Position numbers and translations under genes: made by a program. Shown here piece after piece: positions 1 to 64,000 of a stretch of 64,000 nt of DNA (within the stretch, counting starts at the first letter, position 1; each line of letters starts with the position of its first letter). This stretch comes from an uncultured Bacilli bacterium. Its GTDB lineage: Bacteria; Bacillota_I; Bacilli_A; RF39; UBA660. The DNA lies in assembly GCA_947629035.1 (NCBI GenBank), contig CANRCE010000001.1, positions 23,037-87,036 of the forward strand, written 5' to 3'. Below the pieces are notes generated by a model. It was not told the DNA's origin. It worked only from the letters and a program-made list of their open reading frames with translations, and made no database searches.

Positions 1-614
1 ATCATAACCAAGACCCTAGCCAAATAATTTATAAACAATAGCTCTGAAATAGCATTAATTTGTAGAACACCCATATAGCTTACTACAGAAAAAATTACAC
101 TATCAATAACCATAATTAATGCCGAAGTAAGACATCTATCTATTCTATCAGTACTTCCAATTGGCTTAATAAAATTATAAACAGATTCCGTAACTACAAT
201 ATCTAAAATCACTGTTACAACAGTAGCAATTAAAATACGATAATTACCTAAAAATAACATTCTTATATTAATACCTATCACATCATCTACTGAAGACTCA
301 TAAATACTGCCTAAAATTAACATAATAGAAATAAATAAACTACTAAAAATTAACGCTTTAATAAAATTGTATTTATCTTTCTTACCATATTTTTCTAAAA
401 TAATATAATAAATAGATATTATTGATATATAAGAAATAATATTTAAATTAAGATTAAAAATCCCTAAACTTATAATCTTAAACGATGATACTATATTTAT
501 TCCAACCATCAATATCATTAAAAATAATAATCCTTCTTTATCAAATAATTTATGTACAAAGAAAATACTAAACATACTAATTATCATAAAAATTAGAAAC
601 AAAAGTAAATCCAT
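1..614 (-). CDS. Integral membrane protein, 5' end complete and 3' end truncated by the window edge; possibly VUT/YhhQ (DUF165)-type transporter
   Basis: Reverse-strand ORF starting ATG at 612-614 with RBS AGAGGGTG upstream; translation MDLLLFLIFMIISMF... is strongly hydrophobic and multi-TM. Not in the ORF track because it runs off the window. Confidence 0.4.
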   Translation of the reverse strand, partial: MDLLLFLIFMIISMFSIFFVHKLFDKEGLLFLMILMVGINIVSSFKIISLGIFNLNLNIISYISIISIYYIILEKYGKKDKYNFIKALIFSSLFISIMLILGSIYESSVDDVIGINIRMLFLGNYRILIATVVTVILDIVVTESVYNFIKPIGSTDRIDRCLTSALIMVIDSVIFSVVSYMGVLQINAISELLFINYLARVLVM

Positions 615-820
615 AATAACACCCTCTTTAATTCCATAATTATTATATCATATTTTTTTAAGATACAAAATATTTTTTAACTTTTTTATATAAACATTAA
701 TATTTTCTATACTTTACTTATAATACGATACATAAAAATTATTTTTAATTCGTATAATTTTCAATATTTTAAATAAACTTTTAATTGTTTTTTATAAGTT
801 TTTTATTAATATTATGAACC

Positions 821-1348
821 TTAATTATTTGTTAAAAAATCTAAATCAGTTAATTTATTAATTATTTTAATATAATCTAAATCTTTAGTATCAACAAAAT
901 TTAAATCTTTTGCTTTGTTTAACATCTCTAATAGTTCATCATAATAGTTTTCAAAATTATAAATTATTATTTTTTTACCATCATCCATGTTTCTTCGATT
1001 TTCTAAAATAGATAATAATTCACCTAAACTACCAATTCCTCCTGGTAAAATTAAAAATAAATCTGATTCATTATAAATTTTTTGAGTTCTATCAAAAGTA
1101 TCAACTGTTACTAATTTTTTGTCACAAAAAATATTTTCTAAACATTGTTTATAATGTTCATTTACTATTGCTATTATTTTTCGATTGTTTTCTTTAAATA
1201 TTTTATAACATACTCCCATCATTCCATTAGTGTCTGCTCCAAAGACCAAATCATTATTCTTTGATATTTTAGTACAAATATCACTAGTTAATTTAAAATA
1301 TTTTTTATCAATATTATTTTTTGAACTACAGCCTATAAATATTCTCAT
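821..1348 (-). CDS. LOG family protein (cytokinin riboside 5'-monophosphate phosphoribohydrolase-like, TIGR00730)
   Basis: 175 aa with the PGGxGxxxE signature (LPGGIGSLGELLSILE) and the overall LOG/'lysine decarboxylase-like' layout. Confidence 0.75.
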   Translation of the reverse strand: MRIFIGCSSKNNIDKKYFKLTSDICTKISKNNDLVFGADTNGMMGVCYKIFKENNRKIIAIVNEHYKQCLENIFCDKKLVTVDTFDRTQKIYNESDLFLILPGGIGSLGELLSILENRRNMDDGKKIIIYNFENYYDELLEMLNKAKDLNFVDTKDLDYIKIINKLTDLDFLTNN

Positions 1349-1428
1349 ATTTTTTTACTCCTTAATTTTTAATTTTAACATTATAAGTATAGCAAAGTTT
1401 TAAAAAAAAATAAAGTTATTAACAAAAA

Positions 1429-1455
1429 ATCATAAAACTGATTTAGTCTTATGAT
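1429..1455 (-). terminator. Rho-independent terminator hairpin (ATCATAA...TTATGAT) with an A-run on the + strand (T-run on the - strand) after the DUF2229 gene pair
   Basis: Inverted repeat seen directly; flanking A6 on the + strand gives a U-tract for - strand transcripts. Confidence 0.5.
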
Positions 1456-1465
1456 TTAATGTTTA

Positions 1466-2530
1466 TTATTTATTTTTCTTATCCAATATCATATCATAAA
1501 AAGCTTCTAATCTAGTATCGACGCCTACTTCATTATCTTGAGCATCAAAACTAAAGTAAATAATAGGCATACCGTAATCTTCACTAACTTTAGCCAAGAT
1601 GGGCATAGCATTTATTTCAGGAGTACAGCCAAAACTTTTTATATGAATAATTCCATCATAACCCTCTTGAGCAAGTTGATAAGATAACACTACACTTTCT
1701 GTTGCATCTGCTCCAAGATGATACTTTAAATATTTTTTGCCTTTTTTTAAAAGATGTGGTAGTTTAAATTTTTTTACAATTAATAAATAAGTAAGTGTTG
1801 TAAATCTTTTAACTTCAATTCCCATATTTGCTAGTTTCGTTTCAATATTATAGGAACAAAATGGTTCCATAATTGAATAAAGTTCTCCTACTATAGCAAC
1901 TTTAAGGTGATTTTTTGGCTTATTTATCTTACAGTTGTTATATTTCTTTTTATATTTAAAATAAATTTTAATAAGTTTAATAAATCCAATTTTACCTTTT
2001 ATTTCTTCAAAAAACTCATTTTGAATTTTTTTGAAGCTACCTTTTTCTACTTCAAATCCCATATTTTCTCTTATATTTTTACCTAGGCTATCCATTATTA
2101 TTATCATCGTAATGGTATTTATTAAGTAATAAAAGTATTTAAAAATATTTAATTTTTTATTAATTTTTTTTGCATATTTATAAATATTTATAATAGAAAC
2201 ATGATTATCTTTTATAAAATTTACAAATTCAAAATCATAACCTAAATTTCTTAAAATTTCTTCTTGAAGTTCAGCATAATATCCATAACGGCATCCTCCA
2301 CCAGCTTGTAAAATGACATTTGCTCCCATATTTAAGCTTTCAATGAAATTTCCTAAATTATATTTGAAAGGAACACATACAAAATCAGGAGAATATTTAC
2401 TTCCTATTTCAATTGTTTTTCTTGTTATAAAAGGGGGGATAATAACTTCACATTTTGTTATTTTTTTTATTAGATAACTTATTGGAATATAGTAATCTCC
2501 CATATGGGGAAAAGTAATTTTTTTATTCAT
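1466..2530 (-). CDS. 2-hydroxyacyl-CoA dehydratase-like / CoA-activase-associated protein (DUF2229/HGD-D family)
   Basis: 354 aa. N-terminus ITFPHMGDYY...VCVPFKYNLGNF...QAGGGCRYGYY resembles the second member of the DUF2229 gene pairs of Firmicutes. Confidence 0.45.
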   Translation of the reverse strand: MNKKITFPHMGDYYIPISYLIKKITKCEVIIPPFITRKTIEIGSKYSPDFVCVPFKYNLGNFIESLNMGANVILQAGGGCRYGYYAELQEEILRNLGYDFEFVNFIKDNHVSIINIYKYAKKINKKLNIFKYFYYLINTITMIIIMDSLGKNIRENMGFEVEKGSFKKIQNEFFEEIKGKIGFIKLIKIYFKYKKKYNNCKINKPKNHLKVAIVGELYSIMEPFCSYNIETKLANMGIEVKRFTTLTYLLIVKKFKLPHLLKKGKKYLKYHLGADATESVVLSYQLAQEGYDGIIHIKSFGCTPEINAMPILAKVSEDYGMPIIYFSFDAQDNEVGVDTRLEAFYDMILDKKNK

Positions 2531-3443
2531 TATTACACCTACTTTTAATAATGTCTAAAAAGCTTTCTAATCTTGTCTCCAATCCTGCTTCTGCTGTTGA
2601 TTCATCAATAATAATATTTGTTATTGGAATATTTTTAATTTTTCTTAATATTAATTCATTAACAAGTGAATCTGGACCACAGGGAAAAGCTGTAACAAAA
2701 ATAATTCCATCAACTGCTTCTTTATAGTATGAAATAGCGCCAATTAATTCTTTAGAATATTTCCAATATAAAGTGTTAGATAAGTCTTTAGCATAAGAAA
2801 TAGCAATTTTACGTTCAAGTCTATCTGCAAATAAAACATCTACTTCTTCATGTTTAAAGAAGTTAATTATATTTTCTCCAATATATTTATCATAAATATT
2901 ATAAGGATGAGCTACAATTAAAATTTTTAAATTATTATTTCTAAGTATTTTCTTTTGACTATTCATAAGACTTACATTGTATTGTCTTTCTTTTCTTTTG
3001 GCTTTAAAATAAGATATTAATATTTTAAATATATTTTTATTAACTTTAAATCCTATTTTTAAAAAGGCAAAAAATTCATTATACCATTTTGTAAATTCTA
3101 AATTATAATCTAAAATATTGGCTAAAGGGAAAGTATTTTTTACAACATCATAAATACCATTAAATTTTACACATACTTTATCTTTTTTTCCATAGTCTGC
3201 TACTCTGGGAATTAATATATAATCGCATTTATCAATAAGGCTGTAAACATGTCCCATATATATTTTTGAAGCAAGGCAAGATTCATCAATTGAATACTTT
3301 TTACCGATTTCAACAATATCTTTATTAGTTTCAGGACTTAATATAATATTACAACCTAGCATTTCAAAAAAATTTTTCCATAATATATTATAACGATAAT
3401 ATAAAAATGCTCTAGGAATTCCAATTTTTATTTTTTTTCTCAT
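2523..3443 (-). CDS. 2-hydroxyacyl-CoA dehydratase-like / CoA-activase-associated protein (DUF2229/HGD-D family)
   Basis: 306 aa. IGIPRAFLYYRY..LWKNFFEMLGC.IILSP.TNK.I...G......DESCLASK...GHV..L..KCDYILIPRV matches the characteristic DUF2229 N-terminal block. Overlaps the downstream paralog by 8 nt. Confidence 0.5.
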   Translation of the reverse strand: MRKKIKIGIPRAFLYYRYNILWKNFFEMLGCNIILSPETNKDIVEIGKKYSIDESCLASKIYMGHVYSLIDKCDYILIPRVADYGKKDKVCVKFNGIYDVVKNTFPLANILDYNLEFTKWYNEFFAFLKIGFKVNKNIFKILISYFKAKRKERQYNVSLMNSQKKILRNNNLKILIVAHPYNIYDKYIGENIINFFKHEEVDVLFADRLERKIAISYAKDLSNTLYWKYSKELIGAISYYKEAVDGIIFVTAFPCGPDSLVNELILRKIKNIPITNIIIDESTAEAGLETRLESFLDIIKSRCNNE

Positions 3444-3486
3444 TGTATCACCTAGAAAAATATATGCTTGTACTAAAAAAAAAGAA

Positions 3487-3924
3487 CTAGTTTTCTAATT
3501 CTTCATCATCGACAATTGTCAAATCAGCATAGTCATCATCATCAAAATCATCATCTGTAATGGTATCATAATCATCAATATTATCTTCAAGTTCTTCTTC
3601 TTCAAAATCTTCTTCTAGTTCTTCTTCCTCTTCATCATTACTTTCTTCATAAATATCATCCATCTCAATTTTTACTGCATGATTAGCTTTCAAATCCCAA
3701 TTTCCATTTTCTAATAAAATAAAGTCTTTTGATGTCGTAAGTGATTGAAAAAAGTCTGCGATTTTTTCTTGATATTCATTATCACTTAAGCCTAGCAAGT
3801 TACATACTTCTTTAAACAAAGAAGATGTATTCATTGTTGTTTTATTTTCTTCTAAATACATTTGGGCAATCTTCGTATAAGATAAAAGTTCAAGTTCTTC
3901 TTTAGGTATTTTATTTAATTTCAT
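3487..3924 (-). CDS. rpoE: DNA-directed RNA polymerase delta subunit
   Basis: 145 aa. N-terminal HARE-HTH-like domain (ELLSYTKIAQMYLEE...) followed by a long poly-acidic D/E tail, the typical Firmicute RpoE architecture. Confidence 0.8.
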   Translation of the reverse strand: MKLNKIPKEELELLSYTKIAQMYLEENKTTMNTSSLFKEVCNLLGLSDNEYQEKIADFFQSLTTSKDFILLENGNWDLKANHAVKIEMDDIYEESNDEEEEELEEDFEEEELEDNIDDYDTITDDDFDDDDYADLTIVDDEELEN

Positions 3925-3934
3925 ATTTTTCCTC

Positions 3935-5554
3935 CTACATTTCCTCTCTAGGAATTATTCCTATTAAATTCAAAGCATTATTTATAACAATCTTAATTGC
4001 CGTTAAAAGTGCAATTTTGTCTTTAGTATATTCAACATCATCAGTAATTATTTTAACATTAGCATAATAAGAATGAAATAGACTAGCAAGTTCATAAACG
4101 TAATTAGCAATCAAATGTGGTAATCCCTTTTCTCCAGCCACTTTAACCACATCCTCAAAGGCACATAGTTTATTCAAAATAATATATGTATTAGCATCAC
4201 AAATAGTGCTATATTTTAAATTATCTAAATCTCCCTTATAGCTTTTTAAAATAGAAGATATTCTAGCATTAGCATATTCAATATAGTAAATAGGATTATC
4301 ATTAGATTGACTTGTAGCTAAATCTAGGTCAAAATCCATTTGTGTATCAATACTATGAGCAACAAAGAAAAATCTTGCAGCATTTATACCAACATCATCA
4401 ATTAATTCCATTAACGTATAAGTTTTTCCTGTTCTTTTGCTAAGCTTTAACTCTTGATTATCTTTAATTAATCTAACCATCTGAAGTATTTTTACCTCTA
4501 ACTTATTAGTATCATAACCTAACATAGATAAAGAACCTTTCAATCTATTAATATATCCATGATGATCAGCTCCAAATACATCAATCATTTTATCAAAGCC
4601 TCTTTCATATTTATCAATATGATACGCAATATCGGGCATAAGATAAGTATAGTTACCATCATTTTTAATAAGTACTCTATCTTTCTCATCACCATACGCC
4701 GTAGTTTTTAACCATAAAGCTCCATCTTCAATATAGCAATTACCACTGTTTTTTAATTTGGTTAATGTATTATCAACAATTCCTCGATCATATAATGATT
4801 GTTCACTCGTAAAAACTTCATAATTAACTCTAAAAGTATCCAAATCGTGTTTAATTTGATCTAATAATATATCCAATCCTTCTTTTTTAAAAAATGAAAT
4901 ATCACAATCAAGTTTATTATCTTTATAATAAGAATAAATTTTTTTAGCTATTTCAATTATTTCTTTACCATGATAACCATCTTCAGGTAAATTACAATCT
5001 AATCCACATAACTCTTTATATCTTTCTTTTATAGATATACCAAGATTATTCATTTGATTACCAGCATCATTAATGTAATATTCTCTGACTACATCATAAC
5101 CAATAAAATTTAAAATTCGTGCTAGGCTATCACCATAAACAGCTCCTCTACCATGGCCTATATGTAAAATACCAGTTGGATTAGCACTTACAAATTCTAA
5201 ATTTATTTTTTTATTTTTCCCAATGTCGCATCGACCATAATCATTTTTCATCATTAAGATTTTATCTAATGTCTTTAATAAATAACTAGGACTTATAGTA
5301 AAATTAATGAAACCTGGCATAGCAACCTCAACATTACAAACAACGTCACTATCAATATTATCTTTAATTAAATTAGCAATTTCCATTGGACTTTTGTGTA
5401 AATTTTTAGCCATAACTAAAGCAATATTACTAGCATAATCACCATGATTTTTATCTTTACATATATCAATAGTAATTTCACTTTCTAAAAAGTTTATATC
5501 CAATTTAACTAAACTACATTTTATGATATGTCTTAACTCATCTTTTATACTCAT
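3935..5554 (-). CDS. argS: Arginyl-tRNA synthetase
   Basis: 539 aa. Class I HIGH motif (SANPTGILHIGHGRGAVYGD), ArgRS length and C-terminal anticodon-binding end ...IIPREEM. Confidence 0.95.
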   Translation of the reverse strand: MSIKDELRHIIKCSLVKLDINFLESEITIDICKDKNHGDYASNIALVMAKNLHKSPMEIANLIKDNIDSDVVCNVEVAMPGFINFTISPSYLLKTLDKILMMKNDYGRCDIGKNKKINLEFVSANPTGILHIGHGRGAVYGDSLARILNFIGYDVVREYYINDAGNQMNNLGISIKERYKELCGLDCNLPEDGYHGKEIIEIAKKIYSYYKDNKLDCDISFFKKEGLDILLDQIKHDLDTFRVNYEVFTSEQSLYDRGIVDNTLTKLKNSGNCYIEDGALWLKTTAYGDEKDRVLIKNDGNYTYLMPDIAYHIDKYERGFDKMIDVFGADHHGYINRLKGSLSMLGYDTNKLEVKILQMVRLIKDNQELKLSKRTGKTYTLMELIDDVGINAARFFFVAHSIDTQMDFDLDLATSQSNDNPIYYIEYANARISSILKSYKGDLDNLKYSTICDANTYIILNKLCAFEDVVKVAGEKGLPHLIANYVYELASLFHSYYANVKIITDDVEYTKDKIALLTAIKIVINNALNLIGIIPREEM

Positions 5555-5946
5555 AAATAATCACTCATTTCTATTTTGTATTCATATATATTATCAGTTT
5601 CCTTAACCATATATACAATTTCAATTAAATTATCTTTCTTTATTAAAGATATTGTTTTTATATTAAGCTCTAAATTAACACCATTTTCTTTTAACAAATA
5701 TTGCGTTATTGTATCTTTATTTTCTTTAAAAATCAAAATATTTTTAAACTCTTTGTTTTCTCTTATTAATATAATTTCATCATCATTTAGATGAATTGTA
5801 TTTTTTATATCATCTTCTTTATAAGTAATCTTATTTTTTTCTTTTATAGCAATGGTATCAATATCAAAGCATTCTCTTTCTTCATTATTTTTTAAATATC
5901 CTTTTATCCTTATTTTTATTTTAAAAACCTCCCAACATAATTTCAT
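5551..5946 (-). CDS. DUF1934 (YwiB-like) protein, co-operonic with argS
   Basis: 131 aa, overlaps the argS start by 4 nt. Conserved ywiB-argS gene order in Bacilli/Clostridia. Confidence 0.55.
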   Translation of the reverse strand: MKLCWEVFKIKIRIKGYLKNNEERECFDIDTIAIKEKNKITYKEDDIKNTIHLNDDEIILIRENKEFKNILIFKENKDTITQYLLKENGVNLELNIKTISLIKKDNLIEIVYMVKETDNIYEYKIEMSDYL

Positions 5947-6054
5947 CAGACATTATACCACAAGTTTTATAAAAATAAAACTTATATTTTAACTTTTTTT
6001 GCAAATAATATTTAATACTTGAAATATTTATATATTTAATAAGGATTATATGGG

Positions 6055-8037
6055 GTGAAGAAAATGAAATTTTTAAAAAAAAGTGTCAAGTTATTTATTA
6101 TTTCATTAAGTTTATTTATACTAGCTAATATAGGATTATATATATATTGTATACTTACACCAAAAATGGAAATTAATAAAGCCCAAAGTTATTACCTTTA
6201 TGATAAGGATAAAGAATTAATTTTTGATAACAACGATGATTGGATAAATTTAGAGGATATAAGTCCTTATTTAATAGATGCTACAATTAGTGCTGAAGAT
6301 AAATTTTTCTATAAACATATAGGTTTTGATTATTTACGAATTGCCAAAGCTGTATTAGTAAATATCATAAATCATAATAAATCAGAAGGAGCATCTACGA
6401 TAACTCAACAATATGCAAGAAATCTCTTTTTAAATTTTGATAAAACCTGGTCTCGAAAATTAGATGAAGCTTTACTTGCTTTTGAACTAGAAACTCATTA
6501 TAGCAAAGATGAAATTTTAGAGGGCTATCTTAATACCATAAATTATGGAGGTATATTTGGTATTGAAAATGCATCTTGGTACTATTTTAATAAATCAGCA
6601 AGTGATTTAACTTTAGCAGAGGCTTCCATGCTAGCAGGTATACCACAAAGTCCCTCAAATAATTCACCATTAAAAAATCCTGATAATGCTAAAAATAGAC
6701 AACAAGTGGTTCTTCATCTTATGAAAAAAAATAAGAAAATAACTGAACAAGAATATCAAAATGCTCTTAATACAACTCTAACTTATACAAGTCAAAACAA
6801 TGATAGTAATTTGAGTAGTCTTATGTACTTTAAAGATGCTGTAATTGATGAGTTAAAAGGTATTGATGTTATACCAGATTCCTTAATTGAAACTGGAGGA
6901 CTTCGTGTTTATACAACTTTAGATGTTAAAGCACAAGAAAGTTTAGAAGCAGCATTTAAAACTTACCTTACTTCTGATACTGAAATTCAAACTTCTGGTA
7001 TCATGATAGATCCTAATACAGGAGGAGTATTAGCCTTAATCGGGGGAAATGATTATAATAAAAGTCAATACAATAGGGCAATATATGCCAAAAGACAAGT
7101 TGGATCGACAATGAAACCACTTTTATATTATACTGCTTTAGAAAGTGGTTTTACATCTGCTTCAACTTTTACTAGTGAAAAAACAACTTTTACTTTTTCC
7201 CAAGATCAGACTTATAGCCCTAACAATTATAATGATACATATGCCCAAGGTCCTCTATCGATGGGAGCTGCTATTTCTTATTCTGATAATATCTATGCTG
7301 TTAAAACTCATCTTTTTCTTGGCGAAGATATGCTTGTAGCAACGGGAAAAAGGCTTGGTATAACTAGTCAATTAGATCCTGTTCCCTCACTTGCTCTTGG
7401 AACTGAAGAAATAAGTTTAATTGAAATGGCAACAGCTTATGCTAGCTTTGCTAATCTAGGATATAAGGTAAATAGTCATTTTATTACTAAAGTTGAAGAC
7501 AGCAAAGGAAATATTTTATATGAATATGATGAAGATAAAGATAATGTCCTAAATTCAAGCCTTGTCTATATTTTAAATGAAATGTTAACCTATACCTACG
7601 ATAGTGCATTCATCGATTATAATTATCCTACTGTGATAAGTCTTTTGCCAAAAATTACAAATAAGTATTCCATAAAGACAGGAACTACAGATACCGATAT
7701 GTGGATATTAGGTTATAATAAGGATGTTGTCGTTGGTATTTGGAACGGCTATGATGATAATAGAACAATATCTAGTAAAGATTATGGCTATCATAAAAAT
7801 ATTTGGATAGACACAATTGAAAGTTACTTAAAAGATAAAGATACAAGCTGGTATAAAACTCCAGATAATGTTGTTGGCGTAATGGTAAATCCTATCACAG
7901 GAAAAATAGCGACTGATGCTGATGAAAAAACCAAAGTATTTTATTTTATTAAAGGAACTGAACCTACAATTAATAATAATAGAGATCTTGAAGCAGCCTT
8001 TAAAGAAGACAATAATAAAGAAGATAAAAAAGAATAA
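6055..8037 (+). CDS. Class A penicillin-binding protein (bifunctional glycosyltransferase/transpeptidase, PBP1A-like)
   Basis: 660 aa. N-terminal TM anchor; GT51 motifs (EDKFFYKHIGFD, GASTITQQYARN); transpeptidase SxxK (STMKP), SxN (SYSDN), KTG (KTGTT). Start is ambiguous (GTG 6055 or ATG 6064). Confidence 0.9.
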   Translation: MKKMKFLKKSVKLFIISLSLFILANIGLYIYCILTPKMEINKAQSYYLYDKDKELIFDNNDDWINLEDISPYLIDATISAEDKFFYKHIGFDYLRIAKAVLVNIINHNKSEGASTITQQYARNLFLNFDKTWSRKLDEALLAFELETHYSKDEILEGYLNTINYGGIFGIENASWYYFNKSASDLTLAEASMLAGIPQSPSNNSPLKNPDNAKNRQQVVLHLMKKNKKITEQEYQNALNTTLTYTSQNNDSNLSSLMYFKDAVIDELKGIDVIPDSLIETGGLRVYTTLDVKAQESLEAAFKTYLTSDTEIQTSGIMIDPNTGGVLALIGGNDYNKSQYNRAIYAKRQVGSTMKPLLYYTALESGFTSASTFTSEKTTFTFSQDQTYSPNNYNDTYAQGPLSMGAAISYSDNIYAVKTHLFLGEDMLVATGKRLGITSQLDPVPSLALGTEEISLIEMATAYASFANLGYKVNSHFITKVEDSKGNILYEYDEDKDNVLNSSLVYILNEMLTYTYDSAFIDYNYPTVISLLPKITNKYSIKTGTTDTDMWILGYNKDVVVGIWNGYDDNRTISSKDYGYHKNIWIDTIESYLKDKDTSWYKTPDNVVGVMVNPITGKIATDADEKTKVFYFIKGTEPTINNNRDLEAAFKEDNNKEDKKE

Positions 8038-8093
8038 AATTTTTATTGGCTAAATTAATTGATTTTGTTATAATTACCTAAAGAGGTGATTAT

Positions 8094-8519
8094 ATGTTTA
8101 AATTAGGAAAATTAGAAAATACAACTAATGAAAAAATAACAATTATCAACAATAAAAGTGAAAATTCTTATGAATATCTTACTTTTAACATTGAAGGTCA
8201 AGTTAAAGATGATAGTTTTTGTTTTTCTTTTAATCTTAATTGTAATCCAAAAAAACTTTTAGAAGTCAAAAAGGCAAGTGAAGTTGATTTTAAAAAATAT
8301 ATCGATACTTCTTCTATTAGCTTTTCAAAAATAAATTCTAAAAAAGAAAAAATTAAAGATGATAATATCATATCTCAACTAACATTAACAAGATTATATG
8401 ATACAAGATATCTCATTCATCTAAATTTCTTTGTTTATTTAAGTGATACCAAAGAATATTATTCATCTCTCATTGGTTTTAGATTTAATTTAGATAATTA
8501 TTTAAAAAAGACCAGTTAA
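8094..8519 (+). CDS. Hypothetical protein
   Basis: 141-aa ORF with no recognisable motifs. Its position after the PBP gene and an RBS-like AGAGGTG upstream support coding. Confidence 0.4.
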   Translation: MFKLGKLENTTNEKITIINNKSENSYEYLTFNIEGQVKDDSFCFSFNLNCNPKKLLEVKKASEVDFKKYIDTSSISFSKINSKKEKIKDDNIISQLTLTRLYDTRYLIHLNFFVYLSDTKEYYSSLIGFRFNLDNYLKKTS

Positions 8520-8545
8520 AGTAAATTATTTTCTATTTACTTCAA

Positions 8546-9277
8546 TTAGTCTTTTTTCTTTATAAATATATATCTATCTTTTCCACTTAAATCCTTGTCG
8601 ATAATAACTTCAATATTATCAAGATACTTATGGGCCATACGTTTAATATCCAAAGCCTGTTTATAACCAATTTCAAAAGCTATTAAAAAATTATCTTTTA
8701 AATATTTTTTAATGTTTTTTAATATTTCATCATAATAATATAAACCATTATTTTTAGCATATAAAGCAATATGGGGTTCATTGTTTTTAACAACATCCAT
8801 AATTTCTTCATCATATGAAAGATAAGGGGGATTAGAAATGATAATATCAAAAACGCCATTAATATTAGAAAACAAATCACTTTGAACAAAAGTTATATCT
8901 GTATAATTATTTTTAGCATTTTCCTTTGCGACTGTTAAAGCTTCAGGCGATATATCACTTGCAACTACCGTACAATCTAATTTTTTTTTAAGAGTTATCG
9001 CAATTGCTCCACTACCAGTACCAATATCTAAAATACTAATTTTTTCTTTAAACATTTTTTTAGCAAAATTTATTGTTTTTTCCACAAGCGTTTCTGTTTC
9101 AAAACGAGGAATTAAGACATTTTTATTAACTATTAATTTATTTCCATAAAAATCAACATTACCCACAATATATTGAATAGCTTCACCATTTTTTAACCTT
9201 AAGATTGCCTCTTCTAAATCATTATTATCAAGATTTTTTTTTAAATACTCAATGTCTTTTGGAGTTACTGTTGACAT
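8546..9277 (-). CDS. prmC: Release factor glutamine N5-methyltransferase
   Basis: 243 aa. SAM-binding DIGTGSGAIA and catalytic NPPY (ISNPPYL). Immediately downstream of prfA. Confidence 0.9.
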   Translation of the reverse strand: MSTVTPKDIEYLKKNLDNNDLEEAILRLKNGEAIQYIVGNVDFYGNKLIVNKNVLIPRFETETLVEKTINFAKKMFKEKISILDIGTGSGAIAITLKKKLDCTVVASDISPEALTVAKENAKNNYTDITFVQSDLFSNINGVFDIIISNPPYLSYDEEIMDVVKNNEPHIALYAKNNGLYYYDEILKNIKKYLKDNFLIAFEIGYKQALDIKRMAHKYLDNIEVIIDKDLSGKDRYIFIKKKD

Positions 9278-9513
9278 TTTTTTATTAACTCCTTTACTTT
9301 ATCTTTATCTTGATATTCTTTATCAGATAACATAAAAATGCTAACATCTATTACTTCATAATGTTTAGTTTCCGTTTTACACTTATAACAGTATAAATCT
9401 TTTATATGAGAAACTCCTCTAGATTTTTTACTTTGTCGAAAAATAGTATCAACATTTCCACATTCTAAACAAACTAAATCACTACGATATATATTATTAT
9501 TTCTCATTACCAC
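9265..9513 (-). CDS. Small zinc-ribbon protein (C4; L33-like cysteine pattern) embedded in the prfA-prmC operon
   Basis: 82 aa. CLEC...CYKC (CxxC-x23-CxxC). Overlaps the prfA stop and the prmC start, suggesting translational coupling. The pattern CxECGxxxx...YCxKCKxxTxHxE resembles ribosomal protein L33. Confidence 0.5.
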   Translation of the reverse strand: MVMRNNNIYRSDLVCLECGNVDTIFRQSKKSRGVSHIKDLYCYKCKTETKHYEVIDVSIFMLSDKEYQDKDKVKELIKKCQQ

Positions 9514-10562
9514 TCAGCAAGCTTTCTTTTTTGATCTTCATTAATTAAGGCATCAATGACAATTCCTAAATCGCCATCCATAATTCGATCTAAATTCATT
9601 GAAGTAAATCCTATTCTATGATCTGTAAGTCTATTTTGTGGATAATTATATGTTCTTATCTTTTCACTTCTATCGCCTGTACCTATTTTACTACGTCTTT
9701 CTTTTCCAAGGGCTTCTTCTTGCTCTTTTTGTTTTAAATCATATAGTCTAGCTTTTAATATTTTAAAAGCCATTTCTTTATTTTTAATTTGGCTTCGCTC
9801 TGTTTGAGAATAAACAATAATACCAGTGGGAATGTGAGTTAATCTAACAGCGCTATCAGTCGTATTTACTCCCTGTCCTCCACAGCCACTACTACGTGTG
9901 ATATCTATTCTAACTTCTGATTCATCTAGTTCGAATTCAAATTCTTCAACTTCTGGCATTACAAGTACTGTTGCCGTTGAAGTATGAACACGACCTTGAC
10001 TTTCTGTCGCAGGAACTCTTTGTACTCTATGTGAGCCACTTTCATATTTAAGTTTTGAATAAGCACCCTCACCTTTTACCATAAAAGATAGATTGGAAAA
10101 ACCACCAGCGCTTCCTTCTTCACTACTTAATATTTCAATTTTAAACCCACAATTATTAGCATATTTTTGATACATATCAAATAAATCACCTGCAAAAATA
10201 TTAGCTTCATCACCACCTGCTGCTCCTCTAATTTCTACAATAACATTTTTTTCATCATTTGGATCATGAGGAAGTAACATAATTTGTAATTTAGAATTTA
10301 ACTCTTGTTCTTTTTTTTCTAAATTATCCATCTCTTCACGGGCAAAATTTGCCATTTCTTTATCTTGTAGCATTTCTTTACAAGCTTCAATATCTTCTTT
10401 TACTTTTTTATATTCAGAATAAACTTTAACAATTTCTTCCAATGTTCTTTGTTCCCTACCAAGCTCTGTCATTTTTTTTATATCACTAATTACTTCAGGT
10501 TTAGTAAGTTCTTCAGTAATTTCATTATATTTTTTTACTGTAGCTTCCAATCTATCTATCAT
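9507..10562 (-). CDS. prfA: Peptide chain release factor 1
   Basis: 351 aa. RF1-specific PATES-type tripeptide (RVQRVPATESQGRVHTS) and GGQ motif (SSGCGGQGVNTTDSAVRLTHIPTG). Confidence 0.95.
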   Translation of the reverse strand: MIDRLEATVKKYNEITEELTKPEVISDIKKMTELGREQRTLEEIVKVYSEYKKVKEDIEACKEMLQDKEMANFAREEMDNLEKKEQELNSKLQIMLLPHDPNDEKNVIVEIRGAAGGDEANIFAGDLFDMYQKYANNCGFKIEILSSEEGSAGGFSNLSFMVKGEGAYSKLKYESGSHRVQRVPATESQGRVHTSTATVLVMPEVEEFEFELDESEVRIDITRSSGCGGQGVNTTDSAVRLTHIPTGIIVYSQTERSQIKNKEMAFKILKARLYDLKQKEQEEALGKERRSKIGTGDRSEKIRTYNYPQNRLTDHRIGFTSMNLDRIMDGDLGIVIDALINEDQKRKLAEW

Positions 10563-10768
10563 ATTATCCCTCTTTCTTTTTAATATTATATACTAAAAAG
10601 AGTAAAATTTAAAGTAAAAATTTAAAAATCAAAAAAATATTGATTTAAAATTCTAATTTAATATTTAAAACTAAAATTAATAGTATTTATTTTTCTTTAC
10701 CAAGAAAAAAATAAAATGAAAGACTTGAAATATTAATATTAACATTTTCTAAATAACTTGTTATTATA

Positions 10769-10787
10769 ACAAACATATGTTATCATA
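10769..10787. promoter_or_regulatory. Imperfect palindrome AACATATGTT overlapping the dinB promoter -10; candidate LexA/SOS (Cheo-type) operator
   Basis: caAACATATGTTat versus the Cheo box CGAACATATGTTCG: the central 10 bp are identical and the outer G/C of each half-site is mismatched. It lies about 20 bp upstream of the dinB start and overlaps TATCATAAT. Confidence 0.3.
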
Positions 10788-10806
10788 ATTATATGAGGTG
10801 GGTAGC

Positions 10807-12000
10807 ATGGAAAGAATTGTCTTACATATTGATGTCAATAATGCTTTTTTATCATGGACAGCTGTTGATATGTTAAATAAAGGAAGTAAAGTAGACATCA
10901 GAAATAGATATGCTATTATTGGGGGAGATGAGACACTACGTCGTGGTATTGTTTTAGCTAAAAGTAATCCATGTAAACAAAAAGGAGTAGTAACTGCAGA
11001 GCCTATTTATATGGCAAGAAGAAAATGTCCTTATTTAGAAATATATAAACCAAATCATGAGTTATATCGTAAGTATTCTAATTTAATGTATAATTACTTA
11101 CTACAATATACTAATGTAATTGAAAGGTATTCAATTGATGAATGTTTTTTAGAATATACCGATATTGAACATTTAAATGGAGATCCCATAAAATTTGCTT
11201 ATAAAATTAAAGATGAAATTTACAAACTATTTGGTTTTACCGTAAATATTGGTGTTGCTAATAATAAGCTTTGTGCAAAAATGGCTTCTGATTTTTCAAA
11301 ACCTAATAAAGTACATACTCTTTTTCATAATGAAATAGAAACTAAAATGTGGCCCTTAAAAGTATCTGATTTATTTATGATTGGGAAAAAAACTGCTACT
11401 AAACTTCAAAATTTAAAAATTGAAACTATATATGATTTAGCTCATACTGATATAAACTTTCTAGAAAAGCATTTTAAAAATATGGGAATACTTATGTACA
11501 ATTATGCCAATGGTATTGATGATTCTAAAGTTGAATATGAATATGAAAATCCTAAAAGTGTCTCTACTTCAACAGTCCTTCCTTTTAATTATTCAGATAA
11601 AAATGAAATTAATCATATTCTAAGGGAACTAGCGCAAGAAACTGGTAAAAGATTACGTCAAAAAAAACTTTATGCCAACAATATTAGTATTTGGATAAAA
11701 TATAGTGACTTTACCAAAATAAGCAAGCAAGAAAAATTAGAAAATAGCATTAATACTGATAATGATATATATAATATTGCTACCAATTTATTTAATAAAA
11801 TCTGGAATGAAGAAAAAATAAGAGCTTTATGTGTTGGTGTAAGTGAATTATCAGAGACAAAAATAACTCAACTTTCTATCTTTGATACTAATAAAAATAT
11901 CCAAAATGATAGACTACAAGAGACAATTGATGAAATAAGAGATAAATTCGGAGACAACATTTTAATTTATGCAAATGATAGACTTAAGAAAAAGAAATAA
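10807..12000 (+). CDS. dinB: Y-family DNA polymerase IV
   Basis: N-terminus MERIVLHIDVNNAFLSWTAV..., catalytic IDECFLEYT, and little-finger domain. The track ORF begins at GTG 10798, but ATG 10807 with RBS GAGGTG 6 nt upstream is the likely start. Confidence 0.9.
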   Translation: MERIVLHIDVNNAFLSWTAVDMLNKGSKVDIRNRYAIIGGDETLRRGIVLAKSNPCKQKGVVTAEPIYMARRKCPYLEIYKPNHELYRKYSNLMYNYLLQYTNVIERYSIDECFLEYTDIEHLNGDPIKFAYKIKDEIYKLFGFTVNIGVANNKLCAKMASDFSKPNKVHTLFHNEIETKMWPLKVSDLFMIGKKTATKLQNLKIETIYDLAHTDINFLEKHFKNMGILMYNYANGIDDSKVEYEYENPKSVSTSTVLPFNYSDKNEINHILRELAQETGKRLRQKKLYANNISIWIKYSDFTKISKQEKLENSINTDNDIYNIATNLFNKIWNEEKIRALCVGVSELSETKITQLSIFDTNKNIQNDRLQETIDEIRDKFGDNILIYANDRLKKKK

Positions 12001-12054
12001 TTTAGATACTTTTTCTTTTTTTCATGTTATAATTATAAGGAAAGAAGGTACAAG

Positions 12055-14211
12055 ATGAATACAACCATTATAGGAGAAATTGCCAACAATTTAAATATTA
12101 AAGTATATCAAGTCGAAAGTGTTTTAAAATTATTGGAAGAAGGAAATACAATTCCTTTCATTGCAAGATATCGTAAAGAAGTAACTGGAAATCTTGATGA
12201 AGAACAAATAAGAAGTATAAATGAAGTTTATGAATATCAAGTCAATCTTTTAAAAAGAAAAGAAGATGTTATAAGATTAATTGAAGAAAAAGGTCTACTT
12301 ACTGATGAATTAAAAAATGACATTATGAAATGTGAAAAACTAGTGGAAGTTGAAGATTTATACCGACCATTTAAAGAAAAAAAGAAAACTAAAGCCACCG
12401 AAGCCATTAAAAATGGGCTTGAGCCACTAGCTAAAATACTTATGAGTTTTAAAGATAATATTGATATAAATGAAATAGCTTCTAAATATATAAATGAAAA
12501 TATAAAAACTATCGAAGAGGCTATTATTGGTGCAAAATATATTATTGCTGAATGGATAAGTGATAATGCTAATTATAGAAAATGGATTCGTAATAATATA
12601 TTAGCTCATGGAACAATTAACTCAAAAATTAAAAAAAATGCTAAAGATGATGAGAAAACTTATGAAATGTACTATGATTATAGTGAAAACATTAAATATA
12701 TAAAACCTCATCGTATTTTAGCTCTAAATCGTGGGGAAAAAGAAAATATTTTAACAGTTAATATTAAAGCAGATGATGACTATATTTTAAACTTTCTTCA
12801 AAATAAAATTATTAAAAATGAAAATAGTCCTTGTACTAATTATGTAAAAGATGCAATTTTGGATAGTTATAAAAGATTAATTTTTCCAAGTATCGAACGG
12901 GAAGTAAGAAGTGAATTGAAAGATACTGCTGAAGTTCAAGCTATTGATATTTTCAGTAAAAATTTAGAAAAATTGCTTCTTACTCCACCAATGAAAGAAA
13001 AAATAGTTTTAGGACTCGATCCAGCTTATCGTACTGGTTGTAAACTAGCTGTTATCGATGGAACATCAAAAGTTTTAGATATTTCTGTTATCTATCCTCA
13101 TGAGCCTAAAAATATGTGGAATGAAGCTAAAGACAAACTAAAAGAATTAATTAAAAAATATGACATTGATATTATTGCTATTGGTAATGGTACAGCTTCT
13201 CGTGAAAGTGAAAAACTTGTCGCTGAAGTTATTAGTGAATATAAAGATAAAAAGCTTGAGTATATTATTGTAAGTGAAGCTGGTGCTAGTGTTTATTCTG
13301 CTTCAAAACTAGCTATCTCTGAATTTCCTAATCTTCATGTCGAAGAGCGTAGCGCTATTAGTATTGCTCGAAGACTTCAAGATCCATTAAATGAATTAGT
13401 TAAAATTGATAGTAAAAGTATTGGGGTAGGACAATATCAACATGATGTCAACCAAAAAAATTTAAATGAATCATTGGATTTTGTAGTTTCTAAAGTTGTT
13501 AACAATGTAGGGGTAAATGTCAATACTGCCTCACCTTCAATCTTAAAATATGTTTCTGGTTTAACTAAAAGTGTTATCGATAATTTGATTAAATATCGTG
13601 AAGCTAATGGTAAATTTTTATCTCGTGAAGATTTAAAAAAAGATAAGCTTTTGAAAGATAAAACTTATGAACAAGCTATCGGGTTCTTAAGGATTGTCGA
13701 TGGAAGCAATCAACTAGATAAAACATCTATTCATCCTGAGAGTTATGATAAGACTTTAAAGTTACTTGCAAATAATAATTTAACTATCGATGATATTGGA
13801 ACAAAGAAGTTAATCGATAAATTAGAAAAACTAAATCTTGAAGAATATGCTAAAAATAATGACATTGATATTTATACTCTTGAAGATATAATTAAGTGTT
13901 TAAAACAACCTAATCGTGATTATCGTGATAATTATCCAAAACCATTATTAAAAAGTAATATTCTTAAAATAGAAAATTTAACAAAAGGAATGAAACTTGA
14001 GGGAACTGTAAGAAATGTTGTCGATTTTGGTGTTTTTATCGATATTGGCTTAAAAAATGATGGTCTAGCTCATATTTCTAAACTTACTGATAAATATATT
14101 AAACATCCTATGGAGGTTGTTAACGTTGGTGATATTGTGACTTGCTATGTCGATGATATTTTCTATGATAAAAACAAAGTTAGTTTAAGTCTAATAGATC
14201 CTAATAAATAA
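12055..14211 (+). CDS. tex: Transcription accessory protein Tex (S1 RNA-binding domain protein)
   Basis: 718 aa. N-terminal Tex HTH, central YqgF/RuvC-like and HhH domains, C-terminal S1 domain (GMKLEGTVRNVVDFGVFIDIG...AHISKL). Confidence 0.9.
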   Translation: MNTTIIGEIANNLNIKVYQVESVLKLLEEGNTIPFIARYRKEVTGNLDEEQIRSINEVYEYQVNLLKRKEDVIRLIEEKGLLTDELKNDIMKCEKLVEVEDLYRPFKEKKKTKATEAIKNGLEPLAKILMSFKDNIDINEIASKYINENIKTIEEAIIGAKYIIAEWISDNANYRKWIRNNILAHGTINSKIKKNAKDDEKTYEMYYDYSENIKYIKPHRILALNRGEKENILTVNIKADDDYILNFLQNKIIKNENSPCTNYVKDAILDSYKRLIFPSIEREVRSELKDTAEVQAIDIFSKNLEKLLLTPPMKEKIVLGLDPAYRTGCKLAVIDGTSKVLDISVIYPHEPKNMWNEAKDKLKELIKKYDIDIIAIGNGTASRESEKLVAEVISEYKDKKLEYIIVSEAGASVYSASKLAISEFPNLHVEERSAISIARRLQDPLNELVKIDSKSIGVGQYQHDVNQKNLNESLDFVVSKVVNNVGVNVNTASPSILKYVSGLTKSVIDNLIKYREANGKFLSREDLKKDKLLKDKTYEQAIGFLRIVDGSNQLDKTSIHPESYDKTLKLLANNNLTIDDIGTKKLIDKLEKLNLEEYAKNNDIDIYTLEDIIKCLKQPNRDYRDNYPKPLLKSNILKIENLTKGMKLEGTVRNVVDFGVFIDIGLKNDGLAHISKLTDKYIKHPMEVVNVGDIVTCYVDDIFYDKNKVSLSLIDPNK

Positions 14212-14257
14212 AATTAGTTAAAGTAATGTTATAATATTCTAGAAAGGTCGTGAAAAT

Positions 14258-15013
14258 ATGGGTAGTAACAAATCGGGTTTTAAAAATGAGACAGATATTA
14301 TTACTTGTCTATCAAATAAAAAATTCGAAGAACTAAATGATAATCTTAAAAGATTTATTCTATTTTTATTTCCACAAGTTAAAGAAAATGATTTAATAAA
14401 ATGTTATAACGGTAAAGCTAGACAAAAACCAGATATTGTAATTGATATAAAAGGGGTAATTAAAAGAATTAGTGTAAAAAAAGGAAATGGTAATTCGGTT
14501 CATCAAGAGGAAATCAGTTTATTTATGAATTTTTTAACAACTCTTGATATACCAGAAGATGTAAAAATAGAATTATTAAAATATCATTGGGGTGATGGTA
14601 CAACTGATGGTTCTGGGGAAAATAGAATTTCTAGTGCAGAATATAAAAAAGAACATAAAAATGAAATGCAGTTAATTAATAAAGAGTTAAATAAAAAATC
14701 AATATTAATAAAACTTATTACAAGAATATTATTTAAAGGTAGTAATGATGACGGTGATGAAGCTGATGCTATTTATTATGGAGATATAAATGAAGGGCAT
14801 TGGGCAGATAAAGATGAAATAATTAATTATATTATAAATAATAATTTTAATTTAAATTCTCTTCACTTTGGACCACTTACTTATCAGGCTTGGAATAGGT
14901 GCTTAAACTTTAATCCTAAAACAGAAAATAGAAGATATATTATGCAAGTTAAATGGGGCTCTATAGAAAAAGATTTAAAGAATATTGAAAAGGAGCGTAT
15001 TGAAAGTGAATAG
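14258..15013 (+). CDS. Candidate restriction endonuclease subunit 1 of a two-MTase Type II R-M system (hypothetical; inferred from context)
   Basis: 251 aa with no match to housekeeping families. Carries a possible PD-(D/E)xK-like stretch, KPDIVIDIKGVIKRISVKKG. It is convergent with and directly adjacent to two tandem m5C MTase genes. Its stop overlaps the start of the next ORF. Confidence 0.35.
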   Translation: MGSNKSGFKNETDIITCLSNKKFEELNDNLKRFILFLFPQVKENDLIKCYNGKARQKPDIVIDIKGVIKRISVKKGNGNSVHQEEISLFMNFLTTLDIPEDVKIELLKYHWGDGTTDGSGENRISSAEYKKEHKNEMQLINKELNKKSILIKLITRILFKGSNDDGDEADAIYYGDINEGHWADKDEIINYIINNNFNLNSLHFGPLTYQAWNRCLNFNPKTENRRYIMQVKWGSIEKDLKNIEKERIESE

Positions 15014-15833
15014 AGGTACACACTCTGGTGATTTAGCAGAAATAGAATTTGTTAAAAGATTCAATTCTCAAAAAAATAATCAAGATTTTGATTTCTACAT
15101 TAAAGATTTAGGTATTGAAGAATTAAATGATATTTATATGGTAAGAGTTACAACTAAACAATATTCAAAATTATCTCACCAAACAGTTATGACAAGAGCA
15201 GACACATACTTAATTAATTCAAAAGATCAATTGATAAACAAATTATTATATGAAAATGACTATTATTTAGATGAAAATATGTTAATTAATAATCATATAA
15301 ATTATTCATCAATAGATTACAGTGGAATATCTGTAAAAATGTCCGATTCAAGTAAATTTCAAATTTTAAAATTAACACCTGATAGTTTTAAAAATTTATT
15401 TGGCGAATATGAACTAGGAGCAGGTGCAAGTATATATTGCCTAAAGCAAAATGAAATAGAAAAAAATGATTCAGTATTTATTGGTTGGAAGACAACCAAA
15501 GATAAAGTTATTAATAGATATAAGAATGATATTCCTGATTTAATTAAGTTAAATGAAAATATTAGTGTAATTGAACAAATAAAAATATATAAAGAATTAA
15601 AAGAATTTTCTAATAAAAGAATTGCAGAAATAATAAATAATGATAGTCACTTAAAAGAAATAATATTTAATGGCTATCATATATATGAGCAACCATATTC
15701 GGCAAGTTACTTCTATAAAGGTGGTAAAATAAAAAAACTAAATTATATTCCATTTACTGTAACAACAGGATCTGGTCGCAGTAACGGAAATTTTACTATT
15801 GTTTTAAAACCTAAAAATGAAACTGTTGATTAG
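15006..15833 (+). CDS. Candidate restriction endonuclease subunit 2 (hypothetical; inferred from context)
   Basis: About 276-282 aa. Possible starts are TTG 14985, TTG 15000 and GTG 15006, with RBS AAAGGAG at 14988-14994. Overlaps the end of the upstream ORF, suggesting translational coupling. The stretch SGDLAEIEFVKRF might be a degenerate nuclease motif. No housekeeping homology recognised. Confidence 0.35.
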   Translation: MNRGTHSGDLAEIEFVKRFNSQKNNQDFDFYIKDLGIEELNDIYMVRVTTKQYSKLSHQTVMTRADTYLINSKDQLINKLLYENDYYLDENMLINNHINYSSIDYSGISVKMSDSSKFQILKLTPDSFKNLFGEYELGAGASIYCLKQNEIEKNDSVFIGWKTTKDKVINRYKNDIPDLIKLNENISVIEQIKIYKELKEFSNKRIAEIINNDSHLKEIIFNGYHIYEQPYSASYFYKGGKIKKLNYIPFTVTTGSGRSNGNFTIVLKPKNETVD

Positions 15834-15871
15834 TTTCATTTTTTTATTTAAAGTAAATATATAAATATAAA

Positions 15872-16834
15872 TTATTCAATCTCTTTGTTTAGTATATCAA
15901 CTAAATGTTTAGAAATATATTCTAAAATTGGTATAATAACACTATTACCAATTTGTTTATAGGCTTGAGCTCCAGTACCAATTTTATAATTATCAGGGTA
16001 TCCCATTAGCTTTAAGCATTCCTTTTCAGTTAGTTTTCTATTTAATTCTACTACTACTGGAACATTATTTCCTCCAGTACCCATTTTGGCAGTTAAACAG
16101 GGTGAAATACCATTTGATCTAAATTGACATCTTGAAGGTCTTATTTCATATGCTAAAGTATATTTAGAACTTTTTTCTTTTACTTTATTAATATGAGCTT
16201 GAATATTCTTTTTACATGTATCACTTATGATATAATCATCATAAGTATTTTTAGTATCTATAATATCATCATAAGTATATAATAATAATTTTTTTGGTGG
16301 AAAAATTTCATTTATATTTAGATTTATATTTAAATCTTTTCTAATTCCTACGCAATACCATCTTTCTCTACTTTGTGGTATTCCATAATCACTAGCATTT
16401 AAAACTTTATAAACGAAATCATATCCTAATTCATTCAACATATTTAAAATAACTTTTAAAGTTTCTCCTTTATCATGATTAGTTAATCCTTTAACATTTT
16501 CTAATATAAAAGCTTTTGGTTGTTTTTCTCTAAGTATTCTTGCAACTTCAAAAAACATTATTCCTCTTGTATCTTCAAAACCTAATCTTTTTCCAGCTAT
16601 TGAAAATGATTGACAAGGAAATCCACCACATAAGATATCAAAATCAGGAATATCTTTAGCTGCGATTTTGGTAATATCACCACTAGGATGTTGCCCAAAA
16701 TTATTTTCATAAACTTTACAAACAGCTTCATCTATGTCAGAACTAAAAACGCATTTGCATTTTTGTTTTTCTAAAGCTATTCTAAATCCACCAAGTCCAC
16801 AAAATAAATCAATGAATTTTAAATTTTTACTCAT
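15872..16834 (-). CDS. DNA (cytosine-5)-methyltransferase, second of a tandem pair
   Basis: 320 aa. Motif I FIDLFCGLGGF, motif IV GGFPCQSFSIAGKRLGFEDTRG, motif VI ENVKGL. Overlaps the upstream MTase stop by 8 nt. Confidence 0.9.
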   Translation of the reverse strand: MSKNLKFIDLFCGLGGFRIALEKQKCKCVFSSDIDEAVCKVYENNFGQHPSGDITKIAAKDIPDFDILCGGFPCQSFSIAGKRLGFEDTRGIMFFEVARILREKQPKAFILENVKGLTNHDKGETLKVILNMLNELGYDFVYKVLNASDYGIPQSRERWYCVGIRKDLNINLNINEIFPPKKLLLYTYDDIIDTKNTYDDYIISDTCKKNIQAHINKVKEKSSKYTLAYEIRPSRCQFRSNGISPCLTAKMGTGGNNVPVVVELNRKLTEKECLKLMGYPDNYKIGTGAQAYKQIGNSVIIPILEYISKHLVDILNKEIE

Positions 16835-17909
16835 CTATAAATTCCATTAATTTATTTATTATTTCAGTAATAACAGGTGGACTAACTGCATTACCAGATT
16901 GTTTATATAATTGAGTATCGCTCATTTTATTTTTTTGAATATTATCAGTAAATTTACTATCAAATCCTTGAATTCTTAATGTCTCTAATGGAGTTAATTT
17001 TCTTATATAATACTCATCTTTTTCTTTAAATATAATTTTAGGGCTATCTGATCTAGCTAAAAGTGTTGGAGATATTCCATAAATAGAATAAACTCTTCTT
17101 TGCCTATCTAAATCATTGTGAACATCTCTTGGAAGAGTAAATTCTTTTATTATTTTATTATTAGTTTTTTTAGAAAGTTCATTTTTATTTAAATTATCAA
17201 TAAATTTTCTAACTTTATCAGAATTTAAGTAATATTTTTTAGCTACATTTATTTCTAATATATTTTTTATATATGTCTTTTTATTGTGCATTTCAATTAA
17301 ATTGAAAAAATTCATTGTTTTTAATTTATTTTCATTGGCCCAATTCTTAATAGAAGTTACCATTGAATTTCTTTTATCAGGAACAAATTTTTCAACTTCA
17401 TGATTTAATATACCAACTATATATGTTCTTTCTCGACTTTGGGGAACACCAGCTTCGTTTGAATTAATTATTGTAATATCAAAAGTGTAACCGCAATCCG
17501 AAATATTCTTAAGAATAGTTTTTATTGTATTTCCATTATCATGGCTTATTAAATTTTTTACATTTTCTAAAAATAAATATTTTGGTTTTTTAGTTTTTAT
17601 AATTCTAATAACATCAAAAAATAATGTTCCTCTGATGTCTTTAAAACCTTGCTGCTTACCTGCAACAGAAAATGATTGACAAGGAAATCCACCACATAAT
17701 AAATCATGATCAGGAATATCGTTTTCGTTTATCTTTTTTATGTCTTTGTGCATATTGTTAATTGGAAAATTATAGCTAAAAGTCATTGTTGCATATTTAT
17801 CAATTTCTGATGCAAAAACAAGTTCATAATCCATTTTTGATTTTTTAAATCCTTGTTCAAAGCCACCAATTCCTGAAAACAAAGAAACAACTCTAAACTT
17901 TTTTTTCAT
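16827..17909 (-). CDS. DNA (cytosine-5)-methyltransferase, first of a tandem pair
   Basis: Motif I VVSLFSGIGGF, motif IV GGFPCQSFSVAGKQQGFKDIRG, motif VI ENVKNL. The track ORF extends to 17966, but ATG 17909 (MKKKFRVVSLF) has RBS AAAGGAG 8 nt upstream and is the likely start. Confidence 0.9.
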   Translation of the reverse strand: MKKKFRVVSLFSGIGGFEQGFKKSKMDYELVFASEIDKYATMTFSYNFPINNMHKDIKKINENDIPDHDLLCGGFPCQSFSVAGKQQGFKDIRGTLFFDVIRIIKTKKPKYLFLENVKNLISHDNGNTIKTILKNISDCGYTFDITIINSNEAGVPQSRERTYIVGILNHEVEKFVPDKRNSMVTSIKNWANENKLKTMNFFNLIEMHNKKTYIKNILEINVAKKYYLNSDKVRKFIDNLNKNELSKKTNNKIIKEFTLPRDVHNDLDRQRRVYSIYGISPTLLARSDSPKIIFKEKDEYYIRKLTPLETLRIQGFDSKFTDNIQKNKMSDTQLYKQSGNAVSPPVITEIINKLMEFIDE

Positions 17910-18136
17910 GGCTTTTCTCCTTTCTAAAAAAATATAATATCTTTTTTCTAATAAATATTTTATCATATATAATTTTAAAAATCCGCAATTTTAACAAAAA
18001 AACAAAAAAAATATCTTTATTATTATAATTATGATAAATTAAAACAAAATTAAAAGGACTGTTCCCCATTTTAATTAGGTTACAATCCTTAAATAATTAA
18101 ACTGTCCAACTTTTTGGTTTCAGTCCAAATGAAATC

Positions 18137-19600
18137 TTATATTAATGTTACTATTAATAATATTACAAATATTAAAATAAATAGTCCTACAACAAATCTC
18201 CAGATGTATTTAATCCATGTCGTATATGGTACATCTAAATAAGTAAGAGCAAAAATCAACATAATACTTGTTGGAGCAATTAGTGATACTAACCCATATA
18301 AACTTTGGAAAGCAAGTGCCAATACTGGTAGTATTGATTCATCTGTTATTGCTGTAATAATAGGTGTAAATATTCCTGCTGCCACATAGTATAGATCAGT
18401 ATATAATAAACTACCTAACATTGAAATTAGTGAACTAATTACAATGTTTAATCCCATTTTTGTTCCACTTGCATTGGTAATCAAAGTTTCTAAGAATCCA
18501 TTGTTGTATGAACAAATAAGTATTGTATAAGCAAGGGCAATCATTAAGGCTACTGGTACCATTTTTTTGAAACCTTCAATAAATCCATCAATTGCATCAT
18601 CAAATTTAATTTTGTAAACAAACTTAATTAATAATCCAAAGAAGATTAAGATTATTGTAGGTACCATAAAATTGCCTAGATTTCCCCAATTTCCAAAAGC
18701 ATACATATTAGCAAATATTAAATTATTAAAGACAGGAAATTCCTTAAATTTCAATCCAAATAACTTAAATTCAGGAATGCTAAGACCTGTTAACCAAGTA
18801 TGGAAATTTTCAAATACGTCAATTCCAAACAAATTAGACCATGGGATTAATCCTAGAATTAATAGTACTAAAACAATGCTTAAGATTACAATCATTGGCC
18901 ATGTTTTTATTTCTTTATAGTTACCTTTTACTTCTGCAATCATAACATCTTGATTATCGTTTAATTCATATTTTACTTTCTTATTTTCAACATTTTTTAT
19001 GTATCTTAGACAGAAGAAGATTAAGAATCCTACTGCTAAAACTAATAATAAAATTTTAGGGAATAAATTAGCATATTGCTCTATTCCTGTTAAATCCTCA
19101 AAAGTACTAATAGTGTATCCATAAGAGCTTGCAGGATCTCTAAATGTTGTAAATATGCCTCCGATAAAACCTACTAATATTGCTATTACTGTTGATGATA
19201 TTGCTACTAACTTATCATATCCCAATAGTAAAATAATTGATATTGCAAATGGTACAAATATAAGTAGTGGCATAGTCATTCCAGTAAGTGATGCAAGTAG
19301 AGCAAAGATAATTATTGTTCCAATTACAAATTCTTTACTTTTACCTTTTACTTTAGTAACAATTGTATCTAATAATTTTTTGTAAGCCCCTGTTTTATTT
19401 AAAATACCATAGAAAGCTCCAATTACTAGAATAAATACTAATGTGTCAAAAAAGTAATAAAATGCTTGGACATAATTAATGGCAATATCTCCGATAGCAA
19501 GATATGATGTTTCTCCTTGTCTTCCTGCGATAAACCAACTAGTTAGAACTAATAATCCTAAAAGTATTAAACTAACTTTAAACAAACTATGTTTTTTCAT
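18137..19600 (-). CDS. Polytopic membrane transporter (YfcC/DcuC-like anaerobic carrier family, tentative)
   Basis: 487 aa and more than 10 predicted TM segments. The N-terminus resembles YfcC-family proteins. The family call is from gestalt only. Confidence 0.45.
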   Translation of the reverse strand: MKKHSLFKVSLILLGLLVLTSWFIAGRQGETSYLAIGDIAINYVQAFYYFFDTLVFILVIGAFYGILNKTGAYKKLLDTIVTKVKGKSKEFVIGTIIIFALLASLTGMTMPLLIFVPFAISIILLLGYDKLVAISSTVIAILVGFIGGIFTTFRDPASSYGYTISTFEDLTGIEQYANLFPKILLLVLAVGFLIFFCLRYIKNVENKKVKYELNDNQDVMIAEVKGNYKEIKTWPMIVILSIVLVLLILGLIPWSNLFGIDVFENFHTWLTGLSIPEFKLFGLKFKEFPVFNNLIFANMYAFGNWGNLGNFMVPTIILIFFGLLIKFVYKIKFDDAIDGFIEGFKKMVPVALMIALAYTILICSYNNGFLETLITNASGTKMGLNIVISSLISMLGSLLYTDLYYVAAGIFTPIITAITDESILPVLALAFQSLYGLVSLIAPTSIMLIFALTYLDVPYTTWIKYIWRFVVGLFILIFVILLIVTLI

Positions 19601-19687
19601 TATAACCTCCTCATGCTAATTATATCACATTTTTTACCAATTTTATCTTTTTTTTGTACTTAATTATTATTTTTTATAAACAAATTA

Positions 19688-19713
19688 AAAAGTAGTAAAA
19701 ATTATACTACTTT
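19688..19713 (-). terminator. Terminator hairpin downstream of lysS
   Basis: AAAGTAGTA-aaaatta-TACTACTTT inverted repeat 18 nt after the lysS stop. Confidence 0.45.
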
Positions 19714-19731
19714 CTAAACAAAATTATTTTA

Positions 19732-21204
19732 TTATTTGTTTGTTACTTTCTTCATTTGTGGGAATAAGACAACATCTCTTACTGAAGCCTGATTAAATAT
19801 AATCATCATAAGTCTATCTATTCCAAATCCCAATCCTGAAATTGGAGGCATTCCTTGTTCCATGGCAAGTAAGAAGTCTTCATCTAATTCCATAGTTTCA
19901 TCATCACCTTGAGCTTTAGCTTTTAATTGATCCTCAAAATTTTGTCTTTGAATAACAGGATCAACTAATTCAGAATAAGCTTTGCATAGTTCTGTTTTAC
20001 AAACAAGAACTTGAAAAACATCGATAATACGATTATCTTTATCATTTCTTCTAGCTAATGGTATTAAAACTGCAGGATAGTTATAGATAATTGTAGGTTC
20101 TATAATTTTCTCTCTTATTAATTTTTTATAACAAAAATCTATAATTTGGCTTAATGATTTATATTCTTCTAAATCAGCATAAGTAAATAGACCTTTTTCA
20201 ACAATTTTTTTCTTTAATTCTTGAGGGTCATCAATACTTAAAAAGTCAAAGCCATATATTTTTTGCATTTCTTCAACATAATTTATTCTTTTCCAATTGT
20301 CTTCACCAAAATCAATTTTATGTCCTTGATATTCAATTGTAGTACTTCCTATTAATTCCATAAGAAGTCCTCTTATAAACTTTTTATAAAACTTTATATT
20401 GTCTTCAAAATTCCAATAAGAAGCATACCACTCAACTTGAGTAAATTCTTGTAAATGTTCTGAATCCATGCCCTCATTTCTAAAACATTTTGCTACTTCA
20501 TATACACGATCAAAACCTCCAGCAATACATTGCTTTAGATAAGTTTCTGGCGCTATTCTTAAATTACAATCAATGTCTAGAGCATTATGATGGGTATAAA
20601 AAGGTCTTGCAGAAGCACCACATACGGCATTTTGTAATATTGGCGTTTCGACTTCTAAAAAACCATTTTCTCCTAAAAATCGATGAATATATGAATATAG
20701 TTTACTTCTTCCTAAAAAGACTTTTCTTGTATCTTCATTCATTATTAAGTCAACGTATCTTTGTCGATATTTCATTTCAACATCAGTTAATCCATGAAAT
20801 TTTTCAGGAAGAGGTCTTAATGCTTTACCTAAAAATTCAAAATTATGGGCTCTTAAAGTTTTTTCTCCAGTTTGTGTAGTAAAAATTTCACCAGTTGCCC
20901 CAATAAAATCACCAGTATCTATTTGTTTTTTGAAAAATTCATAGGCTTCTTCTCCTACTTCATCAATTTTTATCTCAAGTTGCATATCTCCTTCGATATC
21001 TCGAATACGAATAAAGCTTAACTTACCCATTTTTCGCATGAAAACAATTCGACCTGCTAAACTTACATTATCAGTTCCATCAGCAAGTAATTTAGCATCC
21101 TTTAGTGAGTGTGTTTTTTCAAATCTTTCAGGATAAGGATTGCAAAATTGTCTTATTTTATCTATTTTTTCTATCCTTACTAATTCTTGTTCTGCTCTTT
21201 GCAT
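19732..21204 (-). CDS. lysS: Lysyl-tRNA synthetase (class II)
   Basis: 490 aa. N-terminal NPYPERFEKTH LysRS signature, OB-fold anticodon domain, class II motifs including GLGFGIDRLMMI (motif 3). Confidence 0.9.
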   Translation of the reverse strand: MQRAEQELVRIEKIDKIRQFCNPYPERFEKTHSLKDAKLLADGTDNVSLAGRIVFMRKMGKLSFIRIRDIEGDMQLEIKIDEVGEEAYEFFKKQIDTGDFIGATGEIFTTQTGEKTLRAHNFEFLGKALRPLPEKFHGLTDVEMKYRQRYVDLIMNEDTRKVFLGRSKLYSYIHRFLGENGFLEVETPILQNAVCGASARPFYTHHNALDIDCNLRIAPETYLKQCIAGGFDRVYEVAKCFRNEGMDSEHLQEFTQVEWYASYWNFEDNIKFYKKFIRGLLMELIGSTTIEYQGHKIDFGEDNWKRINYVEEMQKIYGFDFLSIDDPQELKKKIVEKGLFTYADLEEYKSLSQIIDFCYKKLIREKIIEPTIIYNYPAVLIPLARRNDKDNRIIDVFQVLVCKTELCKAYSELVDPVIQRQNFEDQLKAKAQGDDETMELDEDFLLAMEQGMPPISGLGFGIDRLMMIIFNQASVRDVVLFPQMKKVTNK

Positions 21205-21208
21205 TTTA

Positions 21209-21799
21209 TTACCTTCTTTCTTCGATTACTTCTGTTTTAGCTATTATATCTTGTAATCCACGTTTATCCTTTCTATATAGTATCATAAAGGCACTTACTA
21301 TTATTAAAATTTCTTCGATTGTTGCAAGAAAATTATATCCTATAAAATAAATATTTTTATTTAATAAATTTATAAAGATGATATTAAATAAACCCGAAAT
21401 AATACTATAAATAATTATACTTCTTAATATTATTGCCTTAATACTTGGCGCTTCTTTAGTTTCTTTATCTACTATTTTTATTTTTAATAATTTTTTACCT
21501 ATGCTTTGACCTTTATTTAGATAAGTAAAGACTATATAGTATCCAATAGTTATTACACAGCTTATTATATTTACCATAATATTTTCTTTTTGAATTGAAT
21601 ATGTTAAATCTTTTGTTTGTGATAAATAATCATCAATGGTTACTTCTCCTTCCATATAATCATTCATAACATTGGATAGTTGCTCTTCATAGTCTTTGGT
21701 ATTCGTATTAATTCCTGCTGAAATAGTAGTAGAGATTAATAATACTAATATTAAGTCTATGATATAAGCCATTAATCTTTTAAAAAATCCTGCATTCAT
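21209..21799 (-). CDS. RDD family membrane protein
   Basis: 196 aa. N-terminal AGFFKRLMAYIIDLILV RDD-domain signature and three TM segments. Confidence 0.7.
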   Translation of the reverse strand: MNAGFFKRLMAYIIDLILVLLISTTISAGINTNTKDYEEQLSNVMNDYMEGEVTIDDYLSQTKDLTYSIQKENIMVNIISCVITIGYYIVFTYLNKGQSIGKKLLKIKIVDKETKEAPSIKAIILRSIIIYSIISGLFNIIFINLLNKNIYFIGYNFLATIEEILIIVSAFMILYRKDKRGLQDIIAKTEVIEERR

Positions 21800-21820
21800 T
21801 TTTTCATCTCCTCACAATTA

Positions 21821-22810
21821 TTATATACTATTTTCTATTTCTTTTAAATAGTTATTTAGAATTATTTTTAATTCTTCTTTGCTCTTAGCCTTGAAACAAA
21901 CATTTTTTATTTCTTGAGAGTGAGGTATTTTTTTTAAATACCAAGCAATATGGCTACGCATTTCTAAAATAGCTAATCTTTCTTCTTTAAATTGTAATAA
22001 ATAGTCTAAATGCTTTTGACACATCTTTATTCTATCTTGATATGTTGGTGGGGGTAATTTAATACCTTTTTCAAGATAAGTTACGATATCTCTTATTAAC
22101 CAAGGATTTCCTAGTGATCCTCTTCCAATCATAATAGCATCTACCTTGGTATATTCTAGCATGTGAATAGCACTTTCAATATCTATTATATCACCATTAC
22201 CAATTACAGGAATTTTAACACTTTCTTTTACTTGCTTTATGATATCTAGATCTACTTTTCCACTATATCCTGCTTTTCTTGTTCGGCCATGAATAGTTAT
22301 AGCTTTAGCTCCTGCTTGCTCACATATTTTAGCTACTTCAGAAGCATTAATGCTATTCTCATCCCAACCACTTCTTATTTTAACAGTTACAGGAATTGAA
22401 ACTGCTTTTACAACAGCACTTACAATTTCTTTTATTTTTTGAGGATTTTTTAATAAACCTGAACCTGCTTCTGATTTTATAGCTACTTTGGGTACGGGAC
22501 ATCCCATATTTATATCAATTATTTTAACGTTATACTCTTTTTGTAATATTATTGCTGCTTGAGCTAAAGTTTTTTCATTTGAACCAAATAATTGAACAGC
22601 AATGGGAATATTGATTTTATCAAAACCTATTAGCATATCTTTAGTCTTTTTATTATCTCTTACAATACCCTCGGCACTTATTAGTTCAGTTATGGCATAA
22701 GATACGCCCATTTCTTCGCATATTTTAATATAAGCTGGATTAGATACCCCTGCCATGGGAGCTAAAACAACTGGATTTTTAAATTTTATATTTCCAATAC
22801 TAAAAGACAT
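21821..22810 (-). CDS. dusB: tRNA-dihydrouridine synthase
   Basis: 329 aa. FKNPVVLAPMAGVSN..., TIM-barrel FMN site IDINMGCPVPKV. Keeps the dusB-lysS adjacency seen at the end of the B. subtilis folate operon. Confidence 0.85.
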   Translation of the reverse strand: MSFSIGNIKFKNPVVLAPMAGVSNPAYIKICEEMGVSYAITELISAEGIVRDNKKTKDMLIGFDKINIPIAVQLFGSNEKTLAQAAIILQKEYNVKIIDINMGCPVPKVAIKSEAGSGLLKNPQKIKEIVSAVVKAVSIPVTVKIRSGWDENSINASEVAKICEQAGAKAITIHGRTRKAGYSGKVDLDIIKQVKESVKIPVIGNGDIIDIESAIHMLEYTKVDAIMIGRGSLGNPWLIRDIVTYLEKGIKLPPPTYQDRIKMCQKHLDYLLQFKEERLAILEMRSHIAWYLKKIPHSQEIKNVCFKAKSKEELKIILNNYLKEIENSI

Positions 22811-22814
22811 ATAA

Positions 22815-23669
22815 TCACTTCACAATCTCATAAAATTCTTGAGGCGTTTTAGCTTCAATAGTTACTAATTTATTAGTTCTTGGATCAACAAATTCTAAAA
22901 GATTAGCATGTAACATAAGACGACATTTGGTTTTATCATGATATTTTTTATCTCCTAAAATTGGAGTATTATTTTCACTAAAATGAACTCTTATTTGATT
23001 TCTTCTTCCTGTCAAAATATTTACTTGTAAGAGAGTATATTTTTTTCCTGTTTTTAATACTTTATATTCAGTTATAGCTTCTTTACCATCTTTTGTTTTA
23101 GAAGAATATACAATTCCATTTTTATTTTCTTTTAAATAACTATGAAAAATGCCCTCTTTTTTTATTTTACCGTTTATAACAGCAATATAATTTCTTTTTT
23201 TGACAATTTTATTCCAATTGTCTTGAAAAAGATGTTTAATTTTCTCTGATTTGGCAAACATTAAAACTCCAGAAGTTTCTTCATCTAAACGATGAATTGT
23301 AAATAAATAAGTATTTGGTTCTTTACTTCTTACATATTCTCTTACCATTTTAAATGCTGTTATATTTTTTTCTTTTTTATTTGCTATTGATAATAAACCA
23401 CTTGGTTTATTAATGGCAATAATATCACTATCTTCATATAATATTTCTAAATCATTATTTATTTTTCTATTACCGTAATATATAACTATATTATCATTTA
23501 CTTCTAATACATGGTTTGCTTTAGTAATAATTTTATTATTTACTTCAATCATTTCATATTTTAAATATTGTTTAATTTTATTTTTAGATAAATCTTTTTT
23601 TTTCATTATTAAATAATCTAATAATGGAAGTGATTTTTCTACAATAAAAGTTTCTTTCTTTAAATTCAT
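22815..23669 (-). CDS. RluA-family pseudouridine synthase (RluD-like)
   Basis: 284 aa. S4-like N-terminus and catalytic HRLDEETSGVLMFAK motif. Confidence 0.8.
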   Translation of the reverse strand: MNLKKETFIVEKSLPLLDYLIMKKKDLSKNKIKQYLKYEMIEVNNKIITKANHVLEVNDNIVIYYGNRKINNDLEILYEDSDIIAINKPSGLLSIANKKEKNITAFKMVREYVRSKEPNTYLFTIHRLDEETSGVLMFAKSEKIKHLFQDNWNKIVKKRNYIAVINGKIKKEGIFHSYLKENKNGIVYSSKTKDGKEAITEYKVLKTGKKYTLLQVNILTGRRNQIRVHFSENNTPILGDKKYHDKTKCRLMLHANLLEFVDPRTNKLVTIEAKTPQEFYEIVK

Positions 23670-23767
23670 GATAACTCCTTTTTAATTTTTCTTTATTTTA
23701 TCATAATTTTATTAAAAAATAAATATTTAATTTTTTTAGAATATAGAAAAAAAACAGAATTATCTGT

Positions 23768-24469
23768 TTATTTCATTATTAATTTTTTTATTAAACTATT
23801 TCTTGATTCATAATCTTTAAAAGCATAAGTTTCTTTTATATATTCATCATAAAAATCCATTTGCTTTAATCCATCATACAATTCTTGTGATACACCAACA
23901 TACATATTGGCTTCTTCGTCAGTTAATTCATAAATTATTTTATTATCCCTTAATGTTGTTTCAAATTCTTTATTTTGATATTCTAAATATGGAGTATATA
24001 ATATAAAATTATTTGGTAATGAATAACCATGATTTTCTTTGACTAACAGTTTTGTTTGATCTTTATTATCACAAAAAATACTATTATATTTAATTACTTG
24101 ATGATAATAATAGGCATCTTCAAGAGCAACGTAACCATCACTTATCTCATCATTTAATTTGACAATGTAATAATCATTTTCTTCTTTTATTTTATTTACA
24201 ATATTTTTATCATAACAATCTGTAAGTAAATTACAAACACTATAGCCTTTTGGTACTTTATAACCTATCGTTTTATCATCTAAAGTTACAGGCTCTAATA
24301 ATTTCCAAACTCTATTTTCTTCATTAGAATATACTTGTTCATGAATGATATTTTCTTTGTATCTTTTTTGTATTGGATTTACTTCACTTTTTATTGATAC
24401 AAAACCTATAATAGCTAAAGCAAATGCAGTTATTTGTTTTTTTCTTTTATTATTAATTGAATCTAACAT
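23768..24469 (-). CDS. Hypothetical membrane-anchored protein
   Basis: Track ORF is 260 aa. ATG at 24469 (MLDSINNKRKK...) has a strong RBS GGGAGG 8 nt upstream, giving a 233-aa product with one N-terminal TM. Confidence 0.45.
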   Translation of the reverse strand: MLDSINNKRKKQITAFALAIIGFVSIKSEVNPIQKRYKENIIHEQVYSNEENRVWKLLEPVTLDDKTIGYKVPKGYSVCNLLTDCYDKNIVNKIKEENDYYIVKLNDEISDGYVALEDAYYYHQVIKYNSIFCDNKDQTKLLVKENHGYSLPNNFILYTPYLEYQNKEFETTLRDNKIIYELTDEEANMYVGVSQELYDGLKQMDFYDEYIKETYAFKDYESRNSLIKKLIMK

Positions 24470-24600
24470 TTTTAATACCTCCCTTTTTTCGAATACATAT
24501 TTTATAACAAATAGTTGCATTTTGTCAAGTTTAGATAAAAAATATATCATTGCTTTAGATCAATTTAAGATTTAAAAAATATAGACTTTTTGCCTATATT

Positions 24601-25035
24601 TTATTTATGATATGTTTCATTATTTAATATTTTAAAACTACGATAAATTTGCTCTAATAACATTACTCTAAATAGTTGATGAGGAAAAGTTAATTTGGAA
24701 AATGATAGTGCATAGTTACTTATTTTTTTTATGTCTTCATGTAATCCTAATGAACTTCCGATAATAAAGGTAATATTAAAGTGGGTTATAAATATTTTAT
24801 CTAATTTACAAGCAAGCTCTAGTGATGAAATTGCTTGCCCTTCAATTTCTAAAGTTATAATATAATCTTTTTTATCTATTTTTTTTAATATATTATCTTT
24901 TTCATCTTCTAAATTACTATCTAATACTTCAATTATTTCTATTTTATGATATTTATTTATTCTTTTTAAATAATCCTCTATTGCTTGTTTTAAATATTGT
25001 TCTTTAATTTTACCTACACATATTATTTTTATCAT
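24601..25035 (-). CDS. rlmH: 23S rRNA (pseudouridine1915-N3)-methyltransferase
   Basis: 144 aa. MIKIICVGKIK...YLKRI..Y..IEIIEV N-terminus and C-terminal TFPHQLFRVMLLEQIYRSFKILNNETYHK, both typical RlmH (SPOUT). Confidence 0.85.
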   Translation of the reverse strand: MIKIICVGKIKEQYLKQAIEDYLKRINKYHKIEIIEVLDSNLEDEKDNILKKIDKKDYIITLEIEGQAISSLELACKLDKIFITHFNITFIIGSSLGLHEDIKKISNYALSFSKLTFPHQLFRVMLLEQIYRSFKILNNETYHK

Positions 25036-25790
25036 ACCTCTACAACTTCCGTTTCTTTATTTTGATGAGCAATTATTATATTATCTACTTTTTTGCCTTC
25101 ACTATTTAATCTATCAAGTAAAGTATTTAATGCTAAACTTTCAGTATTATTTTCTTCTGATAAATGAGCTAACATGATACATTTAGTATTTTTTCCAGTA
25201 AATTCTGCTAGATATTTAGAGGAGTCATAATTTGATAAATGCCCTTTATCAGATAAAATTCTTTTCCTTGTTTCATATGGATAACTACTGTTATTTAACA
25301 TTTCAATATCATGATTAGATTCCATAATATATACATTACGATTTTTTAAAATTTCAAAATATTTTCTATTAATATATCCTGTATCAGTAATATATACAAT
25401 TGATGAATCGTTATTATTTACAATAAAGCCTATCGAATCATTGGTATCATGGGAGGTTTTTATGATATCAATACTTAAATCTTTTATTTTTATATTATCA
25501 CTATCTATTAATTCATAATTAAACTCATAATCAAAATCAGGTAACATTTTCGAAGTTATATATACTTTTGTATGATGTTTTTTATAGAATACTTTTAATC
25601 CTTTAACATGATCACTATGAGTATGGGTTATTAAGATAGCATCTAAATTATTTGGTTCAACATTTAATCCTTTTAATTTTTCCACTACATATTTATAACT
25701 ATTACCAATATCTATAAGAATTTTGGCATTTTTAGTTTCAATATAAGTAGTATTGCCTTTACTACCACTTGATAAAACTATTACTTTCAT
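25032..25790 (-). CDS. walJ: MBL-fold metallo-hydrolase, YycJ/WalJ-like
   Basis: 252 aa. MKVIVLSSGSKGNTTYIE..., HxHxDH motif (ITHTHSDHVKG). Lies between the helicase-proximal M23 gene and rlmH, as yycJ does in Bacilli. Confidence 0.7.
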   Translation of the reverse strand: MKVIVLSSGSKGNTTYIETKNAKILIDIGNSYKYVVEKLKGLNVEPNNLDAILITHTHSDHVKGLKVFYKKHHTKVYITSKMLPDFDYEFNYELIDSDNIKIKDLSIDIIKTSHDTNDSIGFIVNNNDSSIVYITDTGYINRKYFEILKNRNVYIMESNHDIEMLNNSSYPYETRKRILSDKGHLSNYDSSKYLAEFTGKNTKCIMLAHLSEENNTESLALNTLLDRLNSEGKKVDNIIIAHQNKETEVVEV

Positions 25791-27295
25791 TTATACAAAT
25801 TAAGTGGATTCATCGTTGAACCATAAGCTGAACCTACAAAAACACCAAAATGTAAATGCGTTCCAGCATATGGGTTAGCTGAAGATGGTACTGGATCAAC
25901 ATCACCAGTATTACCCATTGTGCCAATTTTTTGACCTCTCTCTACAGTTTGACCAACGTTTACACTAATAGTATTCATGTGCATATATATTGTATAGTAT
26001 CCTCCGATATTATGATTTATTAGGACAAAATTTCCTTGTGCTCCATTACATTTTACATAACCTGGAGTACATCCTGTTCCTATTCTTTCTACTGTTCCAT
26101 TATTAGCAGCATATATATTTGAACCGAAACCAGTTCCCGAAATATCAATCGCTGCGTGGAATGATCCCCATCTCCATTCATAACCAGTTGTTAATACATA
26201 AGGTCTCTCTGTTGGCCATGCCCAATATGATAAATCGGCAACATTTGGTACATAACGATCTCCTTTTACAACAACTCTATTTACTGCAGGTTTAATTTCT
26301 GTTGCACTTACGTTAGTTGAATCAGCAAGTTGACCATTTATATATTGATATTTTCTTACTACTTGGTAAAGTCCATTTTCACCTTCTCTTAAAGTTTCTT
26401 CTTGGCCTATTACTTTAGTACTATCATATTGTATTTCAGTATCAAAAGCTCTTTCTTCTTCTTCAACACTATGAATATCCACAACAATACTTATAATGGG
26501 ATCAATTAAATCAACTACTACTTCTTGACCTTCATATAATAAATTATTTTCACTTGATAAATCTAAATTGGCTATTAGAAATTCTTTAACATTTAATTTA
26601 TTATTATTAGCAACTTCTTCGATAGTTTCTCCTTCCTTAACGATGTAGGTGTTTCTATCTTTGGTTGTTCCATATAATAAATATTTAGTTAATTCATCAA
26701 CATCAGTGAATATTTTTTCATCAGTGGAAATATAATTTTCTTTATATGTTACTTTTTCTAACATATCAATATTTTCAATTAAACTTCCAGTGTCTTTTAT
26801 TTCCTCTTGGGTGCCATTCATAAAATTATTGTAATCTTCACTATCTACAAAGACATTAATTGTTTTTTCTAAAGCTTCATCAAAAATATCTTTAGATAAA
26901 ACATTTATTATTTTGTCTTCTTTATCTTCTTCATTACTTTTTATGGTTATTGTATATCCCTTTATAGTAAATTTTTTGTTTGCTATAATTTTTGTATATA
27001 CATAATCATTACTATCAACTTTATTATTATAAGTTACAACTTTTTTTAATTCTACTCCTTTAGGTGTATAAACTGTATTTACTTGATAACGTTGTTTGAT
27101 TACTTCTTCTTTTTCATTAATGAATTCTTCGAAATCTTCTTTTGAAGAAACTGTTCCTATAACTTGACCATCTAGATATACTTTATATACTGTTATAGGA
27201 TCTTTATTATCTTTAGTATTGAATCCTAAAAGAAAGATTGATAAGCCTATGATAATTGTTGTAATTATCATAGAAATACTCCATTTAGTTTGCAC
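25787..27295 (-). CDS. M23 family metallopeptidase with N-terminal TM and LysM-like domain
   Basis: 502 aa. C-terminal LytM signature (HxxxD..., GTHLHFGVFVGS). A LysM-like segment (KEGETIEEVANNNKLNVKEFLIANLDL) lies upstream. Confidence 0.8.
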   Translation of the reverse strand: MQTKWSISMIITTIIIGLSIFLLGFNTKDNKDPITVYKVYLDGQVIGTVSSKEDFEEFINEKEEVIKQRYQVNTVYTPKGVELKKVVTYNNKVDSNDYVYTKIIANKKFTIKGYTITIKSNEEDKEDKIINVLSKDIFDEALEKTINVFVDSEDYNNFMNGTQEEIKDTGSLIENIDMLEKVTYKENYISTDEKIFTDVDELTKYLLYGTTKDRNTYIVKEGETIEEVANNNKLNVKEFLIANLDLSSENNLLYEGQEVVVDLIDPIISIVVDIHSVEEEERAFDTEIQYDSTKVIGQEETLREGENGLYQVVRKYQYINGQLADSTNVSATEIKPAVNRVVVKGDRYVPNVADLSYWAWPTERPYVLTTGYEWRWGSFHAAIDISGTGFGSNIYAANNGTVERIGTGCTPGYVKCNGAQGNFVLINHNIGGYYTIYMHMNTISVNVGQTVERGQKIGTMGNTGDVDPVPSSANPYAGTHLHFGVFVGSAYGSTMNPLNLYK

Positions 27296-28628
27296 TATTT
27301 ACCACTTCCTTTTTTAACGATAAGAAAGTCGATGTTTGCTTTTTAAATAATAAATCGATTGTCTTACATGGTCCATTACGATGTTTTAAAATAATAAGCT
27401 CAATTGGTATTGGAACTTCATCATTTGTTGTTTCATCTGCTTTAGGATTATGTAGAGCTGCTACAATATCGGCATCTTGCTCTATTGCTCCAGATTCTCT
27501 TAAATCACTAAGTACTGGTTTCTTATCTTCTCTTTTTTCAACATTTCTTGACAATTGTGATAAAGCTATTACAGGAACTTCTAATTCTAAAGCCATTGTT
27601 TTTAAATTTCTTGAAATTTCAGATACTTCTTGCTGTCTTGAACCAGAATATCTACTTGAAGAATCAATTAACTGTAAATAATCAATGATTACTAATCCCA
27701 GTCCTTCGCCTTGAGTTGCTAATCTTCGACATTTAGCTTTAATTTCAGCTGGAGTTACACTACCAGCATCATGAAAATAAATATTAGTATCGGCAAGTTG
27801 GCTAATAGCTTCATTTACTCGACGCCAATCTTCATTTTCCATTCTTCCTGTTTGAAGTTTTTTATTATCAATTTGTCCTAGTGAACTTATCATTCTTGAA
27901 ATTAGTTGTTCGGCTGGCATTTCTAGCGAAAAGATAGCAATATTTTTTTTAGTTGTTTTAGCTGCTGCCATTCCTACATTTAGAGCAAACGCTGTTTTAC
28001 CAACGGCAGGTCTAGCTGCAATTACAATAAGTTGAGTTGGATGTAATCCTTCAGTTAGAGCATCTAAATCTCCAAGACCAGTAGTTAGCCCTGTTAATTT
28101 TCCTTTATTTTTAGCTAGCATTTCTAAATCTTCTTGAGTTTTACTTAAAACCTCTTGAATGCTTCGAAAACTAGTTGTTCTTCTTAATTTTGTAATATTT
28201 AAAATATTTCTTTCGGCTTCGTCGATAGTATTACTCACATCAGATTCAGGATCTGATGCTTTAGTTACTATTTGGGTAGCTACTTCAATCATTCTTCTTA
28301 AAGTATATTTTTCATAAACTTTATTTATATAATATTCAATATTTGCCCCAGTTGCTACACTATCAGTAATTTCATTTAAATATTCTACTCCCCCAATTTG
28401 ACTTAATAAATTTCTATTTACTAATTCAGATACAACAGTATCTATTTCAACCGGTTGCTTACTTTCGTAGAGATCTTTTATTACTTCAAATAATTTAGCA
28501 TGACTATCTAAATAAAATAACTCTTTTTGCACCTCTTCGCAGGCTTTTTGAAGAGAATCTTTAGACCAAAAAAGAGATCCTAAAAGAGCTTTTTCGGCTT
28601 CGATATTTTTGGGCATTTCTTTATTCAC
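27285..28628 (-). CDS. dnaB: Replicative DNA helicase (DnaB family)
   Basis: 447 aa. Walker A ARPAVGKTAFALN, RecA-like C-terminal domain, DnaB N-terminal domain. Confidence 0.95.
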   Translation of the reverse strand: MNKEMPKNIEAEKALLGSLFWSKDSLQKACEEVQKELFYLDSHAKLFEVIKDLYESKQPVEIDTVVSELVNRNLLSQIGGVEYLNEITDSVATGANIEYYINKVYEKYTLRRMIEVATQIVTKASDPESDVSNTIDEAERNILNITKLRRTTSFRSIQEVLSKTQEDLEMLAKNKGKLTGLTTGLGDLDALTEGLHPTQLIVIAARPAVGKTAFALNVGMAAAKTTKKNIAIFSLEMPAEQLISRMISSLGQIDNKKLQTGRMENEDWRRVNEAISQLADTNIYFHDAGSVTPAEIKAKCRRLATQGEGLGLVIIDYLQLIDSSSRYSGSRQQEVSEISRNLKTMALELEVPVIALSQLSRNVEKREDKKPVLSDLRESGAIEQDADIVAALHNPKADETTNDEVPIPIELIILKHRNGPCKTIDLLFKKQTSTFLSLKKEVVNSAN

Positions 28629-28639
28629 AGTAAAATCAC

Positions 28640-29083
28640 CTACTTCTTTTCTAATTTTATTTTTAAATTAGCATTTACTTTTTTATGAAGAATTACTTCA
28701 ATGTCATAATAACCTAATGAAGAAATAGGGGTTTTTATATTTATATTTTTCTTATCAATATTATAACCTAATTTCGATAATTCTTCTTCAATTTGTTTTG
28801 AGGAAATACTTCCAAAGACTTTATCATTTTTACCACAGGTAACTTTAAATATTAATGTTTCTTTTTCTATTTTTTCTTTAATATTGTTTGCTTCTTTAAT
28901 TAGTGCTTCCTCTTTTTTAGCATTATTTTTTAAATCTTCATTTAATTTTTCACCACTTGTTTTTGTATATTTAACAGCATAACCATTTTTAATTAAAAAG
29001 TTTGTAGCATAACCATCACTTACTTCTTTTACTTCATTTACTTTTCCTTGTTTTTTTAAATCTTTTATAAATATTACTTTCAT
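28640..29083 (-). CDS. rplI: 50S ribosomal protein L9
   Basis: 147 aa. [14 protein letters not shown]...V.DGYA.NFLI L9 N-terminal signature. Confidence 0.9.
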
Positions 29084-29349
29084 ATCTCTACCACCCTTTG
29101 TAATAAATATTATACAATATATTTTTATACTTGTCTAGAAAGCTCTAAAAAAAAGAAGACAAATATTTTAAAATAATAAACAATAATCTAGAAATTAAAT
29201 ATAATAATACTAAATTAATCTATAATTTTTGGTATATGAAAATAGACAAAAAATCATTAAAAAAAATAGCTTTTTCACTTCTTTAAAATTAGTTATTAAG
29301 CTATTTTATTATTTAATAATTTTTTTACTTTCTACTTTTTATATGATTG

Positions 29350-30684
29350 TTATTTTAATGTTTTGAATTTTCTTAAAGCAAGATAGATTCCAAAACCAAC
29401 TAATATTATTGATATTACTATAAATATAATATTTTGACCTGTATTACTCTTTGTATTTTCCATATTATTTTTATCTAATGTTAAATAAATTGATGAGCCT
29501 TCTTTTAAATCACTAAAATCTACAGTTTTATCATTATCAGCACTGGTATAAAAACCTGTTAAGTTATCAGTTGGTTGTAAATTTAGCGATGATTTTAATT
29601 CTTCTTTTAATAAAGATACATTTTCACTTTTTGAATAATCTCTTGTTGGTACATCTAATTGTGTTTTTTGACCATCTAAAATAACATTTAATTTCATAGT
29701 AGGTACTAAACTTCCTGATTTAAAATTACTATCTACACTTTTTACAGCACTTTCATTATATTTTACTGTACCAATACTAGATTCCCCTTTTGCATTTTTT
29801 ACTGTTGCTAATTTTAAATTAGAAACGTTTCCTCCGGTTATATTTAAATTAGCTTTTTCAACAGTTGCATTTGCTGGTGTTCCAACATAAACGGTATCTA
29901 TTTTACCATCACTTATTGTAATACTCGCATCGCCATTTGCACCACGCATTCCATGTTGAACATTGGTAATTGTTCCTCCAGTTATATCAAGAGTTGAATT
30001 TCCTGTGTAACCATTTACTCCTCCAGGAATAGCAAATCCATAAGTACCTCCACTTACTTTAACAGTTGCGCCTTTAGTGTAACTAATTCCTTCTCCTCCA
30101 CCATAAATGGCACTTACTTTATTTGCACTTTTTGTGGTTACTCCAGTTCCACCTGTTACTGTTACATTAGCATTTTCTACTATAGTTGGAGAATTTTTAG
30201 CATCAGATGAATACCAAGTTTTAGCATCATCATCTTTTATAAAAGATGCAGCTCCTCCTCCACAAATATCTCCTGATAATGTTCCACCTTTTACAATGAC
30301 ATTAGAAGTTTTTACTTTACTTTTATGTAATCCTCCTCCGAAAATATTATTTACTTTACCATTTTCCATTGTTATTGAAGTAGTTGGTATTTCCTTTTCA
30401 TTATTATGAGCACCACCAAATACATTAACATTATCATCTACTACTTGGCTACCACCTTTCCAAGTAATTAATGTTTTTCCATTATCCGTAGTTATTACAA
30501 TTGGAACACCATTAGCAAAAAATAACTTATTAACACTATCATAACATGGAATTCCAATTTCTGTACTTGCACCACATACTTTGGCATCGTTACCAGTTGC
30601 TTCTGTTGTTGAGGCTTTAACATTTAAAGATGCTGTTGCCATTAAACAAATAGATATAAATAAAAATATAATCTTCTTTTTCAT
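29350..30684 (-). CDS. Cell-surface protein with Gly-rich beta-helix-like repeats, N-terminal signal peptide and C-terminal TM anchor
   Basis: 444 aa. Signal peptide MKKKIIFLFISICLMATASLNVKA. Many G-G-x/T-x-T-G-G repeats (VTVTGGTGVT, VKVSGGTYGF, ITGGTITNV, ITGGNVSNL). C-terminal hydrophobic anchor IIFIVISIILVGFGIYLAL-RKFK. Confidence 0.55.
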   Translation of the reverse strand: MKKKIIFLFISICLMATASLNVKASTTEATGNDAKVCGASTEIGIPCYDSVNKLFFANGVPIVITTDNGKTLITWKGGSQVVDDNVNVFGGAHNNEKEIPTTSITMENGKVNNIFGGGLHKSKVKTSNVIVKGGTLSGDICGGGAASFIKDDDAKTWYSSDAKNSPTIVENANVTVTGGTGVTTKSANKVSAIYGGGEGISYTKGATVKVSGGTYGFAIPGGVNGYTGNSTLDITGGTITNVQHGMRGANGDASITISDGKIDTVYVGTPANATVEKANLNITGGNVSNLKLATVKNAKGESSIGTVKYNESAVKSVDSNFKSGSLVPTMKLNVILDGQKTQLDVPTRDYSKSENVSLLKEELKSSLNLQPTDNLTGFYTSADNDKTVDFSDLKEGSSIYLTLDKNNMENTKSNTGQNIIFIVISIILVGFGIYLALRKFKTLK

Positions 30685-30769
30685 ACTTTCCTCCTCTTTT
30701 TATTTACACTTAAATATATGTAAATAAAAAGAAAATTATTTAAAAAAAGAAGTAGATATTTCTACTTAC

Positions 30770-30985
30770 TTATTTAGTATATGGTATAAAAGCCATAAAT
30801 CTAGCTAATTTTACTTGATTTGCAACATGTCTTTGATGTTTAGCACATGTTCCAGTAAATCTTCTTGGTAATATTTTTCCACTATCACCAATATATTTGG
30901 AAATAACTTCTACGTTCTTATAATCTACTGGTTTTCCTAAACACATATGACATACTTTTTTTCTTTTTTTACGAAATTCTGCCAT
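30770..30985 (-). CDS. rpsR: 30S ribosomal protein S18
   Basis: 71 aa. KVCHMCLGKP.DYKNVE...Y....GKILPRR.TG.CAKHQR, canonical S18. Confidence 0.95.
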   Translation of the reverse strand: MAEFRKKRKKVCHMCLGKPVDYKNVEVISKYIGDSGKILPRRFTGTCAKHQRHVANQVKLARFMAFIPYTK

Positions 30986-31000
30986 ATTCTTTCCTCCTTT

Positions 31001-31459
31001 TTAAAATGGTAAATCATTGTCACTTATTTCAATAGTTTGACCAAATGTTTCAAAAGGATCTTTTTCCATCGTAACTGTTTCTGGTGCCATTTCCTCATCC
31101 ATAATTGGAGGTTGTGGCATCATATCTATTGATCCATTAGCATTTTTAGATTCTAAGAATTGAACACTTTGAGCTATTACTTCAGTAACATAAACTTTTT
31201 TACCATCTTTATCATCATAATTTCTTGTTTGAATTCTACCATCTACTGATATTAAACTTCCTTTATGCATGTATTTAGCTAAATTTTCTGCTGTCTTATC
31301 CCATGTTACAACAGGAATAAAATCAGCTTCTCTTTGTCCTTGTTGATTAGTGAAAGTTCTATTTATAGCGACAGTAAATTGGCATACTGCTCTTCCACTA
31401 GTAGTATGTCTTAAATCAGGTTCTTTTGTTAATCTTCCTACTAAACTTACTCTATTCAT
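31001..31459 (-). CDS. ssb: Single-stranded DNA-binding protein
   Basis: 152 aa. OB-fold N-terminus MNRVSLVGRLTKEPDLR; acidic C-terminal tail ending DLPF. Confidence 0.9.
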   Translation of the reverse strand: MNRVSLVGRLTKEPDLRHTTSGRAVCQFTVAINRTFTNQQGQREADFIPVVTWDKTAENLAKYMHKGSLISVDGRIQTRNYDDKDGKKVYVTEVIAQSVQFLESKNANGSIDMMPQPPIMDEEMAPETVTMEKDPFETFGQTIEISDNDLPF

Positions 31460-31468
31460 ATCTTACTC

Positions 31469-31759
31469 CTATTCTTCGATATTTAAGACTAAATGTCTTA
31501 TAACATTTTCATTTATTCTAGCAAGACGGTCAAATTCTTTAACAGCCTTATCATCTTTTGCTTCAATGTTATAAAGGTAGTAATAACCAGATTTTTGCTT
31601 TTTAATTTCATAAGCTAACTCTCTTTGTCCTAATTCTTTAGATAATGTTATTTTAGCTTTGTTATCAGTTAAACTCTTTTCTAAAGTTTTTACTGTATTT
31701 TTTACTACAGTATCTTCAACATCAGTTCTTACTATAAACATAATTTCATATGTTTTCAT
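31469..31759 (-). CDS. rpsF: 30S ribosomal protein S6
   Basis: 96 aa. MKTYEIMFIVR...; rpsF-ssb-rpsR order conserved. Confidence 0.9.
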   Translation of the reverse strand: MKTYEIMFIVRTDVEDTVVKNTVKTLEKSLTDNKAKITLSKELGQRELAYEIKKQKSGYYYLYNIEAKDDKAVKEFDRLARINENVIRHLVLNIEE

Positions 31760-31784
31760 CTTTACACCTCCTTTTGGTCTTATG

Positions 31785-31826
31785 GCCTAATGATTTAGGC
31801 AAGGAGCTTCTCGCTCTTTTTGTATT
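31785..31826 (-). promoter_or_regulatory. rpsF 5' leader with hairpin (GCCTAA-tgat-TTAGGC) downstream of a -10 (TATAAT at about 31823-31828 on the - strand); candidate S6:S18 autoregulatory leader
   Basis: Hairpin and -10 seen directly. Structured rpsF leaders bound by the S6:S18 complex are established in many bacteria. Confidence 0.3.
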
Positions 31827-32080
31827 ATAGCAAAATTTTCTTATAAAGTAAAGATAAATTTGCAATTTATTATATTAGCTTTTAAATAAATTTATTACAA
31901 TTATAATTTTAAAAGATAGAAACAAAGTTCCTATCTTAAAGATGAAGTTTGACTAGTTATTTTTTTTTTTGCATTTACACTAAATTCATCATATTCAACT
32001 ACATGAAAAGGAATAGTGGTTTCTTTTCTAACTTTATATTGTCTAATCATCATTAATAGTGATATAATTTAAAGTGGGAA

Positions 32081-32680
32081 GTGAATTTTTTTATGAATTG
32101 TAGTAAATGTAAAAAGAAAAATATTAAAAAAGCTAATTATTGTAAATTTTGTGGTAATAAATTTAGTCAAGAAGAAAGAGAAGAAGCTTATAATAAAGGA
32201 TTTGTTGCTAAACTTAAAAAAATTAAAAAATGGTATGAATTATGTAGTTTAAAAGTAATTACAGATAATATTATATTTAAAATTATTATTCTTTTAGTTG
32301 TTATTGGTATTGGTTTTTATAATTTTTTTGCAGTTGGTAAAAGTGATAATTTAACAATTATAGATAATAATATTTACGATGTTACATATAATGAAAAATT
32401 AGATGAATATTATGTTGTAATTATAAATAATGAAAACGAAGATGCCTTAAGATTGGCTTTGGATTTATATATTCCAAGTAAAGTAGATTGTTTAAATTTA
32501 AAATATTATGATGAAAATAATAAAAATATAAGTAGTGAAGAGTTTAAAACTACTGATGAAATAATACTTACTGCTAATACGGTTTCTAATAATTATTATA
32601 TAATTAGTGATAAAAATGATAGTGAAAATAAAATAAAGGTATTTGTATATTATGATAAAAGGGTAGATGGCAATGAATAA
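32081..32680 (+). CDS. Zinc-ribbon membrane protein (N-terminal CxxC-x13-CxxC, single TM, extracytoplasmic C-domain), family member 1
   Basis: 199 aa. CSKCKKKN...CKFCGNKF, then TM IIFKIIILLVVIGIGFYNFF. Confidence 0.5.
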   Translation: MNFFMNCSKCKKKNIKKANYCKFCGNKFSQEEREEAYNKGFVAKLKKIKKWYELCSLKVITDNIIFKIIILLVVIGIGFYNFFAVGKSDNLTIIDNNIYDVTYNEKLDEYYVVIINNENEDALRLALDLYIPSKVDCLNLKYYDENNKNISSEEFKTTDEIILTANTVSNNYYIISDKNDSENKIKVFVYYDKRVDGNE

Positions 32681-33332
32681 AATTTATTGTATTTACTGTG
32701 GAAAAGAAAATAATATTAAAGATAAGAAATGTAAAAATTGTAAAAAAAATCTTAAGGCTCACGATTTTGAACTTCTTAAATTTATTGGAAAAGAGGTTAA
32801 AGATGATTCTAAAGAAAAGTTTATTGATTACATTTTTGAATTTATAAAGAATTTATTTGTAAAACATGTATATGGTATTATTTTATCTTTATCTATTGTG
32901 GTTGCTGTTGGTAGTACAGTTTTAAATTTGACTAATAATAATGAAGGATATAATGGAAAAATTACAAATGAAAAATATTCATTTAATAAAATGGATGATG
33001 AAACTATGATTTTAGGTTGCTGGCATAATAGTGGCTTTATTTATGGAGGAGAGGAAGCTAATACTTATTTTAAATTTGATAATGTACTAACTGTTGCTAC
33101 AGGTAATCGGTTTTATCATGATTATTTTTCCTTATCTTACTTTTTCTATGATGATTCTCAAAGCAAAGGTGTAAAATATCTTGGATCTGAAAATTGGGAT
33201 CAAGATGATTTTATTGGAGTTTTTAATTGGAAAGATTATGATACTTTTTATTTAGAGGCTCTTGATGATACTTATTATTTTAATAGGATTGATTGTAATG
33301 ATATGCCTAATCGGGATGAATGGTTTAGTTAA
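32667..33332 (+). CDS. Zinc-ribbon membrane protein, family member 2 (conserved N-module, variable C-domain)
   Basis: 221 aa. YCIYCGKEN...CKNCKK, TM GIILSLSIVVAVGSTVLNL. The first ~105 aa are almost identical to the next gene. Alternative start ATG 32673. Confidence 0.55.
   Translation: MAMNKIYCIYCGKENNIKDKKCKNCKKNLKAHDFELLKFIGKEVKDDSKEKFIDYIFEFIKNLFVKHVYGIILSLSIVVAVGSTVLNLTNNNEGYNGKITNEKYSFNKMDDETMILGCWHNSGFIYGGEEANTYFKFDNVLTVATGNRFYHDYFSLSYFFYDDSQSKGVKYLGSENWDQDDFIGVFNWKDYDTFYLEALDDTYYFNRIDCNDMPNRDEWFS
32679..32988 (+). repeat. Direct repeat copy A (~310 bp) spanning the 5' module of zinc-ribbon gene 2
   Basis: Near-identical to 33368-33677; only a handful of substitutions visible. Confidence 0.8.
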
Positions 33333-33361
33333 TATATAAAATTTAAGAAAAGAGGTTAGAA

Positions 33362-34024
33362 ATGAGTAAAATTTATTGTATTTATTGTGGAAAAGAAAAT
33401 AATATTAAAGATAAGAAATGTAAAAGTTGTAAAAAAAATCTTAAGGCTCACGATTTTGAACTTCTTAAATTTATTGGAAAAGAGGTTAAAGATGATTCTA
33501 AAGGAAAGTTTATTGATTACATTTTTGAATTTATAAAGACTTTATTTACAAAACATGTATATGGTGTTGTTTTATCTTTATCTGTTGTTGTTGCAGCTGG
33601 TAGTACAGTTTTAAATTTGACTAATAATAATGAAGGATATAATGAAAAAATTACAAATGAAAAATATTCATTTAATGAAGTTGAAGATAGTCTTAAATTT
33701 GTAGGATGTTGGGCTGGAACTAATGAATATGAAAAAGATACAATTTGGTATCGAAAATTTTATCTTGATGGTCGAGTTTCTTCGATAACTATAACTAATA
33801 ATAATGCTTCTGATGAAAATAATGCTTATTATAATATTGTTACAGGTTATGGTGATAATACTTATAAGCATTTACATTTTTATATGGACCCTTCTCATAA
33901 GGAAGTTGAAGTTCAAACTTTTCCCTTTACATTTGTTGATAATAATACTTTTAGATATGGTGAATTAAATTATTATGAATTTTTATATAAAAGGATAGAT
34001 TGTAAGGATTTTCCAAGTAATTAA
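33362..34024 (+). CDS. Zinc-ribbon membrane protein, family member 3 (conserved N-module, variable C-domain)
   Basis: 220 aa. The N-terminal ~105 aa are ~95% identical to member 2 at the nucleotide level (33368-33677 vs 32679-32988). The C-terminal domain is unrelated in sequence but both end in ...RIDCxDxP. Confidence 0.55.
   Translation: MSKIYCIYCGKENNIKDKKCKSCKKNLKAHDFELLKFIGKEVKDDSKGKFIDYIFEFIKTLFTKHVYGVVLSLSVVVAAGSTVLNLTNNNEGYNEKITNEKYSFNEVEDSLKFVGCWAGTNEYEKDTIWYRKFYLDGRVSSITITNNNASDENNAYYNIVTGYGDNTYKHLHFYMDPSHKEVEVQTFPFTFVDNNTFRYGELNYYEFLYKRIDCKDFPSN
33368..33677 (+). repeat. Direct repeat copy B (~310 bp) spanning the 5' module of zinc-ribbon gene 3
   Basis: Near-identical to 32679-32988. 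Confidence 0.8.
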
Positions 34025-34061
34025 AAAAAATAAAACTTTATTTGATATAGAGTTTTATTTT

Positions 34062-34853
34062 TTATAAAGATTTTTTCTTTGCTTTTTTTATTACTATATA
34101 TATAATGGTTAAGATGATACCAATAATTATGTAGGTATAACCAACAGTTTTAAATAGTGATGTATTAATGTTTAAAGCTGTTGCACTAGTATTATTTGTT
34201 ATATATGTTGATACAAGACCTATGATATTTACAAGTCCAAAGGTTAGTAGTATGCCTGATATTAACAAAGGTAGTGATATATATAATAACATTTTAGATA
34301 TACTTTTTTGAACTAAAGCTATAACTATACATATTAAGATACTGCTTATTAATAATATGTATCTTAAAGTGTTAGATTTTAAAAAATTATATATATTTAA
34401 GATAACTGTAATTTTATTATCTGTATCATTATTAATATTATTTTTTATTTCATTATAGGTTTGATTTATGTTACTATTTTGTATTTCTTCTTTTAAATTA
34501 TCAATATTTTCTTCGGTATATCCATATTCTTTTAATACATCTTTATTTTCTTCTAATATGTTATTGATATCATAAGCTATATCAATATTTTCATTATTTA
34601 TAATTGCCTCAAAATATTTGGAAATCATATTTTCAATATCTTTATTATTCTTAATTTTTTCTTTTATTTCTGATATTTTCTCTTCATTAACATTATCTAT
34701 TTTGATATTATCAATAACATTGTTTATTTCTTCTTTTACAATGCTATTGCTAAATGTTTTTATAAGCATATCATGAATGCCAATATTAATTGATAGAATC
34801 ATTAAAATTATTGTTAAGATTATACTTAAAAGTATACAAATAAATTTTTTCAT
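34062..34853 (-). CDS. Hypothetical membrane protein (N-terminal signal-anchor, coiled-coil middle, C-terminal multi-TM)
   Basis: 263 aa. N-terminus MKKFICILLSIILTIILMILSIN; central E/K/N-rich predicted coiled coil; C-terminal hydrophobic segments. Confidence 0.45.
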   Translation of the reverse strand: MKKFICILLSIILTIILMILSINIGIHDMLIKTFSNSIVKEEINNVIDNIKIDNVNEEKISEIKEKIKNNKDIENMISKYFEAIINNENIDIAYDINNILEENKDVLKEYGYTEENIDNLKEEIQNSNINQTYNEIKNNINNDTDNKITVILNIYNFLKSNTLRYILLISSILICIVIALVQKSISKMLLYISLPLLISGILLTFGLVNIIGLVSTYITNNTSATALNINTSLFKTVGYTYIIIGIILTIIYIVIKKAKKKSL

Positions 34854-34866
34854 ATTTAACTTTTTA

Positions 34867-36663
34867 TTAATTACCTTTCTTATTTATTAAATTTTTAAAT
34901 TCATCAATCATTTTATCAAAGTAATCAATTGCTTCTTCGATTACTTCTTTTTTGGTTAAATCAACTTTGGCTAATTTTAATGATTCAATTGGACTTAATT
35001 TACTTCCTGATTTTAGGAAATTCTTATAATCTTCGATGGCATTTTCTTCTTTATTTATAATTCTGTTGGCTATATAAGTTGCTGCTGATAATCCTGTGGC
35101 ATATTTATATACATAAAAATCATAATAGAAATGAGGTATTCTTAACCATTCATATCTTATTTTATCATCAATGACGACATTTTTACCAAAATATTTTTGA
35201 TTTAGTTTATAGTATTCTTCTGATAATAAATCACTTGTTAATATTTGATTATTTTCTACTAAAGAGAAGGCTTTTTCTTCAAATTCAGCAAACATTGTTT
35301 GACGATAAATTGTTGATTTATATAATGATAATAATTTATCTAATATATATAATTTTTCTTTTTTATCTTTAGAATTAACTAACATATAGTTAGCTAATAA
35401 TAATTCATTTACTGTTGAAGCTACTTCGGCAACAAAGATGGTATAATCTCCATAGATATATTCATTATTATTTCTAGCATAATAGCTGTGCATTGAATGT
35501 CCTGATTCATGGGCTAGGGTGGATATATCTGAATATTTCTTCTCATAATTAAGTAATATGTAAGGATAGGTTAGGTATGATCCTCCAGAATAAGCTCCAC
35601 TTCGCTTTCCTTTATTAGGATATACGTCTACCCATCTTTTTTCGTAACCTTCTTTTAAGATGGAAATGTAATCATCACCAAGGATAGCTAGAGCTTTTAA
35701 TACTATATCTTGTGCTTGTTCATAAGAATAATCTTTACTTTCGATATTGACTAGTGGTGTATAAATATCATATAAATGTAATTGTTTTAATCCTAGTATT
35801 TCTTTTTTCATATCATAGTATTTATAAATAATATCTAACCTAGAATTTATTGTTTTTACTAAATTGTCATATATTTCTCTAGTTACTTCATCTGGAAAGA
35901 CTAACATATCAATAATAGAATTATAATTTCTAATTTTACTTAAGGCATATAATTCATTTATATAACCATTTAAAGTGGAAGTAAAGGTGTTTTTAAAATT
36001 AGCATAACTATCATATAAAGTATTAAAAGCATTCTTTCTTACATTTCTGTTTTTTGATTCGATATAAATTGCATAATTACTATCGGTTAGTTGAACTACT
36101 TTTTTATTTTCATCTTTTATTTTACCTAATGTTAAATCTGAATCTTTTAAGACTTCATAATTTTCTGAACTTTGATTAAATACTTTACTTAAATCAGATA
36201 ATAATTGTTCTTGTTTTTCATCTAAAGTATGTGATTTATATCGATAAATTCTTTTTAAAATTGTTTCATATTTTTGTAATGGCTCATAGTCCTGATAATA
36301 TTTTTCAATTGTACTATAATCTAGAGTTAATAATTTTGGTTTTATAAAGGATATGGTTTTTTCATATTCTTCATAAAGGTTTTTGGCTTTTCCTCTTAAT
36401 TGTTGAGCTTTTGAATTTATTGTTTCTTCATCATAGTAAAGATTAGTATATACGTATAATTTTTCTAAAATCATTGAGGTTTTGGCATCTAATTCTAATA
36501 ATTCATATAGTAATTTAGCACTTTTTAAAAATGTATTTTCATAACTTTTTATTTTTGAAAATTGGTTGGTAATAAAATTATAATCTTTTTTAAATTCATC
36601 ACTATTTTTATAAATAGCTTCTAAATTCCATTTGTACTTCTTTTCTATATTGTTTCGATTCAT
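34867..36663 (-). CDS. pepF: Oligoendopeptidase F (M3B family)
   Basis: HExxH zinc site (LAHESGHSMHSYY) and M3 length. The likely start is the second Met (MNRNNIEKKYKWNLE) at 36663, directly after the ychF stop at 36674; the track ORF begins 15 codons earlier. Confidence 0.9.
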   Translation of the reverse strand: MNRNNIEKKYKWNLEAIYKNSDEFKKDYNFITNQFSKIKSYENTFLKSAKLLYELLELDAKTSMILEKLYVYTNLYYDEETINSKAQQLRGKAKNLYEEYEKTISFIKPKLLTLDYSTIEKYYQDYEPLQKYETILKRIYRYKSHTLDEKQEQLLSDLSKVFNQSSENYEVLKDSDLTLGKIKDENKKVVQLTDSNYAIYIESKNRNVRKNAFNTLYDSYANFKNTFTSTLNGYINELYALSKIRNYNSIIDMLVFPDEVTREIYDNLVKTINSRLDIIYKYYDMKKEILGLKQLHLYDIYTPLVNIESKDYSYEQAQDIVLKALAILGDDYISILKEGYEKRWVDVYPNKGKRSGAYSGGSYLTYPYILLNYEKKYSDISTLAHESGHSMHSYYARNNNEYIYGDYTIFVAEVASTVNELLLANYMLVNSKDKKEKLYILDKLLSLYKSTIYRQTMFAEFEEKAFSLVENNQILTSDLLSEEYYKLNQKYFGKNVVIDDKIRYEWLRIPHFYYDFYVYKYATGLSAATYIANRIINKEENAIEDYKNFLKSGSKLSPIESLKLAKVDLTKKEVIEEAIDYFDKMIDEFKNLINKKGN

Positions 36664-36673
36664 ATATCCTCCT

Positions 36674-37774
36674 TTATATATTAAATCTAAAATGACAAAT
36701 ATCTCCATCTTGTACTAAATAATCTTTTCCTTCAATTCTTACTTTTCCATTATCTCTTACTTTTAATTCATCTTGATATTTTACTAAATCATCATAGCTC
36801 ATAACTTCGGCTTTTATAAAACCTTTTTCAAAATCACTATGAATAATTCCAGCACATTCTTTTGCTTTCATTCCTAGTTTAAAAGTCCACGCTCTTACTT
36901 CATCAGTTCCTACGGTAAAAAAGGTGGCAAGTCCAAGTAGGGAATAAGTCTTTCTAATTAATTGATCTAATCCACTTTCTTTGATATTTAATTCTTGTAA
37001 AAATATTTCTTTTTCTTCTTCAGATAAATCTGCTAACTCACTTTCAATTTTAGCACAAATAATGACAGTTTCACTTTGTTCTTTATTGGCATAATCGACT
37101 ACTTGTTTTATATATTGGTTATTTTCATTATTTATTTCTTTTTCTTCAACGTTAGCTACATATATAATGGGTTTTATAGTAATTAAATTATAAGGTGATA
37201 ATATTTTTCTTTCTTCAGCATCAAAGGATAATCTTCGAAGAGGTATGTTTTTTTCTAGACTATCTTTTACTTTCTGCAATAATTCTATTTCTTTTAATTC
37301 TTTTTTATCTTTAGTCATCATTGCTTTTTTACCTATGCGATTAAGACGATTTTCTATTATTTCTAAATCTGATAGTATTAATTCAATGTTTATAACTTCA
37401 ATATCACGGATGGGATCAACATTGCCATCAACATGAATTATATTATTATCTTCAAAACAGCGAACTACTTCCACGATAGCATCAACGCCTCTTATGTGTG
37501 ATAGGAATTTGTTACCTAATCCTTCTCCTTTTGATGCTCCTTTGACAAGACCTGCGATATCTGTAAATTCATAAGTTGTGGGAATTGTCCTTTTGGGTTT
37601 ATACATATTTTCTAATACTTCGACTCTCTTATCTGGTACACTTACTATTCCTACATTAGGATCTATTGTCGCAAAAGGATAATTGGCTGCTAAAATATTT
37701 TTCTTCGTAATGGCATTAAATAAAGTTGACTTCCCAACATTAGGAAGTCCAACAATACCTGCAGTTAAACTCAT
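36674..37774 (-). CDS. ychF: Ribosome-binding ATPase YchF (Obg-family GTPase)
   Basis: 366 aa. G1 [20 protein letters not shown]-terminal domain. Confidence 0.95.
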
Positions 37775-37789
37775 ATTTTCATCTTCTTT

Positions 37790-39337
37790 CTATAACATTA
37801 CATTAGCATTTATACCAAGTGGAATACCAATGATATAAAAGGCTAAAATTATAAGTAACCATAAGATGCTAAAGGCAATAGTATAAGGTACCATTAAAGA
37901 TATAGCATCAGTTATAGTTATAACATCATTTTTTCTTTTATCGTATATTTGTAAAAATCCTATTAGAATAACAAAATAAACAAATAGGGGAGTTATTCCT
38001 TTAGTGGCAGAATCGGCTGCTCTAAATACGGCTTGGGTAAATTCTGGAGTTAAGGAACTTTGCATGAACATTGGAATGATTACTGGTGATAAGATTGCCC
38101 ATTTTGTTGAAGCTACAGGCACAAATATATTGCATATAAGGACTATTAAGAAAGTTACTAATACTAATAATAATCCTGTTAATTCTAAATTACTTAATAA
38201 TTCAGATAATGATGCTATTATAAAGATTCCAATATTTGTTTGTTTAAATATTAAGCAAAATTGAGCTGCAAAGAAAATTAATACTAATATTGAAGCTACA
38301 TCTTTTAAATAATAGCTCATACTGTCTACTAAATCACGATTATTTTTAATGCTTTTGGTTCTTAGGCCATAAATAAATCCTGATACAATTAAAAGTCCAC
38401 TAAAAATAGCTACTACTCCTTGACTAAAATAAGAATTTGCTCCAAATAATTGATCAACATAACTTTTATCTTTTAAATATAGAAGTAGTCCTGAAAATGG
38501 TAGTCCTGGTGTTATACAATATATTAATATAAGAATAATTACTAATGATACTAATAATGATAATACTACGCCTTTTTTCTCTTTTATGGTAAGTTCTTGT
38601 TCATTATTTGGTTCTTCGGCATCAAAAGTGTATCTTCCTAATTTTGGTATTATGTACTTTTCCGTAATAATCATTCCTAAATAAGCAATCAAAAGAGTAC
38701 TAATTATCATAAAAAATATGTTTCCTTGTAATGATACTTCATAACTCTTATCTAATATTGATGTTGCACTTTTAGTATATGAAATTAAACTTCCATCTAA
38801 ACCATTTGTAATAAGACCTGCTCCATAGCCAAAAGTAATTCCTGCAAAAGCTGCACATATTCCTGCAGAGGGATGTCGTCCTAAATTCATAAAAAGAATG
38901 GCTGCAAGTGGTATTAAAATTACATATCCTACTTCATAAAACATTGAAGATATAACACCAACTAGTACAACTAAAAAGGTTAAAGTTTTTTTGGAAACTT
39001 TAGATTTAATCATTTTAAATAGAGCATTTAAAAATCCTGACTTATAAGCAACTCCAACTCCCAATAAACCTATTATTAATGTTCCAAGTGGAGCAAAATT
39101 CAATAGGTTAGAAAGCATATTACTTATTAAGTATTGTAGTCCTGTTCTATTAAATAAATTGGTAATTGTTACTATTTGAGTTTCTAAATCACCTGTTATG
39201 GCGTTCACACTATAGTAGCTTGCTTCTAAATGAAGAATGCTACCAATACTACTTATTATCATTATAATAAGTGTCAAAATTAAAAATACTAATGCAGGAT
39301 GCAACCTTACATGTTGTTTATTTTTCTTCATCATCAA
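37790..39337 (-). CDS. AbgT-family transporter (p-aminobenzoyl-glutamate/antimetabolite transporter family)
   Basis: 515 aa. RLHPALVFLILTL..., FAPLGTLIIGLLGVGVAYKSGF, GRHPSAGICAAFAGITFGYGAGL blocks typical of AbgT/MtrF. Confidence 0.7.
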   Translation of the reverse strand: MMMKKNKQHVRLHPALVFLILTLIIMIISSIGSILHLEASYYSVNAITGDLETQIVTITNLFNRTGLQYLISNMLSNLLNFAPLGTLIIGLLGVGVAYKSGFLNALFKMIKSKVSKKTLTFLVVLVGVISSMFYEVGYVILIPLAAILFMNLGRHPSAGICAAFAGITFGYGAGLITNGLDGSLISYTKSATSILDKSYEVSLQGNIFFMIISTLLIAYLGMIITEKYIIPKLGRYTFDAEEPNNEQELTIKEKKGVVLSLLVSLVIILILIYCITPGLPFSGLLLYLKDKSYVDQLFGANSYFSQGVVAIFSGLLIVSGFIYGLRTKSIKNNRDLVDSMSYYLKDVASILVLIFFAAQFCLIFKQTNIGIFIIASLSELLSNLELTGLLLVLVTFLIVLICNIFVPVASTKWAILSPVIIPMFMQSSLTPEFTQAVFRAADSATKGITPLFVYFVILIGFLQIYDKRKNDVITITDAISLMVPYTIAFSILWLLIILAFYIIGIPLGINANVML

Positions 39338-39512
39338 CCACCTTTTTTAGCTTTTTATTAAATTCAATTCGAGGTAACATAATCGTTCTATCACAATTTA
39401 AACATTTAATTTTTATATCTGTTCCTACTCTTGTTATTTGCCATCTGTTCGTTCCACAAGGATGGTCTTTTTTCATAATTACAATGCTACCTAATTTATA
39501 ATTTTTATCCAT
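39318..39512 (-). CDS. DUF951 (YyzM-like) small protein
   Basis: 64 aa. KLGSIV.MKKDHPCG.N.W.I.R.G.DIKIKC..C.R, the DUF951 pattern. Found next to ychF in Bacilli. Confidence 0.7.
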   Translation of the reverse strand: MDKNYKLGSIVIMKKDHPCGTNRWQITRVGTDIKIKCLNCDRTIMLPRIEFNKKLKKVVDDEEK

Positions 39513-39594
39513 AATATTCCTTTCTTTAAATTAATTATATCATATTTTTTTACTTTGTAGAATATAATAAGATGAAAATTTATATTTTATTAAC

Positions 39595-39623
39595 TTGACT
39601 TTAAACATCTTAACTAATATAAT
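39595..39623 (+). promoter_or_regulatory. Consensus sigma-A promoter (TTGACT-17-TATAAT) for rnpA-yidC-jag
   Basis: TTGACT at 39595-39600, 17-nt spacer, TATAAT at 39618-39623, about 27 nt upstream of the rnpA start. Confidence 0.6.
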
Positions 39624-39649
39624 ATGTTTTATATAAGGGATGTGGATTA

Positions 39650-39988
39650 ATGAAAAAAGAGAGAATAATTAGAAAGGGTCTTGAATTTACAGATATTATA
39701 AATAATGGTAAATATGTAAGTAATGCTTTTTATTCAATTTATTATATAAACAAAAAAGAAACTCTTAATAGATTTGGTATTTCTGTTCCTAAAAAAATCG
39801 GACATGCCGTAGTAAGAAATAAAATTAAGAGACAATTAAAAAGTATTATTAATAGCGATAAAAATAGTATACAAAACGACTTTGATTATGTTATAATAGT
39901 TAGGAAAGGTTTATTAGATTTAAATTATTTTGATCGTCAACAAAATTTTTTTAAACTAATGAAAAAAATAGGTGATGCTAATGAATAA
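39650..39988 (+). CDS. rnpA: Ribonuclease P protein component
   Basis: 112 aa. RL.....F..V...G..VSN.F; GISVPKKIGHAVVRNKIKRQLK RNR-motif region. Confidence 0.85.
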   Translation: MKKERIIRKGLEFTDIINNGKYVSNAFYSIYYINKKETLNRFGISVPKKIGHAVVRNKIKRQLKSIINSDKNSIQNDFDYVIIVRKGLLDLNYFDRQQNFFKLMKKIGDANE

Positions 39989-40880
39989 GAAAAAAATAGG
40001 TATATTAATGATTTGTTTATTGTTATTATCTGGTTGTACTAAAACTTTAAAAGATAGTGATAATAAGATTGTAAAAAATGAAATAACTGGTCAAAATTTA
40101 ACAGAAAATGTTGTATGTAGACCTACGAATGAAGAAGTTTTAAAATTGTATGAAGATAATAAAGTTGATTTATCTAAATTACCAGAATGTGAAGATTTTA
40201 CTCCAATTACTACTTATGAAAGTATTTGGACAAGTTTCTTTGTAAAACCATTAGCTTGGGTAATTATTAAAATTGGTAATTTGGTTAATAGTTATGGCTT
40301 ATCTATAATTATTACTTGCTTACTTATTAGGTTAGCTTTATTTCCTGTTACTAAAAAAACAGCAATACAATCGGAAAATATGCAAAAAGCTCAACCTGAA
40401 CTTCAAAGATTAGAAAAGAAATATGCTAATAAGACTTCTCAAGAAGATCAAACTAAAAAAGCTCAAGAAATGATGATGATTTATCAAAAGTATCATATTA
40501 ATCCTATTTCTGGTTGTTTACTAGCTTTTGTACAAATTCCTTTATTATTTGCTTTTTTAGAAGCAATCAATAGAACACCTGCGATATTTGAAAATAAGTT
40601 CTTATCTCTTCATATGGGAACAACAATAACAGTTGGTATTTCAAATGGTAACTGGTGGTATTTACTTTTATTAGTTTTGATAATGGCTACGACTTATATT
40701 TCGTTTAGAAAGACTTTAAAAGATCAATCAGCTGCTGCTCAACAGATGAAATTTACAATTTATTTTATGCTTGTAATTATTTTAATTGCTTCATTTAGTT
40801 TACCTGTTGCTTTAGGTATTTATTGGATAACATCTAGTTTGTTTACAATATTACAAAATTTATGGGTTGAAAGAAGGTAA
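39981..40880 (+). CDS. yidC: YidC/Oxa1-family membrane protein insertase (lipoprotein type, SpoIIIJ/YqjG-like)
   Basis: Lipobox LLLLSGC; 60-kDa-IMP conserved core. Possible starts are GTG 39972, ATG 39975 and ATG 39981; overlaps the rnpA stop. Confidence 0.85.
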   Translation: MNKKKIGILMICLLLLSGCTKTLKDSDNKIVKNEITGQNLTENVVCRPTNEEVLKLYEDNKVDLSKLPECEDFTPITTYESIWTSFFVKPLAWVIIKIGNLVNSYGLSIIITCLLIRLALFPVTKKTAIQSENMQKAQPELQRLEKKYANKTSQEDQTKKAQEMMMIYQKYHINPISGCLLAFVQIPLLFAFLEAINRTPAIFENKFLSLHMGTTITVGISNGNWWYLLLLVLIMATTYISFRKTLKDQSAAAQQMKFTIYFMLVIILIASFSLPVALGIYWITSSLFTILQNLWVERR

Positions 40881-41493
40881 TATGATGAAGAAAAATTATT
40901 ATGAGGCTAAAAGTTTAGATGATGCTAAAAGTAAAGCTTTAGAGGAACTTAATTTAAATGAAGAAGATGTTATTATAAACATTGTCGAAGAAAAAAATTC
41001 TTTGTTAAAGAAAAATGTAAAAATTGAAGTTATAACTATTAATGATATTATTAATTATTTAAAAGAAGTTATTAATGATATTATGAAACTTATGGGTGTA
41101 GAAGTTAATCTTGAAGTAAGAAGAAGAGATAATAATATTTCTATAAAGCTTTTTTCTAATAATAATGCTATCTTAATTGGTAAAAATGGAAGAACTATAT
41201 CAGCATTACAGTTATTATTAAGACAGATGGTTAATAATCAAACCAAAAATCATGTTTCAATTGTTTTAGATGTAGAAAATTATAAAGAAAAAAAGATGAA
41301 AAATATCGAATATTTAGCTAAAAAAATTGCTAGGGAAGTTGCTAAAAGTAAAGTAGAGGTAAAATTAGATAGTATGAATTCTTATGAAAGAAGAATTGTT
41401 CATAGCATACTTTCTGATAATAAATATGTCTATACAGAGAGTGTAGGGGAAGAGCCTAATCGTTGTGTGGTAATAAAACCAAAAGAAGATTAA
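40867..41493 (+). CDS. jag: Jag/KhpB RNA-binding protein (KH + R3H domains)
   Basis: 208 aa. R3H motif (MNSYERRIVHSILSD). Follows yidC as in the conserved rnpA-yidC-jag unit. Confidence 0.8.
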   Translation: MKEGNMMKKNYYEAKSLDDAKSKALEELNLNEEDVIINIVEEKNSLLKKNVKIEVITINDIINYLKEVINDIMKLMGVEVNLEVRRRDNNISIKLFSNNNAILIGKNGRTISALQLLLRQMVNNQTKNHVSIVLDVENYKEKKMKNIEYLAKKIAREVAKSKVEVKLDSMNSYERRIVHSILSDNKYVYTESVGEEPNRCVVIKPKED

Positions 41494-41518
41494 GTTCTTT
41501 TTTTATGCGTAAAAAAAA

Positions 41519-41549
41519 CACTTAATTAATGTTATCTTTCAATTAAGTG
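41519..41549. terminator. Hairpin terminator (CACTTAATT-13nt-AATTAAGTG) between convergent jag and mreB
   Basis: Perfect 9-bp stem seen directly. The preceding A8 gives a U-tract for the - strand (mreB) transcript. Confidence 0.55.
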
Positions 41550-42521
41550 TAAATTATCTAATAATACTCCTGTTCCTTCAGCTACACAAGTAAGTGGACT
41601 TTCTGCTATGAATACAGGGACTTTTAATTCTTGAGATAATAATTCACTAAAGCCATCAATCATAGCTCCTCCTCCGGTTAGCACTATTCCTTTATCGATA
41701 ATGTCTGCTGATAGTTCTGGAGGGGTTTGTTCTAATATTCCTTTTACAGCATGAATTATGGTATAAATACTTTCTCTTAAAGCTTCTTCTACTTCATCAG
41801 AGGTTAATGTTATTGTATGGGGAAGTCCTGTAACTAAATCTCTTCCTCTTACTTCCATCTTTTCAGATTTTGAACCTGGATATACTGTTCCAATTGCTAT
41901 TTTAATTTCTTCAGCTGTTCGCTCTCCTACTAGTAATTTATATTTATCTTTTATATATTTTACAATATCATTATCAAATGTATTTCCAGCAATTCTAATG
42001 GAAGTACTGTTTACGATACCACCAAGAGATAAAATAGCTATATCTGTCGTTCCTCCTCCAATGTCTATTACCATATTACCACTTGGTTTTGATATATCCA
42101 TTCCTGCTCCAATTGAGGCTACTTTTGGTTCTTCTTCAAGAAAGACTTTTTTAGCTCCTGTTCGTTCAGCTGCTTCTTTGATGGCATTTTTTTCTACTTG
42201 GGTTATGTTTGATGGGCAACAAATTAATATTCTTGGTCTTGATAAAAAATTCTTCCCATTTACTTTTTTTATGAAATAGTTTAACATCAATTCTGTTGTT
42301 TCAAAATCGGCAATTACTCCATCTTTCATAGGTTTTATAGCTTTTACTTTTCCTGGTGTTCTTCCTAACATTTCATGAGCTTCGATACCTACGGCTAATG
42401 GTTTTTTAGTTTCACTATCAATTGCTACAACGCTTGGCTCATTTAAAACTATGCCTTGTCCTTTTATATATATTAATACATTTGCTGTTCCTAAATCTAT
42501 TCCAATATCTTTGTTAAACAT
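41532..42521 (-). CDS. mreB: Rod-shape-determining actin homolog MreB/Mbl
   Basis: 329 aa. MFNKDIGIDLGTANVLIY.KG.GIVLNEPSVVAI, DIGGGTTDIA phosphate-2 motif. Adjacent to spoIIID as mbl is in B. subtilis. Confidence 0.9.
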   Translation of the reverse strand: MFNKDIGIDLGTANVLIYIKGQGIVLNEPSVVAIDSETKKPLAVGIEAHEMLGRTPGKVKAIKPMKDGVIADFETTELMLNYFIKKVNGKNFLSRPRILICCPSNITQVEKNAIKEAAERTGAKKVFLEEEPKVASIGAGMDISKPSGNMVIDIGGGTTDIAILSLGGIVNSTSIRIAGNTFDNDIVKYIKDKYKLLVGERTAEEIKIAIGTVYPGSKSEKMEVRGRDLVTGLPHTITLTSDEVEEALRESIYTIIHAVKGILEQTPPELSADIIDKGIVLTGGGAMIDGFSELLSQELKVPVFIAESPLTCVAEGTGVLLDNLHLIER

Positions 42522-42574
42522 TATGTCACCGTCCTTATGCTTATTTTACCATAATTTAGTATTTTTTTATAGCT

Positions 42575-42832
42575 TTAATTGGCATTTTTTTCTAAAAATT
42601 TATTTCGTGTCGACTCTCCACCTCTTATGTGCCTTATATCAAGATGATACTTTAATATTTTTGACACTTTAGTATACAGATTATTGTCTAATTCTTGTAA
42701 TCTTTCACTTAAATCTTTATGAACTGTACTTTTACTTACTTTAAAATTTTTAGCAACTTCACGAATAGTTTTTGATGTTGTAAGTATATAATTGCTTTCA
42801 TCTAATACTCTTTTTGTTATTTTTTTATTCAT
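42575..42832 (-). CDS. spoIIID: Sporulation transcriptional regulator SpoIIID
   Basis: 85 aa. ...KT.REVAKNFKVSKSTVHKDL.ERL...........V..IL.YH..IRHIRGGESTRNKF..., very close to B. subtilis SpoIIID (HTH). Confidence 0.8.
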   Translation of the reverse strand: MNKKITKRVLDESNYILTTSKTIREVAKNFKVSKSTVHKDLSERLQELDNNLYTKVSKILKYHLDIRHIRGGESTRNKFLEKNAN

Positions 42833-42890
42833 TTAAATTCCCCTTTATAAATTATATTGCTTAAATTTACCTTTTATTACTTTTAAAAAA

Positions 42891-42905
42891 AGGCAAACTA
42901 TGCCT
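42891..42905 (-). terminator. Short terminator hairpin (AGGCA-aacta-TGCCT) overlapping the stop of the M23 gene, with an A-run upstream
   Basis: Inverted repeat seen. It would isolate the spoIIID promoter region. Confidence 0.35.
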
Positions 42906-43554
42906 GTAATTCTTCTGGGGTTTTATTATAACAATTTTCAGGATTTAATATTTTGCCTTGATAATATATTTCAAAATGAAGATGATTTCCTAAATCTTTA
43001 TTAATGTTTGATGTTCCACTTTGACCAATTACTTGTCCTTGAATAATTGTATCATCTACTTTAACAGATACATTTGATAGACTTTGATATACACTAATTA
43101 ATTCATTATTGTGTCTTATTTCTACGATTGTTCCCAAAATATCATCTTCTTTTACATCAATTACTGTTCCATCTAGGATACTAACTACATCAAAATTATC
43201 TTGATAAGCATAGTCTATTCCTGAATTTTGCATATAAGTATTTTCATAATAGATAATTGATTTTTCTTGTTCAGATGCATCTTTTTCATAATCATAGAAA
43301 TTTTTAGCTATATATACTTCATTATTTTGATATGGTCTTATAATGGTTACTGTTGTATTTATTACTGGTAAGTAATCATTTTTTTCAACAATTTCACTAT
43401 CTACATATTCTAGGTTTTCTTCTTTCTTAAAAAGTGAAGTGTTGCTTACTAATCTTTCTATAAAATACATACCTATTACGAATACAATAACACTTACTGC
43501 ATACATCATTGGAACTACAAATGGTTTTAATTTTCTTTTTGTCATTTTTTTCAC
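42898..43554 (-). CDS. Membrane-anchored M23/LytM-domain protein, SpoIIQ-like
   Basis: 218 aa. N-terminal TM; C-terminal LytM motifs (HLHFEIYYQGKILNP). Located between spoIID and spoIIID, exactly as spoIIQ (CD0125) is in Clostridioides difficile. Confidence 0.55.
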   Translation of the reverse strand: MKKMTKRKLKPFVVPMMYAVSVIVFVIGMYFIERLVSNTSLFKKEENLEYVDSEIVEKNDYLPVINTTVTIIRPYQNNEVYIAKNFYDYEKDASEQEKSIIYYENTYMQNSGIDYAYQDNFDVVSILDGTVIDVKEDDILGTIVEIRHNNELISVYQSLSNVSVKVDDTIIQGQVIGQSGTSNINKDLGNHLHFEIYYQGKILNPENCYNKTPEELQA

Positions 43555-43594
43555 CTCTACTTTAAGTATTGGCTAAAATATGATTTTATATACA

Positions 43595-44521
43595 TTAATT
43601 TTTTATTTTTTTTATGGTTGTTCCTGTATAATAATGTTTTAATATTTCATCATAGGTATAACCAGCTTTAGCCATTCCTAAAGCTCCATATTGACTCATT
43701 CCAACACCATGGCCATAACCTTTTGTTTCAATTATAACATTCGAACCTGATTGTATCATTTTAAAATCTGTTGATTTTAATCCTAACTTATTATATACAT
43801 CTGTTCCTTCGAAAAGTTGATCATTTATTTTTAAACTTAATATTCGGTTAGTGTTACTTCTTTTTACTATTTGTACTTTTAAAGTATCTTGATATTTTAA
43901 ATTTAATTTTTGATAAAAATCTTTTAGGGATATAGTTGTTTTTTGGTTAAATGCTTCAGATGTTTCTTCATCCCAAAAGGATTCTACACTTTTTAAATAT
44001 GGTAAGTCTAGATTAAAAACTAATTCAACATTTTCAGTATAGCCATTACTAGTTGAAAAAAACAAGGCATCAATTACTTCATCATTATAGACTAAATATT
44101 CATCAATTGTTTCATTTACAGCTTTTCTTAATTTATTTATATTTTTTACATAATTACTCTGCCATGCTTCTTTTAAATAATCATTATCTAAATATACTTG
44201 ATTCATTACACTATCTACGACATCATAGTCATTATCTTTATTATATTCAATTCTTTTTAAAACATAACTTCTAGCTGCTACTGCTTGAGCTTTTAGTGCT
44301 TCGATTTCAAAATAAACTGGCATTTCTCCTGCTAAAACACCTACAATATATTCTTCTAATGGTATTGTTTCTATTGTGTTTTTATCTAATCTTTTTACTC
44401 TTACGTTTAAATTATTAACATATTTTAATTGAATTTCTTTTGTTTGTACTGTTTTGACAAAGGTTACAATAAAAAAAGGTACTAAAACTATTGTAAAGGT
44501 TAATATTATTATTTTTTTCAT
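43595..44521 (-). CDS. spoIID: Stage II sporulation protein D (SpoIID/LytB family)
   Basis: 308 aa. EEYIVGVLAGEMPVYFEIEALKAQAVAARSY, FFSTSNGYTE, GYGHGVGMSQYGALGMAKAGYTYDEILKHYYTGT, the full SpoIID signature set. Confidence 0.85.
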   Translation of the reverse strand: MKKIIILTFTIVLVPFFIVTFVKTVQTKEIQLKYVNNLNVRVKRLDKNTIETIPLEEYIVGVLAGEMPVYFEIEALKAQAVAARSYVLKRIEYNKDNDYDVVDSVMNQVYLDNDYLKEAWQSNYVKNINKLRKAVNETIDEYLVYNDEVIDALFFSTSNGYTENVELVFNLDLPYLKSVESFWDEETSEAFNQKTTISLKDFYQKLNLKYQDTLKVQIVKRSNTNRILSLKINDQLFEGTDVYNKLGLKSTDFKMIQSGSNVIIETKGYGHGVGMSQYGALGMAKAGYTYDEILKHYYTGTTIKKIKN

Positions 44522-44615
44522 TTTATCACCAATTTCTGTTATAATTATAGTTGATAAAATTTAAAATATTTGTCTTTTTTTGCTTAAAAAATAAATAATT
44601 TTTAATAGCTTTTAA

Positions 44616-44645
44616 TAAAAAAAATTCATGCTTGGTACATGAATT
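44616..44645 (-). terminator. Terminator (A8 + AATTCATG-cttggta-CATGAATT) downstream of rpiB/small ORF
   Basis: 8-bp perfect stem preceded by an A-run on the + strand (U-tract for the - strand transcript). Confidence 0.55.
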
Positions 44646-44842
44646 TAGGTTAAATTAAAATTATAAAAATCATATATAAAATTTGTAAGTAAATAGGAAA
44701 TACTTAATACTAAAATTACATAAAATACTCGTGCTTGATATGTTTTGTTTTTTTTAAATATTTGATTTAAATTTATACTATCTACACTGTATACTACTAG
44801 TGGTAGACAAATTACATATAAAATTAGTTTAAGCATTTTCAA
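44645..44842 (-). CDS. Small hydrophobic protein (two TM), hypothetical
   Basis: 65 aa. Overlaps the rpiB stop by 14 nt. Strongly hydrophobic. Confidence 0.3.
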   Translation of the reverse strand: MKMLKLILYVICLPLVVYSVDSINLNQIFKKNKTYQARVFYVILVLSISYLLTNFIYDFYNFNLT

Positions 44843-45278
44843 TATCCTTTATTTTATTATTTCTTCTTATATAACGGTCAATATTAGAAAATGGTGTTTC
44901 TATGAAAGTCATAACTATTTGTTTAGTTAATTCTTCACTTAAATCTTCAGATAAAGCTAGAGCATTGGCATTATTATGTGATTTGGATAAAGCTGCTTCT
45001 GAAGTAGTGCTTACTTTGGCACAATAAACTTTTTTCATTTTATTTAAGATAATGCTCATACCTATTCCTGTACCACAGATTGCAATTCCTAAATCTACTT
45101 CTTTATCTTGAATTGCTTTACCTAATTTCTCGGCATAATCTGGAAAATCTACGGAATTTCTATTCTCTGTTCCATAATCTTTTACTTTATATCCTTGATT
45201 AATTAAATATTCTTTTAAATATTCTTTTGTTGTAAAACCATGATGATCATTTGTTAATCCTATTCTCAATTTTATCAC
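44829..45278 (-). CDS. rpiB: Ribose-5-phosphate isomerase B (RpiB/LacAB family)
   Basis: 149 aa. IGL.NDHHGF..KE......L...GY.V.D.G, GIAICGTGIGMSIILNK. Confidence 0.8.
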   Translation of the reverse strand: MIKLRIGLTNDHHGFTTKEYLKEYLINQGYKVKDYGTENRNSVDFPDYAEKLGKAIQDKEVDLGIAICGTGIGMSIILNKMKKVYCAKVSTTSEAALSKSHNNANALALSEDLSEELTKQIVMTFIETPFSNIDRYIRRNNKIKDIENA

Positions 45279-45325
45279 TTCCTAATTCTAGTATATCACA
45301 AATAATTTGTTTTTTAGAAAAAAAA

Positions 45326-45345
45326 AGAAACTTTACGCTGTTTCT
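45326..45345 (-). terminator. Terminator hairpin (AGAAAC...GTTTCT) overlapping the rpmE stop, with an A-run on the + strand
   Basis: Seen directly; U-tract for the - strand transcript. Confidence 0.45.
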
Positions 45346-45551
45346 TTGTCAAATCCATATTTTTTATTAAATTTATCTACTTGGCCTTTTCTTGTTCCTG
45401 TACTTTGTTTTCCAGTATAGAATGGATGACACATATTACAAGTATCTATTGGCATTGTATCTGCTTTTAAAGTTGATTTGGCAATAATTTCATTACCACA
45501 AGCACATACAAATTTTGTTTCAGTAGATTCTGGATGAATATTTGCTTTCAT
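45333..45551 (-). CDS. rpmE: 50S ribosomal protein L31 (zinc-ribbon type)
   Basis: Start placed at MKANIHPE... (ATG 45551); the track ORF begins 11 codons upstream. CACGN...CNMCHPFYTG. Confidence 0.85.
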   Translation of the reverse strand: MKANIHPESTETKFVCACGNEIIAKSTLKADTMPIDTCNMCHPFYTGKQSTGTRKGQVDKFNKKYGFDKETA

Positions 45552-45611
45552 TTTTCTCCTCCTTCGCCATGACATAAATGTCATAGTAATTTAATTACAA
45601 GTAGTATTATA

Positions 45612-46304
45612 TCAATAATTTTTTATTTTTTCAACAATTATTTGTGAAATTTTTTGATATCCATTATTATTTGGTATAAAATTAATAGAATTTTCAAAAA
45701 ATATTGGATTATTATCAAATATTTTAGCTAAATCTATATATTCAAAACCTTCTTCCATAACTAATTCTTTTAGTTCGTAATTGATATAAGAAAATATATC
45801 TTGATTTTTTCCTGTTACATTATAATATCCTAAAACAAATACTTTTTTGTGATTAAATTTGTTGATGTGTTCTAATAATTCTTTCATATCAATTAACATT
45901 TCATTCATATAACTATATATATTATCGGTATTAGTTGTTATTTTATAATAAAGTTCATTCATTCCTACAGATAGTGTTATAATATCTGCTTGTTTTAATA
46001 ATCTATTTAATGATATTTCTTGTCCATCAACAGTTTTTGTTTCATTATATTCAATTATTCTAATCAAATCGGTTATACGATAATTATTATTAGCAAAGGT
46101 CTTACTATAACCTTTTAATTTTTTATTTTCAGAAATATAATCTTTTATATAATCACTAAAACCGTATCCAATAGCTTGTTTTTGATTAGTTCCAAGAGCT
46201 AAAGAATCTCCAATTGAAATGTAATATATATCATCATTTACAGTATATTTATATATAACATAACACGATAAAAAAAGAATTAATATTAATAGAACTTTTT
46301 TCAA
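45612..46304 (-). CDS. SGNH/GDSL-family hydrolase, secreted or membrane-anchored
   Basis: 230 aa. Signal/TM, then the ISIGDSLALG block containing the GDSL/SGNH 'GDS' motif. Confidence 0.65.
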   Translation of the reverse strand: MKKVLLILILFLSCYVIYKYTVNDDIYYISIGDSLALGTNQKQAIGYGFSDYIKDYISENKKLKGYSKTFANNNYRITDLIRIIEYNETKTVDGQEISLNRLLKQADIITLSVGMNELYYKITTNTDNIYSYMNEMLIDMKELLEHINKFNHKKVFVLGYYNVTGKNQDIFSYINYELKELVMEEGFEYIDLAKIFDNNPIFFENSINFIPNNNGYQKISQIIVEKIKNY

Positions 46305-46329
46305 GTTTTACACCTCTAATTAAGTATAT

Positions 46330-47580
46330 TTATATTAATTCTATTTTAGCACCAATGTTTTGTAACTTTGTAACGATATCATCATAACCTCTTAATATAT
46401 AATGAATTTCATCAATTGTTGTAATACCTTCGGCTAGTAGACCACAAATTATCATAGATGCTCCTCCTCGTAAATCGGTGGCACTTACTTCTTTACCATA
46501 TAATTTTGTTTTTCCATTAATGATTGCTTTTTTATTATCTTTAACTTCAATATTGGCTCCCATTTTATTAGTTTCTTTTATATTTTGAAATCTATTTTCA
46601 TATATTGTTTCTATAACAGTACTAATTCCTTCACATTGAGTTAAAAAGGGAATTATTAGCTGTTGTAAATCAGTTGGAAAACCTGGATATTCTTGGGTTT
46701 TTATATTAATTGCTTTATATTCTTTTACTTCTTTTACTACTATATTATCATCGTTTATTTGTAATTGTACTCCAGCTTCGATTAATTTAGAAGTTAAAGA
46801 TTCTATATGTGATGGAATTATCTTTGATATTTTTAAATTTTTTCCTAATAACGATGCTAGTATTAAATAGGTTCCTGCTTCAATACGATCTGGTATTACT
46901 TCAATAAAGCAACTGTGTAGGTAATCAACACCTTCAATAGTTATTGTTCCGGTTCCAGCACCTTTTATTTTAGCTCCCATATTATTTAAAAAAGTGGCTA
47001 TATTTACTATTTCAGGTTCTTTAGCTGCATTTTTGATAACTGTTTTTCCTTGGGCTTTTACAGCTGCTAACATAATATTGATTGTAGCTCCAACACTAGG
47101 AATATCTAAATATATTTTATTTCCTTTTAGTTCATCAGCTTCAATTAAAAAATAATTATCTTTTTCTAATATTTTAGCTCCAAGAGCTTTAAAGCCTTTT
47201 AGATGTAAATTAATTGGTCGTTTTCCAATAGAGCATCCTCCGGGAAAATACATTTCTATTTTCTTATATTTTCCTAATAATGCTCCCATAAAATAATAAG
47301 AAGCTCTCAATTTTTTTGATAAATTTTCGGGGATTTTTTTATTTATAACATTGTGAGAATCTATTTTTACAATATTGTCTTGTCTTGTAACTTTGGCATT
47401 TAAGTGGGTAAGAATTTCCTCTAAAGCTTGAACATCTGATATATTTGGAACATTAGCTATAGTTACCTGTTCATCACATAAAATTGCTGCTGGTATTAAT
47501 GCTACAGCACTATTTTTAGCTCCACTTATGGTTATATTACCACTTAATAGATGACCTCCTTCAATTTTTATTTTAGACAT
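46330..47580 (-). CDS. murA: UDP-N-acetylglucosamine 1-carboxyvinyltransferase
   Basis: 416 aa. MSKIKIEGG..L.G.I.ISGAKNSAVALIPAAIL and catalytic Cys loop (PGGCSIGKRPI). Confidence 0.95.
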   Translation of the reverse strand: MSKIKIEGGHLLSGNITISGAKNSAVALIPAAILCDEQVTIANVPNISDVQALEEILTHLNAKVTRQDNIVKIDSHNVINKKIPENLSKKLRASYYFMGALLGKYKKIEMYFPGGCSIGKRPINLHLKGFKALGAKILEKDNYFLIEADELKGNKIYLDIPSVGATINIMLAAVKAQGKTVIKNAAKEPEIVNIATFLNNMGAKIKGAGTGTITIEGVDYLHSCFIEVIPDRIEAGTYLILASLLGKNLKISKIIPSHIESLTSKLIEAGVQLQINDDNIVVKEVKEYKAINIKTQEYPGFPTDLQQLIIPFLTQCEGISTVIETIYENRFQNIKETNKMGANIEVKDNKKAIINGKTKLYGKEVSATDLRGGASMIICGLLAEGITTIDEIHYILRGYDDIVTKLQNIGAKIELI

Positions 47581-47690
47581 AAGATTCCTCCTTTTTTATT
47601 ATATGGATTTGTCTTTTTTTTGTTAAAATTCAATAGGTAATAATAATTGTATAATGATATGCGAAGAAAGTCAATAACTAGTTAAGTGTT

Positions 47691-48236
47691 TTAACGAAAA
47701 AAATATATTATTGATAGGATTATGAGAATTATTCCTCCAAATATTGTGGAGATTTTCCCAAATTTTTCATTTAATTTATTTCCTAATTTTAATCCTAAAT
47801 AAGTAAATAAAAAACTTACTATAGAAAAAATTAAAGATACCTCTAAATAATTACTATTGATAGCTTTTAATCCTATTCCAGTAGTTAAACTATCAATACT
47901 AACCGATAATCCAAATAAAAAAAATCCTGGTATAGATAATAATAGTTTTTCTTCTTTTTCTTTTAAGCTCGATATTATCATTTCTAATCCAATTAATAAA
48001 AATATGATAGAGACAATAATACTTACATTGATAATTAAATATTTAGTTATTAAATTGCCAAAGAATAATCCGATTAGTGGCATTATAAAATGGTAACATC
48101 CAACGATGGTGGATAATGTCAATTCCTTTTTTAAATTAAAATTTTGGGTTCCATATACTAAACTTAAAGAAAAAGCATCCATACTTAAGCTTACACCGAT
48201 TAATAAAGTCATAAAAAAAACTTTCATATTTTTCAC
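47691..48236 (-). CDS. MntP/YtaF-type (DUF204) membrane protein, putative Mn efflux
   Basis: 181 aa. LSMDAFSLSL N-terminal motif and its internal repeat (SVSIDSLTTG). Confidence 0.6.
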   Translation of the reverse strand: MKNMKVFFMTLLIGVSLSMDAFSLSLVYGTQNFNLKKELTLSTIVGCYHFIMPLIGLFFGNLITKYLIINVSIIVSIIFLLIGLEMIISSLKEKEEKLLLSIPGFFLFGLSVSIDSLTTGIGLKAINSNYLEVSLIFSIVSFLFTYLGLKLGNKLNEKFGKISTIFGGIILIILSIIYFFR

Positions 48237-48260
48237 CTAGTTAATATTATGAGAGTTTTT

Positions 48261-48782
48261 TTAAAATATTTTTGATAATGTTTCTTTTATCCAAGATTTA
48301 TATTCTACTTCTTCGTAATTTTCTGCTTCCATAAGACATAATGGAGGAAATAAAACACACCACCAATTATCTCCTTTAGCTTCTCCGATTGATACAACTA
48401 ATGATTCATAATAACCTTCTTCATATGTTACTCCTTTATATATTTTTTTAGGAAAATAATTTTGACCATAATTTAAAGTATAATTTTTATCGTAATTATT
48501 ATTTTTAAAAATATTATTAATATTTTCATCAATGGTTGATAAATTATTTTGTAAGATTAATCTTGCTTCTTGAATTGTTTTAACATCTTTTAATAATTGA
48601 TAAGTATTTTCTTCTAAATAATCTTTTACCATTCTTTTTATTACGATATCTTCTGTATTGTTGCTATTAGGAATTACTCTTAATCTAATTGAAGTTTCTG
48701 GAATTATTATGGTATCAGCTTTTGTTTCATTATATACTAAAAATATTGATAATATTGCTAATATGATAATAATTTTTTTCAA
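48261..48782 (-). CDS. spoIIR: Stage II sporulation protein R
   Basis: 173 aa. IRLRVIPNSNNTEDIVIKRMVKDYL... and C-terminal GEAKGDNWWCVLFPPLCLME, the SpoIIR signature. Confidence 0.8.
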   Translation of the reverse strand: MKKIIIILAILSIFLVYNETKADTIIIPETSIRLRVIPNSNNTEDIVIKRMVKDYLEENTYQLLKDVKTIQEARLILQNNLSTIDENINNIFKNNNYDKNYTLNYGQNYFPKKIYKGVTYEEGYYESLVVSIGEAKGDNWWCVLFPPLCLMEAENYEEVEYKSWIKETLSKIF

Positions 48783-48833
48783 AAAATATCACCCTTTCAT
48801 TTTGTTATGGGTGATATTTAAATATTTTATTCA

Positions 48834-50378
48834 TTATTTTTCAATTTTTATAATTATTTGATATTCTTTTTCTAAATCCATTTCATTTATAGTTATCGTT
48901 TTGCCACTATTTTCTATTTTAGATACAACCTCACGAATTGATGATATAGCATCATTTAAGTTATTATTTGACTGACCATTACTGATTGGTTCAACTGGTG
49001 GTTGCAATTCTGGTGACACTACTGGTGTAGGTTCAATATTTATTGCTGATAATGGCTCTTCTTTAGGTGATGGCATTGTTGGTGCTTGTGGCGTGATTGG
49101 ATTTGTAATATCAATTATTGTAGGTTCTTGTGTGTTTGTTGACATGTTTGGCATGCTGTTATTTTGTGCCATTATAGGTGGTGTCATTGTTGGTTCAATA
49201 TTATTAGATTGTGATGAAAAACTTGGAATTGGACTTGGAACTACTGGCTCAACTGGGATATTTGGCAGTACTATTTGAGCATTAGGTATTGGTCCTTGTT
49301 GAGTTGGTGTTTGACTAGCTCCAATTGGTTCAGGCATCACAGGCATTTGAATTGTATTTACATTTGGTTGGGGTGTTGACTGTGGCATAGGATTTTGTAA
49401 TGAAGCTTCATTATTTTGATTCATTCCTGGTGCTTGTGGTACTGTAAAATTCATATTTACTGTTTCATTTTCAAGTGGCTTATTAAAATTTGAAGCCTCA
49501 CTTGGTTGTGCTACTGGTTGATTTACCATATTATTTTGTTCTTGATTCATATCTATTATCTCCTCTTTTCTATCTTCAATTAAAGGTTCAACATCATTAA
49601 AGACATTTGAATTTGTATCATATATATTTAAATCATTTAAAGCAAATTTTACGTTATTATTTATTGAATTATTAGTTAATGAAATAGCTTCATTTAAATC
49701 ATTTAGATTAACTGTATTATTATTTGTTCCTTCAAGTGGATCTATTATTGTTTCTTGATTACTATCTTGATTTTGTTTTAACAAAGACTTAATATAGTCT
49801 TCAGTTGCTTTTACATTTAATTTTTGAGATATTATTTTATTTAATACTTCTTTTTGTTTATTTTCATCAGATAGTTGCAATAAGCTTCTTGCATGTCGTT
49901 CTGATATTTCATTATTCATTAGTGAATCCTGAATTTCTTTAGGTAATTTTAATAATCTTAATTTGTTGGCAATACTACTTTGTGATTTGCCTATTTTTTG
50001 TGATAAATCTTCCTGTTTTAAATTTCCTAAATTCATTAAATTTTGATATGCCCTAGCTTCTTCGATAGCATTTAAATCTTTTCGTTCGAGATTTTCTATT
50101 AATGCTAATGAAGCACTAGTAATATCATCTACTTCATTTACTATTACTGGTACTTCTTTTAATCCTGCAATAATAGCAGCTTTATATCTTCTTTCTCCTG
50201 CAATGATTTCATATTTATCATTAATTTTTCTAACGGCTAGTGGTTGAATTATTCCATAATTTTTTATCGAAGTAGCTAATTCATTTAATTCTTCTTCATT
50301 AAATATCATCCTTGGTTGATATCTATTTGGTATTATGTTTTCAATTTTTATATATTCAATTTGCTTTGCCGTATTCAT
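48834..50378 (-). CDS. ParB/Noc-like DNA-binding protein with long P/Q/N-rich low-complexity C-terminal extension
   Basis: 514 aa. ParB N-domain (IIPNRYQPRMIFNEEELNEL..SIKNYGIIQPLAVRK...YEIIAGERRYKAA) and HTH (LSQKIGKSQSSIANKLRLLKLP), then ~250 aa of P/Q/N/T-rich sequence and a ~50-aa C-terminal segment. No parA/soj gene in the window. Confidence 0.75.
   Translation of the reverse strand: MNTAKQIEYIKIENIIPNRYQPRMIFNEEELNELATSIKNYGIIQPLAVRKINDKYEIIAGERRYKAAIIAGLKEVPVIVNEVDDITSASLALIENLERKDLNAIEEARAYQNLMNLGNLKQEDLSQKIGKSQSSIANKLRLLKLPKEIQDSLMNNEISERHARSLLQLSDENKQKEVLNKIISQKLNVKATEDYIKSLLKQNQDSNQETIIDPLEGTNNNTVNLNDLNEAISLTNNSINNNVKFALNDLNIYDTNSNVFNDVEPLIEDRKEEIIDMNQEQNNMVNQPVAQPSEASNFNKPLENETVNMNFTVPQAPGMNQNNEASLQNPMPQSTPQPNVNTIQMPVMPEPIGASQTPTQQGPIPNAQIVLPNIPVEPVVPSPIPSFSSQSNNIEPTMTPPIMAQNNSMPNMSTNTQEPTIIDITNPITPQAPTMPSPKEEPLSAINIEPTPVVSPELQPPVEPISNGQSNNNLNDAISSIREVVSKIENSGKTITINEMDLEKEYQIIIKIEK
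48986..49736 (-). repeat. Low-complexity (P/Q/N/T-rich) coding region within the ParB-like gene
   Basis: Compositionally biased translation (...PQAPGMNQNNEASLQNPMPQSTPQPNVNTIQMPVMPEP...). Confidence 0.6.
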
Positions 50379-50467
50379 ACTATATATCCCTTCCTATTCA
50401 TCTTATTATAATAATACAATAAAATTAAAACTTTTACAAGAAATTTTAATTATTTTCTGTAAAAGTT

Positions 50468-51169
50468 TTATAATTCTCTCTTTTTTATTTCATTATAGCT
50501 TCTTGGATAGGTTAAAGATGTTGGTTTTAATTTTTTATAACTTATTATTGTTCGAAGACTATTTTCTATAGGAAGCTTAAATATTTCTTTTTTTTCTTCA
50601 ATAATATTTAATTTTTGATAATAATTATCTATATTTTTAATTTCATTATCTATATTTCCTTTTAAACAGATAAAATTACCATTTACTTTTACTAGAGGTA
50701 TTCCATATTCAAGTAAATGTTTTAAAGGAGCTACTGCTCTAGATATGACAATATCAAATATTTCTCTTTTGGTTTTAGCATAATTTTCTATTCTATCATT
50801 TATTATTTTTACATCATTTAGTTTTAATGTTTGAGTTACTAATTGTAGAAAATTACATTTTTTTAGGGTAGCATCTATTAATGTTAATTTTATATTGGGA
50901 AAGACTATTTTTAAAACTAATCCTGGAAATCCAGCTCCTGTTCCTATATCGCATATACTTTGACTTTCTAGATTTATTATTTTAGTTGTTGTTATACTAT
51001 CATAAAAATGTTTTAAATATACTTCTTTTTCTTCAGTTATGGCTGTTAAGTTATATTTTTTATTTTCTTCTTTTAATAGATTGTAATAGATATCTAAATT
51101 TTCTAATTGTTCTTTTGTTAAAACTATTCCTAGTTTTTTTAATTCTTGAATAAATTCATCTTTACTCAT
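50468..51169 (-). CDS. rsmG: 16S rRNA (guanine527-N7)-methyltransferase
   Basis: 233 aa. GidB family SAM motif (ICDIGTGAGFPGLVLKIVFP). Follows mnmG. Confidence 0.85.
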   Translation of the reverse strand: MSKDEFIQELKKLGIVLTKEQLENLDIYYNLLKEENKKYNLTAITEEKEVYLKHFYDSITTTKIINLESQSICDIGTGAGFPGLVLKIVFPNIKLTLIDATLKKCNFLQLVTQTLKLNDVKIINDRIENYAKTKREIFDIVISRAVAPLKHLLEYGIPLVKVNGNFICLKGNIDNEIKNIDNYYQKLNIIEEKKEIFKLPIENSLRTIISYKKLKPTSLTYPRSYNEIKKREL

Positions 51170-53024
51170 TATAATACTTCCTTAAATATATTAATAATAT
51201 TGATATGTCTGCTGGATTTACACCACTTATTCTTAAAGCTTGAGCTATATTAAGAGGTCTTATTTTTTTTAATTTATCTCTTGCTTCGCTTGCTAAATTG
51301 GGAATTTTATCATAATCTATATCATTAGGTATTTGCTTTTCTTCATTTTTTAACATTTTTTGGGCTTCTCTTTCTACTTTAGTTATATAACCTGAATATT
51401 TTATTTGAATTTCTACTTCTTCGATTATATCATCAGTATATTTTAATTGTAGTTGATATTTATCTATTAAATTTTTTAAATTAATATTTGGATTTTTCAA
51501 ATATTCATATACTGAAATTCCAATTCGTTTTTTTTCACTATCTACAGTTATTTTGGTATTTTTTAACTCTGTAATTAATTTTTTTATATTTTCTTTTTTA
51601 ATTTGAAATTTTTGATATTGTTGTTCGTTTATTAATCCAACTTTATAACCATATTCTCTTAGTCTTAAATCAGCATTATCGTGGCGTAGTAAAAGACGAT
51701 ATTCTGCTCTAGAAGTTAGCATTCGATATGGCTCATTTGTTCCTTTGGTTACTAAATCATCAATTAATACACCAATGTAGGCTTCATTTCTTTTTAAAAT
51801 TAAAGGTTCTTTATTTTCTAAAGCCAAAGCTGCATTAATTCCTGCGATTAATCCTTGACATGCTGCCTCTTCATAGCCACTTGTTCCATTTATTTGACCT
51901 GCTGTATATAGATTTTTTATTATTTTATTTTCTAAAGTTGGCTTCATTTGTGTAGGATATATAGCATCATATTCAATGGCATAGGCATATTTTAATATTT
52001 TAGCATTTTCTAATCCTGGTAATGAATGTACCATTTTTTCTTGAATATTTTTAGGCATACTTGTTGAAAATCCTTGTAAATAAATATCATCATAGTATTT
52101 ACTTTCTGGTTCTAAAAATAATTGATGTTTTGGTTTATCAGAAAATCTAACAATTTTATCTTCGATAGATGGACAATATCTTGGTCCTACACCAGTTATA
52201 TCATTAAGTCCTCCATACATGCTTGATTTATTTAAATTATCTAAAATTATTTTTTTGGTTTCATCGGTCGTATATATTAGATAACATGGTTGTTGATTAT
52301 TTAGATCATAAGTGGCCTCTTCATCATGGGAAAAAGTATAATATTTGTTATCTCCATCTTCACGTTTTGCTTTACTAAAGTCTATAGTATCTCTTTTTAT
52401 TCTTGGTGGAGTACCTGTTTTTAATCTTAATATGTCAAGACCATATTTTTTTAAATTATCACTTAAATGAAGTGATGGTTTTTCATTATGTGGGCCACTT
52501 CTAGTACGAGTAGAACCTACTAAAATATCAGATTTTAGGTATGTTCCAGTAGTTAAAATTACAATATTACTAGTTATTTTTGTAAAATCATCTAAAATAA
52601 CACCTTTTACTTCTTTGTTTTCAACGATTAAATCTTCGACCATTGCTTCTTTTATTTCTAAATTTTTTTGATTCATTAATATTTCTTGCATAAATTTTGG
52701 ATAAGTTATCTTATCAGCTTGTGCTCTTAAAGATCTTACTGCTGGACCACTTGAACTGTTTAACATTTTCATCTGAAGTAAAGTAGCATCAGCAGCTTTT
52801 CCCATTTGACCTCCTAGAGCATCAATTTCTCTTACAATTATTCCTTTAGCAGATCCTCCAATTGAGGGATTGCATGGCATTGTTGCAATATTTGAAATTG
52901 ATGATGTTATTAGTAATGTTTTATGATTTTTTCTAGCTGAAGCTAGGGCTGCTTCACATCCTGCATGTCCTGCTCCAACGACAATTACTTCGTATTTATC
53001 TTTCACATTTATCACCTTTGTCAC
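51162..53024 (-). CDS. mnmG: tRNA uridine 5-carboxymethylaminomethyl modification enzyme MnmG (GidA)
   Basis: 620 aa. FAD-binding VIVVGAGHAGCEAALASAR. Confidence 0.95.
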   Translation of the reverse strand: MTKVINVKDKYEVIVVGAGHAGCEAALASARKNHKTLLITSSISNIATMPCNPSIGGSAKGIIVREIDALGGQMGKAADATLLQMKMLNSSSGPAVRSLRAQADKITYPKFMQEILMNQKNLEIKEAMVEDLIVENKEVKGVILDDFTKITSNIVILTTGTYLKSDILVGSTRTRSGPHNEKPSLHLSDNLKKYGLDILRLKTGTPPRIKRDTIDFSKAKREDGDNKYYTFSHDEEATYDLNNQQPCYLIYTTDETKKIILDNLNKSSMYGGLNDITGVGPRYCPSIEDKIVRFSDKPKHQLFLEPESKYYDDIYLQGFSTSMPKNIQEKMVHSLPGLENAKILKYAYAIEYDAIYPTQMKPTLENKIIKNLYTAGQINGTSGYEEAACQGLIAGINAALALENKEPLILKRNEAYIGVLIDDLVTKGTNEPYRMLTSRAEYRLLLRHDNADLRLREYGYKVGLINEQQYQKFQIKKENIKKLITELKNTKITVDSEKKRIGISVYEYLKNPNINLKNLIDKYQLQLKYTDDIIEEVEIQIKYSGYITKVEREAQKMLKNEEKQIPNDIDYDKIPNLASEARDKLKKIRPLNIAQALRISGVNPADISILLIYLRKYYNE

Positions 53025-53281
53025 TTTTTTTGAGTTACTGTTTTTTCATTTATAGCTTTATGTAATTCTAATTTTTTTTTGGCACTTTCGTTCATAAACT
53101 CTTCCTTGTATGGCATTTTGTTTATTTGAGTTAATATTATCATATAATAACTACTATCATCTTCGATATAACCAGCTTCATGATATGCAATATCCCAAGA
53201 ACCATATTTTCTTACAAATGGTTTTTCTTGCAATTTTTTATCAGTTACATTTTGATAATTTGAACTCATTTTTAAATCCAT
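53021..53281 (-). CDS. Small hypothetical protein inserted between mnmE and mnmG
   Basis: 86 aa. 10-nt gap after mnmE and a 4-nt overlap with the mnmG start, so an operon position. No motif recognised. Confidence 0.4.
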   Translation of the reverse strand: MDLKMSSNYQNVTDKKLQEKPFVRKYGSWDIAYHEAGYIEDDSSYYMIILTQINKMPYKEEFMNESAKKKLELHKAINEKTVTQKK

Positions 53282-53291
53282 AACTTACCTC

Positions 53292-54647
53292 CTACTTTCC
53301 TAAACAAAATCTTGAAAATAATTCATCAATTAATTCATCTGTATAAGTTTGTCCAATTATTTCACCAAGATGATTCCATGCTTCTTTTAATTCTAGCTCA
53401 ATCATGTCAATAGGACTATTATTATCAATATTTTCTTTTGCAGATTTTATATTTTCGTTAGCTTTTTTTAGTAATGATATACTTCTTGCATTTGATAGAT
53501 AAGTTAAATCTTGTGTTTCTATTTTATTTAAATTAAACATTCTTTTTATTTCTTCTAGTACTGCATCAATGCCAATATTATTTTTAATACTTATTTCTAT
53601 GACTTTTTCATTGATATTTAATTTTTTTTCTAAATCTATTTTATTGATAATGATAATGTGATTTTTATTTTTTATTAAATCTAGTAATTTTTTATCTTCA
53701 AAAGCCAATGGTTCATTGTTATTTAATAATAATAAAACTAAATCTGATTTTTTTATAATTTCTATACTTTTTTCTACGCCAATTTGTTCTACGATATTAT
53801 CAGTCTGTCTAATACCTGCCGTGTCTATTATATTTAAGATGATACCATCTAGTGATATTTTTCCCTCAACTATATCCCTGGTTGTGCCTGCAATATCAGT
53901 AACTATTGCTTTATCTTCTTCTAGTAGGGCATTTAAAAGACTACTTTTTCCAACGTTAGGTCTTCCAATAATACCAACTTTTATACCATCATTTATTAAT
54001 TTTCCTGTTTCTGATTTTTTTATAATATTTTCAAGTTCTTGGTGAATTTTTTCTATTTTAGGTTTTATTGTCTTGGTTGTTACGACTTCAATGTCTTCAT
54101 ATTCTGGATAATCAATGTTTACTTCAATATTGGTTATTATTTCTATTAATTTATTTCGAAGATTTTTTATTAAATCTGATACTTTCCCACTTAATTGATT
54201 TATGGAAGCAGCTCTAGAAATATCTGTTTTAGCATTTATTAAATTCATAATACCATCGGCTTCAACTAAATCAATTCTTCCGTTTAAAAATGCTCTTTTG
54301 GTAAATTCCCCAGGTTCTGCTAAACGACAACCATTAATTAGTAATAATTCTAAAACTTTATTGGTTGTGGCTATACCACCATGACAATTTATTTCTACAA
54401 TATCTTCTTTGGTAAATGTTTTTGGAGCTTTCATTAATGATACTAAAACTTCATCAATAACATTATCATTATCCACAATATGGCCGTAGTGTATTGTATG
54501 ACTTTTTTGTTGTTGTAAATTTTTTCCCTTAAAAATACTATTCACTATACTTATAGAATTACTTCCACTTACTCTAATTATAGAAATAGCTCCAACTCCC
54601 AAGGCTGTGGATATGGCTGCAATTGTATCATTCATAATTCTAAACAT
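53292..54647 (-). CDS. mnmE: tRNA modification GTPase MnmE (TrmE)
   Basis: 451 aa. G-domain GRPNVGKSSLLNAL, DTAGIR, C-terminal CLGK. Confidence 0.95.
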   Translation of the reverse strand: MFRIMNDTIAAISTALGVGAISIIRVSGSNSISIVNSIFKGKNLQQQKSHTIHYGHIVDNDNVIDEVLVSLMKAPKTFTKEDIVEINCHGGIATTNKVLELLLINGCRLAEPGEFTKRAFLNGRIDLVEADGIMNLINAKTDISRAASINQLSGKVSDLIKNLRNKLIEIITNIEVNIDYPEYEDIEVVTTKTIKPKIEKIHQELENIIKKSETGKLINDGIKVGIIGRPNVGKSSLLNALLEEDKAIVTDIAGTTRDIVEGKISLDGIILNIIDTAGIRQTDNIVEQIGVEKSIEIIKKSDLVLLLLNNNEPLAFEDKKLLDLIKNKNHIIIINKIDLEKKLNINEKVIEISIKNNIGIDAVLEEIKRMFNLNKIETQDLTYLSNARSISLLKKANENIKSAKENIDNNSPIDMIELELKEAWNHLGEIIGQTYTDELIDELFSRFCLGK

Positions 54648-54684
54648 TCCTTTCTTTTTTTATATTTTAGCATAGTTCAAGAAA

Positions 54685-54708
54685 AAAAACTACAAAAAAG
54701 TAGTTTTT
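54685..54708 (-). terminator. Hairpin (AAAAACTAC-a6-GTAGTTTTT) immediately downstream of the rpmH stop
   Basis: Perfect 9-bp stem seen directly. T-rich on both arms, so it can terminate in either direction. Confidence 0.5.
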
Positions 54709-54710
54709 AA

Positions 54711-54833
54711 TTAAGCTGATAATTTTTTTCGACCTTTAGCTCTTCTTTTATTTAAAACATTTCCTTTTATTCTAGAGAAAAAGCCATGTTTCTTTGCTTT
54801 TTTTCTTTTATTTGGTTGATAAGTCCTTTTCAT
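54711..54833 (-). CDS. rpmH: 50S ribosomal protein L34
   Basis: Hand-translated 40-aa [43 protein letters not shown], a canonical L34. Too short for the supplied ORF track. Confidence 0.9.
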
Positions 54834-54932
54834 TTCTAACACCTCCAAAGTTAAATGCTCTTATATTATATAAGGTAATTTTTATAATGTCAAGCTTTTT
54901 TTAAAATTTAGCTATCTTTTTTTCTTATTTTT

Positions 54933-54941
54933 TGTTATAAT
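54933..54941 (+). promoter_or_regulatory. Extended -10 element (TGTTATAAT) upstream of the HerA-like ATPase gene
   Basis: TGnTATAAT at 54933-54941, with RBS AGGAAGGGA at 54951-54959 and ATG at 54966. Confidence 0.4.
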
Positions 54942-54965
54942 GATATAGAATAGGAAGGGATTTTT

Positions 54966-56726
54966 ATGTTCAAAGAAATACTTGCAATTAGTAAAAATTT
55001 TGCTTTAGTTAAAATTGAGGGTCAGATTAATGATGATCTTTTGAATTATAATGTTGTATTTGAAGAAGATAATAAAAAAATATTAGGAGAAATTGAAGAG
55101 ATTAATGATGGACAAGCTCGTATTACGTTTTTAGGAGAATTTCATGATGGAAAATATTATGATGGTATTATTCGAAAACCTAGCTTAAATGCCAAAATTA
55201 GAATTATTAACGAAGATGAACTTAAAGAATTAGTAGGAGCTAATGATAATCGAAGTATGATTTTAGGATTATCACCATTATATAATGATTTTCCTATTCA
55301 TATAAATATTAATGAAATGTTTAGTAATCATAGTGCTATTTTTGGTAACACTGGTAGTGGTAAAACTTACGGTGTAGCACGTTTTGTTCAAAATTTATTT
55401 CATATTGATGATAAAATTCCTTTTAATAGCAATATATTTATATTCAATAATACAGATGAATATGACAATGCTTTTAATAATTTAAATACGATTAATCCTA
55501 ATTTTAATTATAAAATCTTTACTACTAATACTAATCAAACAACGATACCAATTATAAAGTTACCTCTATGGCTTTTTAGTGTTGATGATTTTGCTAATTT
55601 ATTAGATGTAACTGAATATTCTCAAATTATGGTTATTGAAAAAACATTAAGTTATGTATCTTTATTTGCAAGGAATGATGAAGAGTCTCATCGTTATAAA
55701 AATCATTTAATTGCTAAAGCAATAATTAATGTTATGTATACTAATCAAACATCTGCTAGAATTCGTGACCAAATATTTTCAATTTTAACTGATTGTCATA
55801 CACCAGAACTTAATTTAGATGTTGAAGTTCCAGGTGTTGGATATACTAGAGAATTTCGTAAATGTTTTGATATAGATAGTCAAGGAGAATTTGTTGAAAG
55901 AATACTTATAACTGGCTATATAGCTCAATTTGTGGATAATAATACTAAATGGAATGAAGATTATGTACCTTGTTATTTTACAATGGATGATTTAGAAGTT
56001 GCTATGAATTTTGCTTTAATTTCTGAAGGACTTTTGTTAAATGAAAAGACTTCTTCAGAAGCGACTGCTTTAAAAGTTAAACTTCATACATTAAATAATA
56101 GTTCTAGTCGAAAGTTTTTTGAATATGATCGATTTATTAATATAAATGAATTTATTTCTGATTTAATATTAATAAATGGTAATAAAAGAGCACAGATTAT
56201 TAATTTTGTACTAGAAGATATCGATGATAGATTTGCTAAAAATTTAGTAAAAATATATTCTAGAATACTTTTTAAATTTTCTAAATATTTACCAGATCGA
56301 GGAGCTATGCCTATTCACATTATGTTAGAAGAAGCCCACAGATATGTTCAAAAAGATAATGATCTAAATATTTTAGGATATAATATTTTTGAAAGAATAG
56401 CTAAAGAAGGTAGAAAATTTGGACTGGTATTAGATTTAATTACTCAAAGACCTACTGAATTATCAGAAACTGTTATATCTCAATGTAGTAATTTTTTGAT
56501 TTTTAAAATAAATCATCCAACTGATTTAGAATATATAAGAAAAATGGTTCCTAATATAAGTAATGATGTTATAGAAAAACAAAAATCTCTTCAATCTGGT
56601 ACATGTGTAGCTTTTGGAAAAATGATGAAAATCCCTATGATTGTTAAAATGCAGCTTCCTGATCCTGAACCTCATAGTTCAAATGCTTCAATCTACGATA
56701 AGTGGATGATTGAGTGGAAAAAATAA
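54966..56726 (+). CDS. HerA/FtsK-superfamily ATPase (DUF87 'HerA-like helicase' domain), stand-alone
   Basis: 586 aa. N-terminal HAS-barrel-like segment (ILGEIEEINDGQARITFLGEF). Walker A GNTGSGKTYGV. Walker B/DEAH-like IHIMLEEAHRYV. Conserved LITQRPTELSETVISQCSNFLIFKINHP block typical of HerA-type ATPases. No TM segments. Confidence 0.65.
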   Translation: MFKEILAISKNFALVKIEGQINDDLLNYNVVFEEDNKKILGEIEEINDGQARITFLGEFHDGKYYDGIIRKPSLNAKIRIINEDELKELVGANDNRSMILGLSPLYNDFPIHININEMFSNHSAIFGNTGSGKTYGVARFVQNLFHIDDKIPFNSNIFIFNNTDEYDNAFNNLNTINPNFNYKIFTTNTNQTTIPIIKLPLWLFSVDDFANLLDVTEYSQIMVIEKTLSYVSLFARNDEESHRYKNHLIAKAIINVMYTNQTSARIRDQIFSILTDCHTPELNLDVEVPGVGYTREFRKCFDIDSQGEFVERILITGYIAQFVDNNTKWNEDYVPCYFTMDDLEVAMNFALISEGLLLNEKTSSEATALKVKLHTLNNSSSRKFFEYDRFININEFISDLILINGNKRAQIINFVLEDIDDRFAKNLVKIYSRILFKFSKYLPDRGAMPIHIMLEEAHRYVQKDNDLNILGYNIFERIAKEGRKFGLVLDLITQRPTELSETVISQCSNFLIFKINHPTDLEYIRKMVPNISNDVIEKQKSLQSGTCVAFGKMMKIPMIVKMQLPDPEPHSSNASIYDKWMIEWKK

Positions 56727-56784
56727 AATTATAATGTAAGGTATTTCAATGCTTTACATTTTTTTTACACAAATTCAACAGTCC

Positions 56785-56895
56785 TGTGGATAAAATTTGT
56801 CAACTATGTGGATTAAAAATTTTATTATAAATTTGTGGAAAACAAAAAAAATCCTTTTAAAATAATAACTTTTATTGTTGAAAACTTGTTGATAA
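56785..56895. promoter_or_regulatory. DnaA-box cluster upstream of dnaA (oriC / dnaA promoter region)
   Basis: TGTGGATAA (56785-56793) is the perfect reverse complement of TTATCCACA. TGTGGATTA (56807-56815), TGTGGAAAA (56834-56842) and TGTTGATAA (56887-56895) each carry one mismatch. All four are in the same orientation. Confidence 0.75.
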
Positions 56896-56987
56896 ATTGT
56901 TGATATCATTGTTTAAAGAAAAAAAATGCTAGACAAATACTTTTTTTGCGTTATAATAAAGTTATGAAGTTTAGGAGGCGATAGGAA

Positions 56988-58346
56988 TTGGATACATCTG
57001 TGATTTGGAATAATTTTCTTGAGAAGATAAAAGATAGACTTTCGCCTTTATCTTATGATTTGTGGTTTAAGGAAACATATTTATATAGTATGGATAATAG
57101 TACTGTAACTATTATTGTTCCATCAAAATTACATATTACTCATTTGGATGATAACTATAAAGATGATATTGTGGAAATATTTAGTTTATTAACAGGTAAT
57201 AACTATAATTTTGTTTTTAAATTAAAAGAAGATTTAGAACAAACTGTTGATGATAGTACTTTTTTAATTAAAGATGTTTCTAACAATATTCATCAAAATT
57301 CGATTAGTGCAAATTTAAACAGTGATTATACTTTTGAAAATTTTGTAGTAGGTGATAGTAATAAATTTGCTTTTACGGCTTCACGGGCTGTCGCTGAAAG
57401 ACCAGGAAAAGCATATAATCCTTTATTTTTATATGGAAAAAGTGGATTAGGTAAGACTCATCTTATGCAAGCTATTGGCAATTATATAATTCAAAATACT
57501 AATAAGAAAGTTTTATATATTTCAAGTGATCAATTTGTTAATGACTATATTTCGGCAGTTAGATCAAATGATGCAAATAATTTTGATAAAATTGATAGTT
57601 TTAAGCGAAAATATCGTGATATAGATGTTCTAATTATTGATGATATTCAGTTTCTAGGTAGTGCTACAAAAGGTCAAGAGGAATTTTTTCATACTTTTAA
57701 TGAATTATATAACTCAAATAAGCAAATAATTATTGCCTCTGATCGTTCTGTTGATGATTTGAAAATGTTAGAGAATCGATTGCTTACAAGATTTAATTCG
57801 GGTCTTACAGCAAATATAACACCACCTGATTTTGATTTGAGAATGAGTATTATTAGAAAAAAAATAATGTATCAAGAGTCGGCTTCGGATATTCCTGATA
57901 ATGTTATAGAATATATAGCTAATAATTTTGCTTCGGATGTAAGGCAATTATCTGGAGCAATTACTAGAGTATTTGCTTATTCATTAATGATGAATAAAGG
58001 AATTATAAATTTAGATATTGCAATTGAAGCTTTAAAAGATCAATTACATGATAAAGGAGTATATAAAAATGACATTCATAGGATTCAAAGAATCGTTTGT
58101 GATTACTTTAAAATAGAAATTGAGGATATAAAGGGTAAAAAAAGAAGTAAAAATATTAATTATCCTAGACAAATAGCTATTTATTTATGTAGAACATTAA
58201 CTACTGAATCTTTTCCTAAAATAGGAACTTATTTTGGAGGTCGTGATCATTCAACAATTATTAGTTCATATAAGAAGATATCTAATGAATTGAAAAAGAA
58301 TAATCAACTTCAAACTGTTATTGAGGAATTAAAGCAATCTATATAG
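56988..58346 (+). CDS. dnaA: Chromosomal replication initiator protein DnaA
   Basis: 452 aa. AAA+ Walker A GKSGLGKTHLMQAIGN, domain IV HTH. It appears to start with TTG (56988) 9 nt after RBS AGGAGG; no in-frame ATG is suitably placed. Confidence 0.95.
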   Translation: MDTSVIWNNFLEKIKDRLSPLSYDLWFKETYLYSMDNSTVTIIVPSKLHITHLDDNYKDDIVEIFSLLTGNNYNFVFKLKEDLEQTVDDSTFLIKDVSNNIHQNSISANLNSDYTFENFVVGDSNKFAFTASRAVAERPGKAYNPLFLYGKSGLGKTHLMQAIGNYIIQNTNKKVLYISSDQFVNDYISAVRSNDANNFDKIDSFKRKYRDIDVLIIDDIQFLGSATKGQEEFFHTFNELYNSNKQIIIASDRSVDDLKMLENRLLTRFNSGLTANITPPDFDLRMSIIRKKIMYQESASDIPDNVIEYIANNFASDVRQLSGAITRVFAYSLMMNKGIINLDIAIEALKDQLHDKGVYKNDIHRIQRIVCDYFKIEIEDIKGKKRSKNINYPRQIAIYLCRTLTTESFPKIGTYFGGRDHSTIISSYKKISNELKKNNQLQTVIEELKQSI

Positions 58347-58381
58347 TAACTAAACTGTTGATATATGTTAAATAAAATAAA

Positions 58382-58476
58382 TTATACACAAGTAATTGTG
58401 AAAAAAAAATCTTTATTTTATAAGAATTTATTTTACTTTTCCACAGTATGAACAGTGTAATAATAATAAATATTAA
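58382..58476. promoter_or_regulatory. dnaA-dnaN intergenic origin segment: DnaA boxes plus AT-rich unwinding element
   Basis: TTATACACA (58382-58390) and TTTTCCACA (58437-58445) are one-mismatch DnaA boxes. They are followed by the AT-run AATAATAATAAATATTAAAAG immediately before dnaN. Confidence 0.6.
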
Positions 58477-58496
58477 AAGAAAGAAGGTAATAGAAA

Positions 58497-59609
58497 ATGA
58501 ATTTTATAATTAAAAAAGATATTCTTTTAGAAAACTTAAATAATACTTCAAAAGCAATATCATCAAAAAATTTAATTCCAATATTGTCTGGAATAAAATT
58601 TGAATTAAAAGAGGATGGTTTATATTTATATGCAAGTGATACTGATGTTACTATAAGGACTTTTATAGATAAAAGTAAAATTACTGAAATAAAAGAACTA
58701 GGTAGTATTGTTATTGGTGGAAAATATATTGTAGATATAGTAAGAAAATTACCTGATACCGATATTAAATTTGAAGTTATTGATGGTTATAAAATGTTAA
58801 TTAGTACAGATAATACAGAATTTAATTTAAATGGTATTAATCCTTCAGAATTTCCAGATTTAGATTTAGAAATGACTAAAGAACCAATTATCTTAAATAC
58901 TGAAATATTTAAAACAATTATTAATCAAACTTATTTTGCAACTTCACAAAATGAATCTAGACCTTTATTAACAGGAATTAATTTTATTATAAGTAATAAT
59001 AAGCTAGAAGTTATGGCAACAGATTCTTATCGTTTATCAAAAAAAGAAATTACTTTAGATACAAATATCGAAAATGATATAAACGTTGTAATACCAGCAA
59101 AAAATTTGGTAGAATTATCGAAAATGATGGTTGATGATGATATATTAGAAATTCATTTATTTAATAATAAAGTATTATTTAAATATAAAAATATAATATT
59201 TTTATCAAGATTATTAAGTGGTGATTATCCTGCTACTGCCAAAATAATTCCAACTGAATTTATGATAAATATTACTTGTGATTTTTCAACTTTTTTTGAT
59301 ATGATAGATAGGGCATCATTACTTACTTCAGATAAAGATAAAAATATAATAAAATTAGAATTAACAACAGAAAATTTAATAGTATCATCAAATTCACCAG
59401 AAATTGGTAAAGTAGAAGAGAAAATAAAAATGCCTAGTGAGAAATCTATAAAAATATCTTTTAGTTCTAAATATATGTTAGAAGCTATAAAAAGCTTTAA
59501 TCAAGATACTATTACGATATGTATGAATGATGATAGTAGTCCAATTGTTATAAAGTCTTCAAAAGAACAGACATTAATTCAATTGGTATTACCAATAAAA
59601 ACTTATTAA
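58497..59609 (+). CDS. dnaN: DNA polymerase III beta sliding clamp
   Basis: 370 aa. MNFIIKKDILLENLNN.SKAISSKN.IPILSGIKFEL, three-domain clamp length. Confidence 0.9.
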   Translation: MNFIIKKDILLENLNNTSKAISSKNLIPILSGIKFELKEDGLYLYASDTDVTIRTFIDKSKITEIKELGSIVIGGKYIVDIVRKLPDTDIKFEVIDGYKMLISTDNTEFNLNGINPSEFPDLDLEMTKEPIILNTEIFKTIINQTYFATSQNESRPLLTGINFIISNNKLEVMATDSYRLSKKEITLDTNIENDINVVIPAKNLVELSKMMVDDDILEIHLFNNKVLFKYKNIIFLSRLLSGDYPATAKIIPTEFMINITCDFSTFFDMIDRASLLTSDKDKNIIKLELTTENLIVSSNSPEIGKVEEKIKMPSEKSIKISFSSKYMLEAIKSFNQDTITICMNDDSSPIVIKSSKEQTLIQLVLPIKTY

Positions 59610-59704
59610 AATATAAAATAAATAATAACAATTTTAGAAAAATAAAACCTAAAATTGTTTTTTATTTTTCTAAAAATAATATTTAAAAATTATAATTTTA
59701 ATTT

Positions 59705-59745
59705 TATTCGACATTATTTGACTTATTTCGACAAAATTGTATGAT
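59705..59745 (+). promoter_or_regulatory. Putative promoter of the comK-like gene (TTGACT-16-TATGAT) with flanking direct repeats TTCGACA
   Basis: TTGACT at 59718-59723 and TATGAT at 59740-59745. TTATTCGACA (59705-59714) and TATTTCGACA (59724-59733) are direct repeats about 19 bp apart. Confidence 0.35.
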
Positions 59746-59780
59746 TTAATAAAAAGTTAAGTGAGGGGGTGAAGTAGTTT

Positions 59781-60221
59781 ATGAAAAGTAATTATACAAT
59801 TAATGAGAATACTTATCTTATTTCACAAGAAGGACGTAAGAGATCAAAAACAAAAATAATTGAAGAAGAAGCAACTTTTTTTGTTAACAAGCAGTGTTTG
59901 GAAGTAATTGATGATAGTTGTACAAATTATGGTAGTAGTTTTATAGGACAAAAAGAAAATACTAAAAAATTATTGAATATAAATATAAAACCACCTATTG
60001 TTGTTGATAAAGTTAATACCTTAATTTTTTTTCCAACAGCAAGTCCTAAATCAACAGAATGTATATGGATATCATATAATAATTTAAAATCATATAAAAA
60101 GATGAATAAGATAACTCGTTTGACATTTAAAAATAATAAAATGTTTGATATTCCAGTTACTTATGAAATAATAGATAATCAAGTTACTAGATCAATAAAA
60201 TTAGAAAAAAAATGTCAATAA
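59781..60221 (+). CDS. comK: ComK-family competence transcription factor
   Basis: 146 aa. FFVNKQCLEVIDDSCTNYGSSFIGQKENT...IKPPIVVDKVNTLIFFPTASPKSTECIWISYNNL...ITRLTFKNNKMFDIPVTYEIIDNQVTRSIKL aligns block by block with B. subtilis ComK (CVFYVNMKPLQIVDRSCRFFGSSYAGRK...HKPPIMVDPSNQIFLFPTLSSTRPQCGWISH...TEVTFSNGKTMELPISYNSFENQVYRTAWL). Confidence 0.7.
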   Translation: MKSNYTINENTYLISQEGRKRSKTKIIEEEATFFVNKQCLEVIDDSCTNYGSSFIGQKENTKKLLNINIKPPIVVDKVNTLIFFPTASPKSTECIWISYNNLKSYKKMNKITRLTFKNNKMFDIPVTYEIIDNQVTRSIKLEKKCQ

Positions 60222-60410
60222 TTTGAAAGTAAATCTTATAAGTTATTATTAAAAATTAAATAGGTTCTTAATAATAAAAATTATGATGTAAAAAAAGAAA
60301 AAATCAATTGATTTTTCTTTTTTTTAAAGTAAATTTATGATATAATTATATTGTGTATAGGGATACTGACTTTAAAAAAGGTGATAAAATGAGCTATAAA
60401 ATTAAATTAA

Positions 60411-61502
60411 ATGAAAATAGAAACATTGAAACTTAAAAATTATCGAAATTATGAAGAGTTAGATATAAAACTTCATGAAAATTTAAATATTGTAATAGGA
60501 GATAATGCTCAAGGAAAAACAAATATATTAGAGTCAATTTATGTATTAGCTATAACTAAATCATTTCTATCTATTCCTGAAAAAAAAATGATAATGTTTA
60601 ATAAGGATTTTTTTAGAATAGAAGCAAATGTAATTAGTGATGGAGTGGAAAAAAAATTAGAAATAATTACGACACCATCGACTAAAAAAGTTAAAATTAA
60701 TAATCAAGAAATAAAAAGAATAGGAGATTATATTTCACATTTAAATGTCCTTTTATTTAACCCTGATAATATAAGGATGATAAAGGAAGGTCCTCATGTA
60801 AGAAGAAAATATTTAAATGTTGAAATAAGTCAATTAAATAATAAATATATTAATATTTTAAATGAATATAATATTATTTTAAAACAAAAAAACGAATTTT
60901 TAAAAATTATTAATGTTAATATTAAAAGTAATATCGATTATTTAGATATTTTAAATAGTAGACTTGTTGAAAAGGCTGTGGATATTTATAAATATCGAAA
61001 AAAATTTATTGATAGAATAAATAATAAGATAAGTGACATATTTAAAGTTATAGCAGGTTATGGAAATTTAAAATTATTATATATAAGTCAGGTAGATGAT
61101 GTAAATTCACAAGCTAATTTATTAGAAAAATTAAAAAAAAATTATCAAAAAGAGCTTAATTATAAAGTTAGTCTCATTGGTACACATAGAGATGATTTTC
61201 ATTTTATTTTAGATGATAAAGATATATCGTTGTATGGTTCACAAGGTCAACTTAGAGTGGCTATTCTTGCTCTTAAATTGGCAGAAGTGTCTATTTTTTA
61301 TGAAGATACTAATGAGAATCCTATATTATTATTAGATGATATATTTAGTGAATTGGATATAAATAAAAGAAATAAGTTAATTGAGTTATTAGATAATGAT
61401 GTTCAAACTATTATAACGACTACTGATTTACATTCAATTGATGAAAGATTAACAAAAAATGCTAAAATATTTAAGATATCTCAAGGTAAATTAGTGGATT
61501 AG
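60411..61502 (+). CDS. recF: DNA replication and repair protein RecF
   Basis: 363 aa. Walker A IVIGDNAQGKTNILESI, ABC signature/Walker B region LLLDDIFSELD. Confidence 0.9.
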   Translation: MKIETLKLKNYRNYEELDIKLHENLNIVIGDNAQGKTNILESIYVLAITKSFLSIPEKKMIMFNKDFFRIEANVISDGVEKKLEIITTPSTKKVKINNQEIKRIGDYISHLNVLLFNPDNIRMIKEGPHVRRKYLNVEISQLNNKYINILNEYNIILKQKNEFLKIINVNIKSNIDYLDILNSRLVEKAVDIYKYRKKFIDRINNKISDIFKVIAGYGNLKLLYISQVDDVNSQANLLEKLKKNYQKELNYKVSLIGTHRDDFHFILDDKDISLYGSQGQLRVAILALKLAEVSIFYEDTNENPILLLDDIFSELDINKRNKLIELLDNDVQTIITTTDLHSIDERLTKNAKIFKISQGKLVD

Positions 61503-61508
61503 GAGGGA

Positions 61509-63440
61509 ATGATGAAAATGGACAAGACAATGAATGAACATTATGATGCTTCGGATATTCAAGTATTGGAAGGATTAGAAGCAGTAAGAAAAAGACCAGG
61601 TATGTATATAGGCTCTACTAGTTCAAGAGGGCTTCATCACCTTGTTTGGGAAATAGTAGATAATGCTATTGATGAGGCTTTAGCTGGTTATTGTGATGAT
61701 ATAGAAATTATAGTTAATAAAGATGGTTCTGTTACTGTTAAAGATGATGGAAGAGGTATTCCTGTTGGAATTCATAATAAAACTGGAATTTCTACGGTTG
61801 AAACGGTTTATACGGTGCTACATGCTGGTGGAAAGTTTGGTGGAGGAGGATACAAAGTCTCTGGTGGTTTACATGGTGTTGGAGCCTCTGTTGTAAATGC
61901 TTTAAGTAAAAGAGTTGAGGTTACTGTTTATAAAGATGGAAAAATATATAATGCTAAATTTGCCAATGGTGGAAAAACAGTTCAACCACTAACAATAATT
62001 GGTGAATGTAGTATTGAACGTACTGGAACAACTGTTACTTTCTTACCTGATGATGAAATATTTAAAGAAACAACTACTTTTGATTATGAAATATTGAAAG
62101 CAAGATCAAGAGAATTAGCTTTTTTAAATAAAGGACTTAGGATTATATTGGTCGATGATCGTACTGGTGCTAAAGATACTTTTGTTTATGAAGGTGGAAT
62201 TATTGAATATGTTAGATTATTAAATCAAAATAAGACACCTATATTTGATGATATTATTTATGTGGAAGGAACGGAAGATGATGTTTCTATTGAAGTTGCT
62301 TTGCAATATAACGATGGATATAATAGTTCTATTTATTCGTTCGTTAATAATATAACAACTCCAGAAGGTGGAACTCATGAAGATGGGGTTAAAAATAGTC
62401 TTACACGAATTATAAATAATTATGCCAAAAATAGTAAAATGATGAAAGATAATGATGAGTCTTTAACTGGTGATGATGTACGTGAGGGTATTGTTATGAT
62501 TATTTCTGCAAAAGTACCTGAACCACAATTTGAAGGTCAAACGAAGACAAAACTTGGAAATAGTGAAGTTAGAAAAATTGCAGGTAATTTATTTGCTACA
62601 GAATTAGAAAGATATTTATTGGAACATCCTGATGAAGCTAAATTAATTGTTGAAAAAGCAATGACAGCTGCTAGAGCTAGAGTTGCAGCCAAAAAAGCTC
62701 GTGAATTAACAAGACGTAAAGGTGGATTAGAATTAACACAACAATGGGGAAAACTTACTGATTGTTCTTCAAAAGATGCTACTATATCAGAAATGTTTAT
62801 AGTTGAGGGTGATAGTGCTGCTGGTTCAGCTAAAACTGGTCGTGATCCTAAAACTCAAGCTATATTACCTATTCGTGGAAAAATATTAAATGTGGAAAAG
62901 GCAAGGTTAGATCGTATATTTGCTAATGAAGAAATTAGAACGATTATTACAGCACTTGGTACTGGTATAGGTGATGAATTTGACATTTCTAAATTGAGAT
63001 ATTATAAAATTATTATTATGACGGATGCTGATGTTGATGGAGCTCATATAAGAACATTATTATTAACATTATTTTACCGTTATTTTAAACCATTAATTGA
63101 AAACGGTCATATTTTTGCTGCTCAACCACCATTATATTCAATAAAGCATGGAAAAACTATAAAATATGTGTTAGATGATGAGGAAAGAGATGCTTATCTT
63201 GCTACATTACCTAGTAATACAAAATATGAAATTGGTCGTATGAAAGGTCTTGGTGAAATGGATCCTCATGAATTAAGGGAGACTACAATGAATATAGATA
63301 CGCGTGTTTTGAAGCAAATTGATTTGGAAGATGCTATGGCAGCAGATGAAGTATTTCCACTGTTAATGGGTGAAGAAGTAGAGCCAAGAAGAAAATTTAT
63401 CGAAGATAATGCTTTAAATGTTGTAAATCTTGATATATAG
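61509..63440 (+). CDS. gyrB: DNA gyrase subunit B
   Basis: 643 aa. GHKL ATPase motifs ([29 protein letters not shown]), Toprim EGDSAGGSAK, [12 protein letters not shown]. Confidence 0.97.
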
Positions 63441-63452
63441 GAGATGATAGTT

Positions 63453-64000
63453 GTGAATGAAACTGATAGAAAAGTAAATGTTAACATTGTAAATGAAATG
63501 AAAACATCATTTCTAGATTATTCGATGAGTGTCATAGTAGCTCGTGCAATACCAGATGTAAGAGATGGTTTAAAGCCTGTTCATCGAAGAGTACTATATA
63601 CTTTATTTGAAGAGGGAATGACACCTGATAAAAAACATCAAAAAAGTGCTAATGCTGTTGGTGCTGTAATGGGACATTATCATCCTCATGGTGATGCTGC
63701 AATTTACGATACAATGGTTAGAATGGCTCAAGATTTTACTTATCGTCATCCTTTAGTTGATGGTCATGGTAATTTTGGCTCAATTGATGGTGATAAGCCA
63801 GCAGCTAGTCGTTATACGGAGGCACGACTAGAGAAGATTTCAATGGAAATGCTTCGTGACTTAAATAAAGATACTGTTGATTTTATGGAAAACTACGATG
63901 GTCAAAGAAATGAACCAGTTGTTCTACCTAGTAGATTTCCTAATATATTGGTAAATGGAAATATGGGTATTGCAGTAGGTATGGCTACTAATATACCTCC
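63453..64000 (+). CDS. gyrA: DNA gyrase subunit A (5' part; continues beyond the window)
   Basis: Translation [49 protein letters not shown]...[16 protein letters not shown]...RYTEARL carries the active-site Tyr region. Start is GTG 63453 or ATG 63444. Confidence 0.95.

What the first reader, a model, noticed from the sequence alone, without database searches (positions are those of the whole stretch)
14212..17990. R-M island: two tandem m5C MTases plus two overlapping small ORFs, candidate heterodimeric REase (Bpu10I/BbvCI-like)
Two translationally coupled cytosine-5 MTases, both with full motif sets, face two co-oriented, overlapping ORFs of 251 aa and about 276 aa with no housekeeping homology. 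Systems with two separate m5C MTases typically recognise asymmetric sites, one MTase per strand. Bpu10I and BbvCI additionally have two different REase subunits of similar size forming a heterodimer. The island sits between tex and a transporter with no mobility genes. If the two ORFs are a heterodimeric nuclease they would be engineering-relevant as a nicking-enzyme source. If they are not nucleases, this would be an unknown two-gene module associated with the MTases.
Basis: partly seen in the sequence, partly recalled or inferred. Interest (0 to 1): 0.65.

Follow-up and report, generated by a model that had tools for sequence, protein, structure and literature searches.

The report
Split two-subunit restriction enzyme, probably CCGC
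This is a real restriction-modification island in which two different HinP1I/MspI-type nucleases (one per DNA strand) are paired with two cytosine-5 methylases, most likely acting on the asymmetric 4-bp site CCGC like the known enzyme AciI; it is a naturally split version of a known enzyme kind, not a BbvCI/Bpu10I relative.

Summary
Window 14258-17909 carries two co-oriented, 8-nt-overlapping ORFs (A 251 aa, B 275 aa). They converge on two 8-nt-overlapping m5C methyltransferase genes (M1 360 aa, M2 320 aa), between tex and a DcuC-type transporter.

- **Linkage:** A sits directly upstream of B, with two m5C MTases nearby, in most of 56 loci from bacteria and archaea.
- **Fusions:** relatives fuse A-B into one ~500 aa chain, or M1-M2 into one ~685 aa chain.
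- **Prior model:** PADLOC's 527-position "Type II REase" model covers A and B end to end.

The predicted site is CCGC/GCGG (AciI specificity).
- The window has no CCGC outside the island (about 10 expected).
- Host loci show O/E 0.59, against 1.09 in controls.
- A GCGG sits at a fixed position in the M1-M2 promoter in at least 13 loci.

Verdict: a Type IIT system, a split-subunit variant of a known kind. Biochemistry is untested.

The parts
14227..14235 (+). Possible extended -10 element (TGtTATAAT) of the A-B (restriction) operon, in the 46-nt gap after tex
   Evidence: Read directly from the sequence. The promoter scan gives no more hits than shuffled sequence, so this is weak.
14258..15013 (+). 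ORF-A: restriction subunit 1, 251 aa, HinP1I/MspI-fold nuclease. Invariant E11, D59, S72-x-K74, plus S80/H82/E84 and R226/Q230/K232/W233.
15006..15833 (+). ORF-B: restriction subunit 2, 275 aa from GTG 15006, translationally coupled to A. A more diverged HinP1I/MspI-fold nuclease. Invariant E12, D66, S109-x-K111, and TTGSGR at 253-258.
15872..16834 (-). M2: m5C DNA methyltransferase, 320 aa. Collinear with M.HhaI over its full length, but with a diverged target-recognition region.
   Evidence: M.HhaI E 9.6e-81, residues 4-316 against 11-323.
16827..17909 (-). M1: m5C DNA methyltransferase, 360 aa from ATG 17909. Its TRD differs from M2, and its stop overlaps the M2 start by 8 nt.
17957..17986 (-). 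Putative M1-M2 promoter. GCGG (= CCGC on the + strand, 17983-17986) lies in the -35 region, 20 nt upstream of TAAAAT (17962-17957), with TG at 17965-17964. The candidate recognition site sits in the system's own promoter.
   Evidence: The arrangement GCGG-ATTTTT-N9-TATG-N-TANAAT recurs at fixed spacing in 13 loci.
17491..17494 (+). The only other CCGC in the 64-kb window, inside the M1 gene

Best explanation
This is a Type IIT restriction-modification system.

**Nuclease subunits.** ORF-A and ORF-B are two different single-active-site nucleases of the HinP1I/MspI structural type. Enzymes of that type bind a short site as monomers and cut one strand per binding event. They cut both strands of a palindrome only by rebinding in the opposite orientation. 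On an asymmetric site that is impossible, so two different subunits are needed, one for each strand. They are encoded as a translationally coupled pair here and as one fused chain in many relatives. Tethering or heterodimerisation would keep the second cutter at the nicked site; this step is inferred.

**Methyltransferases.** M1 and M2 each methylate the cytosine of one strand. This is inferred from the two distinct TRDs and from the known logic of Type IIT systems.

**Predicted site.** The most likely site is 5'-CCGC-3'/5'-GCGG-3', the specificity of AciI (C^CGC / G^CGG). That site is formally a hybrid of the MspI (C^CGG) and HinP1I (G^CGC) sites, with the same cut geometry.

**Regulation.** A GCGG in the -35 region of the M1-M2 promoter probably makes methylase expression sensitive to the system's own methylation or binding, as in CfrBI. 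This replaces the C protein found in some relatives.

**What is shown and what is inferred**
- Shown: gene anatomy, fold, conserved catalytic residues, obligate A-B-M-M linkage and fusions, CCGC avoidance, and the conserved promoter GCGG.
- Inferred: cleavage activity, strand assignment, heterodimer formation, the exact site, and the regulatory effect.
For: **Fold**

**Catalytic residues**
- Invariant across 60 A homologues: E11, D59, S72-x-K74.
- Invariant across 63 B homologues: E12, D66, S109-x-K111.

**One system, not two**
- In most of 56 genome loci spanning Firmicutes, Tenericutes, Campylobacterota, Bacteroidota, CPR and archaea, A lies directly upstream of B, with two m5C MTases nearby.
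- A-B are fused in 30 of 147 family representatives; 13 more are A-A'-B.
- M1-M2 are fused in L002, L028 and L058.
- PADLOC REase_II (527 positions) is covered by A at 7-259 and B at 264-527.

**Site**
- The window has 0 CCGC outside the island, against 10.3 expected (order-2 Markov) or 24.7 (order-1).
- 56 host loci pooled: 228 observed against 386 expected (0.59, z = -8). Depletion is uniform over all flanking bases, 0.36-0.78.
- 79 control loci with related m5C MTases but no A/B: O/E 1.09.
- CCGC is the top asymmetric 4-mer in an unbiased system-versus-control comparison (z = -9.4).
- GCGG is conserved at fixed spacing in the M1-M2 promoter in 13 loci, where it is often the only such site in several kb.

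**Literature**
- HinP1I and MspI are monomers with one catalytic site (PMC7026639).
- Type IIT enzymes have two catalytic sites and two MTases, separate or fused. AciI is a single chain with two catalytic domains plus a composite M1~M2 and a C protein (PMC4081073).
- AciI sites are m5C-methylated on both strands (PMC8112702).
- Promoter-site methylation control is documented in CfrBI (bioRxiv 10.64898/2025.12.04.692298).
Against: - There is no biochemical evidence. No sequence of R.AciI, BspACI or SsiI was available, so homology to a characterised CCGC enzyme is untested.
- None of the 150 listed family representatives has a high-G+C (actinobacterial) amino-acid composition. The Arthrobacter enzyme may therefore be unrelated.
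- CCGC depletion is heterogeneous. It is absent in some loci (L015, L047, L048, L054, L002) and undetectable in the closest relatives (18 against 19.3, low power).
- The controls are more GC-rich than the hosts (41% against 29.5%).
- The M2 TRD is collinear with M.HhaI but not conserved, so it says little about the site.
- The conserved promoter block is wider than 4 bp (AAAATnGCGGATTTTT) and could be an operator for something else.
- A and B show no detectable sequence similarity to each other, even by profile comparison.
- Physical A-B association is inferred only from fusions and translational coupling.
Confidence: 0.72

Rival explanations
1. Same architecture (two-subunit Type IIT enzyme plus two m5C MTases), but the recognition site is not CCGC. 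It would be another asymmetric site, possibly longer or containing only part of CCGC.
For: - The site prediction rests on indirect statistics.
- Several host loci show no CCGC depletion.
- The M2 TRD differs from M.HhaI.
- The conserved promoter block extends beyond GCGG.
- No homologue could be tied to a characterised enzyme.
Against: - CCGC is the only asymmetric 4-mer strongly and specifically depleted in hosts relative to controls.
- Depletion is even across all eight 5-mer extensions, which argues for a 4-bp site.
- There are 0 sites in about 60 kb of the window outside the island.
- GCGG is the invariant core of the promoter block.
Confidence: 0.18
2. These are two independent Type IIP systems lying side by side. 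Each monomeric nuclease (A, B) would be paired with its own MTase and a different palindromic site, for example GCGC-like and CCGG-like.
For: - Both folds are those of monomeric Type IIP enzymes.
- M2 resembles M.HhaI, which acts on GCGC.
- A and B share no detectable sequence similarity.
Against: - A, B and both MTases co-occur in most of the 56 loci, in the same order.
- A-B gene fusions occur in 43 representatives, and M-M fusions also occur.
- A and B overlap by 8 nt and are translationally coupled.
- GCGC (16 against 9.5) and CCGG (10 against 15.4) are not avoided in the window.
- One PADLOC REase model spans both proteins.
Confidence: 0.05
3. The system is a Bpu10I/BbvCI-type heterodimer recognising CCTNAGC or a similar 7-bp site.
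For: - Gene layout and subunit sizes resemble BbvCI and Bpu10I.
- The window strongly avoids CTNAG: CTAAG/CTTAG 14 against 79.5, CTCAG/CTGAG 2 against 19.6.
Against: - There is no Pfam hit, RE_Bpu10I included.
- There is no PDB sequence or profile hit, although BbvCI structures have been published.
- CTNAG avoidance is peculiar to this genome and is not shared by other hosts of the system (O/E 0.69-0.85). It concerns the whole 5-mer, which points to a DdeI-like system elsewhere.
Confidence: 0.02
4. Only one of the two proteins is an active nuclease. The other would be a degenerate paralogue acting as a DNA-recognition or effector subunit, so the enzyme is a nickase or needs two sites.
For: - Relatives with A-A'-B architecture carry a middle A' domain that has lost the catalytic Lys (SVV/SVF) or the Asp. 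Domain inactivation therefore does occur in this family.
- B is structurally more diverged, with a 42-residue insert between D66 and S109.
Against: - In the window and across both alignments, the full E/D/S-x-K set is invariant in both A and B.
- Two MTases protecting both strands imply that both strands are attacked.
Confidence: 0.05

Closest known systems
AciI R-M system (Arthrobacter citreus; CCGC (-3/-1); R.AciI + M1~M2.AciI + C.AciI)
   Same: - It is Type IIT: two different catalytic sites for one asymmetric 4-bp site.
- It has two m5C MTase activities, one per strand (PMC4081073, PMC8112702).
- The predicted site here is the same, CCGC.
- Relatives of the window system show the AciI layout: single-chain A-B, fused M1~M2, and in L017 an HTH C-like gene.
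   Different: - In the window the nuclease is split into two polypeptides and the MTases are separate.
- No C protein is present. A GCGG in the MTase promoter may take its place.
- Sequence homology to R.AciI could not be tested. No actinobacterial-looking member was found.
HinP1I (G^CGC) and MspI (C^CGG), monomeric Type IIP restriction endonucleases
   Same: - They are the best and essentially only strong structural matches for both A and B.
- Size is similar (241-262 aa).
- Both have a variant PD-(D/E)xK site in which the acidic residue before Lys is replaced. Here the motif is S-x-K; from memory, HinP1I has Q-x-K and MspI has N-x-K.
   Different: - No sequence-level similarity was detectable (Pfam, PDB phmmer and profile searches all negative).
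- HinP1I and MspI work alone on palindromes with one MTase. Here two different paralogue-like subunits are locked together with two MTases, implying an asymmetric site.
BbvCI / Bpu10I heterodimeric Type IIT endonucleases
   Same: - Two similar-sized subunits, each with one catalytic site.
- Two separate m5C MTases.
- Potential to yield strand-specific nickases (PMC6326814, PMC4081073).
   Different: - The structural class differs: BbvCI is SgrAI/NgoMIV-like and forms a true dimer.
- There is no sequence or fold match here.
- BbvCI and Bpu10I have a 7-bp site; a 4-bp site is predicted here.
PADLOC-DB model PDLC03402 'REase_II'
   Same: A and B together cover the 527-position profile end to end. 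The family is therefore already catalogued as a single-chain Type II restriction enzyme.
   Different: The model represents the fused form. The library gives no specificity or enzyme name.
CfrBI R-M system (regulation)
   Same: A single recognition site in the promoter region lets methylation status set expression (bioRxiv 10.64898/2025.12.04.692298; review PMC3874152).
   Different: - CfrBI has divergent M and R genes sharing one promoter region.
- Here the operons are convergent, and the site lies only in the M1-M2 promoter.
- The regulatory effect here is untested.

Membership tests
Type IIT restriction-modification system | Two different nuclease catalytic sites (subunits or domains) | tested here: met
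   A and B are distinct proteins. Each has an invariant E/D/S-x-K set and a restriction-nuclease fold.
Type IIT restriction-modification system | Two MTase activities, one per strand (separate or fused) | tested here: met
   There are two PF00145 MTases with different TRDs. They are fused in L002, L028 and L058. Strand assignment was not tested.
Type IIT restriction-modification system | Asymmetric recognition sequence cleaved within or next to the site | tested here: inconclusive
   Indirect evidence only: specific avoidance of the asymmetric word CCGC/GCGG in hosts and GCGG in the system's own promoter. No cleavage data.
Type IIT restriction-modification system | The two subunits act together on one site | tested here: inconclusive
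   Support comes from obligate adjacency, translational coupling and A-B fusions. Physical interaction is not testable with these tools.
Bpu10I/BbvCI family | Sequence membership (Pfam RE_Bpu10I; similarity to BbvCI R1/R2) | tested here: not met
   No Pfam family at E <= 1. No PDB chain at E <= 10 by phmmer or profile, although BbvCI structures have been published.
Bpu10I/BbvCI family | BbvCI-like (SgrAI/NgoMIV-class) fold | tested here: not met
HinP1I/MspI structural family of restriction nucleases | Two-sheet fold superposable on HinP1I/MspI over most of the chain | tested here: met
HinP1I/MspI structural family of restriction nucleases | Sequence membership in the Pfam HinP1I or MspI families | tested here: not met
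   No Pfam hit at E <= 1 for A or B.
HinP1I/MspI structural family of restriction nucleases | Acts as a monomer with one catalytic site, one strand per binding event | not testable with these tools
   One catalytic motif per protein is seen. Oligomeric state and kinetics need experiment.
AciI-like (CCGC) systems | Recognition of CCGC/GCGG with m5C on both strands | tested here: inconclusive
   Host avoidance O/E 0.59 against 1.09 in controls. No site in the window outside the island. Promoter GCGG conserved. No methylome or cleavage data.
AciI-like (CCGC) systems | Single-chain REase with two catalytic domains, composite M1~M2, and a C protein (PMC4081073) | tested here: not met
   In the window the R and M genes are split and there is no C gene. 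The fused forms and a C-like HTH exist in relatives.
AciI-like (CCGC) systems | Sequence homology to R.AciI / M.AciI | not testable with these tools
The PADLOC REase_II model covers A+B, but its source enzyme is not named.

The most novel reading that the evidence does not exclude
A and B are two autonomous, naturally strand-specific 4-bp nicking endonucleases: a top-strand and a bottom-strand 'CCGC nickase'. Together they make a restriction enzyme without forming a classical dimer. The second cut is secured only by co-expression or tethering. The system also senses its own establishment through a methylatable CCGC in the -35 region of the methylase promoter. Each subunit expressed alone would then be a ready-made frequent-cutting nickase needing no engineering.
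Probability: 0.3. Interest if true: 0.6.

Novelty: new variant of a known kind. Interest (0 to 1): 0.45.

Why it matters
**Annotation.** The work assigns a function, a fold and a predicted specificity to two protein families that NCBI, Pfam and NCBIfam leave as 'hypothetical'. The B family has about 200 clusters at 50% identity, spread across bacteria and archaea.

**Mechanism.** It shows how monomer-type restriction enzymes (HinP1I/MspI) can be recruited to an asymmetric site: by pairing two diverged copies, either split or fused.

**Practical use.** A naturally split enzyme offers both strand-specific nickases for a 4-bp site without mutagenesis. The two MTases would give strand-specific CpG-context m5C methylation.

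**Regulation.** The conserved recognition site in the methylase promoter is a testable, C-protein-free regulatory switch.

**Limit.** The overall kind (Type IIT, probably AciI-like) is already known, and PADLOC already models the fused form. This extends existing knowledge rather than opening a new category.

Tried and rejected
- **Frameshifted single gene.** I considered whether A and B are one gene broken by a frameshift. Rejected for the window: there is a clean SD plus GTG start, an 8-nt overlap, no homopolymer at the junction, and about 60 representative clusters have a standalone B. True fusions do exist elsewhere.
- **Direct and profile sequence searches.** Pfam, NCBIfam, PDB phmmer and profile searches, and PHROGs found nothing for A or B. 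Only PADLOC hit.
- **A-versus-B paralogy.** BLASTP and hhalign found no signal. Their relationship is visible only through the shared fold.
- **Reading the site from the M2 TRD.** Alignment to M.HhaI shows a collinear but unconserved TRD, so this was uninformative.
- **Looking for an Arthrobacter or AciI homologue.** I tried amino-acid composition of representatives and cluster names. None was found; every name is 'hypothetical protein'.
- **afdb50 fold search.** The library was not available.
- **HinP1I papers.** PMC1074309 and PMC1363774 are not held. The HinP1I and MspI catalytic motifs are therefore quoted from memory.
- **CTNAG (DdeI/Bpu10I core) as the target.** Rejected, because the avoidance is specific to this genome and not shared by other hosts of the system.
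- **GATC as the target.** Rejected. GATC is palindromic and is also avoided in controls (O/E 0.70).
- **A second m5C MTase or A/B copy elsewhere in the window.** None was found.


Full report
**1. Observation**

The ORF table and the sequence confirm the layout.
- ORF-A is 14258-15013 (+), 251 aa.
- ORF-B runs on the same strand. The mechanical ORF starts at TTG 14985. AAGGAG at 14990-14995 and a GTG at 15006 give a 275-aa protein that begins MNRGT, like every homologue. It overlaps the stop of A by 8 nt (GTGAATAG).
- Two genes converge on them. M2 is 15872-16834 (320 aa). M1 is 16827-17909 (360 aa from the SD-preceded ATG; the listed 379-aa form starts further upstream). M1 and M2 overlap by 8 nt.
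- Both are complete cytosine-5 MTases: PF00145 at E 2.5e-97 and 7.5e-89, and TIGR00675. They are 34% identical to each other.
- Flanking genes are DinB, Tex and LysRS and a DcuC/YfcC-type transporter.
- GC is about 25% throughout with no break. No mobility gene is present.

**2. What A and B are**

Sequence methods are nearly blind to these proteins.
- There is no Pfam or NCBIfam family at E <= 1.
- There is no PDB chain by phmmer or by family profiles, and nothing meaningful in PHROGs.
- A and B are not detectably similar to each other.

Each protein has a compact family of unnamed proteins: 128 and 247 hits.
- The A alignment shows invariant E11, K57, D59, S72, K74, S80, H82, E84 and R226/Q230/K232/W233.
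- The B alignment shows invariant E12, R64, D66, S109, K111, Q119, K122 and a C-terminal TTGSGR.
- Both therefore carry the pattern E...(K/R)xD...S-x-K. This is a PD-(D/E)xK variant in which the acidic residue before Lys is replaced.

AlphaFold2 models built from these alignments are confident: pLDDT 93.0 and 93.8, pTM 0.89 and 0.88.
- Foldseek independently returns only HinP1I and MspI for B.

PADLOC's model PDLC03402 'REase_II' has 527 positions. A matches positions 7-259 (E 5.5e-28) and B matches 264-527 (E 2.8e-32). The pair is therefore a split form of a single-chain Type II restriction enzyme that is already catalogued.

**3. One system or two**

A genome scan with the B profile returned 56 loci. 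They come from Firmicutes, Tenericutes, Campylobacterota, Bacteroidota, Melainabacteria, CPR bacteria, and methanogen, Nano- and Woesearchaeota MAGs. This is the patchy distribution typical of R-M systems.
- In most loci, A lies immediately upstream of B, and two m5C MTases follow on the opposite strand.
- In L002, L028 and L058 the two MTases are one ~685-aa protein with two PF00145 domains.
- In about ten loci, A and B form one ORF.

An exhaustive HMM search found 206 family representatives. Of the 147 examined:
- about 60 are standalone B;
- 30 are A-B fusions of about 500 aa;
- 13 are A-A'-B proteins of about 780 aa.

In the A-A'-B proteins the middle copy has usually lost the catalytic Lys. 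Fusion of both the nuclease halves and the MTase halves is strong 'Rosetta stone' evidence that all four activities serve one site. All named members are 'hypothetical protein'.

**4. Why two subunits**

HinP1I, MspI and HhaI are monomers with a single catalytic site. They cut a palindrome one strand at a time by rebinding in the opposite orientation (PMC7026639, PMC4081073). An asymmetric site cannot be rebound in reverse by the same protein. A HinP1I-type enzyme can restrict such a site only if a second, differently specific copy handles the other strand. That is exactly the anatomy here, and it explains the two MTases.

The 2014 Type II review defines this as Type IIT. It notes that such enzymes have two MTases, separate or fused. 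It lists AciI among the single-chain enzymes with two catalytic domains, accompanied by a composite M1~M2 MTase and a C protein (PMC4081073).

**5. Which site**

AciI cuts C^CGC / G^CGG. That site is a hybrid of MspI's C^CGG and HinP1I's G^CGC, with the same 5'-CG overhang. It was therefore the obvious candidate, and I tested it by word statistics.

*Window.*
- The window holds only two CCGC/GCGG sites. Both are inside the island: 17491 in M1 and 17983 in the M1 promoter.
- None lies in the other ~60 kb, where 10.3 (order-2 Markov) or 24.7 (order-1) are expected.
- GCGC (16 against 9.5) and CCGG (10 against 15.4) are not avoided.

*Host loci.*
- Pooled over the 56 host loci (540 kb), CCGC is 228 against 386 expected (O/E 0.59, z = -8).
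- Words of the same composition are not depleted: CGCC 1.35 and CCCG 0.91.
- All eight 5-mer extensions are depleted alike (0.36-0.78), which argues for a 4-bp site.
- Campylobacterota loci with fused A-B have 3 sites against about 47 expected.

*Controls.*
- As a control I fetched 80 metagenome loci through conserved m5C MTase motifs.
- 79 of them lack A/B, and there CCGC has O/E 1.09, or 1.10 in the low-GC subset.
- In an unbiased comparison of all 136 4-mers between hosts and controls, CCGC ranks second (z = -9.4). Only GATC ranks higher; it is palindromic and is also avoided in controls. CCGC is first among asymmetric words.

*Promoter.*
- The one intergenic CCGC of the window lies in the M1-M2 promoter. 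GCGG sits 20 nt upstream of a TG-N-TAAAAT extended -10 element.
- The same arrangement, GCGG-ATTTTT-N9-TATG-N-TANAAT, is found ungapped in L003-L006, L008, L010, L013-L015, L018, L021 and L025. L002 has a GCGG upstream of M1 but lacks the T-run.
- In several of these loci it is the only CCGC in 7-12 kb.
- A system keeping one copy of a word that its host otherwise purges, at a fixed promoter position, is the signature of self-recognition. The CfrBI system is the documented precedent.
- Loci without this element tend to have a small regulator gene upstream of M1 instead. L017 has a Cro/C1-type HTH.

*Caveats.*
- Depletion is heterogeneous and absent in some loci.
- The controls are more GC-rich than the hosts.
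- The M2 TRD is collinear with M.HhaI but unconserved.
- I could not compare with the R.AciI sequence, and no actinobacterial-looking member was seen.

**6.

It is right that this is an R-M island with a two-subunit nuclease for an asymmetric site. It is also right that the island could yield nicking enzymes. It is wrong about the family. There is no sequence or fold relation to Bpu10I or BbvCI, and the likely site is 4 bp.

The window does avoid CTNAG strongly: CTAAG/CTTAG 14 against 79.5 and CTCAG/CTGAG 2 against 19.6. Other hosts of the system do not share this. No further m5C MTase is in the window. The avoidance probably reflects a DdeI-like system elsewhere in this genome.

**7. Verdict**

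This is a Type IIT R-M system whose nuclease is a naturally split pair of HinP1I/MspI-fold subunits.

| Claim | Confidence |
|---|---|
| Architecture and two-subunit nuclease | about 0.7-0.8 |
| CCGC as the recognition site | about 0.55-0.6 |
| Promoter autoregulation | about 0.4 |

Known kinds cover it: Type IIT, AciI-like, and the PADLOC REase_II model. It is therefore a new variant rather than a new category. It has moderate interest for enzyme engineering and for understanding how monomeric restriction enzymes adapt to asymmetric sites.

Noticed in passing
window, whole 64 kb (e.g. CTAAG at 2941, 4440, 11620, 16530...; CTCAG 9513; CTGAG 13736): CTNAG is strongly avoided. CTAAG/CTTAG is 14 against 79.5 expected and CTCAG/CTGAG is 2 against 19.6. 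GATC is also avoided (O/E 0.46). This suggests DdeI-like and GATC-specific R-M pressure in this genome. No matching MTase lies in the window, and the avoidance is not shared by other hosts of the A/B system.
   Followed up: partly
P0276, P0287, P0299, P0313, P0316 and other ~780-aa representatives: 13 family representatives are triple fusions, A-A'-B. The first A keeps D...S-x-K. The middle A' has usually lost the catalytic Lys (SVV/SVF/TVF) or the Asp. It looks like a degenerate nuclease copy reused as an extra DNA-binding or effector domain, in the manner of the Sau3AI C-terminal half.
   Followed up: partly
L039 5272-6756, L044 5272-6756 (Campylobacteraceae / Sulfurovum MAGs): The fused A-B gene sits among housekeeping genes with no m5C MTase within 6 kb. 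Yet these contigs contain no CCGC at all (0 against 5.5 and 0 against 10.1 expected). The MTases must be elsewhere; in L040 they lie about 4.4 kb away. The alternative is an orphan nuclease in a genome heavily purged of the site.
   Followed up: partly
L017 ~8900-9150 (upstream of M1); L023, L026, L027 upstream of M1: Loci that lack the promoter GCGG carry a small regulator-like ORF upstream of M1 instead. In L017 it is a Cro/C1-type HTH (PF13443, E 5e-21). In L023, L026 and L027 it is a short ORF that looks AbrB/SpoVT-like by eye, but a 49-aa fragment gave no Pfam hit. These appear to be alternative control solutions within one family.
   Followed up: partly
L002 1277-7386: The distant homologue lies in a defence island next to an AlwI-type restriction enzyme with D12 and N6_N4 MTases, a DpnI_C/T5orf172 protein and a GIY-YIG protein.
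   Followed up: no
L028 2289-6209; L057 3145-7742; L059 1333-4709: Gene order varies. In L028 a fused M-M and B share one strand and A is on the opposite strand. L057 has three m5C MTase genes around a fused A-B. In L059 an MTase is followed on the same strand by an 807-codon stop-to-stop frame that hits both A and B.
   Followed up: no
window 14212-14257 and 15834-15871: The intergenic gaps are very short: 46 nt after tex, and 38 nt between the convergent B and M2 stops. No terminator-like hairpin was found in the island. Convergent transcription of the R and M operons may therefore collide.
   Followed up: no

Follow-up and report, generated by a model that had tools for sequence, protein, structure and literature searches.

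The VtrA/VtrC and ToxR/ToxS co-component cassettes of enteric Gammaproteobacteria are overlapping two-gene units with a transmembrane (TM)-anchored, lipocalin-like barrel, and they evolve fast (Kinch et al. 2022, PMC9214523). [quoted passage not shown] The zinc-ribbon-YARHG proteins of Gram-positive bacteria have a layout of ribbon, TM helix, and ectodomain, and have been proposed to be membrane-tethered regulators (PMC3355149). TcaA of Staphylococcus aureus has been reported to be a factor associated with the envelope, as opposed to a signal transducer of the classical kind (PMC10328498). The locus described here lies in a window (the whole stretch of DNA that was analyzed) of 64 kb from an uncultured member of the Bacilli. 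To our knowledge, proteins that join a zinc ribbon, a TM helix, and an ectodomain are very common in Gram-positive genomes, and nearly all of them are uncharacterized.

The open reading frame (ORF) listing of the window includes three intact, co-oriented ORFs on the + strand, which form a three-gene operon. The surroundings are housekeeping genes: dnaB, rplI, rpsR, ssb, rpsF, pepF, and ychF. The parts of the operon are the following.

32039..32068, + strand: promoter-like site just 5' of gene 1 (TTGTCT, 18-nt spacer, TG-extended TATAAT), with the top consensus score (10/12 with TG); a consensus match only, in a region where the count of such sites is not above that in shuffles.
32093..32680, + strand: gene 1, family A, 195 amino acids (aa); C4 zinc ribbon, cytoplasmic helices, TM helix at about residues 60 to 82, predicted Ig/FN3-like beta-sandwich ectodomain.
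32673..33332, + strand: gene 2, family B, paralogue 1, 219 aa; zinc ribbon, helix, TM helix, linker, and predicted barrel domain running from G-C-W to R-I-D-C.
33333..33361, + strand: intergenic spacer of genes 2 and 3; a Shine-Dalgarno-like AAGAGG precedes the ATG of gene 3 by 8 nt.
33362..34024, + strand: gene 3, family B, paralogue 2, 220 aa; its C-terminal domain is of the type that follows the A gene in the relatives P0004, P0005, L004, and L005.
34021..34067, no strand assigned: AT-rich inverted repeat (arms of 21 nt that are 90% complementary; loop of 5 nt) where gene 3 meets a convergent ORF of 263 aa.

The ORF of gene 1 is listed as 32081-32680, but the ATG at 32093 is the likelier start, matching both the gene calls on public contigs and the homologues. 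The start of gene 2 is given as 32667 or 32673; with the latter, its first 8 nt coincide with the end of gene 1, including the stop codon. A terminator scan found no terminator-like site in the spacer between genes 2 and 3. The inverted repeat beyond gene 3, which was not picked up by that scan for G+C-rich terminators, is likely to be a terminator common to gene 3 and the 263-aa ORF. All three proteins have a CxxC-x10-CxxC motif inside the first 25 residues and a single hydrophobic helix at about residues 62 to 88, and the AF2 models of genes 1 and 3 consist of a ribbon, a long helix, and a beta-rich C-terminal domain. ORFs, motifs, and models thus agree with the initial annotation, which had described three co-oriented genes, each for a protein with a C4 ribbon in the cytoplasm, a single TM helix, and an extracytoplasmic domain.

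That annotation had also treated the three genes as one tandem family, which was not borne out for gene 1. Both hhalign and BLASTP found similarity between gene 1 and genes 2 and 3 only over the 29 columns of the zinc ribbon, and the outer domain of gene 1 is a different one, predicted by the structure model to be an all-beta, Ig/FN3-like sandwich. Searches of gene 1 with Pfam and NCBIfam returned zinc-ribbon models only. Gene 1 is a member of a separate family, A, which is the conserved partner of family B. An A gene and a B gene overlap or abut in the window and in 12 of 12 other loci in which the upstream DNA is visible (L001, L003 to L009, L016, and L018 to L020). This arrangement in relatives suggests cotranslation and a stoichiometric complex. 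The A-B loci include those of Lachnospiraceae, where B bears a different head (that is, C-terminal domain), and the neighbors of the pair vary from locus to locus. Two B genes were found in this genome only; every other locus examined has a single B.

The C-terminal domains of the two B proteins end in NRIDCNDMP (gene 2) and KRIDCKDFP (gene 3), confirming that they share the RIDCxDxP motif noted earlier. The two heads are 23% identical in protein and 49.8% identical in DNA, and pairwise BLASTP of the C-terminal halves detects the motif and nothing else; to this extent, the earlier statement that the 3' halves are unrelated holds. It does not hold at the level of profiles. Against a family profile from which genes 2 and 3 had been left out, the C-terminal domains score 40 bits (gene 2) and 58 bits (gene 3), versus at most 5.8 bits for 20 shuffles. 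Profile comparison thus identifies the two domains as homologous, diverged members of one domain family. Among identical residues of the heads, 18 of 25 have the same codon, a count that carries no information, given the extreme codon bias at 25.6% G+C.

Ten residues are invariant across 17 members of family B: C6, C9, C20, C23, Y67, G115, C116, Y130, R211, and C214. In the C-terminal domains these appear as an invariant G-C-W, a Y, and R-x-x-C; the TM helix opens with a conserved Y-G. Structure prediction, which had been proposed as a check, gave an eight-stranded lipocalin-like barrel for the C-terminal domain of gene 3 (AF2 model). The predicted barrel is bracketed by the invariant cysteines, with C116 in strand 1 (G-C-W) and C214 two residues past the last strand (R-x-x-C). 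Fold matches were generic, de novo designed barrels matching as well as ToxS did. A profile of 15 barrel domains gave only a chance match among PDB sequences (E = 0.75), and no Pfam model, those for lipocalins included, matched the domain at E values up to 1. Thus, while the homology of the two C-terminal domains emerged by profile, they do not belong to a known domain of defined function: the family B barrel is an undescribed family with no counterpart in Pfam, NCBIfam, or PDB.

The 5' parts of genes 2 and 3 have a different history from their 3' parts. The relevant segments are as follows.

32672..32990, + strand: copy N2 of the 5' module, from the start codon to about codon 106, encoding ribbon, helix, TM helix, and linker.
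33361..33679, + strand: copy N3 of the 5' module, 95.3% identical to 32672-32990.
32738..32814, + strand: the longest perfectly identical stretch of the modules (77 nt; partner, 33427-33503), which contains the crossover point of contig L010, discussed below.

The two copies are identical at 304 of 319 nt, close to the initial estimate of about 95% over some 310 bp (32679-32988 versus 33368-33677). Both edges are abrupt, one at the start codon and the other at about codon 106, immediately before the outer domain, and identity drops outside them to 46.9% in the 32 nt upstream and to 49.8% over the aligned 3' halves. The 15 differences comprise 3 that are synonymous and 12 in changed codons, giving pS = 0.052 and pN = 0.046; the anchor (the part encoded by the module) thus has a pN/pS of about 0.9 since homogenization, a ratio based on small numbers (3 synonymous versus 12 nonsynonymous). 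In protein the anchors are 90% identical. Such a sharply bounded tract supports an origin of the common 5' module by recombination, gene conversion, or duplication; recent gene conversion or duplication had been suggested earlier.

Judged from their sequences, genes 2 and 3 are a recombinational mosaic, produced by gene conversion or partial replacement and not by fast divergence, because the barrel of gene 3 is nearer to those of other genomes (44% identity to P0004 and 42% to P0005) than to that of gene 2 (23%), in spite of 90% identity between the anchors. The gap between anchor and head identity is 67 points for genes 2 and 3, compared to a maximum of 41.6 among 209 other family pairs; head identity regressed only weakly on anchor identity (r = 0.26), and the size of the gap alone was taken as evidence. 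A whole-gene tandem duplication followed by very fast divergence of one head, under positive selection or relaxed constraint and with no recombination, would fit the confinement of the duplication to this lineage, the lack of a close relative of the gene 2 head (best identity found, 33 to 34%), and the weak constraint that the anchor pN/pS implies. However, the anchors differ by about 5% at both synonymous and nonsynonymous sites and identity then falls to 49.8% within a few nucleotides; point substitutions could not have wiped out synonymous identity in one half of a gene while the other half stayed at 95%. In addition, the gene 2 head retains every family-invariant residue and, given its 40-bit score against the family profile, looks like a maintained domain and not decaying sequence. 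We consider divergence of this kind very unlikely.

The preferred history is that a conserved two-gene A-B cassette was the ancestral state and that B has been doubled here, giving the three-gene operon. The barrels of genes 2 and 3 would be old paralogues. Two routes would lead to this state: gene conversion between two B genes that had already diverged, which made their anchors alike, or a recent duplication after which one barrel was exchanged for another. Further recombination between the repeats should be possible, and contig L010 would be the exact single-crossover deletion form.

L010 matches the window at 100% identity but for its single B gene, which is of the N2 type 5' of the 77-nt stretch and of the N3 type 3' of it. 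In the three-way alignment, this gene follows N2 as far as column 98 and N3 from column 176 on; at the sites that discriminate between the copies, it agrees with N2 at all three on the 5' side and with N3 at all 11 that lie on the 3' side within the 5' module. We considered whether L010 preserves the ancestral single-gene state, but the switch is that of a single crossover between the present-day copies, which rules this out. The deletion form, which lacks 689 bp of the tandem, may be a collapse by the assembler, L010 being from an assembly of 3.4x coverage and from the same sample set that gave the chimeric contig L013. A search for additional contigs with either B gene yielded no new information.

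L013 appeared to place the cassette in another genomic context, beside TatD and tRNA-binding genes. It proved to be a chimeric metagenome contig and not a rearrangement: its left 1,189 nt are about 65% G+C, have no match in the window, and are joined at window position 31802. Several contigs begin at 31801-31807, which fits a tangle in the assembly graph at the hairpin there.

Because the public contigs of this population have low coverage (about 3x), because L013 is plainly chimeric, and because L010 lacks the gene 2 head, the tandem itself might be suspected of being an assembly artifact that joined two alleles or strains; the initial annotation had raised collapsed or duplicated reads as a way in which it might be mistaken. 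Yet L011 and L012, two independent metagenome contigs obtained from different samples, match the window at 100% identity from gene 1 through gene 2 and the spacer into the beginning of gene 3, junctions included. The spacer, with its own AAGAGG, is unique sequence that collapsing or duplicating reads could not create, and reads must span it. There are 15 positions that distinguish the two module copies, and neither gene is disrupted. An artifact is thus extremely unlikely.

A conserved anchor with a variable head had been read as the mark of a diversifying surface module, such as a receptor, an immunity-like protein, or an abortive-infection sensor, in which heads are swapped from a pool of cassettes onto a constant anchor. 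The description of anchor and head holds at superfamily depth. Word-indexed protein searches gave just 3 to 6 hits each. In an exhaustive search of representatives, which was the informative one, more than 200 matches to the anchor module retain the zinc ribbon; among the best 150, 131 cover residues 1 to 100 only and lack the G-C-W ... R-x-C signature of family B, and the rest of the sequence of those 131 contains no Pfam domain. A metagenome scan gave one locus, with the anchor only. A swapping module would account for this joining of one anchor to many unannotated C-terminal regions, for the like anchors and different heads of genes 2 and 3, and for repeats that are recombinogenic, if L010 is real. 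Against it, heads are not consistently more diverged than anchors in the closest family pairs (anchor/head identities of 66/84% for P0003-P0011, 52/57% for P0005-L004, and 58/44% for gene 3-P0004), and all other loci have a single B gene. Within the window, the recommended search for further members and for cassette swapping was also negative: tblastn found no further copies or silent cassettes in the 64 kb, and there were no long inverted repeats at the locus and no recombinase among the neighbors scanned.

Nor did the suggested role in immunity or abortive infection find support. PADLOC gave no match to the proteins of genes 1 to 3, a scan of viral contigs revealed no relative, and the neighbors are housekeeping genes. 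PADLOC did give a weak LeoBC match to the neighboring 263-aa protein (E = 5.6e-4), which we treated as compositional; the gene does not travel with the cassette in the other genomes. We regard a diversifying module as quite improbable; we read the locus as a case of recombination between paralogues of an undescribed family and not as a defense or antigenic-variation system.

As to function, both A and B are predicted to be bitopic membrane proteins, each with a zinc ribbon and a single TM helix. In A, the ribbon is of the C4 type and cytoplasmic, and the outer domain is Ig-like; in B, an amphipathic helix lies between ribbon and TM helix, and a linker leads on to the predicted eight-stranded lipocalin-like barrel. 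A and B might form a heteromeric envelope complex in which the barrel of B would bind a small hydrophobic molecule (a lipid or a bile acid-like compound) from the gut environment and the zinc ribbons would act as the cytoplasmic interface. The two B paralogues could then provide two ligand specificities for one A partner, identical anchors keeping both compatible with it, although the anchor pN/pS of about 0.9 is not what strong selection for compatibility predicts. We infer complex formation, ligand binding, and signaling because of the analogy with co-component systems (PMC9214523) and the proposal of membrane-tethered regulators (PMC3355149). Our best guess, weakly held, is that A and B make up a heteromeric complex in the envelope for binding or sensing small hydrophobic ligands. 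The explanation as a whole, an A-B-derived operon with a mosaic B pair encoding a heteromeric, ligand-binding envelope complex, seems to us about as apt to be right as wrong.

Neither A nor B contains a recognized DNA-binding or enzymatic output domain. This would fit a structural or protective cassette that is not a sensor, in which the barrel could be a potempin-like protease inhibitor, a lipid carrier, or a chaperone and the ribbons could serve only in folding, oligomerization, or anchoring. TcaA, the best-known protein of this layout, points the same way, given its reported association with the envelope in place of classical signal transduction (PMC10328498), and its N terminus weakly matches the first 75 residues of gene 1 (NCBIfam NF053815, coverage of residues 2 to 78 only, E = 9.5e-5, 21.4 bits versus a cutoff of 550). 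On the other hand, the ribbons are conserved on both partners and in the more than 200 anchor matches, which argues for a role of the cytoplasmic part; it is not obvious why a passive anchor should require them. A structural or protective role is a credible possibility that we nonetheless consider doubtful. It draws on the same anatomical evidence as the preferred complex of A and B.

A more specific version of the ligand-binding complex is that A-B is an unrecognized Gram-positive counterpart of the co-component sensors. Barrel B and Ig-like A would be a receptor for gut lipids or bile acids with output through the paired zinc ribbons, and a second specificity would have arisen by duplication of the sensor, with gene conversion holding the anchor constant. 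This is speculative, and we think it unlikely to be correct in full.

Partial homogenization of tandem paralogues is an ordinary evolutionary event, and of greater interest is the cassette, in which two zinc-ribbon-anchored membrane proteins are conserved as a pair among uncultured, low-G+C Bacillota of the gut. With one subunit that plausibly binds a ligand, such a paired system offers a concrete, testable hypothesis on the role of the ribbon, and the duplicated pair is a natural experiment, with one anchor and two different barrels.

Four known systems bear comparison. In segmental gene conversion of tandem paralogues, as here, a sharply bounded, near-identical tract lies within old paralogues, and direct repeats can delete the intervening DNA by a single crossover (L010); here, however, there is one tract in one pair only. 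The lipocalin and calycin barrels (bacterial Blc, Bacteroides lipocalin-like proteins, and potempins) share the predicted eight-stranded meander, and two features of family B, a G-x-W in strand 1 and an invariant Arg in the final strand, recall the lipocalin SCR1 and SCR3 signatures. Unlike them, family B has no Pfam lipocalin match (E up to 1), and the zinc-ribbon/TM anchor at its N terminus serves as the tether in place of a signal peptide or lipobox. TcaA and the zinc-ribbon-YARHG proteins have the same N-terminal cytoplasmic C4 ribbon, single TM helix, and extracellular C-terminal domain, but their ectodomains are unrelated to the predicted Ig-like sandwich and lipocalin-like barrel seen here, and an obligate pairing of two genes like that of A and B is not known to have been described for them.

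The likeness to VtrA/VtrC is in the adjacent, co-oriented, overlapping genes for two single-pass membrane proteins with outer domains, the second consisting of a TM helix and a predicted eight-stranded lipocalin-like barrel. [quoted passage not shown] Fast-evolving sequences, varying genomic contexts, and gut-associated organisms are also common to the co-component systems and the locus. In contrast to VtrA/VtrC, protein A lacks a CadC/ToxR-type winged-helix DNA-binding domain, both proteins have a C4 zinc ribbon of about 25 residues, the outer domain of A is predicted to be an Ig-like sandwich and not the alpha/beta fold of VtrA and ToxR, and the hosts are low-G+C Bacillota. Searches of PDB sequences and Pfam gave no sequence or profile link to ToxS, VtrC, FidL, YqeJ, or any solved structure. 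Thus, the A-B cassette is not a member of the VtrA/VtrC and ToxR/ToxS family but is architecturally analogous to it.

Three co-oriented ORFs occupy the + strand from 32081 to 34061, with housekeeping genes on both sides (dnaB, rplI, rpsR, ssb, and rpsF on one, pepF, ychF, and abgT on the other); the G+C content of the window is 25.6%. The features are as follows.

32039-32068: promoter-like site with a TG-extended −10, by consensus match
32093, +: ATG, likeliest start of gene 1 (195 aa); public gene calls use the same start and homologs agree
32673 (or 32667), +: ATG of gene 2, overlapping the gene 1 stop codon
33362-34024, +: gene 3, behind a 29-nt spacer with its own AAGAGG ribosome-binding site
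34021-34067: AT-rich hairpin between gene 3 and the convergent gene

Because no terminator-like element was found between genes 1, 2, and 3, we read them as one operon. Over about 23 kb (15872-39337) the genes lie on the − strand, and the cassette (32093-34024) alone is convincingly coding on the + strand; GC skew changes sign exactly across it. A predicted 40-aa ORF on the other strand from the gene 1 promoter region (31931-32053, −) appears in the gene calls of every public contig from this population. The neighbor convergent with gene 3 (34062-34853, −; 263 aa) has an N-terminal transmembrane (TM) segment, a low-complexity middle rich in Asn, Glu, and Ile, and several C-terminal TM helices; it had no family match except a weak PADLOC hit to LeoBC (E = 5.6e-4), probably compositional, and is absent beside the cassette in other genomes. 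Between rplI and rpsR, where usually only housekeeping genes are found, lies a 444-aa ORF (29350-30684, −) with a signal-peptide-like N terminus, Gly/Thr/Asn-rich repeats, a C-terminal TM anchor, and no Pfam match. Across the 64-kb window no Rfam family reached its gathering score, which leaves it with no detected tRNA, riboswitch, or leader RNA.

The initial annotation treated the three genes as one tandem family. This holds for genes 2 and 3 (family B), but gene 1 (family A) has only the zinc ribbon in common with them (hhalign, 29 columns, probability 85%), and BLASTP of gene 1 against genes 2 and 3 gave no match. Judged by sequence, these are two families, not one. Searched exhaustively with HMMER, gene 3 matched 249 proteins at E ≤ 1e-3. 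Among the matches listed, about twenty carry a G-C-W ... R-x-C signature, and nine of these, gene 2 aside, span essentially the full length of gene 3. In a 17-sequence family B alignment, the invariant residues are C6, C9, C20, and C23 in the ribbon, Y67 where the TM segment begins (G68 is nearly invariant), and G115-C116 (followed by W or F), Y130, R211, and C214 in the outer C-terminal domain, or head.

The 3′ halves of genes 2 and 3 had been called unrelated at the sequence level. A profile of 15 head domains, with genes 2 and 3 left out, gave 40.0 bits for the gene 2 head and 58.3 bits for the gene 3 head, against ≤5.8 bits for 20 shuffles; the two heads are thus diverged members of one domain family. 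Searches of Pfam, NCBIfam, and PDB sequences gave no match for this family; neither the A-B cassette nor its barrel domain has been described. In the AF2 prediction for gene 3 (pLDDT mostly >85 across residues 110 to 220), eight consecutive strands identify the head as a predicted lipocalin-like (calycin) barrel without picking out a specific relative; Bacteroides lipocalin-like proteins are among the comparable proteins. We take the G-x-W of strand 1 and the Arg of the last strand to be reminiscent of lipocalin signature motifs. One invariant cysteine is in the first strand and the other just past the last, and because these strands adjoin in such a barrel, a disulfide closing it is plausible.

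Genes 2 and 3 share a 5′ module, the anchor, in which 304 of 319 positions are identical (32672-32990 versus 33361-33679; 95.3%). Identity is 46.9% in the 32 nt upstream and 49.8% across the aligned 3′ halves, about chance level at this base composition. The tract runs from the start codon to about codon 106, ending just ahead of the outer domain. Fifteen positions differ, 3 of them synonymously and 12 in changed codons (pS, 0.052; pN, 0.046); 9 of the 15 cluster in the TM segment. On reexamination, the coordinates, module identity, and RIDCxDxP motif of the initial annotation were all correct.

Percent identity of anchors and heads in family B pairs (P numbers, other family members).
Gene 2 vs gene 3: anchor 90%, head 23%
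Gene 3 vs P0004: anchor 58%, head 44%
Gene 3 vs P0005: anchor 46%, head 42%
Gene 3 vs L004 protein: anchor 46%, head 37%
P0003 vs P0011: anchor 66%, head 84%
P0005 vs L004 protein: anchor 52%, head 57%

The anchor-minus-head gap is 67 points for genes 2 and 3, and its maximum among 209 other pairs is 41.6; in the closest family pairs, head divergence is not consistently above anchor divergence. The gene 3 head is nearer to the heads of P0004, P0005, and the L004 protein, which are single B genes after A in other genomes, than to that of gene 2, which has ≤34% identity to any protein compared. The 67-point gap and the step-like nucleotide profile exclude a recent duplication that then diverged by point changes and require homologous recombination; the earlier inference of recombination or duplication is supported to this extent. 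By these identities the pair is a recombinational mosaic, formed either by gene conversion between two old paralogs over their anchors or by a recent duplication, of the whole gene or its 5′ part, with later replacement of one head. The lack of a second B gene in the relatives, which are thinly sampled, leans toward acquisition or replacement in the window's lineage. The event itself is an ordinary one.

An assembly artifact from collapsed or duplicated reads, raised earlier as an alternative, is excluded as the source of the tandem. Two contigs that come from different metagenome samples, L011 and L012, match the window at 100% identity over a stretch that covers genes 1 and 2, the spacer, and part of gene 3, and the spacer is unique sequence, which such reads could not produce. 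Contig L010 (3.4× coverage), with flanks that match the window at 100% identity, has a single B gene after gene 1. Its module (L010:866-1181; equivalent to 32672-32987 and 33361-33676) is a hybrid followed by the gene 3 head: it is of gene 2 type to window position 32737 and of gene 3 type from 32815, placing the switch inside a 77-nt stretch identical in both copies. This form is exactly what one crossover removing 689 bp would leave; either the population contains a RecA-type deletion variant or the assembler collapsed the repeat. A contig from the same sample set, L013, calls for caution over L010. Its first part (L013:1-1189; ~65% G+C; TatD and tRNA-binding genes) is joined to the AT-rich cassette at window position 31802. 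The junction is at a small hairpin (31801-31819), and L010, L014, and L015 begin at 31801-31807. We rejected a genomic rearrangement in favor of a chimeric assembly or graph tangle.

In every locus with upstream DNA visible (12/12: L001, L003 to L009, L016, and L018 to L020), an A homolog lies directly 5′ of a B-type gene, abutting or overlapping it. L001, L003, L004, L005, L008, and L009 come from MAGs of uncultured Bacilli, several of them rabbit gut MAGs, and from metagenome contigs; L006 and L016 are Lachnospiraceae loci. The flanking genes vary from genome to genome. Each of these loci has one B gene, and only the window has two, with no further copy in its 64 kb. The B head is different and longer in L006, L007, and L016. 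In L006 (979-3531; a Lachnospiraceae MAG) and L016 (190-2712), the A protein (243 to 257 aa) has two zinc ribbons and the B protein (586 to 594 aa) joins the same anchor to a different, much larger ectodomain; A stays beside B all the same, so the pairing outlives head exchange. In the closest relative locus, on a short contig (L003:495-1084), the gene 1 homolog is broken into separate ORFs (52 and 136 aa), either by pseudogenization or through sequencing error, and is directly followed by an intact gene 3-type B gene.

A and B are two kinds of bitopic protein, each with a zinc ribbon on the cytoplasmic side and a beta domain outside, encoded by strictly paired genes with start/stop overlap. 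We propose that A and B would assemble into a complex in which the B barrel binds a small hydrophobic ligand and the zinc ribbons form a cytoplasmic interface. The duplicated B genes would supply two sensor subunits for one A partner, their identical anchors keeping both compatible with A. This functional part of the proposal, argued from analogy, is tentative and rather doubtful; a role in the envelope without signaling, for example in inhibiting proteases or handling lipids, is about equally probable. The diversifying receptor or abortive-infection module suggested initially found no backing: no hallmark of cassette-based variation was found (silent copies in the 64 kb, a recombinase among the neighbors scanned, long inverted repeats at the locus), PADLOC gave no defense match for genes 1 to 3, and a scan of viral contigs gave no relatives. 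On the last two grounds, a known defense system was rejected. Identity with TcaA was also rejected (21 bits versus a cutoff of 550).

The nearest functional precedent is the co-component class of VtrA/VtrC and ToxR/ToxS, which has overlapping two-gene cassettes, a bile-acid-binding, TM-anchored lipocalin-like barrel, fast sequence evolution, and gut hosts; its FidL/YqeJ group has a disulfide between strands 1 and 8 (PMC9214523). Membership in the VtrA/VtrC superfamily as defined was rejected: the A-B cassette is without a winged-helix output domain, the ectodomain of its A protein, predicted as an Ig/FN3-like beta sandwich, differs in fold from that of VtrA/ToxR, and no profile similarity to the superfamily was found. 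Zinc-ribbon-TM-ectodomain proteins of Gram-positive bacteria have earlier been proposed to be membrane-tethered regulators (PMC3355149). It is reasonable to regard the A-B cassette as a candidate Gram-positive analog of the co-component sensors, one based on zinc ribbons.

Follow-up and report, generated by a model that had tools for sequence, protein, structure and literature searches.

The window, by which we mean the whole 64-kb stretch of DNA analysed here, comes from a spore-former-like lineage of uncultured gut Bacilli with 25.6% GC. Between two minus-strand genes, DUF951 and mbl, its plus strand carries the block rnpA-yidC-jag (39650-41493), whose three ORFs are all housekeeping genes (Table 1). 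The minus-strand genes continue on both sides, with AbgT and YchF beyond DUF951 on the left and SpoIIID, an M23 peptidase and SpoIID beyond Mbl on the right. RnpA matched PF00825 over residues 1-107 of 112 (89.8 bits, cut-off 22.3, E = 1.5e-25) and the TIGR00188 equivalog model (88.6 bits, cut-off 38.35). It contains the RNR motif VVRNKIKRQLK (HAVVRNKIKRQLK, read from the translation), a basic stretch contacting RNase P RNA that we take to be the defining RnpA motif. The 5' end of yidC overlaps the 3' end of rnpA; its ORF encodes 302 aa, and public gene callers place the start later, at 39981 (299 aa). YidC scored above the cut-offs of PF02096 (134.8 bits, cut-off 35, E = 3.6e-39) and TIGR03592 (143 bits, cut-off 84), has an N-terminal lipobox, LLLLSGC, in its translation, and found its best full-length equivalog model in SpoIIIJ, yet below the cut-off (165 vs 377). 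In Jag, the Jag_N, KH and R3H domains were all matched in Pfam, NF041568 Jag_EloR was hit with 168.6 bits (cut-off 145), and public assemblies hold a 100% identical protein (P0001). By tblastn, rpmH, rnpA, yidC and jag are each single in the 64-kb window, with no second copy and no rpmH pseudogene near rnpA, and no Rfam match to rnpB or a cis-regulatory RNA was found there.

Table 1. Positions of the relocated genes, the donor and recipient sites and the associated elements in the window.
Feature	Position	Strand	Basis
DUF951, first of the DUF951-abgT-ychF string, left neighbour of the insertion	39318-39512	-	PF06107, E = 1.2e-27
DUF951 promoter (predicted), TCTACA-16-TGATATAAT	39561-39534	-	aligns with L101, L145
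Left breakpoint interval, DUF951-promoter -35 to rnpA-promoter -35	39562-39594		inferred from retained flanks
Predicted sigma-A-type promoter, TTGACT-17-TATAAT	39595-39623	+	read from sequence, consensus scoring
rnpA, RNase P protein component, 112 aa	39650-39988	+	PF00825, TIGR00188
yidC/spoIIIJ-type membrane insertase	39972-40880	+	PF02096, TIGR03592
jag/khpB/eloR RNA-binding protein, 202 aa	40885-41493	+	Pfam, NF041568
Right breakpoint interval, jag stop to mbl-terminator T8 tail	41494-41510		inferred, sister alignment
mbl intrinsic terminator, 12-bp hairpin + U8	41510-41550	-	fold
mnmE, now direct 3' neighbour of rpmH	53292-54647	-	Pfam TrmE_N, MnmE_helical, MMR_HSR1
Donor-site scar, rpmH terminator abutting mnmE extended -10	54648-54710	-	folding + sister lineage
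rpmH (L34), 40 aa, remains at donor site	54711-54833	-	PF00468, TIGR01030
rpmH promoter (predicted), TTGACA-17-TATAAT	54865-54893	-	pattern scan; kept in sister lineage

At the donor site, rpmH is directly followed by mnmE, as the earlier note had read by hand and as the Pfam and NCBIfam identities bear out. L34 matched PF00468 (51.2 bits, cut-off 25, E = 1.2e-13) and TIGR01030 (52.7 bits, cut-off 37.65); at 40 aa it is four residues shorter than the 44-position model, and the sister lineage described below also has an L34 of 40 aa. The rpmH terminator is a hairpin, AAAAACUAC-U6-GUAGUUUUU plus a U-run (~54672-54703; -11.2 kcal/mol, z = -2.05), and abuts a predicted extended -10 promoter of mnmE, TATGCTAAAAT (~54658-54668). 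A sister-lineage contig (L180) has the same rpmH hairpin, then TGTGCTAAAAT, and canonical relatives carry TRTGNTAAAAT between jag and mnmE. The gap between rpmH and the MnmE gene measures 63-78 nt; the true mnmE start is likely the ATG at 54632, and MnmE matches a public protein of 447 aa (P0241) with 100% identity. MnmG and RsmG come next.

Upstream of rnpA lies a predicted sigma-A-type promoter with 11/12 consensus positions (-35 TTGACT at 39595-39600, 17-nt spacer, -10 TATAAT at 39618-39623), 26 nt 5' of the ATG and followed by an RBS, AAGGGA, at 39636-39641. By chance, 0.12 matches to TTGACW-N17-TATAAT would be expected in the 64 kb; there are two, the rnpA and rpmH promoters. In the sister lineage (L086), the -35, spacer length, -10 and RBS are kept while the remaining spacer has diverged with indels, and the pattern is kept in four lineages altogether. 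Promoter activity is predicted here from the sequence. The earlier note had the motif and its position right but regarded the promoter as new, and in this it was mistaken: two relatives of canonical gene order (L005, L021) show rpmH, a terminator, TTGACT-17-TATAAT-AAGGATGGAAGTGA and rnpA, in that order. Such a promoter precedes rnpA in 3 of the ~78 scanned relatives (L005, L021 and L017), a set made up of relatives other than the window genome, its strains and the sister-lineage contigs with the window arrangement. In most canonical relatives, the rpmH-rnpA gap contains a terminator or attenuator hairpin and an RBS but no promoter.

Jag and concatenated distances both make L005 the nearest GTDB representative. 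In a neighbour-joining tree of RnpA, YidC and Jag, the window and L086 grouped together with 100% bootstrap support and clustered weakly with L017, L005 and L021 (42-47%). From these comparisons, the predicted promoter appears to be older than the move, so that the block would have been relocated as an already autonomous transcription unit. Since L005 and L021 share the predicted promoter in canonical order, transcriptional uncoupling from L34 appears to have come before physical separation, which it probably permitted. The shared RBS context makes an independent gain of a consensus promoter in the window clade less likely.

The recipient site could be recognised in its empty state. In an Mbl-anchored metagenome scan that yielded four metagenome contigs with these genes as neighbours, mbl directly adjoins DUF951 in L101 and L145, with abgT next in L145, whose contig reaches there, and the two genes lie ~1 kb apart in L117 and L154. 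The mbl terminator and DUF951 promoter of the relatives' empty site are homologous to the window elements that flank the block: TTGTAA...TGnTATAAT 5' of DUF951 in L101 and L145 aligns with the predicted DUF951 promoter of the window, and L086 and L145 have an equivalent hairpin and T-run 3' of mbl. DUF951 homologues, looked up for the ancestral neighbour, fell into three upstream contexts; in several other relatives, the upstream neighbour was MscS/ParB (L094) or a SpoU methylase (L096, L097).

The terminator that had been assigned to the flank of the block does exist, as a hairpin with T8 at 41519-41550, but it belongs to minus-strand mbl and not to the block. It covers the last mbl codons (minus-strand fold -11.6 kcal/mol, z = -2.3). 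A consensus terminator scan of 39.2-41.7 kb on both strands returned no match because the stems are AT-rich. On the plus strand, neither scan nor folding gave a canonical terminator for jag, which converges on mbl.

The adjacency of rpmH and rnpA is among the most conserved in bacteria and a common landmark of oriC. Among GTDB species representatives, rpmH adjoins rnpA in all 75 informative cases, and of the 77 loci informative for jag, 76 have mnmE after it, 57 directly and 19 with insertions of 0.3-6.2 kb; the locus of P0006 (Jag 76%) is canonical too. The window has neither the same-strand adjacency of rpmH and rnpA, the latter lying 14.7 kb off on the plus strand, nor the jag-mnmE-mnmG-rsmG string. 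Together with the gene calls and single-copy tblastn results, these counts uphold the central claim of the earlier note, namely that the linkage is broken and the block lies ~13 kb away and inverted. A missed rpmH 5' of rnpA, which that note had considered, is contradicted by the single tblastn hit and by the 137-nt DUF951-rnpA spacer, too short for an L34 ORF.

The jag/mnmE insertions of relatives consist of cargo (MscS, a beta-lactamase-like protein, ABC/FtsX, TetR, HTH and bPH), and no recombinase or mobile element was found in them. Neither a two-copy genome nor an intermediate arrangement was found among ~170 related loci. Compared with the same relatives, the proteins of the block and of its flanks show much the same level of similarity, with YidC, Jag and most flanks at ~65-75% and RnpA at ~50%. 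A foreign origin of the block was considered and rejected on these alike per-gene identity profiles. Separately, a 1.3-kb contig (L090; Jag 78%) carries a nucleotidyltransferase-like gene downstream of jag, in the same orientation.

The junctions recur in other assemblies. The DUF951(-)/rnpA(+) junction is also present in ENA contigs L001, L002, L003 and L084, and that of jag(+) with a minus-strand gene in L002, L084 and L085; left, right or both junctions occur in four separate ENA assemblies (ERZ27249158, -180, -167 and -647). Four JGI assemblies from another project contain the block junctions in a diverged sister lineage. All three junctions lie on one sister-species JGI contig of 154,930 bp (Ga0139362_1000087; Jag 80%, MnmE 78% identical), which reads gyrB-recF-comK-dnaN-dnaA-herA / rpmH-mnmE-mnmG-rsmG-parB-spoIIR-... 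on the origin side and onward ...-spoIID-M23-spoIIID-mbl / jag-yidC-rnpA inverted / DUF951-abgT. The junction sequences of the window and the sister lineage can be aligned. The rearrangement is common to the window genome and a sister species-level lineage, and its occurrence in both marks it as fixed and fairly old.

The cumulative GC skew is lowest at ~54-56 kb, beside dnaA and dnaN, which places the block head-on to replication, as had been suggested, on an arm where 39 of the 51 ORFs with 100 aa or more are co-directional. The proposal of a local rearrangement close to oriC is supported too. Third-position T-A skew is +0.09 for the block, -0.04 for the window's co-directional genes and +0.16 for its other head-on genes, and -0.16 +/- 0.13 for rnpA-yidC-jag of canonical relatives. 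The intermediate value of the block would fit, weakly, partial re-equilibration following an old inversion. GC3 skew was rejected as an inversion clock, co-directional and head-on genes both being at ~0.

Relocation and inversion are thus borne out, but the single excision and inversion first proposed is too simple. There are three breakpoints, rpmH/rnpA, jag/mnmE and mbl/DUF951, so that an inverted transposition, two nested inversions or a duplication with loss is needed. The right breakpoint interval holds TTCTTTTTTT, as found 3' of jag in several canonical relatives. A check for breakpoint-associated repeats, which the earlier note had advised, gave none longer than 12 nt common to the three breakpoints, where only AT-rich matches of 9-12 nt occur, at the level of chance in 25% GC DNA. 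No integrase or transposase was found near the block.

We consider it probable, at roughly 85%, that the arrangement stems from one clade-specific inverted transposition with three breakpoints. In window orientation, the ancestor would have read ychF-abgT-DUF951-mbl-spoIIID-...-rsmG-mnmG-mnmE-jag-yidC-rnpA-rpmH / herA-dnaA-dnaN, with all genes from ychF through rpmH co-directional with replication. In the subgroup to which the closest canonical relative belongs, rnpA-yidC-jag would already have become a self-contained transcription unit through the intrinsic terminator of rpmH, a sigma-A promoter and RBS before rnpA and an mnmE promoter of the extended -10 type. In the ancestor shared by the window genome and one sister species, the 1.9-kb promoter-rnpA-yidC-jag unit would then have been excised from its place between the terminator of rpmH and the promoter of mnmE. 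It would have been re-inserted, inverted, 13 kb farther from oriC, with the mbl terminator on one side and the DUF951 promoter on the other. Five neighbouring elements are intact (rpmH promoter and terminator, mnmE promoter, mbl terminator, DUF951 promoter), and therefore no flanking transcription unit was disrupted. These unharmed flanks probably explain how a break in such a conserved linkage could be tolerated and become fixed. Sequence comparison establishes the gene identities, the three junctions in two lineages, the canonical relatives, the empty recipient site and a predicted promoter that predates the move; the physical route may have been cut-and-paste through illegitimate recombination at T-runs, a pair of nested inversions with a common mbl/DUF951 end, or duplication then loss.

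The same end state could have arisen if a second promoter-rnpA-yidC-jag cassette, from ectopic duplication or DNA uptake from a relative, had been gained at mbl/DUF951 and the original deleted, without cut-and-paste or inversion. Such a course is possible, if on balance unlikely. A redundant intermediate would spare the cell any stage without essential rnpA and yidC, the clean hairpin/mnmE-promoter junction at the donor site looks as if it came from deletion between T-rich unit ends, and the genome encodes ComK (comK, 59781-60221). However, the ~170 related loci include no genome in the two-copy state. As to displacement by an acquired copy, the block proteins are no nearer to any foreign lineage than the flank proteins, and promoter and RBS match the closest canonical relative; a foreign source of the cassette is therefore unsupported, though a duplication within the genome with later loss may have taken place.

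It is distinctly less plausible that the consensus promoter arose after the move and rescued expression of a promoter-less rnpA-yidC-jag. The scarcity of the element among canonical relatives and the low bootstrap values tying the window clade to promoter-bearing ones would allow it, but canonical L005 and L021 have the identical TTGACT, 17-nt spacing and -10 with a similar RBS context at a homologous position. Moreover, a promoter-less insert with two essential genes would lie at the new site between the mbl terminator and a divergent promoter, and hence go unexpressed. A chimeric or mis-joined assembly or bin, with errors at ~39.5, 41.5 and 54.7 kb in a genome that is really canonical, is scarcely credible: the window is apparently metagenome-assembled, identical proteins are on record only in NCBI/ENA assemblies (longest contig 90 kb) and the ENA contigs with its junctions have only ~2.5x coverage, but the junctions recur in the independent ENA and JGI assemblies, the rpmH/mnmE one also on the single 155-kb JGI contig, and they are homologous yet diverged between lineages, which a common assembly error could not yield.

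The canonical cluster, rpmH-rnpA-(yidD)-yidC-jag-mnmE-mnmG-rsmG beside dnaA-dnaN-recF-gyrB, has been described as a "highly preserved gene cluster", and its Bacillus subtilis version is rpmH-rnpA-spoIIIJ-jag-thdF-gidA-gidB (PMC4285127). The window has the same genes in single copy near oriC; rpmH, mnmE, mnmG, rsmG, dnaA, dnaN, recF and gyrB keep their relative order and orientation, and rnpA-yidC-jag keep their order and overlapping or abutting frames. In contrast to that cluster, rnpA-yidC-jag lie 13 kb off, inverted and head-on between DUF951 and mbl, a HerA-like gene separates rpmH from dnaA, and comK separates dnaN from recF. In the rpmH-rnpA operon of E. coli, rnpA is expressed through read-through from the rpmH promoters. 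Most relatives conform to this type, with rpmH, hairpin, RBS and rnpA and no intervening promoter, whereas the window and the canonical L005 and L021 have their own predicted rnpA promoter past the rpmH terminator, and co-transcription of rpmH and rnpA is physically impossible in the window clade. In Aquifex aeolicus and A. pyrophilus, which read rpmH-yidD-yidC, rnpA is gone and its role has passed to HARP, a protein-only RNase P (PMC10941002). The adjacency is broken there at the same boundary, but the window rnpA is intact, above the TIGR00188 cut-off and with its RNR motif, and has merely moved. Literature searches turned up no report of this rearrangement; what they gave were general remarks on the conservation of the cluster across most bacteria.

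There is no hint of a new molecular function. That the new position was selected rather than neutral, with YidC and Jag placed beside and convergent with mbl-spoIIID-M23 (SpoIIQ-like)-spoIID, seems to us very unlikely. If it were true, sporulation-essential SpoIIIJ/YidC and the elongation regulator Jag/EloR/KhpB would sit in a morphogenesis and sporulation neighbourhood; because jag has no plus-strand terminator, transcription of rnpA-yidC-jag would run antisense into mbl and couple the expression of both units, and RNase P protein dosage would be released from ribosomal-protein control.

The inverted transposition that we favour is real but, as genome rearrangements go, ordinary; it occurred in a small clade of uncultured gut Bacilli whose DNA is very AT-rich. 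It offers a concrete and probably general route to the harmless loss of a linkage, in which an internal terminator and promoter come first, the unit moves later and the breakpoints land between regulatory elements. Heuristics for origin finding and annotation that assume rnpA beside rpmH and dnaA will mislabel this clade, and the arrangement is a clean synapomorphy for this small group of uncultured gut Bacilli. With essential rnpA and yidC now head-on, it is a natural test case for ideas on head-on essential genes, and a tidy example of modular operon relocation breaking a very conserved linkage.

The rnpA-yidC-jag block, its flanks and the rpmH region are listed in the table, with gene identities in the window assigned from Pfam and NCBIfam. 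The gene order described in the earlier note is correct and the feature is real. Downstream of rpmH, a short spacer is followed by mnmE, a small unannotated ORF, mnmG, rsmG, a Noc/ParB-like gene, spoIIR and further genes, all on the minus strand; to its right, the plus strand carries a HerA/DUF87-like ATPase gene, dnaA, dnaN, comK, recF and gyrB. A second rpmH overlooked upstream of rnpA, which would have undone the claim of a broken linkage, was not found: by tblastn, rpmH, rnpA, yidC and jag are each single-copy in the window, and the spacer 5' of rnpA, at 137 nt, is too short for an L34 gene. Because cumulative GC skew is minimal at ~54-56 kb, we place oriC at the rpmH/dnaA divergence, which makes the minus strand the leading one in the whole part of the window left of it. 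Of the 51 ORFs on this arm with 100 aa or more, 39 are co-directional with replication and 12, the rnpA block included, are head-on.

Features of the relocated block, its flanks and the origin region (window coordinates)
Feature	Coordinates	Strand	Details
abgT, ychF		-	left flank, beyond DUF951
DUF951	39318-39512	-	left flank
DUF951 promoter	39561-39534	-	TCTACA-16-TGATATAAT
Predicted left breakpoint interval	39562-39594
Predicted block promoter	39595-39623	+	TTGACT (39595-39600), 17-nt spacer, TATAAT (39618-39623)
rnpA	39650-39988	+	PF00825, E = 1.5e-25; TIGR00188, 88.6 bits (cut-off 38)
yidC (SpoIIIJ type)	39972-40880	+	PF02096, E = 3.6e-39
jag/eloR	40885-41493	+	Jag_N + KH + R3H; NF041568, 168.6 bits (cut-off 145)
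Predicted right breakpoint interval	41494-41510
mbl terminator	41510-41550	-	hairpin 41519-41550
mbl	41532-42521	-	right flank
spoIIID, M23 peptidase, spoIID, further genes		-	right flank, beyond mbl
Noc/ParB-like gene	48834-50378	-	514 aa
Small ORF	53021-53281	-	86 aa, between mnmE and mnmG
rpmH	54711-54833	-	L34, 40 aa
rpmH promoter	54865-54893	-	TTGACW-N17-TATAAT
HerA/DUF87-like ATPase gene	54966-56726	+	586 aa; Pfam DUF87, E = 1.5e-18
comK-family gene	59781-60221	+	PF06338, E = 4.6e-37

The origin neighbourhood has further peculiarities. The rpmH-dnaA interval of Firmicutes is normally a DnaA-box spacer only; here it holds the HerA/DUF87-like ATPase gene, whose product scores far under the cut-offs of the NCBIfam HerA models. 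The gene occupies the same position in a sister lineage from JGI metagenomes (L180) and stands divergently beside rpmH in 29 of 80 GTDB relatives (71-82% identity, conserved about as well as DnaA); it is missing from those more distant. Unusually for the dnaA-dnaN-recF-gyrB string, a comK-family gene lies between dnaN and recF, in the sister lineage as well (L180 4432-4911). The family model of L34 has 44 positions, four more than the protein of the window and of the sister lineage (L180 9802-9924), in which the internal stretch that surrounds the usual MxTKxGR is cut down to IKGN. Over its first ~240 residues the Noc/ParB-like protein matches TIGR04285, a nucleoid-occlusion model, at 300.6 bits, slightly below the cut-off of 315, and the remaining ~270 have no family match; its gene has no adjacent ParA/Soj gene, in which the relative L094 differs. 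The 86-aa ORF, which matches nothing in Pfam, in NCBIfam or, by tblastn, in the related loci, is perhaps not a true gene; the mnmE-mnmG gap is only 26 nt in the sister lineage, so the ~270-bp segment carrying it is specific to the window lineage. An Rfam scan of the 64 kb gave no match at or above the gathering score, and no riboswitch, leader or sRNA of a known family was detected, although the window has several ribosomal-protein and tRNA-modification genes.

Using a profile of Jag homologues, we retrieved 80 GTDB species representatives with Jag 50-74% identical, all uncultured gut Bacilli MAGs (including 'Clostridium sp. CAG:914', 'CAG:762' and 'Firmicutes bacterium CAG:321/CAG:582'). Wherever the contig reached far enough, rpmH lay directly 5' of rnpA (75/75 loci), and jag was followed by mnmE-mnmG-rsmG at 76 of 77 informative loci, directly in 57 and after an insertion of 0.3-6.2 kb in 19. 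The sole exception, L053, joins jag directly to rpiB-spoIID-M23-spoIIID-mbl (L053 7061-10730). The order is canonical, too, on a Logan contig whose Jag is 76% identical. This restricts the rearrangement to the branch from which the window and the sister lineage (L086) descend. The jag|mnmE boundary is itself a recurrent site of change in the clade, with insertions in 19 of the 80 species (L005, L018, L029, L030, L036, L037, L040, L042, L045, L047-L050, L052, L054, L056, L060, L077 and L081); those examined carried MscS, a beta-lactamase-like protein, an ABC/FtsX transporter, TetR, HTH or bPH, and no recombinase.

An assembly error at the junctions can be dismissed, as they recur on independent assemblies. 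Four separate low-coverage ENA metagenome contigs encode proteins identical to those of the window and cover DUF951(-)|rnpA(+) and the junction of jag(+) with a minus-strand gene. On one of the same strain (L084 586-819, 2x coverage) RnpA is called as a truncated 77 aa and a gap separates it from yidC; this is most probably a fault of sequencing or assembly at low coverage, not a pseudogene. The diverged sister lineage (Jag 80%, MnmE 78% identical) shows the window order on four contigs, one of which, of 154,930 bp, holds the entire region contiguously: gyrB-recF-comK-dnaN-dnaA-herA | rpmH-mnmE-mnmG-rsmG-parB-spoIIR-mntP-murA-lipase-rpmE-rpiB-DUF1146-spoIID-M23-spoIIID-mbl, then jag-yidC-rnpA inverted | DUF951-abgT-...-ychF. 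All three junction sequences can be aligned between the two lineages, with substitutions and indels, which points to a single relocation in their common ancestor. The two pair with 100% bootstrap in a neighbour-joining (NJ) tree of RnpA+YidC+Jag.

The recipient site is preserved on metagenome contigs from an Mbl-anchored scan. In relatives with Mbl 92% identical, L101 and L145, DUF951 directly follows mbl; the L145 contig also reaches abgT, which comes next. L117 and L154 have ~1 kb between mbl and DUF951. The 67-nt spacer of L145 comprises the mbl stop codon, a terminator hairpin with T-run, TTGTAA...TGATATAAT, an RBS and DUF951. Both the mbl terminator and the DUF951 promoter are kept in the window with the block between them, which confines the breakpoints to the intervals in the table. 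The terminator that the earlier note placed at the flank of the block belongs to mbl, as its hairpin overlaps the last mbl codons and is followed by U8 on the minus strand only; a consensus terminator scan and folding found no canonical plus-strand terminator for jag. Other genes stand upstream of DUF951 in further relatives, which shows this neighbourhood to be plastic in the clade at large.

At the donor site, canonical relatives have a conserved hairpin (CCAC-N4-6-GTGG-T6) 3' of rpmH and an extended -10 element (TRTGNTAAAAT) 5' of mnmE. The rpmH hairpin of the window and of the sister lineage (CUAC...GUAG, then U8) directly adjoins TATGCTAAAAT or TGTGCTAAAAT, then mnmE. The excision took out exactly the interval between the rpmH terminator and the mnmE promoter.

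The observed order is what would result from a cut-and-paste inverted transposition, from a duplication with subsequent loss, or from two nested inversions with the mbl|DUF951 end in common; a single inversion is excluded because there are three breakpoints. The rearrangement outlined in the earlier note therefore stands as to order, with the correction that it involved three breakpoints and is common to two lineages. Comparison of the three breakpoints revealed no linking repeats above chance, and no recombinase gene lies near the block. Every breakpoint falls in or beside terminator T-runs, which fits illegitimate recombination but carries little weight, since T-runs are common in such AT-rich DNA (25.6% GC in the window). 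Measured against the same relatives, the block proteins are about as similar as the flank proteins, so a foreign origin is not indicated. Third-position T-A skew of the block (+0.09) is intermediate between co-directional (-0.04) and head-on (+0.16) genes of the window, the same genes in canonical relatives having -0.16 +/- 0.13; this hints, weakly, at age and would fit an event before the two lineages split.

The predicted TTGACT-17-TATAAT promoter is present as the earlier note described. Shuffles of the 64 kb predict 0.12 matches to TTGACW-N17-TATAAT; there are only two, the other one being the rpmH promoter. The rpmH-rnpA interval of most relatives contains a terminator and RBS only. L005, the nearest GTDB representative by Jag identity and concatenated distance, and L021 have rpmH, a terminator, TTGACT-17-TATAAT-AAGGATGGAAGTGA and then rnpA; the sequence upstream of rnpA reads TTGACT-17-TATAAT...AAGGGATGTGGA in the window and TTGACT-17-TATAAT...AAGGGAAGTGAA in L086. 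L017 carries TTGACA-17-TATAAT 5' of rnpA on a contig that stops 103 nt upstream. The window, L086, L005, L021 and L017 cluster in the NJ tree, weakly (42-47%). The promoter cannot be taken as a result of the move, as had been implied, since L005 and L021 carry it in canonical order; the simplest reading is that rnpA-yidC-jag was a separate transcription unit already before relocation.

According to a recent RNase P review, most bacteria cotranscribe rnpA with rpmH or have the two close together, and Aquifex is a case in which rnpA is missing from rpmH-yidD-yidC (PMC10941002). Full-text literature searches returned no report of this rnpA-yidC-jag relocation. It represents no new kind of system; it is a further exception to the strong rpmH-rnpA rule, documented with unusual resolution.
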